Assembly (NCBI GenBank): GCA_029717555.1
Contig: JAMDHS010000024.1
Span: 124,001 to 188,000, forward strand
Direction of reading: 5' to 3'
Source: Peribolospora baueri
Taxonomy: Eukaryota
DNA length: 64,000 nucleotides
Shown here: one piece after another, positions 1 to 64,000 of the stretch
How positions within the stretch are numbered: position 1 is the first letter of the stretch
How the letters are laid out: every line of letters begins with the position of its first letter
The notes under the pieces: generated by a model
Database searches by the model: none
The model's input: the letters and a program-made list of their open reading frames with translations, nothing else
What the model was told of the DNA's origin: nothing
Translations under genes and position numbers: made by a program

Positions 1-3000
1 TACGCGCTCTTGTCCCAGCCTCCGGAGCAGATGAACCGCGCGTCCGGAGAGAAGGAGAGTGAGAAGACGGTATCGGTATGAGCGGTGATGACATGCAGAC
101 AAGTGCCTTCGTCCACGTTCCATATTCGAGCGGTCGAATCGTGCGATGTCCTGGAAGAAGATCAAGAGAGGCGAGGGTGAGCACACGAGACAGTCCTCAC
201 CAAACGCGTTTGACGAAGACGGCCTCCGCACTGGAAAGATGAGACCGGCCGGTTACTCACGTCGCCAAGATGCGCGGGCCGCTCGGGTTGGCACTACCCG
301 GCCCGCTAGGCGCCCAGTAACATCGCTGGATGGGGCCCTGATGTCCGGTGAGGGTGCGCTTGCAGAACCTGCCCCTGCCCTCGAGCTCTGCCATGCCGTC
401 CTCTTCTTCATCCTCGCTCCCCACACCTGCACCTTCCGGACCAGCGCTCGCGCGAAGCTTGCCCAGTTCTCGTCTTCGTACGCCCTTCTCACCGCTCCCG
501 CCCGCCAAGCCGAGCGAGTCGATGTTCCAAATCTTGATCGTGGCGTCGTCGCTCACGCTCGCGAGCAGCGTGCGCGTCAGATCAAAGCGGATAGCGTTCA
601 CCTCATCCGTATGGCCCTTGAAAGTCCGCACTGGCATCTTGGAACCGACCCGGCAGAGGTGAACCACGTGATCCTCCGAGCATGTCGCGAAGATTTGGTC
701 CTCGTCCGAGATAGACGATTGAGGGGGGTTGCCGTCCACGCTGACTAGCCAGTCGACGTCGAGCACGGGACCTTTGTGAATGTTGAACTGGTTCTTCAAC
801 CTACCGTCGCTCGCGTCCCATACAATGGCCGCAGAGTCCCCAGAGCAGGAAAGGAGCATATTGCCTTGGCGGTTCCACCGCAAACCGTTTATCGTTCCCT
901 GGTGCATCGACAGGACGTAGACAAGATCGCCCTCGGGTGTCCATATTCGGACGATACCGTCGTAGGACCCTGTGGCAAGAAGGCTGCCGGCAGGCTGTCA
1001 AATGAGCACAACAATGGAACGGTTAATCAGGAAAACTTTAGGTCGGTACTGAAACACGAGCTGCCTCCATGTGAGAACGCCACTCACGTTCCAATCCAAC
1101 GCGGTGACCTCCTTGCTCGACGCGGCAGGCATATGTCTTAGGACAGCTGGCTCATCCATGTCTTTTCGCTTATGTGCCGGTACGTTCCACACGCGCACCG
1201 TCGTATCGGCCGAACTGCAGAAGGGCGCGCATTATCAAGGAGGGAGGCGTAAACGTGAGCCGACGTCGTCGCGCCTCGCCTGGTCAGGGAAGAAGAAGAC
1301 TTACCCCGTCGCCAACATCCCTGGCACAGTCGAATTCCAAGCGCCGATTAATACACTGCCCGTATGTCCTGTCAGCCAGACGGCATCGTCCTTGGAGATC
1401 TGCGGCGCTCCACACCCTCGAATTCCCTCGGCTTCATCTGCCGCCACCGCGTCGGGACCCGCCTTCTTAGGACGTTCTCCTCGAGTGAAGGTTGAGCTGC
1501 TCAATGACGAGTTCGCCGCGCCGGACTGGGAAGAAGGTGCAGAGCCAGATGGCTGTTTCTTGTGGTGGGAAGCGGGTTTCTTGCTTCTCGACGAAGGCAA
1601 AGACGTAAGGGGGGACGCGCGCTGTTTGCCAGACTTGGTCTTTCCTGTCACACCCGCCAAGCCTGCCTCCTCCTCGTCCTCGCCTACAGAACCTTGGTCA
1701 TCGTCGCCAGCGGTGGACTCTTCCTTTGCTTGGTCCGCGTTGACCTTTTTGCCCTTGTCGTCCCGACTCTTTCTGCTTGCGGCTTCTCGATCACGATCTC
1801 GTTCCTTCTCCCGCGCTTTCGCACTTTTGCCCATGTGAGCCTCAGTCGAAAATGGCTGTCCCGAGTGGTCTGCCTTGCCAACCTTAGCGACAGCTCTGGA
1901 GGCAGATGCGTCGTCATCCAAGCCGTCCTCGGTCGGTGCGGTCGATGGCACCGAATCCCGATCCCGTTCTCGGGGTGTTTGTCGACGACGCCGTTTGTCT
2001 TCTCGGGAAGGAACATCCCCTTTGCGTTTCGTCAACAGTTTGGAGGGTCCCGCTGATGGGCCGGCATCCCCCATTTCGACGTCTCCGTCTCCGTCCCCGT
2101 TATCGGCGGACGTTCGACGAACGCCTTCAACGACGCTGTTGACCTCTTCCCCAGACGGTCTTCGGCTATTCGATCGGCTTCCAGAGGCGGAAGCGGAGGT
2201 GGTCCCGTTTGCAGCCGACCGGCCAGGCGGATGCATGGACCCGTTTTGCCGAGGGCGACGGGGCGGCGATGGCGTCAGTCGCCTCGGTGGCGGCGGCGTA
2301 GGCGGACGTGGATTGTCGTCGCAGACATGGGGCGGGCCCACCAGTCGGAAAGGTGCTGTACACGGCTTCTCCGTGCCATCCTGGAGTCCGAGTGGAGCAT
2401 TGTGCAAGCAATCAGTCGCCGTTTCAAAAAATGCGCGGTTAAGACCATGGAGGGTTGGTATCATGAGGGCATAGACTAGTGCCTTCTCATGAAGCAAAGG
2501 CCTAGGGAGAATGCAACCAGCGTTCTGCCGGGTTTGCTTTCCATCCCCGAACCTGCATGGGAGAAGAGCGCAGCATACATCGACGGAGGTAATACAGAAA
2601 AATGCTCACCTCTCGAACGTGTGCTTCGACAGCCATGTAGAGGCATCCTTTCTGTAGCACCTTGACGAGAAAGCCTGGCTCGATACCCGCTTCCCGACTG
2701 AGAGGGTCGTCGTCGAGCCTACTCTCATGTCGGAGAGCGAAGCAGGAGTGATTAAATCCTGGGTGAAGAGGGAGTGGACGAGACGGGGACGCAACCACCG
2801 TAATACGTAAGAAGGGGCAATGTTGTGACGGAGATAGCGAGCAAACGGAAGACGAGGGCAAGGGGTCGACGCGACAGTGATGCGAGATAAAACATTTTCT
2901 CTCTCTCAGCGTCGACTGGCGCGCCCGTCACAACGACATCCACCTCGACGGGGACGGGAAGAAACGAAGGAGGGCTTGGGATGGGCAGAAGCGGACCGGA

Positions 3001-3073
3001 CGGACTCACCGGACTCCTTGAGATAGTGATAAACGAGGATGTTGACCTCTGACGACGTGCAAATGGGTGGCAT
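1..3073 (-). CDS. SIF2: LisH + WD40 protein, TBL1/SIF2 family (Set3C/HDAC corepressor subunit); multi-exon, 3' end runs off the window
   Basis: Exon 1 (3073-3010) MPPICTSSEVNILVYHYLKES, then a GTGAGT donor. The next exon GFNHSCFALRHESRL...LQKGCLY completes a LisH motif. WD40 repeats follow (FKGHTDEVNAIRFD...SVSDDATIKIWN; HQGTINGLRWN). Confidence 0.88.
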
Positions 3074-3349
3074 GCTCCGCCGAGACGAGGTGGCCGGTTG
3101 GAGCTAGAGGACGGCCTGTAGGTGTCGAGGAGACGCAAGTGGCAGTAGAAGTACGAAGATGGGGGCGGTGTGCGTCGATGGGGGATCAATGGGAGTGGTT
3201 TGACGAAAAGAGTCCTTCATCCAATCCAATCAATCCGATTCAATCCAGCCTCGAGACGCCGTTGTCGCCGGTCAGAACGGGGTGTGAAATGCAGGGAAGC
3301 CGAGAGGGGGACTAGGGTGCTTGCGGGGGTGTGGAGGAGAGAAGGATGG

Positions 3350-3420
3350 TGTTGGATGGAGATGGTGGTTGTGGTGGTGATGGTCGTGGTGGTCGTGGTG
3401 ATGGTGGTCGTGGTGGATGA
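3350..3420. repeat. Imperfect (GTG/GTC/ATG)n trinucleotide microsatellite in a divergent intergenic region
   Basis: gatggtggttgtggtggtgatggtcgtggtggtcgtggtgatggtggtcgtggtggatga read directly. Confidence 0.8.
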
Positions 3421-3909
3421 GGCGAGGATTTCGATCTGGCTGAGGGGCGATTCGAAAAGGACTCGGACGCGACTCCGGCGGCGAAAAGAGGGAAGAAAAA
3501 GAGACTCGCTCGGCTGGCGCGTCATCGGCATCCACGCCTTCCATCCCGTCCACCATCTCGCTTTCCACTCCTCCTCCCTTCTTATTCTCCCTGGTTCAGA
3601 CGCTCTCACCGCGCCGGCCAGCGCTCATCCGGGCAACCAGATACACTCCGGATCGACCCCCGCGGCACCGTCTGCTGCGCTCGCAGGGACGCACCAAGCC
3701 AGCTGCGTGCGTGCGGCCGCTGCCAACCGGCCTCTTCGTCTGCCTCGTTTGCTGTAGCCGCTTTCTCGCCGCCGTCCTTGATTGCACCGAATACATCTAA
3801 CGAACGACCTCGACACGATTCTCACTGTTTACGACCCGTGCCCCACGGCGCAGCATAGAACGCACCGCTTTGGTCAACCGCACGTACAGACCACCTTTAC
3901 GCTAGCACC

Positions 3910-5631
3910 ATGGCCGTCCTCTCTGCCTCCCTGCCCCGACCTTCCAACTTTCCCCCAGCGACTCGCTACCTCACCCTCGCCCTTCTCGTCTGCTCCGTCG
4001 TACTCGCCCTCCTGCGTACCTTCCGCTCCTCTCCCTCGTCCGATCCCACTTCCACCGCCGCCTCCAATGTCGTCCTTCGCGACTCGTCGCTAGACTACCC
4101 TTTCTTCCTCGTAATCCCAGGCAGTAGCATCTGGTTCCCTTGGAGCTTTGCTACTGCGCCCTTCTTCGAGACCAGCTTCATTGAGGTGAGTCTGGGTCTT
4201 CGCATCTTCGCGTCTTCTGTTTTCCTTCGTCGTCTCCTCGTCTCCTCGTCGTGTCGCTTGTGCCTGACTCACCCGTTTCACATCGTTCGCTCCTCGCCGC
4301 ATATCCCTCGCGTCGTTTCCGCGTTGCACACAAAGTTCCTTGTCTCCGCTTTCACCCTTCCGCCAGCGGCACGGTACCTCGAACGAGTATGGGGCCCGTC
4401 GGAGCTTCTTAAATTTACCGCTGTCGTCGCCGTGGGTAGCAACATAGTGGCGTTCGTGGTCAGCATCATCGAGTACGCCGTCTTGAGCCAGGTCGTCGGC
4501 GCTACCGCTCCGGCGGAGAAGGTGCTCTTCGGGACGCAGTACCACGGTCTGCAAGGTTTGCAGGCTGGATTTCTCGTGGCTTTCACTCAGCTTGTCCCGG
4601 AGCATCAAGTCCAGCTCTTTTTTGGAAAGATTAAGCTTCGAGTGAAAGTAAGCGCCCTTACGTCCTCCGCTCTCGTCCGTCCGGCTTCTCGGTACCGGAC
4701 ACTAACCGCTCCCGTCTCCCCTTTCCACCATTTCGTTTCTTCCTTCCTTCGTCCACTTCTCCAGCAATTGCCCATGCTCTATGTCACCGTTTCTAACGTG
4801 ATGTGCATCCTCGGCTATCAGTCTCCATGGTTCCTCATTCAGGTGAGCTTCTGACGCTGGATCTCTCAAGGAGAAACTTCGAACTGTATGTCGGTCACGG
4901 ACTGTCGGCTTTTTATAACTCAACACCTTGACTGTTTTTCTACCCACCGTTTCGCCGCTTCACCGCTCCTCTGATCACAGTTCGGCTGGCTTATCTCCTG
5001 GTTCTACCTGCGTTTTATCAAAGAGTCCGATGGCGTGCGAGGCGACCGTTCAGAGACGTTCGCCTTCGCCAACTGGTTCCCGCCCTTCCTCCAGCCCATT
5101 ATCTCTCACGTCTCCAACCTTGTCTTTGACGCCTGCGTGCGCGTCGGTCTCGTTCGTCCTTGGTCTTACGGTCCTGCTGACCTCGAGTTCGGCGCCGGGC
5201 CCGGTTTCCATCTCAATCCCGCTAATGCCGGCGGGGGTAGCGGAAGCCCGGTTCCGACTGGAGGAGGGGGAGGCACGGGCGGACAGGGTGGTGCCAGAGC
5301 GGAGGCGGAGAGGCGGAGAGCGCTGGCGCTTAAGGCGCTCGATCAACGGCTCGCCAAGGGTCAACAGCAGCAGCAACAACAACAACTGCAGAACGGCCCG
5401 TCATCATCTTCTCCATCTTCTGTATCTGCCACCACCTCCGGCTCCGGTACCAGAGGGGCGGCCGTCGCAGATGGAGAGGAACTGTCGCCGTCCACTGAGG
5501 CGGCAGGACACGGTGCGTCAAAGGAGGGGGAGGTAGGGGCGACAGCACGCGGACAGGAAGGAGAGGTGCTGTTCGAAGCACCGGAAGAAGAGGAGGAGAC
5601 GAAGGAGGATGAGAAACTGTTGAAGGGATGA
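3910..5631 (+). CDS. TMEM115: DUF1751/TMEM115-like rhomboid-superfamily integral membrane protein; spliced
   Basis: Contains FPWSFATAPFFE, RYLERVWGPSELLKF, FLVAFTQLVPEH, RGDRSETFAFANWFPP and AERRRALALKALDQRL. GT-AG introns present; poly-Q in the tail. Confidence 0.85.
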
Positions 5632-7574
5632 GGCGTGAGGAGTCTCGTTGGTGAGAGGGAGGGAGGAGTCGTTTTGCTGGTTCGGAAGCGGGAGGATAGC
5701 GGGCAGTCGGTCGATGTCCCAACGATTGGAATCGGCAGGTGGAGGTTTTCGTTTTGCCCGGTTTACCTTGTGGTCGCCGTCGCTCGTCGTCTGAAGCGGA
5801 GATGCGAAAGCAGTTGTTATGTTCAAGACGGACGTCGGTTCACAACGCGCTGCTCTCTCGTCTTTGCGCCTTTCCTGCGAGCGCTATTCTTACCATCGTA
5901 TCGCAAGCTGCCTTATTCCCCGTCTTTGTTGCAGCCCACTTAATAATGCAACTTTGTTGCAGTCGCGCCGACGGCCATAAAGTGATGGAACTGTTGGTGC
6001 CAGCGGCTCAGTTTTCTCACTGAGACGACGCACGCCAATAATAGGGGAGGAAACAGATTTCATTCGAGCCAGCATAGGAATGTTTGATGGTGGTGTGTTT
6101 TGACGGAGAAGAATAATGACTTGGGGCTGTGGCATGGCTGCGGCGAAACAGGACCGGCGAGACTACCGCGCCAGAAGCTCACTCTACATACATGACACAC
6201 GAGCAGACATGACAGAAAGCGTTACAGCCGGAGACAAGGAAAACGTTCGTCCGTCAGTTGGCTTACAAAAAACCAGGAAACAGAGGGGGGGGATTCAGAG
6301 GGGATTCAGAGTCGGGTACGCACTGGAGCGAGCGCGCATCTTTCTGCGCTTACGACGAAGGCGGCGCATGCGCTTCTTTCTCCACTTGTCCCTCATCGTG
6401 TCTGCGTCTGTAAAGGAAGGAGTGGAGCAAATACGAGAAAAGATGGTGACGACAAGACATCAAGGGCAGAGGAAAAGGGATCGATCGAGTCAGTCGTGTG
6501 AGCTCTGCCTCTCACTCGCCAGAACGAATCGAGCGCGACCTTAGGTCCGCCTCGACCTCCTGAAGCAGCGCTCCCATGCAGACAACGCCGTTGACAACGA
6601 TTCGCCTTGAACGGGAACGAGAGACGATCCACTCACGCAATTGAGGATAGACGAGACGAGGTACGGTGCAAGGACAGAAAGCGTCGTTCGAGTCCTCCCG
6701 CTTTTCGTCTCGTCTTAGACAACTGTCTGCCGCAGCGCGCTCGAGGCCTCGGCCACGGCTCGGCACGCGAGAAGTAACCCTAGTTCCGTGCAGCCGGGCG
6801 TCCGCTCAGTGCCGCGTCGCGCCGTCTGACATCACCACCGTCCCGTCCAACGCGCTCTGTCACTTCCCGCCCTCCCATCATCATGTCGACCCTCCATGAA
6901 CAAGGAATCCCTAACGGCCGGCTCTGCCGTCCTCTTCGAGCACCTTCCTCCGCAGATTCGCTCACCCTCATTTTTAATTTGCTAGCAATCAGCTAGACAT
7001 CTCGGCAGAGACCCACGGCTACCACGGCTGTGAGCCTCAGGCACAATGCCGAGGCGTCTTGAAGGACGTTGATCTAAGCTCTATTTCTTTCTACAGCATG
7101 GACGAGCCTGCGACATCTCTAGTCTGTGCCCTTCTGTGCTGATGGCTTCAGTACTGGGGTCTCTCGCTCGACTCTCCCAAGATGTGCCAAGGACGGCGGT
7201 TTGTATGCCGGAGTGGGAGATTTGTATGCCGAGAGCGCATCGCTGTGGGGTCGCTCGGCCCACTCGGATCTTGGCCTTTGCGGGAGATGTTGGTTGAGTG
7301 CCAACGCATTTTTACACCGCCCATTCCTCTTGAGCGATCTGGCAGGCATTCTTATAAAGGCTCTCTTCTCAGGACATCGCTCATGTTCACCACTTTTTTC
7401 CGCAAACCCCTCCCTTCCGCACTATCACACGGTCCGGTACCGTTTTCATCCTCTCGAATCTCCTGCTTTCCTTCGTTTCGAAGCTGTGCTTCTTTCCCGA
7501 GCTGTGCTCGATAGCCCTTTTCTCGCAACCCTCGCATCGCTTCACAGGCCTCGACGGTCCCCAGCTCTACCAAG

Positions 7575-9635
7575 ATGCAGTTCACTCCTTCCTTCGCCGT
7601 TCTTCTGTCTGCAGTCCTCATTTCCCTCACCATCGACTCGACCGGTCCGCTTCCGGTGTCTGCCGTGCCTATCAATCAGGGATACGGAGCTGTCGGCGTT
7701 CATGGTGATGGGCTTGGAAGCCCTATCGTGCGCGAAAGGGGGCTGGGTAACGCGCAGTTCGCCCCTTCTCGCTCCGACCTTGATCGTCGCCGCGTCGGTG
7801 GACGTCGGTTGGGAAGGCCTCACGTCCGTCGCGCCGTCGATGGGGAGGTCATCCACCCGTTCATCGGCACGACTATGAGGGACGGAGCCAGCAGGAATGA
7901 AACTGATCTCTCCGGCCCTTCTGTCGTGAAGGACGTCATCTCTCCGGACAACAGTACCTCTCTCGGCAACAGCACCACTCTCGGCAACAGCACCTCCGCC
8001 GACGGTCTGGGAGCCAACGTGCGCATCATCACGGATGCCGTCCACACCAGCACGCGCATGATGACGGTCACTAGGACGTCAGTTACGACGGTAACGGCTT
8101 CTGCCACCGCTTCGACGACCAGCCGTTCGTCGCCCGAAGGGATCGTGCGCCTCGCAACTGGGCATGGCGCTGCTATCCAGATCGACGAGAGCCCGATGTC
8201 CAAACTGCACGGAGCGTACGGCAAGCGCGACCTCGTTAACCCCAGCGCTCTGTTCATCGATAATCAGGGCCCTGATGCGCCCCAGTCTAGCGCTGCTAAT
8301 CTTCTTGCCGCGTCCGCCCCTTCTGCTGTCCCGAGCGGCACCACGGACTGGGCGGCCACGCCCACGGCTACGAACAGTCTCACCAACGGTCAGGTGTACA
8401 GCATGGGCATTCCAGACGCTCCCGCCGGTTTCAGTTCCTCGCTAGCAGCAGCAGCAGCTGGCGGTGCTGCCCCCACTTCCCAAGTTGCTCAGCTTGCGGC
8501 CAGCACGTCAGCCCCGGCCTCCGCCGCCGGACCCACCCCGACTTTGGCGGGCGCACCCAACGGTTACGAACAGTGGGCAGCCGCTGAAGGCGTGCCTCAG
8601 CAAATCGACCAGTTCGCCAGTCTTTATGCCACGGCACCGGCCTCTGCTTCCGCCCCGGCGCCTACCGCACCAGCCCGTCGTCAGCACGAGGAGCGGGACA
8701 GTCTTTCAGACGTAATTGGTGCCATTCAGGACCAGATGCGCGCCTTGCAGCAGGTGGCCGCGGAGGGCCACATCATTCCTTACAACGCCACCATCCCGGA
8801 CCGGCCCACGAACGGGACTCAACGTGCCTCTGTAAACGGTGCAGACTCGAACGCGCCTACCTTCGTCGTCACGCTCACGCTGGTTCCCAACACGCGCATG
8901 TCTCTGCCTACCGGCAGCGTCAATTCGTCGGCGGTGGTGGGCGTCTCCCATCACCGCAACAGCACTGGGCCCGTTCGCCCCGCCATGGCCACGTCGACCC
9001 TGCACGTTACCGGCACTGAAGTGGTGACCATGACCAAGACGCACGTCGTGACGAACACTGCCACCATCCCCTCTTCGGCCTCTTCTTCCGCTGGCAACAG
9101 GACGCGAGTCAGCCCATCGTCGCTTTTGCACCCCACGCAGAGCGTTGTGGCGCAGAACAGCTCTTCTTCTGCGGCCTCGCCCTCGGCTTCTGAAGCCGCG
9201 TCCATGCGCAGCAGCAGTGCCAGCGAAGCTCGCTTCGCCGGCCCGACCTCTTCTGCGTCCGTGTCGACCGTCCACCAGTCGAACGCAGCCAGCGCCAGCG
9301 CCAGCGCTTCCCCGTCGCCTTCCAGGGATGCTCTGAGCTCATCCTCTGTTCCTTTGGCGTCCGCCTCTGCCTCGGCCAACCCCGATAATGCCAAAGCCAG
9401 CAACAACCGCGATGTGAGCTCCGCGAGCGCGACAAGCTCTGCTACGAGCGTGGCCTCTCACTCTCTCGTCGCCACTTCCAACGTCGCGCCCTCCCAGTCT
9501 GGTGCCGCCGGGCTGCCTTCCCCCTCCTCGGCATCCTCGCAGCCTAGCATTGCTGCGGTTCCCCCAGTCTCTCGATTCTTCCGTCGATCCTCGCCGGCGG
9601 CCAGGATGCATGTAGCGCAGGCAGAGAGGCTGTGA
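7575..9635 (+). CDS. Putative secreted Ser/Thr/Ala-rich (mucin-like) protein, 686 aa, single exon
   Basis: Long ORF with an N-terminal hydrophobic signal-like segment (MQFTPSFAVLLSAVLISLTI...VSA/VP), dibasic KR/RR sites, many NxS/T sequons and an S/T/A-rich body. Confidence 0.8.
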   Translation: MQFTPSFAVLLSAVLISLTIDSTGPLPVSAVPINQGYGAVGVHGDGLGSPIVRERGLGNAQFAPSRSDLDRRRVGGRRLGRPHVRRAVDGEVIHPFIGTTMRDGASRNETDLSGPSVVKDVISPDNSTSLGNSTTLGNSTSADGLGANVRIITDAVHTSTRMMTVTRTSVTTVTASATASTTSRSSPEGIVRLATGHGAAIQIDESPMSKLHGAYGKRDLVNPSALFIDNQGPDAPQSSAANLLAASAPSAVPSGTTDWAATPTATNSLTNGQVYSMGIPDAPAGFSSSLAAAAAGGAAPTSQVAQLAASTSAPASAAGPTPTLAGAPNGYEQWAAAEGVPQQIDQFASLYATAPASASAPAPTAPARRQHEERDSLSDVIGAIQDQMRALQQVAAEGHIIPYNATIPDRPTNGTQRASVNGADSNAPTFVVTLTLVPNTRMSLPTGSVNSSAVVGVSHHRNSTGPVRPAMATSTLHVTGTEVVTMTKTHVVTNTATIPSSASSSAGNRTRVSPSSLLHPTQSVVAQNSSSSAASPSASEAASMRSSSASEARFAGPTSSASVSTVHQSNAASASASASPSPSRDALSSSSVPLASASASANPDNAKASNNRDVSSASATSSATSVASHSLVATSNVAPSQSGAAGLPSPSSASSQPSIAAVPPVSRFFRRSSPAARMHVAQAERL

Positions 9636-9833
9636 TTCTGATTGCTTCGGTGGAGTCGTACGTCACGCTCATTTGAATTTTCCGGGTATTTTGGGTAAGG
9701 GCTGTAACTTAATTGGTCTTGAGCGAGGTAGTTTTCAACGCAATTGGGTATATATCAGACTGATTGCGGGACAAGTATATTTCATGGACGCCGGCTGGCT
9801 AAAAGTTCTGGCTTGTCCGGGGACCAATGCCGA

Positions 9834-11750
9834 TCATGAAGACCCAGAGGCCTCCGCCCTCCGCAGCGGCCTGTCCAGCACTTGATACGGTCGCTGCATA
9901 CCCAAGCGCTTGACGACGTGTGGGGGCATGCAATACACGGGATCCACCGGTTCGAGATTCGGGTAGCCAAGGAGAGAGAGGCCTGTGCATGAGTTGACAA
10001 TCACGAGGGAAGAAATGAGCCGCCCATCACAACATATACACAAACGCTACAGTTCAAGAAAGAAACGAGGAACGTTTGGGCATGCCTACCTGCAACGCCA
10101 AAGAGGGTGTGGAAGACGTCGGCGACATTGTCGGGTCGATCGGCTATGCCTCCTCCTTCCGGATCCTATGAAGTATGTATATGGTCAATAAATGTGTTAA
10201 GCGAACCTCGTTTGGCCTCCACCTGCAGCGACGATGACAACGAATCGGACAAAGCTGGACACACTCACTTGTGCAGCGAGAATAAACTTGGACAGTTTTT
10301 CGCTCTCAATCCAATGCAGCCTGCCGACCATGCTCAGGCTGGAGAGCACCCACCAACTGTAACAGACCTGATTTCATCATCATGTCGCCGTTATACCATG
10401 ATACCCGCGCGTGGTTCGCGAAGAAGCGAGGAGAAGAAAAAGAAAAGCAAAACACCTTTAAACCTTTTCGCCGCCAAGAGATAAAGGTGTGACATCGCAC
10501 TGGGATTTACTCACGTCCTCGAGCTTTTCTGGTCGGCCGTTCAAACCTCCACCGGAAAGCTGACGTTCCGAGAGCCACCAGCCAACGGTATCCACGTCCA
10601 CGCGGTCCAACGCGTCCAGAACAGTAAGGACTCCGACGCATGTAAAAACTTAGCCCAGCGAGATTCGTGTGATGCCGGAGTGTGACAGATTGGAATTGCA
10701 AGATAGAGTCAGATCTAGCGACCGCCTTGTCAAGTTTGCAAACGCGCGTAAAGACGTTGTTTGACCCAGCGAGGCTTCTACTACTCCACTCACCTTGTGC
10801 CGCATGACTCTCACTCCCCTCCCTAGCCCCGAATCCTCCATCGAAGTTGTGGCAACGCATGACAAACCCTAGGGTGAGTTCCCTATCCAGCGCATCCAGG
10901 CGGCCGAGGTGCATCAAAGCGGATACGGCGCAATAGGTGAAGCGTGTGTCGACTTCACCCCAGACATCTCCAACAAAATGGCCTGTTTCCTTATCTTGGA
11001 GACCAAGGAGATCTGAGTATGCATTGAAAGAAGAAGGGAAGGGGAGACGTGTGAAGCGAGACTCGTCAGTCACGGCCGGCTCTTCCACCCCGCTCGCATG
11101 CAAGGTCAACAGACCCAACTCACATGCGACGAGCTTGTCCTGACGCTCCTGCAAAATATCCTCAGCGTTGACCATACAAAGGACCTGAATAGCGCTGAGT
11201 GTGGTATGAACGTGAGGATCATGGCCTGGGTGGGCGCCATAACCCCCTAAGGAGATGATCAAGAAACGCGACGAGTCGTCCCGCGTCCAAGAAGTCGAGT
11301 CAGACAACACCATACACTTCAATTAAGTGCTCGCTGGGTTAGTGGAGAGCGAGCAGGATGACATGCAACGCACCAACACGGTCGTCCCAACAGCTCTCCA
11401 CGAAGTCAATCAACGCTTGCCTGTCCAAAGCATCTGGTTTGCCGAGGATGTGGAGAGCGCAAAGACCCCAATAGACGCCATTGACCCGAAGGTGCGTGGT
11501 CATGTGATAGGCGAGCGAGTCTTTATTCTGTTTGAACCGAAGGAGCGCGAGTACAAAATCGAAGCGGGGTCAGCTCTAAGCCGCGTTTGGCTCCACGACC
11601 TGGGTGGTCTCCCCGTGCTCTGCTCATGCGACCGGCGCATGCAAAGCTCAATTGACGCACTTTATCCAGTCCCTGTATGTACGCTATGTGCTTCTCCGTC
11701 AGGAGCGTATCTGGCACCGGTGGTAGGGGCAGAGTTGAAGTGGAGGCCAT
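9834..11750 (-). CDS. BET2: Rab geranylgeranyltransferase (GGTase-II) beta subunit; multi-exon
   Basis: Contains [65 protein letters not shown]...ESHA and C-terminal [20 protein letters not shown]. Confidence 0.93.
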
Positions 11751-12356
11751 TTTGACAGTGCTCTTCGGGTCTTCTGTTCGCGAAGCGTTGGCAGATCGAT
11801 CGATCGATCGACGACGAAGTTCACGCTCCCTCCCCTCTAACCCTCCTTCTGTAACAGAATAAGGTGTGCGAAAGGTGTTTCCTCCAAGAGGAGCGCCCGG
11901 CGACGGGGAGATGACTACCCTACAGGCGATTCCCACGTAGTCGGCCACGTGTCCAAGGTGATATGACTCGCGTTCACGTGCTCGACATTAGCGCGAGGGA
12001 GACCTTTGTTTTTCTATCATCGGAGCAGGGCGAAAAGGACCGTATACATACACGAGACCCCCCATGGAACAGAGTAAGGAACGGAGTAACTGAACAGAGT
12101 AAACGAGAGACAGGTATCGGGGGGGCGGGGGTGGAGCGAAGGACTTAAAAAGGCGGGAGCCGTCGGAGTTAGGCGGGGATTGCAACACATGAAGCAGTGA
12201 TCGGGTCACTCACGCCGTTATCATCTTTCATCTCCCTGCCTCTTCGCCTATTCTATTCGGTTCAGTTAAGTGAAATGAATGTGTACAAGTCAAAAAAATA
12301 TTGGGATCATAGAAAAGGGTGACACCATTCCATGTTGGACGAAGATGCCGCGCTTA

Positions 12357-12831
12357 CTATTCTGTTTCCAACTCCTGCAATGCCGCTCTCAGAGGTCCTG
12401 CTTTTTCCCAAAGCTCCCTAATCTCGTGAGGGTCCAGAGTCCTTGCAAGCTCCCTCATCTTCTCCCCCAACCACTTCAACTCTTTCGCCGCCTCTTGCAA
12501 CTCTGCCCTTTCCATCTCATCGTCTCTTCTTTCAACCTGATCCAATCCGGAGATATTGAGACGGTCGAGGTCGTTCACGATAGAGTTTGGCGCTCCAATG
12601 TTGTTGTCCCATGGAGGTGAGTTGTCTGATGCTGCCAAATAGTGCGGACAGGGTTAGCAGGACGGTGGAGATTGATGGCTTGGATCGCAATCCGTGAGCC
12701 CCTTCGCCCTTCATTATGCGAAAGAGTTGTTTTCGTGGTGCAATACTCCCGCATCTTCGTTTGCGTATGACCGTCGTGCTGACGGCCATCTCACCTTCGT
12801 TATTACCTTGTGAAGCTGCTGGGGGACCCAT
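12357..12831 (-). CDS. Small hypothetical helical protein (~105 aa), 2 exons; start uncertain
   Basis: Donor AAG|GTGAGA near 12794, branch CTGCTAAC and acceptor TTGGCAG near 12632 join in phase (MGPPAASQGNNE-A-SDNSPPWDNN...ELQEAAKELKWLGEKMRELAR). No family recognised. Confidence 0.4.
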
Positions 12832-13535
12832 TTCCCTTCCCTCTCCTTTCTCTCCACCATTTTCGTCCTCCCCGAGACCACCTCTGTCCGAGGCACCAAC
12901 GTCCGACTCTACTCCCTCGCCGGCGGCCGAGCCTCCCACCGTCTTCGCACCTTACACTCTGCCGTCCGTCGTACCGCCGCCGCCGCTGGTGGTTGCTTGA
13001 CGGAGGAGCTGGGTGAGCGCGTGGAAAGCCTGGCACAGAAGGAAAGAGAGGGAAAGAGAAGGGAGAAGGCTTTGAGGGAAGAGCTTGCGGCTGTCGTTGC
13101 TCAGCAGCTTGTGGATGAGGTGGAGAAGAGCTCTGCCCAAGATGTAGGAGGAGAGGAGGGTAGCATAGAGAGAGATATGACGGCAAGTGAGTATACGCTT
13201 TTCACTCTATCATGGCAAGTACCACACTGGGCTTTTGGTCTCAAAAACGAAGGATGTGTAGACATTGAAGTAGTGCAGAATGAAAATGAGAGTGGTTTTA
13301 GGAACAGAGAGGGTGCCGCGGGGGGACGCATGAGAAGTGTGTGGACATCACGTGCCGCTGTCACGTGCCGCCATTTTCCCCGGGGGTGTGCAGCGTTTTG
13401 TGCCGTGTACCGACGCTTGCCGCATCAAATCTGACCCAGGACAGTGCGTGCCGCAGCAGACCTTCTCAGCGTTCTCTTGATCGCCTCACTTTACCTCGAG
13501 CAGCACGAAGCAATCATTCTGCCTCCCTTGCCATC

Positions 13536-14240
13536 ATGTCCCTCCCATCTCTCGTCGTTACTCGCCTCCGCGCCAGAATGGATCTCGCAGGCGCGCTCTT
13601 CACGAGCCGTTCCGCGTGCTCTGCCGCCGGCTCCGCATCTCCATCTTGCGCTATCCTTGCTCGACCTGTCGGCCAACTCCTCGCTTCGTCTTCCTTCTCT
13701 ACCACAACGTCTCCTTCCTCCGATCTTCCGCCCTCCACTTCATCAAGGCCGAGCAACCCTTCGACCGTGTCCACGACCCAAGAAACGGTGGAGCAAGTGC
13801 GATATCCTTACTTTGTACGAAGGTCACGATACGGCCAGCTACCCGTGTACTCGGAGTACAAGGGCGGCGGGAACAAGACGGTGACCATTATCAGGAAAGT
13901 GGAGGGAGACATCCAGGTGAGCGAATACATGCATTCGGACTTCACTAGTCAACGGGTGTCATTTGGTGAAGTGTAAGGCGTCGTGCTCAATTTCCGAGTG
14001 ACCTTCTTCTCCATTCCACGACACGTCGCACCTTTGTAGGCACTCAAAGCCGACCTGTTGTCCGCAATCGACCCCGAACCTTCCTCTCCACGTTCGCTTC
14101 CCACATCAAAAAGCCCCCGCGACGCACGAATCAGGAAGGCGGCTTCGCCGGTTCATATTATGCCGACTTCGAGGAACGTCGTCGTGGACGGGAATGTGGT
14201 TAAGGCGATCAAGGAGTGGCTGGCTTTGAGGGGATTCTGA
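13536..14240 (+). CDS. IMG2: Mitochondrial ribosomal protein L49/Img2; exons 13536-13916 and 14040-14240
   Basis: Arg/Ser-rich presequence, [35 protein letters not shown] and C-terminal [10 protein letters not shown]. Confidence 0.9.
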
Positions 14241-15066
14241 CGCTCTGAGATGAACGGAGGCGGAAGGTGGATGTGATGAAGGGAAAAGGGACGGGGTCTG
14301 TTTATGCGCTCGATTTGGGCGGCGTGGACCTTTTGCCTTCACCTCTTGATTTGCTAGATCAGCTTGTCTGTTCGTCCGGGCGCGACGGAGGTGGAGCGAG
14401 CTTGCACTTCTATTAAAGACGTCGAGTGCATTCTCGAGGACTCGTCGTGCTCGTATAATGTACAGTCTACTGTTGCACCCTGCAAGATCTTGGTGGAGGC
14501 GGCCACGCGATCGCATGTCCCATACTTTCAAAGCCTTCGACCCTACCCATTTTTCCTAAAAATGCAATCCAAGTCGGAAACCCCCGCGCTCACGCTAATG
14601 CTCTTCCCAGACCTCCCTTCAGCTGTAAGGAAGGCCATTTTTTTCAAACGGACGTTATTGATAATGCAATGCCAAATGCGTAGAAAGGAAGCCGAAAGAA
14701 TGCTCAAGGAGCAGAAGCGGGGTAGTGGTTAAGGCTTAATTCTAGCCTATGTCCCGCTCAAGCCCATGCGAGAAACCCGTTTTGAGGCGCTCGTGACCTA
14801 ACCGTCATCCCCATCCTTCTTCTCTTCGCCATCCAAGTTAACAGCCTCCACCAAGGCGAGAGTCAGAGCTTATGTGTCCTACAACATTGTCGTGTTCACG
14901 ACGTTGATGGCCCGCGATAAGGAGACGGACACATCCTCGAAGGATGCAAGAGCGAGGAAGAGACAGCGCCGACGTGGGCGAGAGAGGACGGACGCAGGCG
15001 TCGTCGCAAGCGCTGCTGCTGTTGGCGTTAGGAGCCCCGAACCCGATGGCGTATGCGGCGCCCTCC

Positions 15067-18000
15067 CTACCTCCCCCCCCCATTGCCTCCAGCCGACGGT
15101 GGAGGCAACCGTGGCGATCTCGGCGTTCTGGGCCTGTTCGTGGAATCAGCGCCGGGCGTGGCCACAAAGTTAGCGGAAGGGGGCGAGGGGATGGAAGGAG
15201 ACGGAAGGAGCGCAGAGTTGGGCGACTGTGGCCGATGGTGAGAACGAAGATACTGTTGTTGACGATCGAAAGGCGAAGTGGGTCGCCTGAAACCAAGCAC
15301 TCCCGAGGCAGAAGTGGCTGCGAGACTTGAGGAGGAATGATTGTGAGAGTGACCGCCGCCTCCTCCTCCGATAAGGCCGTGAGAGGAGCTGCTGTTCCGC
15401 CGGACGGTCATCGGCCAGGCACTTAGCAGCGCATAGGCATCGTCGCCGCTGGGTGAGCGTGAACGCTGGTTCTCCTGTTGTTGCTGCTGCTGGGGCGGAG
15501 GGGAGAGCGTGGGATGCGATGGCTCGTATGGAAATCCGAGCGGGGAGGAAGAAGAAGTCGAAGGGGACGAGGGATATGACGAGAACGCGGACCGTGCGAT
15601 GGAAGAGAGCTCGAACGGTGAGACAGATACGACGGTCATAGTCGCCGGCAAGGCAGTGGCGGCGGCCGCGGTTGCAAATGGAGAGTGACCGCGCTGTGGC
15701 AGAAGCGAGGGAGGCGAAGTGGGACTTGAAGGCGACGGGGAGAATGACGGCCGAGAAGTGAGAGCGACTGAGGAGGTGGTAGAAGTGACCGGGAAAGGCG
15801 AGCGCCGGATGGAGGTCGTAGAATCGTCCGTTTCCATCGTATCCTCCACGTTATCAGCCTCACCAGTAGCGGGGGTATCACCGTCCGGGTCGCGAGACAT
15901 TGGCAGCCTTCGTTTGTCGAAACTGCAGTCTACGCGCTCTCCATCAGGGTCGAACAACCCAGCTCGTCTAGCGTCGGCGCGCTCCGTCCTGCCTGCAGAA
16001 GACAGCACGTCGTGATCAGAGGTCCAGTTAGAACCGTTCGGCGAAAAGGAGACCACAGAGGCGCCAAGCTGTTGTTGACCTTTGGACGAGGCGGTTTTGG
16101 ACTTCATTGGGGTTGCAAAGCCACCACCAATGGGCACAAAAGCGGAGGAGAAAGGCGCTTCGCGAATGGGCACCGGCTTGGCCTCCTGCTGCTGATCACG
16201 CATCTCGGCGTCCACGATGCCCATCCCGTCCGCCGCGGCTCGTGGCGAGGCAGGCCTCGTGCGCGAGTCGGGGGTCCTCGTCGACTTGTGCTGCCTCTCC
16301 CACTGCTTCCACCGCTTGCGCACGCCCTCCCACTCCTCTCCCGGTCCGGAATACGGCATGTACTTCGGCTCACCAGGGCCCTCGCTCACGACCCTCAATC
16401 GCTCCGAACGGTCCGGGACACGAGCGGCAAAGACGACACGAATAGACTTGTGCAGATAGATCTTGGTCGCCGTCGCCGCGCGGCCGCCATGGTCCTTCTC
16501 CGATTCCTTGCTGGAGAGGCGCTTAGGTCGGGGCGACGTCCGCGAAGGCGACGGTGAAGCAGCGCGCGAGCGAGGGCGAGGCCGATGCCGTACCGTCTTC
16601 GCGAGCGTCTGTGTATGCGAAGGGTTGAGCTCGTCCTCTTCAGCGTCCTCCAGTTCGAGGTCAAACGGCGGGTCCTCTACGCCCTGGCGGCCCAGGCTCT
16701 CGGTCAACCTATCCCTCCCGGCGAAGCCATCGACATTGGCACTCGTCGAACTTTTGCCTGACGCCTGCCCTCTCTCTCTTTTCTCCTTGGAGGGAGTTGG
16801 CGATGGGGGAGCGCAAAATTGCAGATGCACGGCGTACCGGAGCGCCTCCTTGACGTGGCCGCTCTTTGCTCCGTCGGATCTCCCGTGCGGACTCGTCGGC
16901 GTAATCTCCTCTCCGACCTTCGGAACAGTGGTGTAGCTCTTCTGGCGTAAAAACGTCTTGGTCCCTGGGGCCATGTCAGTGAGGTCGTAAGGAACGAGAA
17001 AAAGCTTGACGGCCGTATGGTTGGGGTTCTTGATCACCAGTTGAATCTGTCCCTTTGGCGGCACGCGGTAACCGGGAAATGCCGGGGGGGCCTTCTCCTT
17101 GCCCTTGCCCTTGCTGGCCACTTCGGCGACTCCACTCGTGCTCTTGAGATCGTCATGTGGCGGGAACGTCGCCTGGGCCTGTATACCTTCCACGTCGCTC
17201 TCATCGGACGTCCGAAGCCGCTCCATCTCGGCCGCCATCGCCTCGTCGAAGTACCATTGCTCGACGTCTATGGCCCCAACGTAGGGACTCCCAATGCCCT
17301 TGCCAGGGGTGCCGTCACCCGATGTCGCCCCCGCACCCTTCTCCAGCTCGTAGAAGTGAGCGGGGAAAGTCAAGTTGAGGTGGGGCGGACACTTGAGCGA
17401 GGGCTTGCAATTTCCCAGTCCCAATACGCCCAACTCGGCGTCGAAGAGGAGCGGCTTGGATGGGTAAGTGCTCATGCGGCCCGAGAGCAATGATGCCTCG
17501 TACGAGCCGATGAGTGGCGCGAAAGGGTTCACCGAGGGCGAGGTTCCGGCCGTCCCATAACCGGGGCTTGCGGTACCGCTCATCGAGCCGAAAAGGGGGC
17601 CCGCTGAACGACGACGGGTGGAGCGAGAGAGAGAGTAAGAAGACGAAGGCGAAAAGCCAGTGGAAACGCTGCCACCCAAAAGGGAGGGCGGAGGCGAGGA
17701 GGGCGCATAGAGATGGGAAGACGCGGCGCCGAAGTTGGGGGAACGACGAATGGATGAAGGAGAGTGAGGGTCTTGGCGAGGGAACGGCGAAGAGGCTGAG
17801 CGGTTACCAGAGACGTTGCCTTTGACCGCTCCGCTCAACGGGCTGCTAGGTCCTGGTACGGCTGGGGTGAATAAGGGGAAACTGCCGTGGCTGAGATGTT
17901 TCCTGTGTCGCATAGAAGAGCCGGGACCTATGTCACCATCGCTATCCAAGGTGGTCTGAGCACCGGCCGAGGTGGACAGCGGAGACGATCTTCTAGGTGA

Positions 18001-18084
18001 AGACAAGAAGACGTCAGAGCTCGTGTTCATGTGTCCCTCTATTCCCCGGTGCGCCACCTGGCTCGAGGGCTGCTCGGCAACCAT
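15067..18084 (-). CDS. Atos/FAM214-like protein (DUF4210 + Chromosome_seg domains), ~1005 aa; start uncertain
   Basis: Contains GSYEASLLSGRMS...FDAELGVLG...CPPHLNLTFPAHFY, GYRVPPKGQIQLVIKNPNHTAVKLFLVPYDLTDM...TFLRQK, LRYAVHLQF and IYLHKSIRVVF. Confidence 0.85.
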   Translation of the reverse strand: MVAEQPSSQVAHRGIEGHMNTSSDVFLSSPRRSSPLSTSAGAQTTLDSDGDIGPGSSMRHRKHLSHGSFPLFTPAVPGPSSPLSGAVKGNVSGNRSASSPFPRQDPHSPSSIRRSPNFGAASSHLYAPSSPPPSLLGGSVSTGFSPSSSYSLSRSTRRRSAGPLFGSMSGTASPGYGTAGTSPSVNPFAPLIGSYEASLLSGRMSTYPSKPLLFDAELGVLGLGNCKPSLKCPPHLNLTFPAHFYELEKGAGATSGDGTPGKGIGSPYVGAIDVEQWYFDEAMAAEMERLRTSDESDVEGIQAQATFPPHDDLKSTSGVAEVASKGKGKEKAPPAFPGYRVPPKGQIQLVIKNPNHTAVKLFLVPYDLTDMAPGTKTFLRQKSYTTVPKVGEEITPTSPHGRSDGAKSGHVKEALRYAVHLQFCAPPSPTPSKEKRERGQASGKSSTSANVDGFAGRDRLTESLGRQGVEDPPFDLELEDAEEDELNPSHTQTLAKTVRHRPRPRSRAASPSPSRTSPRPKRLSSKESEKDHGGRAATATKIYLHKSIRVVFAARVPDRSERLRVVSEGPGEPKYMPYSGPGEEWEGVRKRWKQWERQHKSTRTPDSRTRPASPRAAADGMGIVDAEMRDQQQEAKPVPIREAPFSSAFVPIGGGFATPMKSKTASSKGQQQLGASVVSFSPNGSNWTSDHDVLSSAGRTERADARRAGLFDPDGERVDCSFDKRRLPMSRDPDGDTPATGEADNVEDTMETDDSTTSIRRSPFPVTSTTSSVALTSRPSFSPSPSSPTSPPSLLPQRGHSPFATAAAATALPATMTVVSVSPFELSSIARSAFSSYPSSPSTSSSSPLGFPYEPSHPTLSPPPQQQQQQENQRSRSPSGDDAYALLSAWPMTVRRNSSSSHGLIGGGGGGHSHNHSSSSLAATSASGVLGFRRPTSPFDRQQQYLRSHHRPQSPNSALLPSPSIPSPPSANFVATPGADSTNRPRTPRSPRLPPPSAGGNGGGR

Positions 18085-20188
18085 GGGTGCCGTCGCTTCG
18101 TCGGAGGCGACTGCTGATCTGCTGAGAGGTGAAGAAGGGTAGGCGAGTCCTGAAGGCGGCGACGGACGAGTGAGCGGAGTGCACCGTGCCAAGCCAGTCC
18201 CATGCGGTCGGGTCAGTTATCTCCCGCCTCTCACCTCGCGTCATCCTCGTCTTTTTCGCCCTCCAAAGCCGGACCTCCTGAAAGTGATGAAACTGAGAGG
18301 CACCCTGCTGCTCTCCGTTCCTATCAACGAGAGGGGCAGGCATACATGAAGAGCGCAGGTTGATCTAATGGTCGTCCAGTCCGTCGGCTGTCGAGATTGG
18401 CCGAGGAAAGTACGGCGCAGACCCTCGGGGACCTGGCTGTCTAGGGTGAGTTGGCTGCCCGATCGACGGTCGAAAAGGGGGGCGGGAGGGTGGTGAACCA
18501 AGGCGAGACAAGAGCCGTAGCGGCGAGCAATGCTACCGTACTGCCAGGCCACAGAAGGCACCGAGTAGGAAGCGCAGAAAGAATGGAGGTGGGGAGAAGG
18601 GGAAACCGGGTGGAAGGATTGGACTCCTACTTGCCGCCATTACCCAACCAAGTCACTTCCCTCCGACCGGCCGCAGCCCAAAAGTTTGCGGAGAGGTCGC
18701 CGCGCTAAATCAGCACTCGCAGCTGCCGCAGCCCCCGAGGACGCCAGAAGTGGTCCGCACGACCGTCGTCTTAACCAAGTCCTTGGGCTGCCGGCACTCT
18801 TTTCTCGTCGACCTTCTCTTTCCCTGCGTTGCTTTCTCCTCCGAGGCTCGAGCAACTTGACTTGGCGCTCCTCAGGATTTGCCCTGTTCACTTTCCTCCA
18901 CACCGGGTATCATTTCTTTCGATTCATAACTGTCCATCGGGTCAAACCATCGCCTACAGAGCGCGCGCCAGGCTCCCCAGTTCGTGAAATCGAAGCGACC
19001 GCGAACGAAGAACGCAAAAAAAAAAATGCCCCATTCGTGAAACAAAAAGCTCAAGCTCAGGTAGAATCTGAACGAAAAACGCAGGATTGAAGTTGGCGTG
19101 GACGACCGGGGTATGGGGCTGAAAAGGCCCTTCGATACGCCGTCGGACCCGTGGTGAGGGAAGGGTCAGCAAGGACAGAGCCAGGTCACCAGATGGACTC
19201 GCTCCGGCATCTTGAGGGATACCTGCGTAGTGCAAACGAGAGGGCGCATCATATGAGACAGGCGGTAGGGAAGGATCTGGCGCGACGAAGACTCACCGCA
19301 CATGAAGCCACGTGAGACTCGTGAAAAGGGCTGGAACGCCTTCATGAGCGTGCGACTGGGGACATCCGCTGAATCCTTTCCCGGTAGAGGCAAACAGAAA
19401 CGGTCCATTCCCGGTCATTCTCTCTGGGAAGGAGAGAAGGGGCCACGAACAGGATGTAGAGGTGTGCGGAAGCGGTCGATGAGTCACTCACGTCAGACCC
19501 CGAGCGCTAACGGGGGCGCCTGCGATCGCCTCGGAAAGGTGTGTGTCTGGATTGAGTAGGGAGCGCTCATAATAGGCAGTCGCGCCCCTACCGACGAGGA
19601 TCCTGAAGTGAAGCGATCGTCCGTAAGTCGCGATTCCTTCGAAAACAGTTCGCTTCTCACTCACCGGCACGGACCCTTTGGGTGCCAGCGGCGCAGGCGG
19701 TCGGGGCAGCCGGAATGGGGGCGATAGGGAGCAAAAACAACAAGACGGCGCGGTGACGCGGTGACGAAGACGTGCGCGATGGAAGACGGAGTTCATTCCT
19801 TCCCGCTCGCGCTCGTCGCACCAGGCCACCGGACGCGATCAAGTAAGGAGATTGGATCGACACACAAGGTCCGTGGCCGGCAAAGAGTGTATGAAGCGAA
19901 AACCATGGTCGACGCAAGGACGCAAAGCTGAGCGGAGAGAATGGAACAAGAGGACGAAGGAAAATACGTTGGCAACGCAGCTTGCAAGTGTTGAAATACA
20001 TACGGGGCTTCCCGTTTCCCGCCAATGGTATATGATAGCCTCCCTGGCCTTGCCTTGCCGCGGACACTCACCTGCCCACCCGGCCATTTGCAATGCCTCG
20101 TCCGCCGACCCTCCAAACCTCCATCAAGGCAGACTCTACCCTACCCCACCCCTCTTTCCCTCCCATCACTCACTTGCTCGCTCCCCAC

Positions 20189-22092
20189 TCAATACCCTCC
20201 TCCGTATTCCAACTTTGGCAACTGTGGTGGTCCTCGACCCATATTGCCAGTCTCATACGCAGAGCTAGGGTAGCCGGTCGGCACGGTCTCAAACAGCGGT
20301 GGCGCCCCGGCGGGAGCGGGAGGCTGAATCGATTGCGGTTGTGATGGAGACGGTTGTGTGGCTCCGGGAGATGGCCCGCTCGGATAGAGCTGTCGTCGGA
20401 TATCAGCGTACGGGTCCGTCACCGGTGGGCGGGTGCTGTCCATGAAGAAGAAGGAAAGGTAGAAGCAATCCGAAAATGCACCTCTTAGCGACTGTCGAGC
20501 TAACGGATACGAATGGTCACGGTCGTTGCACTCACACGCTCCCCACCCCGTACCCGCTCGGCGCAGCGTCGCTGAATGCCCCGTATGCGTCCATGCTCGG
20601 CCTTGGGGCGGCGGCGGCGGCGGCGCCGTCAGCAAACGGATCCTGTGATATCCGCCGGCCATACTTCCGTTCCAGAGCAGCCAATGCATCCTCTTCTGCC
20701 CCATAGACACCTCCACCGCCCGCTTCTACCCCATAGACACCTCCGCCACCCGCCGGTCTGTATCTTGCCGCGCCGTATGGGACTGGGGTCGAGCCCTGAG
20801 CGGGTCCAGGCCCGGGTGCAGCATGAGGAGGTCGGCCCACCGGCTCTCTCAAATCCGCCGGTTCGGGCGCGGGCATCGAAACAGGGTTAGGATCTCCACC
20901 CTCTGCGTCGCCGGAATAGCCCAAGCCGCCTTCTCCGTAGGCCTTGCTGGACCTCGGACCACCTTCAGCGCCGCTGCGCCTCGAATACGGATCCGCATCG
21001 TCTCCCTCCTCCCACTCCTCGCCTGTTCGGACGGGGGCGAACGCGCTGGCGTTGCTGGGAGCACGGAAGGGTGGGATTCGCGGGCCCTGCTTGCGCGTGC
21101 GGAAGTGGTCGCGGAGGAAGAAGGCAGAAAGGATGAGGGAGGCGATGAGGGCGAACCAGAAAAAGGCTGAAAGTGCGCGTTTGTCCCTGCAAAAGTCTGG
21201 AAGCGCGTTCTTGAAGTTGTCCCCGATCGAAGCGTGAGGGTCCTTCGAGGCATCTTTGCACCCGGGTGACGTGAAGGCCGAAATGGTATTGGCCATGCTG
21301 TTCATGTTTTGCCGACAAGACGAGAGACAGAAAGACGGTGGCGCAGAATGTTGATAAAAAGCATCAGTTTCGTCGGTTCACGCTCTAACAGGCCTCGGCA
21401 AGGACAGTCCCGAGGGAGGCAGAGGCACTCACGCAGCGATCAACAGCAATGCGACGCTGATGCCATGGCTCAGAAAACCGACCCTGGCCTCGCCAAGGGC
21501 CCTATTGAGGCCCTTCAGTCGCTTAAAGTCTGTACGCTCGTAAATGACTGGCACAGCGAGGGAGAATGCGGAATGTAGGATGGACACGATGACGACGAAG
21601 AGGCCAAAGCCGGTTAGACCGGATGGCCCAACACCCCAGTGGGTTTGGAAGACGGCGATGGCGATCAGAACGAACAGCGCAATGAGGACGAAGAATATCT
21701 AAAGGTAAGAGCGTCCACGTATTGATGAGAAAAAGGGGGCCATCATGAGCGCAGGAAAGAAAAGCGACACGTCTGAAAAGCGACGTTCCGTCTCAAACGC
21801 TCATCAGCGCTACCACACTCACTTGTGCTATCCTCGTCCAGAACTCCCAGATACCCATCGCCTCCTCCTCCTCAAAAGACCCGGCCCCACCACCGCCGAG
21901 CGTGGGGCCCCAGCGATTCAAGAACCCGCTCCCAGCATGGCCTGCGGTGTGACCGCCTCCTCCACCAGTTTCGTAGTCGCCTGGTCCGTTTGGGTCATAA
22001 CCGATGCCGGCCGAAGTGGCTCGCGCGGGCGGCCCGGAGGGTACACCGTAGGCCTTTTTGACGAGCCGGCCAATTGAGGTGAAATCTACCAT
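20189..22092 (-). CDS. Four-TM MARVEL-like membrane protein with a long Gly/Pro/Tyr-rich cytoplasmic tail; 4 exons
   Basis: Spliced hydrophobic segments (IFFVLIALFVLIAIAVF; GFGLFVVIVSILHSAFSLAVPVIY; C...DFCRDKRALSAFFWFAL). GTGAGT donors near 21820, 21430 and 20535. Confidence 0.7.
20701..20754. repeat. 30-bp tandem duplication inside the coding tail (GGGGVYG x2)
   Basis: ccatagacacctccaccgcccgc and ccatagacacctccgccacccgc with period 30. Confidence 0.75.
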
Positions 22093-22860
22093 GTGGCGAG
22101 GGGACTGCGGTATGTACCGTACAGAGTGGATGGTAGTTCAAGCTCGGTCGTTTTACGACGATGCCCACCCGCTCGTGCGCGTCTCGCCGGGGCGGTGTTG
22201 ACGCGAGATAGCGAGAAATAGGGGAGGCGACACGTGACGCGTCTCTACGCACCGCGCTGCCGTGTAGAGTCTACTCGGAGCTATGAGGACGCGGAGGGCC
22301 GGGCCGAGAGGGACCGTGCGGGGACATGTCCGCGTCCTGTTTGCGTCCTACACCGTCTCCTCGTCGTCCGATGCGTCCACCATCGATCCCGCTATCACGT
22401 TCGTGGCTCGACTCTTGAACCCGACGCTCGGGACTTGCACTCCGATGGCAGGGGAGAACCGTTTTCTACTAGGTCATCATTCAGCGCCTAAGCCGTCCGT
22501 CCGTTCCTGGCTTCCTTCTCCTTCACTCTCGCTCTTGACGGCAGACGGAAGCATGTGCATGACAGAGCCAAAAACCGAAAGAAAGGGGGGATTGGCTAAA
22601 CGGAGGATGAAAGGGAGAGCGGCGGTCTTCGAGGACTTAAAAAGTCGTCAACTCGACATTCTGACTTCCTGTCCGTGCTCCCGAAGAAATGGGACAACAA
22701 CGGGGGCACTCGCGTTCGGGCTAAATGCCGCACCCGGATGCAACCTTTGCACTGCGAAGAGCGGTCCACCGGATATCCCAATCCGCAAAGTGTAAGAGAC
22801 GTAGTCGGTACAAAGCCGGAGATATCCTCCTCCATCGCGATCTATCGATGCACATGTGCC

Positions 22861-24735
22861 TCAAGCCTCATCAGCAAGAACGCTCCACTCGTGCGGGATC
22901 TTGCCCAACTGGATGCCAGTGATCTGGTCCAACATGGCCTTGGCGATCATGCCGAGACCGTCCTCCCCAATGGGGACCTTGATGTCCTTGCCCATATATC
23001 CGATCCTCTCGATCGGGCTCACGATCGCGGCCGTACCGGCGCCGAAAGCCTCCACGAGCTTGCCCTGCTCGGCAGCGGCAACGAGCTCGGGCATGGTGAC
23101 GTTTCGCTCGGAGACCTTCAAGGAGGCGGGAAGGGAGGCGAGGCGGGAGGCGCCGGTGGAGTGGGAGCGGGCGAGAGAGAGGATCGAGTCGCGCGTCACG
23201 CCGGGGAGGATAGTATCTCCAAGGGGCGGCGTGATCAGCTCGAGCGCTGAAAGGAGACGGAGACGAACGCGTTCGTCAGTAGCTAGCCCTCGCCTCAAGC
23301 AAAGAAAATGAAAGCTAACGAAACGTCCACTCACAACCCTCGTTCTCAATCACGACAAACAGATTCATGGTGCCGACCTCGGTGACCTTGTGATCCTCCC
23401 CGAGGAGCCAAAGAATCTGCTGGTAGCCGGACTTGGCAGCCTCGAGCTGAGGGAGCACGCCGGGAGCGTAGTTGGCGCCGAGCTTGTAAGAACCCGTACC
23501 GCCGGGCCATGCTCGGACGTATTCAGTCGAGGCAAGAAGCGAGACGGGCTTGAAGCCCGTTCGGTAGTAGGGGCCGACGGGGCTATGGGGCGGCCAAGGC
23601 GAAGGCAAAAAGCGACGCGGAGCGTCCTTCAGATTAGCCGTGTTTCTTCCTCGACGATTTGCTCAAGCACCAGATACGCACCAAGTGAGGACGAAGAGCA
23701 GCGCATCAGAAGAAGGTCCAACACCGAGGGCAGACTGCGTGCCGATGAGAGTGGGACGGATGTAGAGCGAATGTCCGGGTTCGGAAGGAATCCAACGCGA
23801 GTCGAGAGTGACGAGTTTCTTGATCATCTTGACCAGTTGCTCTCCGTCAAAGGTCTAATCGAGATGGGGATAGGAGAGCCAGTCAGCCCAATATGCGTGA
23901 AGAGGTAGCGAGTCAAAACACAAAATGTCTCACCGGCAAAGCGATTCTAGCAGCGGTCCTGTTCATCCGCTTCATGTTCATATCAGGCCTGAAGAGGCGC
24001 ACTCTCCCTTCAGTATCCTTGTACGCTTTGAGGCCTTCAAAGAGCGTAGGCGCGTAATGGAAGACCACCGCCGAGGGGTCGAGCTTGAGCGGACCGTAGG
24101 GATGGATGTGCGGGGCTGCCCATCCTGTCTGTGTGATAGAAAGCAGGAGAGAAAGAAAAAAAGAGCGAAGGGACGCGTTCGTAGTCATTCCTAATCAATG
24201 ACTTATGCTAAGCGCAGGCTCAGCCAACCCAACTCGTCATATGCTACTCACGGTGGAGTTCCATGGAATGGCTGATTTCGTCGAAACAGAGCCGGGAAAC
24301 GCGGTAAGCGACGATATTCCGACGGAGTACGTCGAGCCTCTTTCCCATACGTATGGTCTCACTCACAGAGCATGTGATCGCTGAATTGGGAGCCGAAGAC
24401 GAGCTGGGCGGAGGGAGGAATCTCCTTGGGCGCCGCCGTCTTCGTCACCGCGAGTGCGGAAGCCTACAAGTCGGAGGGATGGAAAGGACGTTGAGCCAAA
24501 CGGCATCGTTTGCACGCATCGTGCAAGTCCCCAGTATCGCCGCTTCGCCTCGGTTGAAATGTAAGGTTACGGAAACGAGCGCACGTCCACTTACGTCAAG
24601 ATCGCGAAGCCCGATGGGCTCGCCGGTCATGAGGTCCGCCTTGACGGCCGTGGTGTAAGGGCGGAGAGCCGGAGTGAGGATCCGGCGAGCGCCCAGCTGA
24701 GAGCCGAGAAGATGCCGTCGAGCGAGGGAAGCCAT
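22861..24735 (-). CDS. BAT1: Branched-chain amino acid aminotransferase, mitochondrial-type; multi-exon
   Basis: Presequence [18 protein letters not shown], then [44 protein letters not shown] (PLP Lys), [16 protein letters not shown] and EAFGAGTAA. Confidence 0.95.
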
Positions 24736-24846
24736 GGTAAGGTCGCGGAGGAGATAGTGATTCGAGGAGAATGGTAGGACGACTGGAACGTCCGAACGAC
24801 CGGGACTGCCGACGTCGAGTCGAAGGTTCCGACTGCGGCATTGACT

Positions 24847-24854
24847 TGACTCGA
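24847..24854 (+). promoter_or_regulatory. TGACTC(GA) Gcn4/CpcA-like element upstream of BAT1
   Basis: tgactcga lies 112 bp upstream of the BAT1 ATG; the same 8-mer is upstream of ILV5. Confidence 0.4.
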
Positions 24855-25478
24855 CATTTCACCAGTCCCTTACCGCAGTCACGGTGTGTGTAGACAATGC
24901 GAGGCCGACGGACCGCATAATCCCGTTCGTCGGAAACTGGAGATGGGTGCCAATCGGGGTGGATGTTTGAGCCAGCGCTAACACGGATAGACATATGTAC
25001 ACGCATTATATATGAAAGGCGTGCGGACGTCGGGCGGCCCTTCCTATCGTGCTCACGACGGTAGAGGTGGTAGGCTCGTAACTGCATTGCTGCGCCGACT
25101 TTCCCGCACGCCTCGCCTTCGATCCAACATCCGACGTCACGTCGTGATTCGATTTCTCACCATTCTCCGCTTGTTCGATTCGTCCGGCTAGGCAGATGAG
25201 TACAGCGAGGTAGACGGGCACATAGACGGCAAAGCAAATGAACAAGAAGAGAGGGATAGAAGGTCGCCGCTGGAGCATGCGTACCGAAGGGATGGAAAGA
25301 GGGACAGCGGGAAAGGAAGGTTGGATGGGAAGGCGGTGGTCGTGTGCCTTCCCTTTTTAATCTGGGGAGGCGGGCAAGAAGGAGTTGTCATCGGCGAGAC
25401 AACCCGGATAGCGAGACCGGGTCCGGAGAGTCCCGCGAACAAGGCGATGGGAGACGAAATGAATCGCTCTCGCCTCGC

Positions 25479-27325
<1,847 letters not shown>

Positions 27326-27441
27326 GGCGATGGGGATAAGAGGAAGGGGTGGAAGGGGCGACTTAGGTAAAAAGACTGAATGGTTGAAGGTGGAGGCGAG
27401 AAGAAGAAGCCAATCAAGGAATGATTCCTTCTCGCCCTCCT

Positions 27442-27449
27442 TCGAGTCA
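27442..27449 (-). promoter_or_regulatory. TGACTC(GA) Gcn4/CpcA-like element upstream of ILV5
   Basis: Plus strand reads tcgagtca, 117 bp upstream of the ILV5 ATG. Confidence 0.4.
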
Positions 27450-27560
27450 GAGCAAGCCAAGATCTTCCCTGCTAGCCTGCCGCAGCAAGAAGATTGAAAG
27501 ATTTCAACCCTGACGTGCCGGCCAAAAAAATGGGCCGCCGCGCCGGCACGACCTCCATCC

Positions 27561-27570
27561 CCGCAACCGG
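27561..27570. promoter_or_regulatory. CCG-N4-CGG Leu3-like everted repeat upstream of ILV5
   Basis: ccgcaaccgg about 240 bp upstream of ILV5 matches the Leu3/LeuB consensus, but the motif is short and the DNA is GC-rich. Confidence 0.3.
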
Positions 27571-28333
27571 GGAAGAAGATAAAGGAGCGAACAGCATCGT
27601 TTAGCTGGACGCTGTCGTGCGCCTTGTTTCATAGCCCTTCTTCGCAGGACAGGATCGGGTTACAGATGCAACGTGGTCCGCGGACGTCCATTGGCCCTCC
27701 ACACGCCGTGGACTTCCGATCCGACTCCCCCAAGCCCTTCTCTGCCGGCCCAACGAGGATTGGTATCGTCCGGTTGCCATGTCTGGCGTTACCCGTTCTA
27801 CCACCTCCGTTCCTCCTCCGTCATCCCACTCGCTTAGCTTCCGGCCTACCTTGGATGAGCAGTTCCGCTGCGCGCTTGCTCCAATAGTTGGTCTGCGCTT
27901 GTCCCCGTGTGGACAACATTTTCTCTCTCCCCCCAGATATGGTCGCACGTCGTTCGTCGGAGGACAAAGATCAACAAGATGCACCATCAACCTCTTCGGG
28001 CGGGCATTTCCCGTTCCAACACCTCTGCTGTCCTCTGACATCACCTTCGCTGACCACGCGGCCTACCCTCAAGGGGGAACGCCGCCACTGAGCCAGTCCG
28101 CGAGCTTCCTTCTCTGCTCTTTTCGCACTCCAGCTAGGGTCCCCCATGGTCGTCTTTGAGCAGATAAATACAGGTGCAGTTGGGAGGGAAGGTAGGGGAG
28201 ATCCATAACACATCCTCCCAACTGCGCTCCTCCGATTCCTTTCGCCTATCTGTGCATTTCTGTCCTAAGTCACCCCATCTGCTTTCGTTGGCATCTCTTT
28301 CACTCTTCTTCCCACCTCTCCCCTTCTCGCACA

Positions 28334-29778
28334 ATGAAGACCTCACTGGCTTTCTCTCTCTCGGCCTCGGCCGCTCTGCTTGCTGCTCTACCACTCACTC
28401 CCACCGCGGCCGTCGTCGTGCCACGCGGCCAGGGGGCCTCTTCCGCTGGTTCCGCACTTAACGGACTCGCTTCCTCTGTACCGAGTCCTAGATCGACCGG
28501 CGGCGCTCAAGCTCCTTTCCTCGTTATCTACGGAGGTGAGTAAGAGTAAGGGCGCTGTCGACAGAGAACTGCCTCGGCACATGACACAGATGCTCACCTC
28601 ACATGCCCTCGCCTTCTCTTCCAATGTTATAGACAAGACTGGCCAGGGTATGCCTCCATCGGCGTCCGACATCACGGGCTTCAACGTCTACAACCTCGCC
28701 TTTCTTTTGAGCACGGGCCCCGCGGACGAGGCGGAGGCGTTTGCGGAGATGTCCGACAGCGACAGGCAGAAAATGCTGGACAGCTACAACAAGGCCGGCA
28801 TCAAGCTCATGGTGTCCTTGTTTGGCTCGACGGAGAACCCGACCACATCGGGCGCCGATGCGACGCAGCTTGCTCAACAGATGGCGGCGTACGTGAAGAA
28901 GTACAATCTTGCAGGCGTTGACGTCGACTATGAGGTGGGTTCCATCCTTGCGCCCGTGTGCGGATCCGCGTAGCTCTTCCTGATCGTCGTCCAACGCCGC
29001 GAACTATCCGCAGGACTCCCCTGCCTTCGCATCTGGAAAAGCCGAGCCGTGGCTCGCGGAATTTACGAAGGCGCTTCGCCAAGAACTCCCCCAAGGGCAA
29101 TACATCATTTCGCATGCTCGTAAGTTGTGTTTCTCAATGGAACCCATCCTTTTATCTCGGGGTCGTATTTGGGCCCCAGACGTGGGTGTGACTCATCCGC
29201 CGCCTCATCACTCAACCATCTCCACATCACCTTGACAGCCCAAGCGCCATGGTTCATGCCCAACTCGCCTTCGTACCCAGGCGGCGGCTACCTCAAGGTG
29301 GACCAGGAGGTCGGGGACCTGATTGACTTTTACAACGTGAGTCCGTCTCCCTTCGGCTAGAACGAGCGAACTCTAGCATTGGTTGGGTGCCTATGTCTGG
29401 CAATCCGATGGACTCGCCGAACGTCATCCTCACCTTTGTTCTCTTTGCTTGTCGCACCGCACGCAGATCCAATACTACAACCAAGGCTCTGACTACGTCA
29501 ACTGCGACGAGCTGCTCACCAAGTCGGCCTCCTACCCGGGGACGTCCATCTTCGAGATCGCCAAGGCCGGAGTCAAGATGGACAAGCTCGTGATTGGCAA
29601 GCCCGCCGACTCTTCCGAGGCAAGCGCTGGGGGCAACATGGACGCCTCCACCCTTGGGCAGTGCGTCGACCAGGCCGTCGGCAAGGGCTGGAAGGGGGGC
29701 GTGATGGTGTGGCAATATGAGGGCGCGAGCGCAGCGAGCCAGTGGGTCAAGTCCGCTGCCTCCAAGCTGCTCAACTGA
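28334..29778 (+). CDS. Secreted glycoside hydrolase family 18 (chitinase-like) protein; 5 exons
   Basis: Signal peptide, AGIKLMVSLFGS, YNLAGVDVDYE|D catalytic motif, SHA-x-QAPWF, IDFYNIQYYNQG, DKLVIGKP and GGVMVWQY. Confidence 0.9.
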
Positions 29779-30592
29779 AGCGAGGACGTGGTGAGGTGGA
29801 GTGAAGGCTGGCCCCTCACTTGTTTCAGCACTCGAGGAGAGCAAGTCCGCTGGCGGTCACACAAAGCGACGAGCACCCCGCCCGCTCTCAGTCGCACGGC
29901 AGATCTTCAAGTGCCTGCGCATATCCCATCTGTAGCATGCTTTCCGTCATTCCCATCCCAGTGCTCATGATGCCCCAATCACCCGTCCGTATCATTCCTA
30001 GGATCGATTCCGTTATGACCCTTGTCCACGGCCCCGCCCGTACCTCCCCCTTTCCAAGGAAGATGCACATAGAAAAATTTCCGTCGCTTCTTCATCCCGC
30101 ACCCCAGCCCCTCTTAACCCATCCCATCCCGTCACAAGCAAGCCCACCCGTCCTTTGTACGATACTCGCTCGTTAGTCGTCGAGGAAGGTGGATCTGTAG
30201 CCGCGCGCATTCCCCCAGCTTGAGCTTGAGCACCAGACTGTTTCCCAGCGGCCACAGACGTGCAGACAGCTTGCTCTCCAGGTGGACTGGACTGTGAGGT
30301 GGGATATATATGGACGAGGAATGTAGACCGGCCGGGACGTGTGCTCCGTTGATCGGCGGCGGGGGCCCGAAGGCCGAAAGCGTCCCCGCGCCGAAGCGAT
30401 CACGCGACGATCCCGTAACTGCGAAGCCTTGCCGAATCAGCCACCATCTATCTGTCTCCGAACCAGAGCCGGCAGCGACCGACGAAGAAACACTCGAGTG
30501 GTGGCCAGCAGTTCAGCGTTCGACTCTTCCTCGTCTTTTCCAAGCGCCGGTGCAGGTGCCACACTGATTCGTGCCCCATTCCTCTCGCGCGC

Positions 30593-33032
30593 ATGCCGTC
30601 CAACACCAACACTTTCCTAGGCGTGGGCCTTCCTCAGCCGAGGAGCGGGGCGGTGAGTGTGCAGCGAGTCGCTTGTCAGACGGAGAGCACGAAATGTCTA
30701 GGGAACGTGGGGGCTGCTAGACCAGACCATTGCCTTCTCTACGAGCACACGCCTCACCGAAACTCACATGCCGGTCTGTCTCTTCCTTCCGTCCTGTAAC
30801 GGCCAGGACCTCGTTGCCCGAGCGCTGAAAGCACAAGGCGTGGAGGTCGTCTTCGGTATCGTGGGTATTCCCGTTGTTGAGGTAAGTTGTTTAGGCCAGG
30901 CTGGTACTGTGCTGGTTTGACGTCGCTTCATTTGTGGTACTTTAACGGCGTCGACGAATCTCTCTCTAATGCTTCTTCTTCTCCCAACTTTGCGCGTGCG
31001 TTTGTCAACGCTTCCCCAGGTCGCTGCCTCCCTGACATCGCACAAGATCCGCTTTATTGCCTTCCGGAACGAGCAATCGGCATCCTACGCCGCCTCGGCC
31101 TACGGCTACATCACTGGCCGTCCCGGGGTATGCCTCGTCGTGGGCGGCCCGGGTGTCGTGCACGCCATGGCGGGCATGACTAATAGCGAGGTGAATAGAT
31201 GGCCTATGCTCCTCATCGCTGGCGCGAGCGAAACAGACGGTGGGGGGCAGGGGAAGATGAGCGGAAAGGGCGCTTTTCAGGAGATGGACCAGGTGGCGCT
31301 CGTGGGGCCCCACGTCAAGTGAGTGCCAGTGGTTACTCGGTCCAACTGTCAAGCAATTACAACCCATGCGTGTTGTTTCTGATTTTCCTTCTACTGGTCT
31401 CCTACACGCTTGCTCGTCCCTCTTTCAGGTTTGCCGCACGGGCGCCTTCAATAGAGCAGGTTCCAGCTACGATAGCGAAAGCGTATCGTTACGCGTTCCA
31501 CGGCAAGCCGGGGGCTAGTTACTTCGACTTGGTGAGCATCCTTGCCTTGCTTCTGCCCTAACCTCGGAAGGCTAGGAAGACAGACTGAACAAAGACCTGC
31601 GACTGCCCCGGACGGTCATAACTGACGCCCGTCCATATGCTCGTTGTCTCCCCATTTACCCTTCCCCTTCTTGGCATAATAATAGCCCGCCGACCATATC
31701 CAATACGCCCTCTCGCCATCGACCTCTTCCTTGCAGATCGACGCTCTCGACGGCATGCAAGCGGTCCGAGATGCTCCGCGCTCTGTGGCCCATCCCGCCG
31801 AGGTAGCCAAGGCGGTCAAGATGCTCAAGGATGCCAAGCGGCCACTCATCGTGGTCGGAAAGGGGTGAGGATTACTACCAAGACTCATTGGAGCACGCTA
31901 CTCTTCAAAGGGCTAACCATATCAACGCCTTTGCGACCCGTGCTCTTCCCATTCCTTCAGCGCGCAATACGCCCAAGCTGACACCGCCTTGTCCCGTCTA
32001 CTCGAGCTACTCCCCGTCCCTTTCCTCCCGACTCCGATGGGTAAGGGCCTCGTGCCCGACACACACCCGCTCTGCGTCGCTGCCGCGCGTTCACTAGCTC
32101 TATCCAAAGCCGACGTAGTTCTCCTGCTCGGCGCCCGACTCAATTGGATTCTCCATTTCGGCGACGCACCCCGGTGGGGAAGCAGACCGAGGTGGATCAG
32201 GGTGGACAAGGTGGAAGAAGAGGTACATGAGAATCATATTGCGGACGTGGCGCTGGTGGGCGACTTGAGGGAAGTGACCTTGCAGATGGCCGACGAGATC
32301 GAGCGCCACCACCTCCCTCGCGGCAAGGGATGTCTGCCGGAGCCGAACCTCTGGGTAGCAGAGCTGCGCGACAAAGTCCGCTCCGCGTCGGCTTCCCTTC
32401 GAAAGCTCGCTCAGCCTCCTCCCGCCCCGCGGCCGCTCACTTACCACTCTGCCCTCTTCGCCCTCAAGGCGCTCCTGCCCGCCGACCACGTGCTAGTGAG
32501 CGAGGGCGCGAACACGATGGACATCGCGCGCTCCATCCTCGACGTCCACCGCCCTCGGTCGCGCCTCGACGCGGCCACTTTTGCGACCATGGGCGTCGGC
32601 ATGGGTTTTGCCATCGCCGCCGCCATCGCCTATCCGTCGCGTAAGGTCGTCATGGTGGAGGGCGATTCTGCCTTTGGCTTCTCCGCGCCTGAGCTGGAGA
32701 CGGCAGCGCGCAACAAGCTCGGCCTACTCATCGTCGTGCTCAACAACGGAGGCGTCTACCACGGGCTCGACGCGGCCGAGTACGCCAACACGCCTCCGGA
32801 GCAGCTGCCCGCCACGGCGTTAATGCCGGAGGTGCGCTACGACCAGATGTGCGAAGCTTGCGGGGGGAGAGGCTTCCTTGTTCGCACCGTCGATGCGCTG
32901 AACGAGGCCATGAGGCAGGGACTGAGGGAAAACGAGAAGCCGACGGTCATCAACGTGCTCATCGAGCCCGGAGGAAAGAAGAAGCTTGAGTTTGGGTGGC
33001 AGAATAAAGAGAAAAAGGTTGCGAAGCTGTGA
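30593..33032 (+). CDS. HACL1: TPP-dependent 2-hydroxyacyl-CoA lyase / oxalyl-CoA decarboxylase-like enzyme, peroxisomal (C-terminal AKL)
   Basis: Contains [64 protein letters not shown] and the TPP motif EGDSAFGFS...NNGG. Ends in AKL. An alternative start at 30768 is possible. Confidence 0.9.
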
Positions 33033-33616
33033 AGGAGAGCAGGGGCAGTGCATTTCTTCTGGAAGTATCTATGTGGTGTTTAGTGGGAAAGGGCTCGCCT
33101 GCTTCGTATTTCGTTTTCTCACGCAAACTGACGCGGCTCTAGGAATCCTCGATGGCTGCGTTCGTATGTATGTGCTCATGCAACCCCTTCGGCCGTAGCC
33201 GAGGTTTTTTTCTTTATGTTGTCTTCGTACTCTTTCCCTTTCCCCAACGGAAACAATGTCCGGGTAAGAACTCGACTGTACTCCAGCGTCCATAGCTCGC
33301 CATGATGTCTGTGCTCAAGACCGCTGTGATCACTCTCTCGCCTGTCCATTCTTACCTGGCTAGCTCACATATTTATATCTAGCTTTTCATCCGATGGTCC
33401 TGGTTGTGTTTACAAGTAAGTATACACTACGTTGTGCCGAAAGTCTACGAACATCTACTACGATACACTATATACACTTTACAGTCCTGTCTGCTTTCAC
33501 GTGATGGAAACCGCAGGCGGTCTCCGGATCTTGAGTAGAAGGTCAATAAATAACGAAATGGCCGATGTCGTCGTCACCGGTGCCTTCCCTTCAAATCCCG
33601 CGACAGGTCGCTCCTG

Positions 33617-36600
33617 CTAGTCATTATACCGGACCATGCCGCGACTAACGCTTGAAGCGGACGATGCAGGTTCGGTCCCTGATCCTCCAGTACTGGTCCC
33701 GTTTCTGGCGGCTGCAGCCTCGACGCTCGAAGAGCTGTCGTTGCTCGGCGACTCTCGTCTGCCGAGCGGATCGTCCGACGGGATGGGCACGGGCACGGGT
33801 AAGACGTGCTCGTGTCGCACCTCCTTCTGGCTAAACGCTTCGTCCTCTTCCAGAGGTACGTCCGGTTTGCATCGTTTGGTGAAGTACGACTTGAACGTGT
33901 CCAGCGTCGGGGGCAAAGGCAGATGGTGAGTGAGCTTTCGGCGGGGTTGGACGGTGAGAGCATGGCGAGCGTCCAGGGAGAGGTCGATCAGGTCGCTTGC
34001 ATGCGCGCCTTCGCTGAGCGAGAGCAACAGCGAGAGCTCTTTGCCCACTCCTGGTCCACCTTGACGCTCGTATAGCTCGAATCTGTGATGGCCACCCAGA
34101 TAAAAAGATGAGCAAACGAGACACAACTCGAGGGGTGGATAGAATTGGCTTGACATACGTGATGTGCGCGCAGTAGTCCAGCTCGACGTGAGGCTTAGCC
34201 ATTGGCAAAGTCTCGGTGAGGAGGTTAAGTAGAGTGTGGATGTGGCTTTCCTTTGTGAAGTAAAGCGCGCAAGAACCTTGTTCGCCGTCTCGCATCTCCT
34301 CCAAGTCTCCCACGATCTTTCGGAGCAGCGGCAGCGAGGTCAGCAAACCGATCTCCAACTTCTCCTCGTGGCTGATGCCGTATTCTGCCACGCAGACATA
34401 GCTGAACAGAAGGCGAGAGAGGCCGAACAAGCGGTGCAATCGGGAGACGCCTGGCGCGGTCTTTTCAGAAGGGTCGTGGAAGACGGCCTCGACGAAGGTG
34501 CGGTTGTGAAGCGCGTCGTACTTGAGGGTGTCGTATAGCTCGGAGGACTGTACAGGACAAGACAGACGCGTAGACGCGCGATCAGCCACCTACGGCAAAT
34601 TCCTTCTCGTCTAGATGTTCGCAGGAACAGACAGCAACGTACCCTGGACGGATCATATGGCTCGGAAGAAAAGTCGTCGAAGATCTTGGTCCACCGCTCC
34701 TTGAACAGAGCGGGCGTCTCTTTACAGCACCTGTAAAGCACATGCGTCGTCGTGTCGTTCAGTGGAACTGTGGACAGAGCGGGCGAGTTAGCCGCCAGAG
34801 ACATACCATCGCGACTGAATCGATTGGACATCTAGCCGCTCAAAATTGTCCTCCATGACCCGGCGCAGCGTCGTCATGAGCTCCACAATCTCCTGAGCCA
34901 CTGCCACCGGTGGCGAATAGTCGGATGGCCACCCCTCAGGGATGAGGTTCGCCGCGCCTGGCTTAAGCGACTTTTTAAGCTTCTTCTTGACGGTGTCCAT
35001 CTCCTCTTTCGCCGCGTTCGAATCGTCCAGCAAGTCCTTTCGCACGATTAACGACGGAGGCTTTCTCGAGGGAGAGTTACGCCAGTTGAGGAACGCTGAC
35101 GCAAAGATCTCTGCGCTCGCTGTTACGCGCCGTTCACTGGAGGAGTAAATCTGGGAGAAATTGATGGAGGCTAAATGAGAATGGAGGTGAAAGCGGGCTA
35201 AAGCCGGCTCATGGGAGACTCACTCGAACGTTCTTCAAGCACTCTTCGTTCATGATACGGATGTCGCGTCGCATGGTCTCGGCCAATTCCCGGCTCTGGT
35301 GTCGGGCGGCGTGCGAAAACTAAACCGTGAAACAAGAACGACAAGCTGATGAGCGCAAGGGACATCGGGGAGTGCACCATGTCCACTCGATCTGAGACTG
35401 ACCTCTCCACCCCACTTTATCACCAACTGCATCTTCTCCAGCTCATCCGTCGTCTTGCTGAACGTAGGTTTGAGCTGCGCCTTGGTGCCCGGGAGCGACT
35501 TCTTCTTCTCTAGAACCGTGATGAGGGTCTTTAACTTTTTTGCGTCCGCACCCGACAACTCGAGCGCCTTTCGTCCCGCGTCAATAACCATCTCGAGATT
35601 ATTGCGGACGATTACTTCTTCGCGGTGGCCGCGCAAGAGGTCGATGAGTGGAGCGGCCCAAAGCTCTGATACTTTGAAAGAACACTTGAGCTTCTGCTTG
35701 GGCGTTCGGTCCGCGTGGCGGAAAACTGACGGAAAAGGGCTGAAGTCAGAAAGATCCGATCATGCAGTTGATAACAACGGCCGGTACTCACCCGTAACGT
35801 GTCCCTTGAGGGTCCAGCTGGACTTCTCATTCTCTCGAGGCGAAGAGCCGCCGCTTATGCTGGGCGTACGAGGCGGCGCGATCGAATTACAGAATTTGGT
35901 CAGGATCTCAGCAGCCTTATCTACAAAGAAAAAAGACCAAATTCAGAATCGTCAACAGCTACTCCAAGGAAGCAAACGCGGCCGCCCAGAAGTCCACGCA
36001 GGTGGAAGGAACGGGAAAATCACCATAGTACTGGTCATTGCCCTTCACAAAAGACCAACCGTTCACGTCGATCACGTAGCTCTTGTTTCCGACGCGAAGC
36101 AGGTCAAAGCCGCAAACGTTCTGTTTGAAGGCCTTGCTGATGGCGCTTGCCGTGCGCTCCTCCTCAGGGGTGAGTTTGGTGATGTAGCGGATCTCCTTGC
36201 CATCAGGATTGCGTTTCACGTGACCGTCAACGACAGGAGATTTGCGCGTCTCTGCGTGAACATAAGACGGACCAATGGTGTACACCTTGATGTCCTCTGC
36301 ATTATCCACGTCCATAAATTGCTCGTAGATGAAAGAACCTTGAGTACGAGGATAGGTGAGGTTGGGATCGAAGGAAGACGACTTGTTGCCAACCTGGAAG
36401 GACGGATGAGTAGCACAGCCGGCCGTCAGCCACTGAGAAATTGGAGTGGACAGAAATCTACTCGCCTTTCGAAATAGCCGCCTGCCACCTCCACCGCGGG
36501 CCTTTGGGAAGTAGATATGAATATTGTGGTCCTCCCCGCTCACTGGCTTCTCGACGAAAGGCTTTTCCAACCTCTTTCCGTTGACGATGATCGCATCCTC

Positions 36601-37229
36601 CCCGTCCATCTTGACCTCCGTCTCCTTCCTGGGTTCGTCAAGCCGAACCCCAAGTCGCTTCCGCAAGTCCTCCGCGACCGCCGGATCCACTGAGGGGCCG
36701 CCGTCGCGATCAACCTCGATACGTTTGGGAGTTGGTACGTTGATAGCGTCAAGAATGGCGAGGACGAGGCGTCGGTCCCAGAGAACCTTTTGCATAGGCA
36801 GATCGTTGATGCATATCGGCTTTTGCAAGTCCATGTACGCGATGGCTTTGTCGAGGGGGAAGCCGGTGGAGAAGAAGGAGATGAGGAAGTCGCAGGTCGG
36901 CCAAGAGTCGACATCTGGTGTGTTTAGGGACGAATAGGGTCAGACGACGAGCGAGGGTGGCAAGAGCCAGATGCTACTGTGCACGGACAGTGTCGGCTCA
37001 CCTTCATCAAGGATGACTTTGTCACCGAAGATGGTCACGTCGAACTTGCCCGTAGAGATGAGCCGATTGAGGATGTTTTGCATGGGCTTGGACCGAGCCT
37101 AAGAGAGGAAAGGCATTTGAGTGGAGATGCCAATAAGCATGCGTGTGCGTCGCTCAAAAAACGCACCTTGCGGTCCATAGCAGCGACGCCCAGCTGGATG
37201 CGCTCGCTGCTGGAAGGGGGTGTCGCCAT
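33617..37229 (-). CDS. VIP1: Inositol hexakisphosphate / PP-IP5 kinase with histidine-acid-phosphatase-like domain; multi-exon
   Basis: Contains [80 protein letters not shown] and [14 protein letters not shown]. Confidence 0.95.
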
Positions 37230-37828
37230 GGCATGCTCGTGTGCAAGGTGTCACGAAGCGTAGTTGATCGAAGTTAGTCGGGATTGATATTCTGCAAGTC
37301 GCACGTTGTTGCATATATGCTGCGGCTGAAAGAAAAGACAAATGGGCGGCCTCCTCTCGCCTCAAAGACTTTAAGCGGACTAATCAAATCAACCAAATCA
37401 AATCAACCCTCTCGCCACTGGCGCCGTGATACGTTCAGCACTACCATCGCTGTTTTCACTCGTTGTGCTCTCGCGCCGGTTGGCATCGCCCGTGCTCGCT
37501 TTCTACCGGCTTTCTCCTCACGAGCTTACCTCCCGCGAGTCCCTCGCTCAGCCAGCCCCACCCGCACCTTCCGACGCACCTTCCACTGGCCTCCGCTCAC
37601 CTCAGCGGCACCTCTTCACGCATGTTCGCCCTTGCTTCGACTCCTCTTACCGTCATTGCCGTCGTCCACGCTCGCAGCGCTGCCTTTGTCGCCTTCGCGC
37701 GGCCCGCTTCCTTCGCTCAATAACACAAGCTTCTTCTCTGGCGAGACACAAGCGTTCTTTGCCTCACTCCGCTCCCCTCGTCCACTCGCCTCGTCCGCCA
37801 AATATCCTTGACGCAGCTGCGAGGCGAG

Positions 37829-40800
37829 ATGGTCAGCGAGGTACAAGATGTGCACACCGACGTGAGCAAGATCAGCATTGCGTACAGCGTGCTTGGCTTT
37901 TTCGTCGTCGGGTGAGTGCTGCTCTCGCCTTTTGAACTAAATTGACACTTTAATTCTCGGTGGTAAGCCATCTGCAGGACCGAGCTAAAAACATTATTTT
38001 GCTTATGCTGGCCTCGGTCTCCAGCTTCGGGCTAGTGTCTTACACTGCCAAGGAGCGCATATATCTCTCTGATCCTTGTAAGTCATAGCCTCAGCAGCTT
38101 CAGGACCTTTCAGCTTCAGATTTACCAAAAGTCTGCTTTTCCCTTCTCCGTATGCGCTCTTTCAAGTGCTCGCGACCCTGATAGGAATCATAACGGGTCC
38201 CAGGGTTCTCAATTGGATTGACCCTTTCAGCTGGTCCGACAACCCCGACACCGTGAATGAGGTTACATATCAGCTCACTCGCTTCGTCATCGGCGTCCAA
38301 GTCCTCTTTTGTGGCATTAGCTTGCCGAAGTGAGTCGCAAGCTTTCTGCGTTGACTTTTGTCGCAGGTTGGTCCTTCTCTTCAGTCACTAATCATGCCTG
38401 CTCCGCTTTGCGTCTGCTTTCATGGCTGTCCACCTGCATTGACACTTCGACGATCTATAGAGCATACCTATGGAAGTCAAGGTGAATAACTTTTGTTCGT
38501 CTTCGCTCGTCATCCAGATGTTTTTCAACAGCTGCGGAGTTACCGCTCATCTCGTTCGTTCCATTTCGTCCGTTTTCAGAGGGTCGCTTTCTATTCTTTT
38601 GGGGGCGATTATGACAGCGGCATGGTTCAGCACCGCTTTCCTTGTTTGGGCCTTCATCCCCGGCCTCTCCTTCCTTGAGAGCCTCTGCCTCGCCGCTGCA
38701 GTCACGCCAACAGACCCGGTCTTAGCCAACTCGATTACCAAGGGCCGCTTCGCTGAGAAACATGTTCCTCCAAACGTTCGAAACATCATGTGAGTGGGAC
38801 GGGCTGGGACGAGTCAATGTTGTTATTAGGCCGAGTCGGACTAACCTCCTTTCTGGTTGGCTATGCGACTATCGTACCACCACTCACAACAGCGTCGGAG
38901 AAGCGGGCGCGAACGACGGCCTAGGCTTCCCGTTTTTCTACCTCGCCCTCTACTTGCTTACACGTACGAAGGGGCCTGACGTAGGCGAAAGCATCGGCAA
39001 TGCGATTTGGCATTGGTGAGCTTTACAGTTTCTTTACGAACGTTTCTGCTCATTTTATTATGCTCACGTACGTCCTCTTCCACCAGGATCTACTCTGTCC
39101 TCATTTTCCAAATCCTCCTCGCCGTGGCCTACGGTGCGTTGGTGGGCTATATAGCGCGCAAGACGCTCCGATGGGCGGAAACGAAGAACACGATCGACAA
39201 GGAGAGCTTCTTTGCCTTCGGCCTTGGCCTCGCCATCTTCGTCCTCGGTACTACGGGCATGTTCGGCTCCGACGATATCCTCGCCTGCTTCATCGCTGGC
39301 AATAGCTTCACTTGGGACGATTGGTTCAGGGTGCGCACGGAGGACACCGAGTTCCAGGACATCATCGATAATCTCTTAAACGCGGTGAGTGAAAGCTCCC
39401 TTGTCGGGCAAAATGTTGTGCAGCGATGAAAAGGAGCGCGGCTGATATAGATGAGTTCTTGGTCATTCCTGCAGGCCGTATTTATATACATCGGCGCAAT
39501 CATCCCTTGGGAATCTTATTCAGACGCGTCTCTGCCCCTGTCACCGTGGCGCGTGGTCGTGTTGGGTATTCTAGGTAAGTATTTATGGCTCGTCCCTTAT
39601 ATAGCGACGCGTTCGTCCACTGCTCTGACTTTTATTTTGCTTTCATTGCCCTCCAGTCCTCCTTGTGCGCCGCCCTCCCTGGATCATCGCTTTGCGTTGG
39701 TTCATCCCCGCCCTGACCACGCTCTGGGAGGCCACTTTTGCCGGCTTCTTCGGTCCCATCGGTGTCGGCGCCGTCTTTTATGTGCAGGTCGCGCTGCGTG
39801 AGCTGCCCACGGATGGAAGCAGAGACCACTTGAGGCAGGTTTACGCCCCTGTGGTGTACTTCTTGGCGTTTTGCAGCATATGTGTGCACGGCATTACAAT
39901 GTGAGTGGCTGAGGCTACCGGAAGGTTTTAGACCTGCATAGAAAGGAGCAGTCGCTGACGACGACGACGCGCTTCCAGTCCCATAGCGAAGCACTCACCC
40001 AAAATCGCCCGGACCACAACCCTCACATTCACCCAGACGCTTACCCGAGCTTCTATGTCCCGCTCCAACACCGTCGTCTCCCACCAAGCATCGCGATCTG
40101 AACGCGTTGATGGTGACCATGCACCCGGCGCCCCTCCGCCTAAGCCTGCGTCTTCAATGGAGAAGCTTCTACACGCCCTGCGTCTGAAGAAGACCACGTC
40201 TGGCCCTGTCACTGCTGCCATGGTGGGCGAGCCGACGGGCGGGCGAGAGTGGTCGGGACAAGTGCCTGTGATCGAGCAGGGCGGTAGCGCGGTGGAAGGC
40301 GAGGGAGAGGAGGGGAAGAGAGTGCGTCCGAGCAGGCTTCCGCCGAAGGACGAGCTGCCGACCTCGAATTCAACTTCGTCCATAACGTCCCGCGCCAGCA
40401 CCCCTCCTTGCGGCTCTCCTCTGCACAGCCCCTTGATCGACGGTGCTGCCGATCCAACCGCGTCCGAATGGTCGTCTTGCGCAGCGCCTTATGAGCAGGA
40501 CGGCCCCATTTCCGAACGCGACTATGCGGTTGAGGAAAGCAAGCCGCGAACCCCAGATGCCGCCGACAGGCGCAAGGTAGACATGCGCGACAAGCAGGGC
40601 CAGCTAGCAAACGTGACAGCCGCCGGTGAGGGCACGTTGTCGACGCGTACGCCGCCTCGGTCTCCGCTCGCTGGCTTGCAAAACCTCACCCCTGCACGCC
40701 TGACCCATCACCATCACCATAGGGATGGGTCGGGGGTATCCGCCATGCACTTGACATCCATGGGCGGTTCAGAGTCGCCTCGCCCCAGTTCCGTGAGGTT

Positions 40801-40951
40801 TGCGCCTGAGGAGATGCTCCGGGGGACGATTGCGAGGCTGAGAGGGGAGAATGGGGAAGGCGCTGGTGACGGCTCGGGCGAACGCTCGCATGACTCGAAT
40901 TCGGGCGGCCAGCCTTTGACTGAGGACGACGTCTTCAGGAGTCGGGATTGA
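37829..40951 (+). CDS. NHA1: Na+(K+)/H+ antiporter, CPA1 NHA1/Sod2 family; many exons, disordered C-tail
   Basis: Contains KERIYLSDP, TPTDPVLANSI.KGRFAEKHVP, GEAGANDGLGFPF, GSDDILACFIAGNSFTWDDWF, GFFGPIGVGAVFY and SICVHGIT. Confidence 0.92.
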
Positions 40952-41693
40952 TGACCGATTTTCCGATTGGCTCGATAGCCGGGACGGGTTAGACAAACAG
41001 CAAGTGAACGAGACTGGGGTTCGTTGGTCAGTCAAGCCAAGTCCGTCTCTAGACGGTTTACCCTTTCAGATCTTTTGTTGCGCCCGCTGTCAAATGTGAC
41101 CGCCAATATCTGCGATGGAGACGCCCGCCTTGGTGTCGTTCTTGAGACTGCCCGGTTTCATCCGGACTTCGCGCCCTCGCGTAGGTCAGGTCGGTAGGGC
41201 AGTCGTCCGTTTACAAGTGTCGACTTTTGTAGGGCACATCTTCATGCACATAAAAGATAACGTAGTTACGACACGTTTTGCTGCGGTAAGGGTAGATCGG
41301 CATGCTGAGCTCAGCTGGCCACATGACATTGTCGGTTGCCGCGGCCGCCGATCAATCGATATAGGGCCGCTCGTACCGCTCAGATGACCTCCCTGGCGGA
41401 GAGGTCGGACGGGTCAGTGGCGACTTTGAAAGGTGGAAGCGGCCGAGCCGACTTATATGTGCCATCAAGCCTCCTCTCCGTGGCCGCGGTGAGCCCACGG
41501 CCTTCTTCCTGCCCCCAACAGGATCCGTAAGACTGACCGACGTGGCCACCAAGGTGGCACTGAGGCACTCCACAAGCACCCGTCCCATTCTGCTCATCGT
41601 CCTCTTCCTCTTCTCGACCCTGCTCCAACCGACCCTCTTCGCCGTCTCACCGCCCCGTGTACCGCTACTCCAGCAACACCCTCTTGCCCGACG

Positions 41694-44087
41694 ATGAGCG
41701 AGCAAGAGCTTCTCTGCTTCACCAACTGCTTCCTCGCTCTGGAGGACGGGACGCTCCTCGAGAGAAACCTTTGGGTCGATGCTGGGTCGGGCAAGATCCT
41801 TGATGCACAGGTGAGTAACGGTGACATGCAGTTTGGGAAGGAAGGCGTGGAGGTTGGTCCACTGGGCGAAAGGCGTCTCGTGTTGACTAACCTCAAGAGT
41901 TTCGCTCTGCTTCCCTGTTACCTCCAGCGGACGTTCTACGAGCTTGCCAAACGCCCGTCTCGCACCATCGACCTAGGCGGCAACATCCTCAGTCCAGGTT
42001 TCATTGACATCCAGATCAATGGGTGGGTGAAGCTAGCCGCTCTTACCCAGCTGGACGTTCCGTCTTTTCATCTTTTGCTCAAGAAACGTCTTATCTCGTT
42101 CTTTCTCGTACTCCTTATTTGTCTCCCACTTTTCCGTGAACTATCATATCAGGGCGTACGGCTTCGACTTTTCCATCTTTGACGGGGACGAAGATGCGTA
42201 CGTGAACGGGTTAAAGAAGGTGGCCGAGAAGATTGTCGAGACGGGCGTGACGAGGTGAGGGAAATATTGTAGGAATTTCCAAGTTGCGGTGCGGTGTCTT
42301 GAGCGTCGCTGAAGTTGTATGGTGTGCTCTTCCACCCTTTTTGCGGTTGTTAGCCTTGTTCCGACCATCATTGTGAGCAACGATTCACACGATCGCTCCA
42401 GCCTTGCAAGGCGAGAGCTGACCTTTCGTCTCTCCGTGTACCTATTATCCCACAGACTCAATCCAAGTCGCAGTACCCTTCTCTCCTCTCTCTCCTCCGA
42501 CCGCATTCCTTCCCCTCCTCCGCCCACATGCTAGGATGGCACGCTGAGGGGCCTTTCCTCCAACCGGCCAAGCGCGGCGCGCACGCCGCACCCTTCCTCC
42601 TCAGCGCTCCCAATGGCGTGCAGACATTCGAAGAAGTGTACGGAACGGAGGCGCTTTCAAAGGACGTCAAGGGCGTCAAGATCGTCACTGCCGCGCCAGA
42701 CGTGGAGGGCGTTTTGGGGAGCATCGGCAGTCTCGTGCAGAAGGGGGTCATTTTCTCCATCGGTCACTCGTGAGTCCGCTAAGTCATGCTGCTAGGTCCC
42801 CAGACTTTCTCCCATCTTGTCGCTCACATTCCCTCTCTTTTCATGTCACTTATCTCTCCTGCTCCATTAAGTCTGGCCACCTCGGCGCTCTCCACCTCTG
42901 CCGTCCTCGCGGGTGCGCGACTCGTCACGCACCTCTTCAATGCCATGCCACAACTCCACCATCGCGACCCTGGGATCATCGGTCTCCTCGGCTCCGGAGG
43001 ACCCGCGTCCACCTGGCCGGGCGATCACTCGGCTGCGTCGACAGAAGCAGCGAAGCGGAACAGCAGCTCGGTCTCTCTCGCCAAGAAGGCGGGCATGGCT
43101 CGCGCCGTGGCCGAAGGGAACGCGACCAAAGCGACAATCCCGCACGAAGCACTGGAGGAGATGGTGGTGGACGACAAGCTGACGAGCCCGGGACCTGTAG
43201 ACAATTCTACAATCCGGGCAGTGCAGGACGACGTGTTGGAGCGGTCTGCGAAGGAAGGCAGGACGTTCGAGAGACCTTTTTACTCTATCATCGTCGATGG
43301 TATTCATTCGCATCCGAACAGCGTGCGGGTGAGTCGTCTCGTCTCTTTCTGTTGAGAGGAGGGGGAGACGTCTTCTCAGATGCAAACGAATCAGAGAGAT
43401 TGACGTTCTTCGTGTCGCTCGTGTGTTCCGCTTTAAACAGCTCGCCTATGCAGCACACCCAGATGGTTGCATCTTGGTCACGGACGGTGAGCCCATGCGA
43501 GCAAAGCACTCGAGCGATGCTCCCCCTCCTCCATCGAAGAACTGCACTGACAACTCATCTTCCTATCCTGTCTATATCCACCCGGTCCTCGACAGCCATG
43601 TCGATGCTCGACCCTCACCTTCCCGATGGCGTGCATGACTGGCGAGATGGAAGGCGGCTCGTAAAGCAGGGCGACAGGCTGTTCATTGAAGGGACGGATA
43701 CGCTTGCTGGAAGGTACGTTGCGCTTGGACCAAACGTCAGATGCATCTGCTGGTCTACCTCTAGCCATGCTGTCAAAATCACCGTCCGCTTACACTACTT
43801 TCGTTCCTCTCTCTTTCTTCCCTTCCACACGTCCATCTCCCGCTCTCCCCAGCGTGGTAACGATGGAGACGTGCGTGCGCAACTTCTCTCTATTCACTTC
43901 CTCTCCGCTCAGCAAGGCCATCGTCTGCGCCACGATGCATGCTGCCAAGTGTCTGGGCATCGAGAACGAGAAAGGTACACTGAGGGCGGGGGCGGATGCG
44001 GATCTCGTCGTGCTCGACAAGACGACGGGTAAGGTTATCTCCACGTGGATCGGGGGTAGGAAAGTGTATACGGCCGAAGCCAAGTAA
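41694..44087 (+). CDS. DAC1: N-acetylglucosamine-6-phosphate deacetylase (NagA/Dac1/AMDHD2); multi-exon
   Basis: Contains [71 protein letters not shown] and [15 protein letters not shown]. Confidence 0.94.
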
Positions 44088-44784
44088 GCGCGCGGCGGTG
44101 TCAAACCCCTCTTTCCCTCTTTGTGTGTCGCCTGCCTCGGGCGCCGACCTATTCCACGTTCTGTATTTCGTCTACTTGTCGTGTGTAGATGACTAGAAAA
44201 TTGCGCTTGAGCTTGAGCAGCGACGAGAGCAGTCGTTCGTAGAGATGAAGCCTATGCCACCGGCAAGACGCTCGACCTGATCGCTGGGAATCTTGCGGGA
44301 GTACTCTGGCCGCAGCACCGGAATCAAACGACGTCCCCGTTCCTCCCCGGCTGTCATCACTTCGTAGGCCGGTTGTCGGGACGGCGAGCGGAGAAAGGAC
44401 GAGGCGGACGGAGATGGGCGACGTTGACGACGACTACGAGGACGACGACGACGATGCATCGAGCGCCCTTAATATGCAATCCCATCAGTCCTCGTGTGGC
44501 GAACAAAATAGAAATCCATCGGCGCTTCCTCCATCACCTCTCGGCCGACCTGCTTCCGTCTTGAATTGAATACTTCGTTTGAGCAGTCGTGAGCAATCTA
44601 CCATTTCTTCCTCTTCACATCCCCGCCCAGACAGACCGCCACACCCGACATCGCCTCTTCCGACTCCGCGACAACAACACCTTTCTCACTCAGGGCCGCT
44701 CGGCCCGCTACAAGCCTTTCGCCACCCACTTTCAGTCACTGATCCAGCCTGCTTCCGGCTTCCGTCCTCCGTCCTCCGTCCTCT

Positions 44785-47186
44785 ATGGCCTCTCCTCCGT
44801 CGGGGACGACGAGCGCACAGCGCAAGCCCTACATCCCGTCCGGCCTACGTTTCGATGGGGACCACCTTCCCTCCTTCGCATTCACTTCCACTTCGTCCCC
44901 TTTTTCCTCACCACCTCTCCTTCGTCACCTTGGACAAGACGCCGGCGCCATGGACGTCGATGCCGAGCGTGACTACGAAGGGGCAGAGAGCGACTCGGGC
45001 GCCAGCAGCTACCACTCCGCATCGGCCTTCAGCGAGCTCCCTCCCGAGCACTTCCTCAGCATCGGAAGAAAGGACTCCGGCAGTCCTATCGCATCCCTTC
45101 CTATGTCCGGCAGCCCACCACCTGCCGAAATGAGGATGGCGGACATCCCCGTCTCGCATTTCCTCTACCACAATCGCTCTTCCCCTCCGTCAGAGGTGGG
45201 CTCGAGTACCCCTTCCCTGTCCTCATCCTCCGCACCTCGTCCCGATGCGGCGCCGGACACAACCACCCTCGCAGCGGCGGACTTTGACATCGACGTGCGC
45301 TCCGGCTTCCTTCCCCCCGAAGAGCCTTTGAGGCGCCTCGGGGGGGCCTTCGTGGTGTGGGAGGAGGCACTCGAGGCAGGTTTGGGAACACAGAACGGTA
45401 GTGACGAAGGAGAGGCCGTTGCGGGCGCTGTGGGAAGGAGGACGGGAAAGATGGTCGGTTTGGGCGGCGGCGAGGCGGAGGAGGAGGAGAGGCAACGCGG
45501 TAGGGTGTGGCGAAAGGCAGTCAGGGAGGTGAGTTGTTCCCCTGCTGTATCCAGGATGAACACCCTGGCTGCGACCTTCAATCGCCATATTGACATAACA
45601 TTGGCTCTTTTGACTCTCGCTGGCTCGCCGTAGATGCCCATCCTACATCTTCCGCCTTCCTTCCAATTCGACATCCGCGCCCTCCGCCGAGCCTACGTCG
45701 TGCTCTCCTTCCTAGGCCACGCCTACATCCACTCTCAACCGCCTCCTGATCCTTCCTTCCGATCGGACGCTTCCCAGTGTCAAGACGAGGATGAGGCGGC
45801 CGAGCGCACCGGCTCATACCGCGCCACCGTTCCCCTTAGCATCGCTGTGCCATGGTTTCAGGCCAGTGAGAGATTGGGCCTTCCGCCGGTGCTGACGTAT
45901 TCCAGTACGGTCTTGTGGAATTGGAGGTTCAAGGATCCCAGGAAGGGATTGGTGGCGAGGTGAGAAGGACATCATTTTCTCGTTCCGCGTGGTCTACTCC
46001 GATGCCCTGTACTAACAGATTCGTCGTCACGTCCGTCCGCCCCTTCCAAAGCAACGTCGAGATCGCTCAGACATTCACGAACACCGCCTCCGAGCGGCAC
46101 TTCTACATCACATCTTTGCTCATCGAGCTTCGCGGAGTAGAGGCTTTGCGTCTGATGGCGCTGTCCCTTGACGAAGCCTTTGTGGGCGACTGTCTCGCCC
46201 GACGGCGTCTCGCTACCTACCTCTGCCGTCTCGCGGCGGTCATAGACGACCTGACGACCATCCTCGCCGATACTAGACGGGAATGCCTTCCTAGCGTGTT
46301 CTACCACGGCATTCGACCATGGTTCGTAGCGGGGGATGCAAACAAGGAGCTCTTGCCAGACGGAACAGAGCGCAAAGGATGGATTTTCCAAGGCATCCCG
46401 GACGAAGACGAGCCCTGGAGGAACAGGGTCGTTTCCGTCACAGGCCCTTCGGCGGGCCAGAGCTCGCTCATTCACGCCTTGGACTTGTTCCTCGACGTCG
46501 ACCATTCGGGGAACAAGCGCGGACACGGCACCCCGTCCGACACCAGCTCCCCAACTGAGACGGCCACGAAGGGCAAGGAGAAATCGTCGGGCTTGTCAGG
46601 CGGAGGCGACGAGACGTTCATGGCACGTATGAAGTTCTACATGCCCTACCACCATCGCGCGTTCCTCACCCACCTGGCCAACTCGACCTCCACCTCCGCC
46701 CGGCCATCCGAATACGAAGAACAACTGGACCGAGACGAGCACGTCATGGCAGAGCGCAGACACCCTATTCGATCTCTCGCCCAGGAAGATGACGACGACG
46801 GCCGAGATCGGGATGGGTTAGCCGAGTCGTACGACGAGGCGCTCCTCTCGCTCAAGAAGCTTAGGGACGAGCACATGCGCATCGTCGCGCTCTACATCAT
46901 CTCGCAGGCGAGGCTGCCTCCGCCCTCGGAGTACAGTACCTCGGAGGTCGTCCATGGCACCTCCTCTTCAGCGGCTGGGGCCGGGGGGATGCGCATGGAC
47001 GAAGATCGGACATCCTCCTCGAATGCGGGAACCGGCGGCTTTGCGCAGAAGACAAAGCAAAAGCTGGTCGGCACGGGTGGGACGGATTTGGTGAGCTTCC
47101 TCAAGATGAGCAGGCAGAACACGCTCGATGCCATGTTGACACCACTGGGTGGTGGGAGAAGAGGTGGAGGCGAGGAGGATGAATAG
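44785..47186 (+). CDS. BNA2: Indoleamine 2,3-dioxygenase; 3 exons, long N-terminal extension; start uncertain
   Basis: Contains SGFLPPEEPL, LRRAYVVLSFLGHAYIH, LGLPPVLTYSSTVLWNW, FYHGIRPWF, GPSAGQSSLIHALD, YMPYHHRAFL, LRDEHMRIVALYI (heme His) and GTGGTDL. Confidence 0.93.
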
Positions 47187-47504
47187 ATAGCGTACTGGTC
47201 CGGTCCGGTCCGGTACGGCGCGGTGGGGAGAGGTAGTTCGCCTTTTCGGCCGTAGTTTGCGCAAACTCGCTCTTAGCGCCCTTTCCATCTCCCCTAACCC
47301 TTCCTCCCGCCTCCCACGGGGTTGCTTGCTTGGTGAACTCAATTCGAGGGACACCGCCCACGGATACGACTTATATATGTACGTATAGAGCTTCAATAGA
47401 CCGCCATCGACCTTTTTGCAGCAAAGTCGCCGGCAGTGTTCATTGACAAGTACGTTTTAAGGGATTGATATTGCAAGGAAGCATGTGGCGCAAAAGATGG
47501 AAAG

Positions 47505-48328
47505 GTAGACTACTTTCAGCGCCCCTTCAGCCGAACGGAACTCAAAAGCGCTCATTCCCCACCTAGACCTGAGCTCCAGTGGGACCTCGGGTTACAGCGA
47601 TGCCAATTGGCACCCCTCTGCAACCCATCGACAGGGCACTGAAGAGAGGAGGAGAACTAGTCTACTATTTGAAGAGGGAAATGGTCTGCTTCACTGGCTC
47701 GGGGGGGAGGGTGTTGGAAGAAGCGATGATCGTCATCCCTAATGTTTCCCCCTCCCCATTCCCGCAGGAGCTGCCTAGACGGTTGAGCTCGAACGGGAAA
47801 TCCAAAGCGCAGAGGCACCAAATGGTAGCCGTTGCAACCCTGTTGGGGTGAAACACTAGGTCGGATCATCGAGAATGGAAGGATGGCAGCAGAGGTCTTT
47901 GGGTGGGAGATGGGAGAGGTTTTGGGGTGGGGTGGGAAAGGTCTACTTGGGCGGAGGGATGGGTTTGGAAGGAACGATGATTGTCATCCCTAGTGTCCTC
48001 ATTCCAGACGGAACCCAAAAGCGCCCATTCCCTACAAGAGGGCTGAGCTCCAATGGGACCTCCAGGGCGCAGGGACACCAAATGGTGCCCGTTGCGACCT
48101 GTTGGGGGAAACAGTAGGTCGGATGATCGCAAGTGTGTGTGTAGGGGTGAGGGAGGGCTTTTGTGTATCTATAGGGTTGGTCGTCATCCCTCGTGTCCTC
48201 ATTCCAGACGGAACCCAAGGGCGCCCATTCCCCACAAGGGGCCTGAGCTCCAATGGGACCTCCATAACGCAGGGGCACCAATTGGTACCCGTTGCGATCC
48301 GTTGGGGGAAACACGAGGTCAGATCATT
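47505..48328. repeat. Tandem array of four diverged ~145-160 bp inverted-repeat-bounded units separated by G-rich spacers (structured RNA or MITE-like)
   Basis: Core TGAGCTC with GAGCTC at 47571, 47785, 48045 and 48245. Units 47983-48128 and 48183-48328 align without gaps at 19/146 mismatches by hand count (period 200). Confidence 0.85.
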
Positions 48329-48980
48329 GTCGCTTCGCTTCGCCGTCGCTTGTGTGTGCACCTTGTTTGTTTGGGCCGCCCGCAAGTGCCGCCGGTGCTG
48401 CTGAACCCAAGACTGGTTATGCGACCGAAGTCGTGGGCCGGAGGAAGGTGTGATAGTCCGAGTGCCTCAGGGTGGGGCAGACCTTTGAAGATGATCAGGG
48501 CAACGCATTGCTGGTAGGAGGGCCTCAAACATGGCGAGGATGTGGGCACGTGTGCGAGAGTAGTATCGGGAGCGACGGCGGCAAGCAGGCTGAAGCGGTA
48601 GTGGTGCGCGAGGGCGGCCCAGGTCGGGTTTGTGTGAGAACGAGCGACCGGGTTGAGGCGGTAGTGGTGCACGAGGGCGGCATAAGCGTTCTGTGTGAGA
48701 ACAGGCGACCTGGCTGAAGCGGTAGTGATGGTGCGCGAGGGCGGCCTGGGTCGAGTTCTTTGAAAACATCGACGACTCTGGAATAGAATGGACGAGAGAT
48801 AGCACGTAAGACTTTCGTTCCCAAGAGTAAGAGCGGAGGGTTCTACTTCCCTCAGTACACTTACTTGATATGTGACAGGCATGTAGCCAGGATAGAGAAC
48901 CATCAGGCGCGCAGCAATGGTAAAGATGCCGAAGACATCAGGCGTTGGAGTGGGAGTAGGCGCAGGGTGATGGGTGGCAT
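48319..48980 (-). pseudogene. Possible degenerate or orphan spliced gene containing the 63-bp repeat
   Basis: Pyrimidine-rich leader, caccATG at 48980, and a canonical-looking intron 48864-48778 (GTAAGT...TTCCAG). The ATG frame has an early TGA and the repeat shifts frame. Confidence 0.3.
48588..48753. repeat. ~63-bp minisatellite, about 2.6 copies
   Basis: gg(c/t)tga(a/g)gcggtagtg(atg)gtgc(g/a)cgagggcggc recurs three times; tgtgtgagaac...gcgacc recurs twice. Confidence 0.85.
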
Positions 48981-49699
48981 GGTGTAAGGGTTATGGCGAA
49001 GCAGGAGGAGAGAGGAGAAGCCTTGCCGTTGACGGTTATGGAGAGGTAGGGAGAGAAGGCTTGTGGAGAGGAGAAGGCTTTTGGAGTGGAGTGGAGTGGA
49101 TTGGAGTGAAGATGTAGGGAGAACAGGCGGGGAACGGAGCCTTTCTTATACTTTTCTCCGTGGGACTGGAGCGCTCTTCGTCGATGACAAGAACCTTTGT
49201 TGAGTGTGAGTGAAACCGTATCCCACGTTGCATGCCCCTCAGACGGCCAGCGCCCTTTGCGACGCGCTCGGAACTCCTATCCTGCCAGTCTCTCCACACG
49301 ACGGTGCTTGATTATGGAATGGAGATCGTCAGATTTGTTCGTCACCCTTTTCGGAGTGTAAGGCCCGGACAGAGGGTGGACCTGGACAGGAGCTAACGAC
49401 GCTGTCATCTCTTTTTAGAAACTTTTCCGCGAACAATCGAAAACGACGATGGCAAGATGAGGATGATGGCACGTTATTTGATTCACGAGGTGGGGGGGAA
49501 TTAGACACTGAGACATTGAATGAACGAATGCGGGCAAGTCAGCCCGGATCGGGGCTCGTCGGACCGCATCGACTCGAGAAGAGAGGTCAAGGGAAAAAAA
49601 AAAAAAAGAAAAGGTGGCACGGCAAAAGAGACGGTGTGAGGCCAAGGAGGCGGTGTGCCAGGCCGTCTCCGCCTTTCTCTATTCGGAGGTCTTCCATAT

Positions 49700-52382
49700 T
49701 CACTTCTTGAGGGTGCCGCTGAAATGCGTCAAGGAGAGCGAAGACGGGAAGGAGGTCGTGTCAGCCCTAGAGAACAATACGATTCTGAGCGCGGAATTGG
49801 CAAAGGAGAAGGAGCCGCCAGCTCACATGATGCTGTCAGGTGCGTACCTGATAGGAAGCGGAGAGCGAAGAGAAACACATAGCGAGCGGTCAGTAAAGCG
49901 GAGCGAAGACGCGCGCAAACGCTTTTGCGGAGTGCGTGTTCCATTCAACCGATCCGGAGACTCACTTCTTGATGACGCTGGGATCGTGCTGAGGGTGCGT
50001 GAACAAGCACAAGACGGGAGACGACGAGTGAGCGACACGCGTAACATGAGACAAAAGCACAAGCGGGCTCACCAGCATGTTGAACTCCTCCGAAGCGTCC
50101 CGGCCCTTGTAGAGCAAGATAGCCTTGGGTCCGCCGGGGTGATCGGGCAAGAACTTGGTGACGTCGAGCACCTGACCGTTGACGGCGACCCACACGTCGT
50201 CGTCCTTGTTGTGCTTGGCCACATCATCCAGGCTGTACTCCTTCAGCTCTTTCTCCCCGCTCTCCGTCTTCTGCTTCTGCTGCGGGGCACTCGTCTGCGT
50301 CGGAGCGGGGCTCTGAGCGGGCACCGCGGCGGTTTGGGAGGCCAACGGGCCGGCGGCATCGGAGGGGGACGAGGAAACGTCGAACTGGATGGTCAGCTTC
50401 TTGCTCTCCGGGTCCACGACGACGTTGGTGCGGATGTGGGAGGAGACCTGCTCCAGACGGCGCGTGGCGACCTGACCCGCGCTGAGGTCCTTGAGCAAGT
50501 AGGACGAGGCGGCCTCGCCGGCGATGCGGCCGAAAACGACACAGCCGAGGAGGGAGGAGCCGCCGAGTCGGTTGGCGCCGTGTACGCCACCGGCGATCTC
50601 TCCGGCGAGGAAGAGACCGGGGATGGGCTTCTTGTCAGGGAAGAGCGCCTCGGCTTTGTCCGAGGTAGCAGCACCGCCCATGGTGAAGTGCAGGACAGGC
50701 GTCATGAGTGCGACATGGAACGTGTCATCCATACGGAACTTGCCGCCGTGGAAAAAGCGCTTGCCGAAGGGGTCCTTTTTCTTTCCATCGACAATGTCGT
50801 TGTACTCGTCGAACGACTTCTTGAGCGTCTCGGGGGAAATGCCGATCTCTTTGGCCACCTCGGCGCCGGAGATGAATTTCTTCATGAGACCGCGACCGGT
50901 GTAGTGCTGTGGGAGGACATATCGTTGTGGAGCACGACAGGTGCGGGAAGTCAAATTTCAGGGACATGATTATGATCAAGAAAGCAAGAGACAAGGCTCA
51001 CCTTGCAGTGCCACTCAATCTCCTTAGAACTCGCGCCGTTGAGGACGAGTCGAATCGGGTGATTTTTGTTCTCCCAAATGCGACCGGTAACATAGTCTCG
51101 GTGTCCGAGCTCGTCAGCGAAACGCTGACCCTTGCTGTCGAGGAGGAGACCACCGACACCGCGGAGGGCCTCGGCAGCAAGGAACTTGACCTTGGCGTCG
51201 GCGTCATTGGGGTCCTGGAGACCGGTCGGGTGCACTTGCACCTTCTCCATGTCGACGAGGTTGCCTCCAATGGCCTCGACCATCTTCTGACCGTCACCCG
51301 TGCAGTGGTCTCCGTTGGTAGTGGGCAGAGGCAAAAGCTCGGGCCTGTACCTCTTGAGAAGCGAGTCGGACGAGTTAAAGTCGGCAGCGTAGCCGCCAGT
51401 GGCAAGGATAACGGGGCCGAACTCCTTGTGAGTGCCGCCTTCGTGCTCGTACTCGACTCCCTGTACCTTGCCGCCCTCGTAAATGAGCTTGGTCACGCGC
51501 GCCTTGCGGATGATCTGAATCCGAGTGGGATCCGTCTCGGCGAGATCCTCAAGCTTCTCCATTTGGGCGTAGGTAATCGTCTAAGAGGGAGAACCGGATA
51601 ACATGCATTAGACGAGGAGCCGTGGCACTGCGAGTCGATGCGTCCAATAACGCACCATTCCGGGGAACATTTGGCTACCTCGGTGGGTCCTGGGCTGGGA
51701 GTGTCCGCCGAGGCGGGAAACCTTGCTGAGATCGAGCTTGAAGCGGTCCTGCAGTATCGAATGGACGTCCCTCAGTGTCAGCCGGCACTCCTCACGGTGG
51801 GACCGTCGTCAAGCAAATACACACCTGAAGCCAGTTGACAGCATCGGCGGACTTGTACGTCAAGGCCTTAATGAGGTCGGGCCTGGCGAGGTCACGGGCC
51901 GACTTGAGGGTATCATCGTAGAAGATCTTGGCAGTGTCGGGGATCTCGAGGGTCTGCTGACTCTGCGTGCCGGCTCCGTTGATACCAGAGGTGGCCTTGG
52001 TCGAGTTGCCGCCACTGCGAGACGATGGAAGTCACATCAGCAGGCGGCTCAAAGACGAGCCAAAAATGGACTCTGATGTTGCTTACAAGAAAGGGTTCTG
52101 CATCCGACAATAGGAGAGAAAAGAGGGTAAGAAACGAGTGATGAGCACAGGTGGGGGAAGGAGGAGGGGGATGGCTTCTCGATCGCTCGCGTTAGACGCA
52201 CCTTGTCGAGGACGAGGACGTTGGCGCCACGCTCGTAGAGGGTGTGGGCCGCCGAAAGACCGGCAAGACCTATTGATGCGGTGGGCAGAAGAGGGGAAGC
52301 TGAGCGCGAAGGACGGAGGAGAAGGTCAGTGCCGATGGGACGACTCACCACCGCCAACGACGATGACCTTGGAGTTGCTCAT
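49700..52382 (-). CDS. OSM1: Soluble FAD-dependent fumarate reductase (flavocytochrome c, Osm1/Frd1 family) fused to a C-terminal cytochrome b5 domain; multi-exon
   Basis: Contains VIVVGGG-LAGLSAA, GGNSTKATSGING, LATGGYAADF, FLAAEALRGVGG, HFTMGG and GGVHGANRLGGSSLLGCVVFG. The b5 domain reads WVAVNGQVLDVTKFLPDHPGG...FNMLHD. Confidence 0.93.
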
Positions 52383-53736
52383 GGTGCTGGAAACGCGGAA
52401 GGAAAGAGAGAAGGAGTATCCGGCAGGAATACAGAAGTAAAAGAAGAGGAAAAGAGAGCAAGACGGGGAGAGCAGGGAGAGATGTGGTGGTGGTGGTGGC
52501 GGTGGTGGTGGGCGAGGGGGAGGCTTGCGCGACCGTTGGTGGTGACCTTGAGTGACCTGCCTATTGAGGGGACCCCGCACGGTGAGCGACCGCCGCAGTC
52601 TCCGGCTCGGATCACTCCTGGCCGCCCGTCCGGCTTTCACGCGCCGATTCCCTCCATCGTCCAATCCTCGGGGGACGATTGGTGGCCTTGGTGGCTGCGC
52701 TGGAGCCTGTCGGCCATAGGCAAGGTCTGGCCACTCGAGGGCGTCGACGGGCTTGCCGGGTTTATCCTTCCTTCGCCTCGTCCGACATCGTTTACGACCA
52801 TCCCTCAGCACTCGCGTGCAGCAATGTCGGGCGTATCCGAGTCCAAAGCGGCTTCGTCGGGGCCTGCCTTTGGGCTCGCCAGTACAGTCGTCGTCTCACG
52901 ATGCCCATCTCATCGTCCTCCTTCAGCCCGTGCCCATAGTTCATACACGTGTTAATTCGGCGCACGTAGACTATTCTCCTACCACGGTGCTGCTGGTCGC
53001 CGAGGTCACACCTGACCGATCCTGGCACCAAGCAGGCGTACACATATCGCGAAGCTCCCCCGGTCTAGATCACTGCGCCACCAGTACGTCTGCTAGAGAT
53101 GATCCCATGAGCCTGCGTGACCGCTCCACATTCAAAGACATGTGCGATGGACGACATGAAGGCGTGGGTCTGACGGGAACAGCCCCGACCACCTGGGAGG
53201 CAGCTTCGCTTTTCTTCACAGCGAACGCACACCGCTCGTGATGACGACGGAGTCGGGCACTCTGTCAAGCAGTCATGGCAGCAGACCATGGCCACGCAGA
53301 TGCGCTGTGAGTGAAGGCTGTCTGTCCGACTTGGCTCTGCTCTCGGGGAGCGTCCTTGCTGGTCTCGCCATGTACGTGCGGCCTGCCCGGTGTTCTCCGC
53401 CAAGACCTCGTCCATGCTGTGCTCCGTCCCTCTCACTACCCTCGCTGAATCCAGTCAAACCTTCCTCAGCGGCGGACGGGCGCGGCGAGAGGCGGCGATA
53501 GACGGCCATGAATCTCGGTGACGTCCAGCGCGATCGGGGGCTGGCTGGGGTGGGCGAGACGTGACGGAGAGGAGAAAGGACGCCGAAGCGAGGCGGGGAG
53601 AGACACAACCTGATAATAAAAGGCCGGACCGTACACAGCGCCCGTTCTCATCCTCCCTCGTTCGCACAACAACCCCTTCTCCTCGCACTTGCCTCTCTTT
53701 TCCCCCTCCTTCGCGTTAGCTACCTCCACAGCCGTC

Positions 53737-55802
53737 ATGGCCGACCGCAAGACCATGAACGCCCTCTGGTACGAGGCGGTCAGTTTTCCCTCTCCTCTAT
53801 CTCTCCTCCGCTCGCCCCCGCATTCGCTAGCGGCCGCGACGACGACGACGATGACGATTGCTGACTTCACCGCCCCTCCTCCCCCGTTGTATCTTGCCAA
53901 CAGCCTTTCAAGTTCGAGATCACCGAGCGCCCCGTCCCCGTCCCCAACGATGATGAGATCCTCCTCAAGGTCAGAATGTGCGGTGAGTTTCTCGGCCTCC
54001 AATACCTACCGCGTCTACCGCATCGCACTCGCACTTGCTCGCCGCCCGTCTGGCTTCCGCCGCGTGAAGACGGACAAGCAGCGACAGTGCCTCGGACGAC
54101 CGGTCCGACTTGACTCCCTCCCGTCCAATCGCGACTTCTGTCAGCTGATTATGACCTAATGCTGCGAGCCCATCTATGGACGGCGTTTTACTCACGGCGA
54201 ATAACCTCCTCTTTGCTTTCTGCCGGTCTTCATTTCTGTACCTCAACGTGGGGTTTACGAAACCTCTTTCCTCTTTTGGGATCCTAAACGCTTTCCATCG
54301 CTCCATCCGACCTGCATCATGACGTTCCCCGAACGGCAGGCGTTTGCGGCACGGACGCGTGAGTGCTGGCGCATATATGCTTGCTTCCGTTCGCCGTCGA
54401 TCGCAAAGCGCCCGCCGATCGGGCGCATCCATCCGTCTGCCCAACCGTCTTTCCTCCGCTCCTCGCCCGTATCCCGCTGACGCGTCCTTCACTTACCTTT
54501 CCCCCGCCGCCTGCACAAATGAAGGCACATCCACGAGGGCGAGTTCATCTCCAAATTCCCGCTCATCACCGGCCACGAGGTCGTCGGCGACGTGGTGCAG
54601 ATGGGAAAGAACGTCAAGGGCTTCCAGAAGGGCGACCGCGTCGTTTGTGACTGCGGAGAGACGTGCGGAACGGTGGGTCTCCACCTGGATGAATGAATGC
54701 ATGACCATCCGTGTGCTGACACCGCGTTCGTCCCCACCCAGTGCCACTACTGCCGTCGCGGCGAGATCCTTTACTGCGAGTCCTTCAACGCCAAGGGCGT
54801 CACCCTGGATGGCGGCTTCGCAAACTACGTCAAGTTCCACCAGAAGTCGTGCTTTAAGATCACAAACCTCACCGATGAAGAGGCCACGCTTTGCGAACCC
54901 GCCGCGTGCGCCCTGCATGGGCTCGATCGTCTCCGTCCCAAAGTCGGCGTCACCGTTCTGCTCATTGGCGCCGGGCCGACGGGTCTCATTATGAGCCAGC
55001 TACTGATGAAGAACGGAGCATCCAAGGTCGTCCTCGCGGCCAACAAAGGCATGAAGATGGACATTGCCAAGAAACTCGGCGCCGCGGACATCTTCATCGA
55101 TCTCGATAGACAGAACCCGGCCGCGCAGTGGGAGCAGATCAAGAAGGATTACCCTTACGGCTTTGACGTCGTGTGAGTGCGTCCGCTCTACCTCCCTCTT
55201 ACCCGTCGCTCGCATAAGAGATGAACATGTCGCTGACCTCGTGATGTTTTTCAGCGTGGAGTGCACTGGCGTCGAGAAGATCGTTAATGACTCTATCAAC
55301 TACGTCGCCAGGGGTGGACAGTGAGTGACGCCCCAAATATCTCTTTTCCTCCTTCGTTTTGATTGACGCCGAGAGCCATCTTCCCTACCGTTCCCCTTCC
55401 ACTTTTCCGTTTAGCCTCCTCGTCTACGGCGTCTACGAGAACAAGGCCCGCGTGCACTGGCCTCCCTCCAAGATTTTCGTCGACGAGATCACCATTCTCG
55501 GCTCCTTCTCGCAGACCTACTGCTTCCCTCGCGCTGTCGAGTACCTCGACTCTGGCAAGATCAATGTCAAGGGCATGGTCACGGACGTGTTTGAGCTCAA
55601 GGACTACCAGGCGGCGCTGGACAAGATGGCCAGCAGGCAGTGCTTGAAGATCGCCATCAAGGTGAGCGTGCCGGGAAAACCTTTTTTTTTGCGGCGAGAG
55701 ACTTGGTCGCTCGATCGCCCGTTTGCTCGGTTGCCTCGTTCGCCGCCATCGTCCGTTCACTCACCCCTCTTGCTGCCATCTCTTCCGCCCGGGCAGCCAT
55801 GA
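53737..55802 (+). CDS. Zn-dependent medium-chain dehydrogenase, D-arabitol dehydrogenase (NADP+)-like; multi-exon
   Basis: Contains [27 protein letters not shown], structural Zn motif [37 protein letters not shown] and [12 protein letters not shown]. Confidence 0.9.
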
Positions 55803-56851
55803 ATCGGTCAGCCGACCGAGGAGAAGCGGAGGTCGTATAAAGTCGTCCCAGCCAGACTCTTAGTTCATCGGCGCACTCGGCAGGGTCGTCCACGGACCCC
55901 ACCTCCCCTCCCTTCTCACTCTTCGCATCTCTCCCGCCGCTTTCATATCACAATGCCATCCGAATCTGTCAGCTTGTCACGCCGCAATTGAATTGTTCTG
56001 TTGTTGTTGTCATCTACAATGTAAGAGTTCCTCTCGTCACGGAGGTGTGTTTGTTTCGTCCATCGATCCCATCGAATAAAGTGCAGTGACTCCCCGTTCG
56101 GTCGTCCCCTTGATCTCGTCGTCTGCCCTGGCGGTGGTGGTGGACGCTGGGCATTCTCGAACGGTCGAAGGCTCGGTGCGTGCTGGAAACGAGGAGCGAT
56201 CTGGCGGGAAATTAGGAACGATTGGGGGGGAACAATGAGAAGGTCGCTCCCGTATCTTCCGCCCCTTCTACGTCGCGGAGTCAGTCGGTTGTCCTACATC
56301 TCCCGTCTTTTCTTTTCTCGTCCATTTGTTCACTCTGTCTCTCGGCGCTCGCTTGGTTCAACTCGTACACCCGCCGTTTCTATTGCTGTAATGGGTGGAC
56401 GATGTAGCATCTAACGGCGGCCCTCGCCTTCATCGCCTCCGTAATATCGGAGCGGCAGAGCTAAACCTGCCCGCGGGCCGACGAACGAGAGGATTTGGGT
56501 GGTTCAAAGCCGGCCACATACCGCGGTCCTCGTACTACGGAAAAGAGCCGGAGAGTACGCATACATGGTTGAAAAATTCATAGTCAGGACGCCCTTCCCG
56601 TGCCTGACGTTCCTAGAAGAGGATGATGGGATGGGGCGAGACACGAGGTGGAGAAAAGAAAGGTCGCGCTCCGGTGAGTCGCAAGAGGCAGGCGTGCTGT
56701 ACGGACGGACGAACAAAATGCTCACTTCATCTCGCCTCCCGCATCTCCCCCACACCTCTTCTTCGTCCTTCTATGCACACATTCATCCCGCAATCCCTCC
56801 GCCTCTCCCCCATTCCCCTCTTCCCTCCGCTCCCGTTCCCCGGCCGCCTCA

Positions 56852-57304
56852 TCAATGCGTCAAGAACCTTCTCCCCTTAATGAGCCTCCTTACAATGATC
56901 TTCCTCCCCGTCCTGCTCTTCCTCCTCGCCAAGAATCCGTGCCTCCGCTTCCGGATGCGCTGCGACGGCTGGTACTCTGCGCCGTACGTCCTGAAGCGGA
57001 GGCCTAGCGGAGCGCTCGGGAGGATGGAGGGGAGGGTGGAGCGGGGGATAGAGGAGAAAAGCGTTGTGGACGGTGAGGCGAGAGGTAGGGAAGGGGAGTT
57101 AAGGCGGAGGCGCGAGAAGGCTGAGAGGAGGCTGCCATTGTCGGAGGACGAGGACGTGCGGACAGCGGCGAGCGTGTGCGCGCTGCCGGCGGTGGAGCTG
57201 CCGCTGCGAGCAGGGGCTGCTCCGAGTCGGGGGAAGGCCTTAGCCAGTGCGGGAGGCCTTGAGAACGCGAGCGATCTGGCGACTGATGCGGAGAGACGGG
57301 GCAT
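56852..57304 (-). CDS. MRPL34: Mitochondrial ribosomal protein L34 (bL34m), single exon
   Basis: Presequence followed by YQPSQRIRKRRHGFLARRKSRTGRKIIVRRLIKGRRFLTH. Confidence 0.93.
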   Translation of the reverse strand: MPRLSASVARSLAFSRPPALAKAFPRLGAAPARSGSSTAGSAHTLAAVRTSSSSDNGSLLSAFSRLRLNSPSLPLASPSTTLFSSIPRSTLPSILPSAPLGLRFRTYGAEYQPSQRIRKRRHGFLARRKSRTGRKIIVRRLIKGRRFLTH

Positions 57305-57765
57305 CTTGGATGTCTTGCCTAGCCCTTGCGTTGCGTCGCAGGTACCTCGAGATGGACGTTTATGATGATGGCTTGTGCGAAGCAGAAGCAGCATCGGGTA
57401 GAGCTTTGCTCACGTGATATCGACTGCGGCCGCGGGCTTCCCACTCAATCGTCACGACGACGGGCGGAGAGAACGGCGACGAGAGAGAAGGACGCTGTCC
57501 TTAAGAGGGACTGGCTGGTCCAGCTGGACGCCCTGACGAGTCAATCTCACTCCATTTGTTCACCCTCATCCTCGCTCTCGCTTTCTGTCTCTTGTCCCTT
57601 GTGAGCCGCGATCATCCGCTCACGCGCTCGAGTCTTCCCCCAGACTTCCAGCTTCGTCTCAAGCGTCGTCTAGTCCATATACGTCCCACTCGGGTCGCAC
57701 GCCGTAATTTCTCGCACCCACAGCAGAACGCTGCAGGCGCACGTTTATCCCCATCACATCCCATC

Positions 57766-60162
57766 ATGGCGGGGGACCAGCAGAAGAACGCGGTCGTACC
57801 ACCCTGGGAGGTAGTCGACCCTCGCGACGCTGCCGACGAGAGCACAGGCACGACGAACGGGTGAGCTCGTCATGTTCGCCGCAGGCAACAGCGCGGCGAA
57901 AGGCTTGCGAGCTCTGACCGAGTCTCGATATATCTCCACTCTGTTTTGGCGCCGTGCCCGTCCAACCAAGCACGACGAAGCGCCGGGCAGCACGGGCGCC
58001 CAAGGCGGTGGTTGTTGGCGTCGATTCGAGCAAGCCGGATAGCACGGTCGTCGGCTACGCGTGGGATGATATCAACCTCGATTTCTTTCTGCGTATCCTC
58101 TTCCTCACTTTTCTTCGTGAGTCCGCCAACCTAGCGAGCGCCCGCGCGAGGGTTTGGGAACAGCGGGCCGGACTTGGAGGAGAATTCGGCGGAAAGAATC
58201 TTCGACCTTTCCAGCTCACCGTCTACTCTCCATTATCTCTGTTGTATCCTCTCTTCCTTTAGATCCTTTCTTTGCCATATTTGTGCCCATTTTAGTTCTC
58301 GCGACTGGCACAAACTGGCGTTCGAGCCATGCACAGTCTTCCATGCTCTACGCTGGCCTCGTTTGCGCCGGCTGGATGTTGTCCTGGCTGAACCGGATTT
58401 GGAGGAACGGCTGGAGCCTCATTTATCAGGGGCCTATGGCAGATTGGGGCGAGGAGGTGGTGGTCATCACTGGGGGTGAGTACGTGAGAGACACTACCGA
58501 CGCGGTCGATGAATCTCTTAGTTTTCAGCGGCGTTTCGGACGGTCTCGTACAAGGATTCGAGCACTGAAGCCGAAATGTTATCCTCGCCCATGCACCTCC
58601 CCATGCTCGCGTTTAAAGGGGCTTCTGGGATAGGCGCATTGGTTGCGGAAACACTGGCTCTCAAGAACGTAGCCGTAGCCGTTCTGGACGTCAAGCCCAG
58701 CTCGTCTGAAAACTGTGAGCTCAGGATTGTCTGCTACCGGGATCAGTTTATATCTTTCGTCCTTTGCTGAAATTCTCAGCGTCGTCCACCTTTCCTTCGG
58801 GACCGACTCTTCAGATAATATCACCTATTATCAATGCGACGTGTCAGATCGCAGCCAAGTCGAGGCGGCAACGGCCAAGATCCGCGAAGAGGTAAGCAAC
58901 AGGTTTGCTTCGTGCATAGCATGCCCTGCTTCCTGTCGGCCGGCTTGTCCCAAGACGCATATTCTCATCGACGTGATCTGACCTCGATGGCTTGGTAGCT
59001 CGGCGCCCCGACCATGCTCATCAACAATGCGGGCATTGTCCACTGCAAGTTATTGCTCGAACTAACGCCAGAGGAGATCAACAGGTAAACCGTTTTCTGG
59101 GAATGCCGGTCTTATTGTGACTTTGTGATCACCTTGCGTGGCCCGCCGAAGTTGCAAAAGTCAGAAACCGGACGGTTGAGACGATTCGCTTCTATTCTAC
59201 TTCGTTGGCGCGTCAACAGCACGATCAACGTCAACTTGGTTTCTCACTATTGGACACTGCAAGCCTTTCTTCCTGACATGATTAAGAACAACCACGGGCA
59301 CATTGTAAGGCTGCGTTCCTTTTAGTGGGGCTCATGCGAAGTGCACAGGCACAAGAAGGTGATATCGAATGAGTTCGTGCAGCTATCCTGACTTGTGAGA
59401 TATATTCCATTCGTTTAGGTCACCCTTGGATCGGTCATGGGCTACGTTGGGGCGTCGCGAACCGGTGAGTGTCCTCTAGGCTCGAACTGCTGGCTCGTAC
59501 ATTGGTAACCATCGTCTTCCATTGGAACTCACATCCATCGCCGTTCCTAACCCTTTGGCGTCTTGAATAGCCGACTATTCGGCAACAAAAGGTGCCTTGT
59601 TGACCCTTCATGAGACGTTGCGCTACGAGCTCGACAAGAAGTGAGTGATCCTGGAGCGGACGCGACACGCTGGACGAGAGCGGGAACGGGACTTGGTGGC
59701 AGGCTGCCGCCGCCCTGGCAACGCCATCAAATCTCTTACTTGTTTTTGTGCGTCCCCGTGACAACCAGATACAAAGCGCCTAACGTACGAACGACACTCG
59801 TGCTCCCTTCACACGTCACGACCACTCTCTTCAAGGGCGTTGAATTTCCTCCTCTCGCCCGATTCCTCATGCCCTCCCTCCCGCCGCTCGTTGTGGCGAA
59901 GGAGATCATCGCGGCCCTGGACATGCAGGAGAGCAGGACGATCCGCGTCCCTTTTTTCGTGCATCTCGCGCCTTGGCTCAGGTGCATGCCGACTTACGTG
60001 AGGGACCTTGCGCAATATGTAAGCTGCGAGACCTGGCTTTTGCGTCTAATAGTCCTCGATCGCGGAAATTAACATCTTCATGCATTCTATTATCTCTTTC
60101 TTCAGCTAAGCGGCGCGGACGAAGCGCTGACCAACGTCGCCGCAGCGAAGAAGGTCGAGTAA
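57766..60162 (+). CDS. Membrane-anchored short-chain dehydrogenase/reductase (retinol dehydrogenase / 17beta-HSD11-like); multi-exon
   Basis: Contains VVVITG-GASGIG, YYQCDVSD, MLINNAGIV, VNLVSHYWTLQAFLPDM and catalytic DYSATK. Confidence 0.88.
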
Positions 60163-60702
60163 GGCGAGGCACTAGAATGACCCTCAACTCCTTTACCCCG
60201 GTTCCAACCTACCGAAGCGATCACGCTAGTTGGAATACCCCCCCCCGGAGGGGTGAGAGGAGAAATGGGCTCTCACGTGCACACGAGAGGCGGACTGGTC
60301 CGACCGTTCTTTATTCTAGGAAGGAGTGTGACCTTGGTGAGAAAGTCTTGCCAAACACGGGTCATACCGATGGGCCTTTAGTGTACTACACCCCAGCGAT
60401 ATAAGTACAAAAATTGTAAGAGCGCATCAAGGCGCCGTCGCGCCGTAGCTTTTCCAAGATCAACTTGGTATGCGTCCCCTCGACTGGCACCTTTTCATTA
60501 CCCAGCCTCTCCTCTTCACTTATCACCAGGTCGTCGTTAGATGAGGTGGGAGGACACGTAACGATGTACAGCTCGATTTGGGAAGTCGAGCGGGCAGAGA
60601 TTGCTGCGGTAGAAATCTTATCTATCCGAAGGAAAAAGTGACGTGATTCGAGCGACCCTCGCTCTCTCCTTGGCCACCACCTCCATCCCCTCCCGTCCCA
60701 TC

Positions 60703-63483
60703 ATGACCGCCGCCTCTCCTCAATCTTCTGTCCCATATTCCCCCCCACCCTACCCAGCCCCAGTGGGCTCCGCCTCTCTCCTTCTTTCCTTCCGCCCAGC
60801 AGGCCGCGTCGTGCTCGTCGTCGGTGCCAACCGCCTCGCCGCTTCCAGGGTCTTCGCCTGCCTGGACGCAGACCTGAGAGTCGTCGTTGTGCTTCCCTCT
60901 ACTGACGGCGGGAGAGGGGAAGATGACACATCCCACCTCCTCGATCGATTTCGTGCCTGCGACGAGATTAAATACCGCATAACTCAGAACCAGGCCCGTT
61001 TGCGCGTTGTCTGCGACGCCGCCCGAGATTGGGAGGAGTTGTTGAACGAGTTTGGCTCGGAGCTCTTCGCTGTTTGCGTTACTGAGACGATCAACGAGGG
61101 TCCTAGTAGCAACAGTAGGACACACAATACCAGCTACGGCAAATCGGCCCTATCCCCTCGAGAACGCGCTTCACTCCTCTCCTCCCTTTGCCGCGCCCGT
61201 CGCATTCCTCTCAACGTCGCCGACGAGCCTTCGCTGTGCGATTTCTCCTTCCCCGCCACCCATCGGTTTATGTGTCCCCCGCCTGCTTCCTCCTTCTCCA
61301 TCAAACCAGGCACAATGGCCGAGGGAAGAGAGCGAGCGAGCCCCTTGCAAATCGCAGTGACGACGAACGGCAAAGGATGCAGGTTGGCAGGAAGGATCAG
61401 GAGGGAGATTGTCTCTCGATTGCCAAGAGGGGTCGGTAGCGCGGTGGAGAACGTGGGGAGGCTGAGGGAGATGGCTAAGCGGGAGGCGGAAGAGAGGGCA
61501 TTGTCGGTTGCGGATGTGCACGGTGGAGACGGCCAAGTGGAGCAAATCACTGAGAAGGCGGCCGAGGCGATTCAGCAGGGTCGCCTTTCTTCCACCAAAC
61601 CGCAAGGGCACACCGCCGATTGTCACTCGTGCCTCAGAGGCGACGTAGAGGATGACGATGTCCCTCTTCTCACTTTCGAGCCGCTGAACTCGCCTGTGCC
61701 CCAACTGCCTGCCTCTGCATCTGCCTCGCGTTTCAAGCCTGGGGTTCTTCCGCCGACTCTCCACGCATCTGCACGGACCATCGCTTCCCTATCTCGCAGC
61801 ACTTCGCGGTCTTCTTCGCCTTCGTCTTCAGCGACACCATCGACGCCGATGGATGGTGTGGCGGCCGGCGCTTTTTTCAGCTCTTCCCCCTCCCTCTCAC
61901 TTGGCGCCAACACTGGTCCCGCCCAAGACAAGACAGGACGAGCCGAACCTGCAGTCCCTTCTTCAGAAGAGGAAGAAGAATCCCGTGCAGAAGCCCGACG
62001 GAGGAGAATGCGTTGGGTGGCGCAAGTGAGCGAGTATTGGCCGATCGAGTACCTTGCTCGGCTGGGGGATTCAGAGGAGAAATTGGAGGAGGTTTTGGAG
62101 ACGTATGTGGCCAGGGAGCACGGTATGGGAGGGGGATTGATGGGTGTGGGAGGGAACAGTACCGCGCCATCGCTAGCGCATCTGCATCAGGGCGCTGCGA
62201 TCTCTGGGACAGTTACGAACGGTACGGCAAAGGCTTTGGAGAGCCTTGACGAGGAGCGGTTCAGGGAGCGAACGGAGACGTCTCGTGTCGGAGGGACAGA
62301 GGTTTGTGTGAGCCGAGGAAAAGCCGAGGATTCTCAAGGCTCTCAGGCGCCTAACGCGGGTCAACGAGGCGCATCTTCGACGAGCCAAGGCCAGTCTCAT
62401 CAGGAGCTTACATCCCGAGAACGCGACTCGACATTGTCCTCCATATTACCCTCCTCTTCTTCGGACATCGGCGAGCGCTCATCCTCGGTGCATGCCCTTG
62501 CTCTCGCTTTGCCACCTTCCCTCGGTCCGACCCGAGGCAAGATTTACTTGCTGGGTTCAGGCACGGGCCACCCGTCGCTTCTAACTCTGGCCGCCCACCG
62601 CCTCTTGACCTCCCCCACGACCTCACTGATCCTCTCCGACAAACTCGTCCCCTCGTCTGTCCTTTCTTTAATCCCGCCAACCATCCGCCTGCACATCGCC
62701 AAAAAGTTCCCCGGCAATGCGGAGGGAGCGCAGAACGAATTGATGGAGCTGGCCTTGGAGGCGGCGATGAAGGGGGAAGTGGTAGTCAGGCTCAAGCAAG
62801 GAGACCCGTTCGTCTACGGAAGGGGAGGGGAGGAGGTGCTTTTCTTCCGACAAAACGGATTCGAACCCGTCGTCGTTCCCGGAATCTCTTCGGCGTTCGC
62901 GGGCCCACTCATGGCGGGCATTCCGGTCACCCAACGGGGAGTTGCGGATTCGCTCGTGCTGTGCACGGGGGTGGGGAGGAAGGGTAGGCCGGCGAGGTTG
63001 CCTGGGTATGAGAGGGCGAGAACGTTGGTGTTGCTGATGGGCGTTGCGAGGTTACCGTCCTTGCTTCGAGTCCTGCTCTCCCCGACGGTCTCTTCATCGG
63101 AGCAGAACCTCCACTCTGCGGACGGCGTTCGCGAAGGCGCCCCATACCCTTCTCACCTTCCCGTCGCCATCATTGAGCGGGCGTCGAGCTTGGACCAACG
63201 CGTCGTGGCGAGCACGCTTTCGGGCATCGAGAGCGCCCTGGAGAGGGCGGGCGAGCAGAGGCCGCCCGGGATGATCGTCGTCGGATGGGCGGTGCTGGCG
63301 CTCGAAGGCGAGGGGAATATAGACGTGCTCGACGAGGATGGAGAGGGGGAGAATGGAGCCGAGCAGCAGACGCGCAGGGACGAGGAGCGCGTTCGGACGT
63401 GGCTCGGTCCGCTGGGCTATGTCGTTCGCGAAGGGCTTGTGCCTTCCTCGGAGGCGTGGGACGCACTGGCCGACGTAGCTTAG
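60703..63483 (+). CDS. MET1: Uroporphyrinogen-III C-methyltransferase with N-terminal CysG-like (dehydrogenase/chelatase-type) region, siroheme synthesis; single exon
   Basis: Contains VLVVGANRLAASR, PLNVADEPSLCDFSFP, LQIAVTTNGKGCRLAGRIRRE, LLGSGTGHPSLLT, VVRLKQGDPFVYGRGGEE and VPGISSA. Confidence 0.92.
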   Translation: MTAASPQSSVPYSPPPYPAPVGSASLLLSFRPAGRVVLVVGANRLAASRVFACLDADLRVVVVLPSTDGGRGEDDTSHLLDRFRACDEIKYRITQNQARLRVVCDAARDWEELLNEFGSELFAVCVTETINEGPSSNSRTHNTSYGKSALSPRERASLLSSLCRARRIPLNVADEPSLCDFSFPATHRFMCPPPASSFSIKPGTMAEGRERASPLQIAVTTNGKGCRLAGRIRREIVSRLPRGVGSAVENVGRLREMAKREAEERALSVADVHGGDGQVEQITEKAAEAIQQGRLSSTKPQGHTADCHSCLRGDVEDDDVPLLTFEPLNSPVPQLPASASASRFKPGVLPPTLHASARTIASLSRSTSRSSSPSSSATPSTPMDGVAAGAFFSSSPSLSLGANTGPAQDKTGRAEPAVPSSEEEEESRAEARRRRMRWVAQVSEYWPIEYLARLGDSEEKLEEVLETYVAREHGMGGGLMGVGGNSTAPSLAHLHQGAAISGTVTNGTAKALESLDEERFRERTETSRVGGTEVCVSRGKAEDSQGSQAPNAGQRGASSTSQGQSHQELTSRERDSTLSSILPSSSSDIGERSSSVHALALALPPSLGPTRGKIYLLGSGTGHPSLLTLAAHRLLTSPTTSLILSDKLVPSSVLSLIPPTIRLHIAKKFPGNAEGAQNELMELALEAAMKGEVVVRLKQGDPFVYGRGGEEVLFFRQNGFEPVVVPGISSAFAGPLMAGIPVTQRGVADSLVLCTGVGRKGRPARLPGYERARTLVLLMGVARLPSLLRVLLSPTVSSSEQNLHSADGVREGAPYPSHLPVAIIERASSLDQRVVASTLSGIESALERAGEQRPPGMIVVGWAVLALEGEGNIDVLDEDGEGENGAEQQTRRDEERVRTWLGPLGYVVREGLVPSSEAWDALADVA

Positions 63484-63712
63484 TAGACCATGAAGGTGGT
63501 ATCTATCGTGACTATTGCAATCTGGACCGGCGAGATGAAGCACGCTCCTCATACCTGACAGGCAAGCTCTGCTGGCCGTGGCTGCCAGATGGTAGTAGCC
63601 GAGGGAGGCGTTGCAAGAAGAAGCTGCCGCAGGGCTTGTATCAGCGGGCCGCAGCCGAGCAGCGAACACCGAGCGCACTGAGACTGCTTTCGATATCCAT
63701 CAGCACATCACC

Positions 63713-64000
63713 ATGGCGGCGAGAGCACCCTCCAGACTCGCCAGCACACTGCAGGCCTTTGGGTCGGCATCACCACGAGCCGCCGGAGCTATGTGAGTGG
63801 GTCTTGCCCATCGGGGCTTGTTGGACGAGTCCCGAGTGAGCCTCAGTCCGTCGCCCCAGCTTACAGCGGTCGCCCTTCTCCGTCGCTTTGGCGTCACAGA
63901 CTGCCAATCTCGCCCCGGCGATCGTTCACATCGAGCACCTCCCGTCGTATCCCCTCTTCCACCGCCACCGCCGCTAACACCTCCATCGACCCGTCCGAGA
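63713..64000 (+). CDS. 5' end of an unidentified gene, possibly mitochondrially targeted; truncated by the window
   Basis: caccATG, then MAARAPSRLASTLQAFGSASPRAAGA (no acidic residues), then a GTGAGT donor. Confidence 0.5.

What the first reader, a model, noticed from the sequence alone, without database searches (positions are those of the whole stretch)
47505..48328. Tandem array of self-complementary ~150-nt units with compensatory changes: candidate structured-RNA array or MITE cluster
Seen: four related units lie between the convergent IDO and fumarate reductase genes, each closed by its own inverted repeat. Unit 4 has cctcgtgt...acacgagg (perfect), unit 3 cctagtgt...acagtagg, and unit 2 gatgatc..cctaatgtttcccc...ggggtgaaacactagg..gatcatc. 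The most diverged unit 1 has a different nested pair (gtagacta/tagtctac at 47505/47658, cttcag/ctgaag inside). Internal hairpins co-vary: cct-acaag-agg (unit 3) vs ccc-acaag-ggg (unit 4), and cacca-aa-tggtg (unit 3) vs tgcca-at-tggca (unit 1). A TGAGCTC core is invariant. Inference: pairing is kept while sequence drifts, as expected for a multi-stem RNA repeated in one precursor, or for clustered non-autonomous TIR elements. I could not match it to any RNA family I know.
Basis: partly seen in the sequence, partly recalled or inferred. Interest (0 to 1): 0.8.

Follow-up and report, generated by a model that had tools for sequence, protein, structure and literature searches.

The report
Dispersed hairpin-rich short repeat, locally tandem
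The four self-complementary units are real, but they are copies of a short non-coding repeat scattered through this fungal genome and a relative's, so this is most likely an ordinary small mobile or satellite-like repeat and not a special RNA locus.

Summary
Four related ~150-nt units lie head to tail at 47505-48328, between an IDO gene (+) and a fumarate-reductase/cytochrome-b5 gene (-). Each unit is closed by its own inverted repeat, and the TGAGCTC core is invariant.

The locus is not unique. Contigs of public DNA runs of the same organism and of a relative pile up on the units at about 5-19 times the flanking depth. The organism's own contigs break at the array. Long contigs with unrelated flanks carry single copies at about 83-90% identity.

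No Rfam family, tRNA or known ribozyme matches. On the + strand, covariation among the four units does not exceed shuffles. On the - strand, pairing is better kept and wobble pairs are commoner. This signal is weak and partly explained by base composition.

The inverted repeat lies about 35-40 nt inside one end of the repeated unit. No target-site duplication was seen, so "MITE" is a resemblance, not a shown membership.

Verdict: a new member of a known kind, of low to moderate interest. A minus-strand structured RNA carried by the repeat is not excluded.

The parts
47505..47665 (-). Unit 1, the most diverged copy. It shares the family core (about 47535-47625) but has its own long closing stem: gtagacta/tagtctac, cagcgcccc/gggcactg and cttcag/ctgaag.
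   Evidence: D3, D6, I16; MFE -50.2 on +, -71.0 on -
47726..47872 (-). Unit 2. It has the longest terminal inverted repeat (about 25-33 nt, 73-80% complementary to the 3' arms of the family). Its 5' half is diverged.
   Evidence: (D2, D4, I1, I2)
47976..48128 (-). Unit 3, the copy closest to most of the copies found elsewhere.
   Evidence: D1; summed depth 2168.6 against 116.6 in the flank at 47970-48076 in X1
48178..48328 (-). Unit 4, with a perfect 8-bp closing stem.
   Evidence: (D1)
47941..47975 (-). G-rich leader of unit 3 (a C-rich tail on the - strand). It belongs to the repeated element: it resembles the stretches before u2 (47702-47725) and u4 (48143-48177), and a solitary copy elsewhere starts matching at 47942.
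   Evidence: D5, D9; record 4 covers 47942-48113; inserted letters in table 5c carry the same leader
47893..47944 (.). Tandem duplication of 24 nt (2.2 copies) inside the spacer between u2 and u3.
48329..48457 (.). Stretch after unit 4 that is also multi-copy elsewhere.
   Evidence: depth 881.7 against about 116 in X1; records 5, 6, 13 and 20 cover 48251-48556 in part
48588..48745 (.). Tandem repeat with a 63-nt period (2.5 copies), also multi-copy in the genome. It is part of the same repeat island.
   Evidence: depth 583-791 against about 116 in X1; D4, D8, D9
49161..49213 (.). Short separate dispersed repeat at the far edge of the island. Loose ends fall at 49161/49165 in three of the four runs (X1, X2, X3) and at 49213 in all four.
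   Evidence: table 7; depth 545 against 111 in X1
45915..47186 (+). Last large exon of the IDO gene. It marks the left border of the intergenic region.
   Evidence: (PF01231, E 2.1e-71)
49962..50954 (-). 3' part of the fumarate-reductase-like flavocytochrome gene (FAD_binding_2 plus Cyt-b5). It marks the right border of the intergenic region.

Best explanation
The four units are copies of a short, non-coding, hairpin-rich repeat. The repeated unit is about 150 nt of core plus a G-rich stretch of about 35-40 nt on one side, roughly 190 nt in all. The family is present in many copies elsewhere in the same roughly 23-Mb basidiomycete genome and in a related organism. At this locus four copies lie head to tail inside a 1.8-kb island of several repeat kinds (about 47435-49253), between two convergent housekeeping genes.

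The most likely mechanism is inferred, not shown. A small non-autonomous mobile element inserted here, then multiplied locally by unequal exchange or replication slippage, or inserted repeatedly, giving a short satellite-like array. The stems are features of the element itself. They could be inverted repeats used at the DNA level, or the fold of an RNA intermediate read from the - strand. The class of element is unresolved between a MITE-like DNA element and an RNA-derived, SINE-like element. The dispersal and the repeat island are shown. Mobility, the mechanism of spread and any transcription are inferred.
For: - In run X1 of the window's own organism, summed depth is 116.6 and 110.8 in the gene flanks. 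It rises to 568.6-641 on u1 and u2, 2168.6 at 47970-48076 and 1349.1 at 48184-48290.
- 94 contig pieces were laid on 3.2 kb, and 28% of them run on into unlike sequence.
- 12 contigs cover position 47982.
- The organism's own contigs stop at 47771 and resume at 48719.
- A 26,580-nt contig holds an internal copy at its positions 7365-7531, matching 47942-48113 with 17 differences and 5 gaps.
- An 8,677-nt contig ends in a copy matching 47572-47742.
- Runs X3 and X4 of the relative show the same pattern: flank depth 76.6, unit depth up to 1684.8, and copies inside contigs of 22,399 and 32,239 nt. Syntenic contigs also break at the island (46900-47561 and 48719-50100).

Other support:
- Units within the array are no more alike (75-87%) than they are to copies elsewhere (about 83-90%).
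- There is no coding signal: the 200-nt spacing is not a multiple of 3, and the four ORFs across the array have no Pfam hit.
- No known RNA family matches.
- + strand covariation is not above shuffles.
Against: - No copy outside the window could be read base by base, so ends, target-site duplications and empty sites are unknown.
- Read laying warns that summed depth is not a copy number, so the figures of 5-19 times are rough.
- The inverted repeat is not at the very end of the repeated unit on one side.
- u1 keeps the core but has a different closing stem. This is the reverse of what MITE families usually show.
- No transposase lies in the window: 0 of the 40 ORFs scanned.
- On the - strand, pairing is kept better than in shuffles: 88.8% against 85.1%, reached by 1 of 500 shuffles, with 7 double changes against 2.3. 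Wobble cells favour the - strand 17 to 4. This is not expected of a purely DNA-level element.
- Some of the extra copies could lie in a few arrays and not at many separate sites.
Confidence: 0.7

Rival explanations
1. A multi-copy gene family, or an RNA-derived retroposon, for a structured RNA of about 150-190 nt read from the - strand. That is the strand of the fumarate-reductase gene and opposite to the first reader's reading. The RNA would have a long closing stem and two internal hairpins, followed by a C-rich tail. Copies would spread through the RNA or by gene duplication, in arrays and singly.
For: - The - strand MFE is lower in 4 of 4 units: -71.0, -64.1, -60.3 and -68.5 against -50.2, -56.5, -57.6 and -62.6 kcal/mol.
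- The - strand structure is 88.8% paired with 7 double changes and a covariation score of 0.291, reached by 0 of 500 shuffles. The + strand is 78.5% paired.
- In helices common to both strands' folds, G.U cells number 17 on the - strand against 4 on the + strand, or 8 against 1 with u3 as source.
- By pairs the count is 13 against 4, p = 0.035.
- u1 keeps a long closing stem of unrelated sequence.
- On the - strand the element starts at the closing stem and ends in an unstructured tail.
- The half that is 3' on the - strand has more depth (2168.6 against 478.5), as 5' truncation would give.
Against: - There are only four sequences, and they are related. The tool itself warns that relatedness alone can beat the shuffles.
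- The units are A+C-rich on the + strand in paired and unpaired columns alike (0.535 and 0.557). That skew alone predicts about 1.5 to 1 in favour of - strand wobble.
- 11-21% of cells are unpaired.
- Copies differ by 13-25%.
- No Rfam family matches and no tRNA-like part was found.
- I saw no pol III A/B boxes and no T-run terminator (by eye).
- No RNA data could be obtained.
Confidence: 0.17
2. A canonical MITE: a deletion derivative of a TIR DNA transposon, moved by a transposase encoded elsewhere, with four insertions clustered here.
For: u2 has arms of about 25-33 nt at 73-80% complementarity. The element is small and non-coding, and copies are dispersed in two genomes.
Against: - Homology among copies extends about 35-40 nt outside the 5' arm.
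- No direct repeat flanks any of the four units (read).
- The units lie head to tail with related spacers, as tandem multiplication gives (D5; joint 47871 to 47962).
- u1 has other ends.
- No partner transposase is known.
Confidence: 0.25
3. A locus-specific array of a structured RNA processed from one + strand precursor.
For: The array has uniform orientation. Individual compensatory changes exist. The array lies 320 nt downstream of the IDO stop codon.
Against: The family is dispersed. + strand covariation is not above shuffles: 68 of 500 shuffles reach it for double changes and 42 of 500 for the share paired. The + strand folds are the weaker ones in 4 of 4 units. No Rfam match.
Confidence: 0.03

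Closest known systems
Fungal MITEs (for example mimp of Fusarium and Guest of Neurospora; names recalled, not from a call)
   Same: Small (about 100-250 nt), non-coding, with inverted repeats near the ends that fold into a hairpin. Tens of dispersed copies, often found in intergenic DNA.
   Different: Here the inverted repeat is sub-terminal on one side. No TSD was seen and no partner transposase is known. One copy has the same core with different arms. Copies stand head to tail.
TE-derived short tandem arrays scattered in gene-rich DNA (oyster satellitome PMC8268682, Tribolium TCAST-like elements PMC3411249, double TE insertions PMC5932611, review PMC12628747; I saw only the search listing and the starts of the abstracts)
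   Same: Short arrays of a unit of about 150-200 nt that also occurs singly or in other short arrays at many sites, near genes.
   Different: Those cases are in animals. I found no report for Ustilaginomycotina or Exobasidiomycetes. The two searches listed 4 papers, and none reports such a family by its title or abstract start. The parent element here is unknown.
SINEs and other RNA-derived short retroposons (general knowledge, recalled)
   Same: Strand-specific structure, a structured head followed by a simple-sequence tail, and possibly more 3' than 5' parts.
   Different: No pol III boxes, no tRNA, 5S or 7SL relationship, no A-rich tail, and TSDs were not testable.
Self-cleaving ribozyme satellites and retrozymes (general knowledge, recalled)
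   Same: Tandem units of about 150-350 nt with a conserved fold.
   Different: No hammerhead, HDV, twister, pistol, hatchet or other Rfam ribozyme model matched at E of 10 or better in 46500-49500.

Membership tests
MITE (non-autonomous TIR DNA transposon) | Inverted repeats at the very termini of the mobile unit | tested here: inconclusive
   Inverted arms are present. However, homology among copies runs about 35-40 nt beyond the 5' arm (record 4 and table 5c). The true ends could not be mapped because no other copies could be read.
MITE (non-autonomous TIR DNA transposon) | Target-site duplication flanking each copy | tested here: not met
   No direct repeat abuts the arms of u2, u3 or u4 (read). 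The TGGAAG found near both sides of u2 is part of the shared leader. Dispersed copies could not be examined.
MITE (non-autonomous TIR DNA transposon) | Many dispersed copies, small size, no coding capacity | tested here: met
   depth, number of contigs, copies inside long contigs with unlike flanks; no Pfam hit on the ORFs across the array.
MITE (non-autonomous TIR DNA transposon) | Autonomous partner with the same ends | not testable with these tools
   No genome is held for this window. No transposase among the 40 window ORFs scanned.
Known RNA families (Rfam 15, including snoRNAs, snRNAs, ribozymes, SRP, 5S) | Match to a covariance model at or near the gathering score | tested here: not met
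   0 matches in the whole window at the gathering threshold; 5 matches at E 4.2-6.8, scoring 12-18 bits against thresholds of 40-83, all to animal miRNA or lncRNA models.
tRNA-derived SINE | tRNA-like head with A and B boxes | tested here: not met
   ARAGORN found 0 genes in the window. I saw no convincing A or B box on either strand by eye.
Structured RNA in general | Significant covariation supporting a common fold | tested here: inconclusive
   The + strand is not above shuffles. The - strand is above shuffles and has a wobble bias. There are only 4 related sequences, and a composition skew explains part of the bias.
Tandem (mini)satellite | Head-to-tail copies with related spacers, and a copy number that varies between relatives | tested here: inconclusive
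   The head-to-tail layout is met. Joints in the relative's contigs (47871 to 48143, and 47712 to 47788) could be array-length variants, or they could come from other loci.

The most novel reading that the evidence does not exclude
The repeat carries a lineage-specific structured RNA read from the - strand: a Y-shaped fold with a closing stem of about 25 bp and two hairpins. Either the RNA fold drives the element's spread (a new SINE-like or retrozyme-like class in Ustilaginomycotina), or it is a multi-copy functional RNA gene family arranged singly and in arrays.
Probability: 0.17. Interest if true: 0.6.

Novelty: new member of a known kind. Interest (0 to 1): 0.27.

Why it matters
If the main reading is right, this is an uncatalogued small repeat family of a poorly sampled basidiomycete lineage. 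It is useful for repeat annotation, and it explains why short-read assemblies break here. It does not change any view of biology.

It would matter more if the - strand structural bias holds up when all copies are aligned. Small structured RNAs that ride on, or act as, mobile repeats are hardly known in fungi of this group. A family with both tandem and dispersed copies would make a convenient test case.

Tried and rejected
- Whole-genome search: no genome is held for this window.
- Metagenome scan with a 20-nt core pattern: 12 loci, each matching only 20-32 nt around the pattern and nothing else of the unit. I treat these as chance matches that yielded no relatives.
- RNA evidence: no RNA holder was listed by the look-up of sequencing runs, so expression could not be examined.
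- Earlier findings of this scan: nothing by place or by sequence. A word search returned only unrelated bacterial and viral cases (after a call with too many words).
- Literature: two searches for MITEs in Ustilaginomycotina and Exobasidiomycetes listed 4 papers, and none reports such a family by its title or abstract start.
- C/D-box and H/ACA snoRNA readings, checked by eye on both strands. There is no RUGAUGA/CUGA pair at the ends. The ACA three nt before the end and ACAAGA as an H box fit only some units, and the paired ends contradict the H/ACA layout.
- Hammerhead core: CUGAUGA is absent on both strands.
- Bacterial-type promoter and terminator scan: uninformative for a fungus.
- Strand-biased mutation as the sole cause of the wobble bias: not settled. 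The spacers have the opposite skew (A+C 0.22-0.33 on +), while the units are A+C-rich in paired and unpaired columns alike.
- Singleton-substitution polarity analysis: too few and too ambiguous to use.

Full report
**What is there.** The window is ordinary nuclear DNA of a fungus. ORFs carry WD40, prenyltransferase, ketol-acid reductoisomerase, TPP-enzyme, PPIP5K and sirohaem-synthase domains. GC content is 53-62%. The IDO fragment's best relatives are Ustilaginomycotina and Exobasidiomycetes (Ceraceosorus, Jaminaea, Exobasidium, Tilletiaria, Malassezia), at only 41-48% identity. The organism is therefore a basidiomycete with no close relative in that protein collection.

IDO (+) ends at 47186. 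A FAD_binding_2 plus cytochrome-b5 flavocytochrome gene (-) ends at 49962. The finding lies in the 2.8-kb gap between these convergent genes.

**The observation.** Four related units lie head to tail: u1 47505-47665, u2 47726-47872, u3 47976-48128 and u4 48178-48328.
- u3 and u4 are 87% identical over 150 nt. u2 shares the 3' two thirds with them, and u1 shares the central core.
- Three core motifs each had 3 matches in the window, all inside the array, against 0.00-0.01 expected from shuffles.
- A profile of the four units finds only these four in the 64 kb.
- The units fold better than dinucleotide shuffles: z is -1.9 to -3.4 on the + strand and -1.9 to -4.5 on the - strand.

**The locus is not unique.** No genome is held for the window, so I used public runs. 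Four DNA runs from one study hold the region. X1 and X2 (organism A) hold 0.92 of the sampled words. X3 and X4 (organism B) hold 0.32-0.35. Each run has about 23 million letters of contigs.

I laid the contigs on 46900-50100 at 80% or more likeness.
- In X1 the gene flanks have depth 116.6 and 110.8.
- The units reach 568.6 (u1), 641 (u2), 2168.6 (47970-48076, u3) and 1349.1 (48184-48290, u4).
- The rest of the island, 48291-49253, stands at 177-882.
- 94 pieces were laid in X1, and 28% of them run on into unlike sequence.
- 12 contigs cover position 47982.
- The organism's own long contigs end at 47771 and restart at 48719, as assemblies do at repeats.
- Long contigs from elsewhere carry copies. 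A 26,580-nt contig matches 47942-48113 at its positions 7365-7531 (17 differences, 5 gaps). An 8,677-nt contig matches 47572-47742 at its end (28 differences, 2 gaps).
- Organism B shows the same: flank depth 76.6, unit depth up to 1684.8, and copies inside contigs of 22,399 and 32,239 nt. Its syntenic contigs break at the same island.

The tool warns that summed depth is not a copy number. I take the ratios only as "several to some tens of copies", and I rest the claim of dispersal on the separate contigs with unlike flanks. Only the longest pieces were listed (622 further rows were not shown), so I could not read other copies in full.

**What the repeated unit is.** Copies elsewhere share not only the 150-nt core but also the G-rich stretch before it. 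The solitary copy starts matching at 47942. Letters inserted at joints carry the same ...TTTGGAAGGAAC... leader (table 5c). The stretches before u2, u3 and u4 are alike (D5).

The unit is therefore about 190 nt, and the inverted repeat is sub-terminal on that side. u1 has the family core but a different and longer closing stem. I saw no direct repeat flanking any unit.

Joints such as 47871 to 47962 (in X1, X2 and X3) and 47871 to 48143 (in X3 and X4) indicate unit-spacer-unit arrangements with other spacer lengths. These come either from other loci or from array-length variants at this locus.

The island also contains a 63-nt tandem repeat (48588-48745) and a 53-nt repeat (49161-49213). Both are multi-copy too.

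**RNA tests.**
- Rfam at gathering thresholds finds nothing in the window.
- A permissive Rfam search of 46500-49500 gives five chance-level hits to animal miRNA and lncRNA models, and no ribozyme, snoRNA or snRNA.
- ARAGORN finds no tRNA-like gene.
- On the + strand, u4's fold mapped onto the four units is 78.5% paired against 76.6% in shuffles (reached by 42 of 500). It has 5 pairs with double changes against 3.0 (68 of 500).
- On the - strand, the corresponding test gives 88.8% against 85.1% (1 of 500), 7 double changes against 2.3 (1 of 500), and a covariation score of 0.291 against 0.199 (0 of 500).
- The - strand MFE is lower in 4 of 4 units.
- In the 39 pairs common to both strands' folds of u4, the other three units have 17 cells that are G.U on the - strand against 4 on the + strand. 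With u3 as source the count is 8 against 1. Counted by pairs it is 13 against 4, p = 0.035.

Three caveats apply. There are only four related sequences, and the tool states that relatedness alone can beat its shuffles. The units are A+C-rich on the + strand in paired and unpaired columns alike (0.535 and 0.557), which by itself predicts about 1.5 to 1 in the same direction. A singleton-substitution analysis was too ambiguous to help.

I read this as a weak hint that, if any single strand is under structural constraint, it is the - strand. On that strand the element would begin at the closing stem and end in a C-rich tail. Its 3' half is the more abundant one (2168.6 against 478.5), which would fit an RNA-derived element.

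**Conclusion.** The finding is a short dispersed repeat family with a local four-copy tandem array inside a repeat island. I put the chance of this general reading at about 0.7.

Within that reading the class is open. A MITE-like DNA element fits the inverted arms and the dispersal, but it fails on the terminal position of the arms and on TSDs. A - strand RNA-derived element or RNA gene family has weak structural and layout support and no promoter or expression evidence. A locus-specific + strand RNA array is unlikely (about 0.03).

Short TE-derived arrays scattered near genes are known from animals (listings only). I found nothing on such elements for this fungal group in two searches.

**What remains open.** The exact ends, TSDs, total copy number, partner element and transcription are all unknown. 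They need the full assemblies and RNA data, which were not available here.

Noticed in passing
window 48588-48745: Tandem repeat with a 63-nt period, 2.5 copies, 80% matches. In the organism's own runs it has 5-7 times the flank depth, so it is a second multi-copy family in the same island.
   Followed up: partly
window 49161-49213: Repeat of about 53 nt. Loose ends fall at 49161/49165 in three of the four runs (X1, X2, X3) and at 49213 in all four. Depth is about 4.7 times the flank. It is a separate small dispersed repeat at the edge of the island.
   Followed up: no
window 47192-47218: (GGTCC)n / (GTACGGTCCG)n microsatellite directly after the IDO stop codon. The relative (X3, X4) differs at many positions between 47214 and 47234.
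   Followed up: no
window 47746-48005: Run X1, the best holder of the window, differs from the window inside the spacer between u2 and u3: three small deletions at 47873-47879 and substitutions at 47889, 47925 and 47926. It also reads C where the window has T at 47982. The array therefore differs between the run and the assembly, through strain difference or assembly error in the repeat.
   Followed up: no
window 47712-48143 (joints in X3, X4): The relative's contigs join 47871 to 48143 and 47712 to 47788. This suggests the relative has a shorter array or a different unit set, but the contigs could come from other loci.
   Followed up: no
window 44785-47186: The IDO gene is split over at least two ORFs. 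44785-45633 matches positions 2-54 of the Pfam profile and 45915-47186 matches positions 139-411, so the gene has at least one intron. The best homologues are only 41-48% identical, so the lineage is poorly sampled.
   Followed up: partly
window 49594-49608: Run of about 15 A in the 3' region downstream of the fumarate-reductase gene (a T run on the - strand).
   Followed up: no
window 47603-47612 and 48278-48287: The tip of the conserved hairpin is the palindrome CCAATTGG (CCAAATGG in u2 and u3), which amounts to two inverted CCAAT motifs. Whether this is a protein-binding site is unknown.
   Followed up: no
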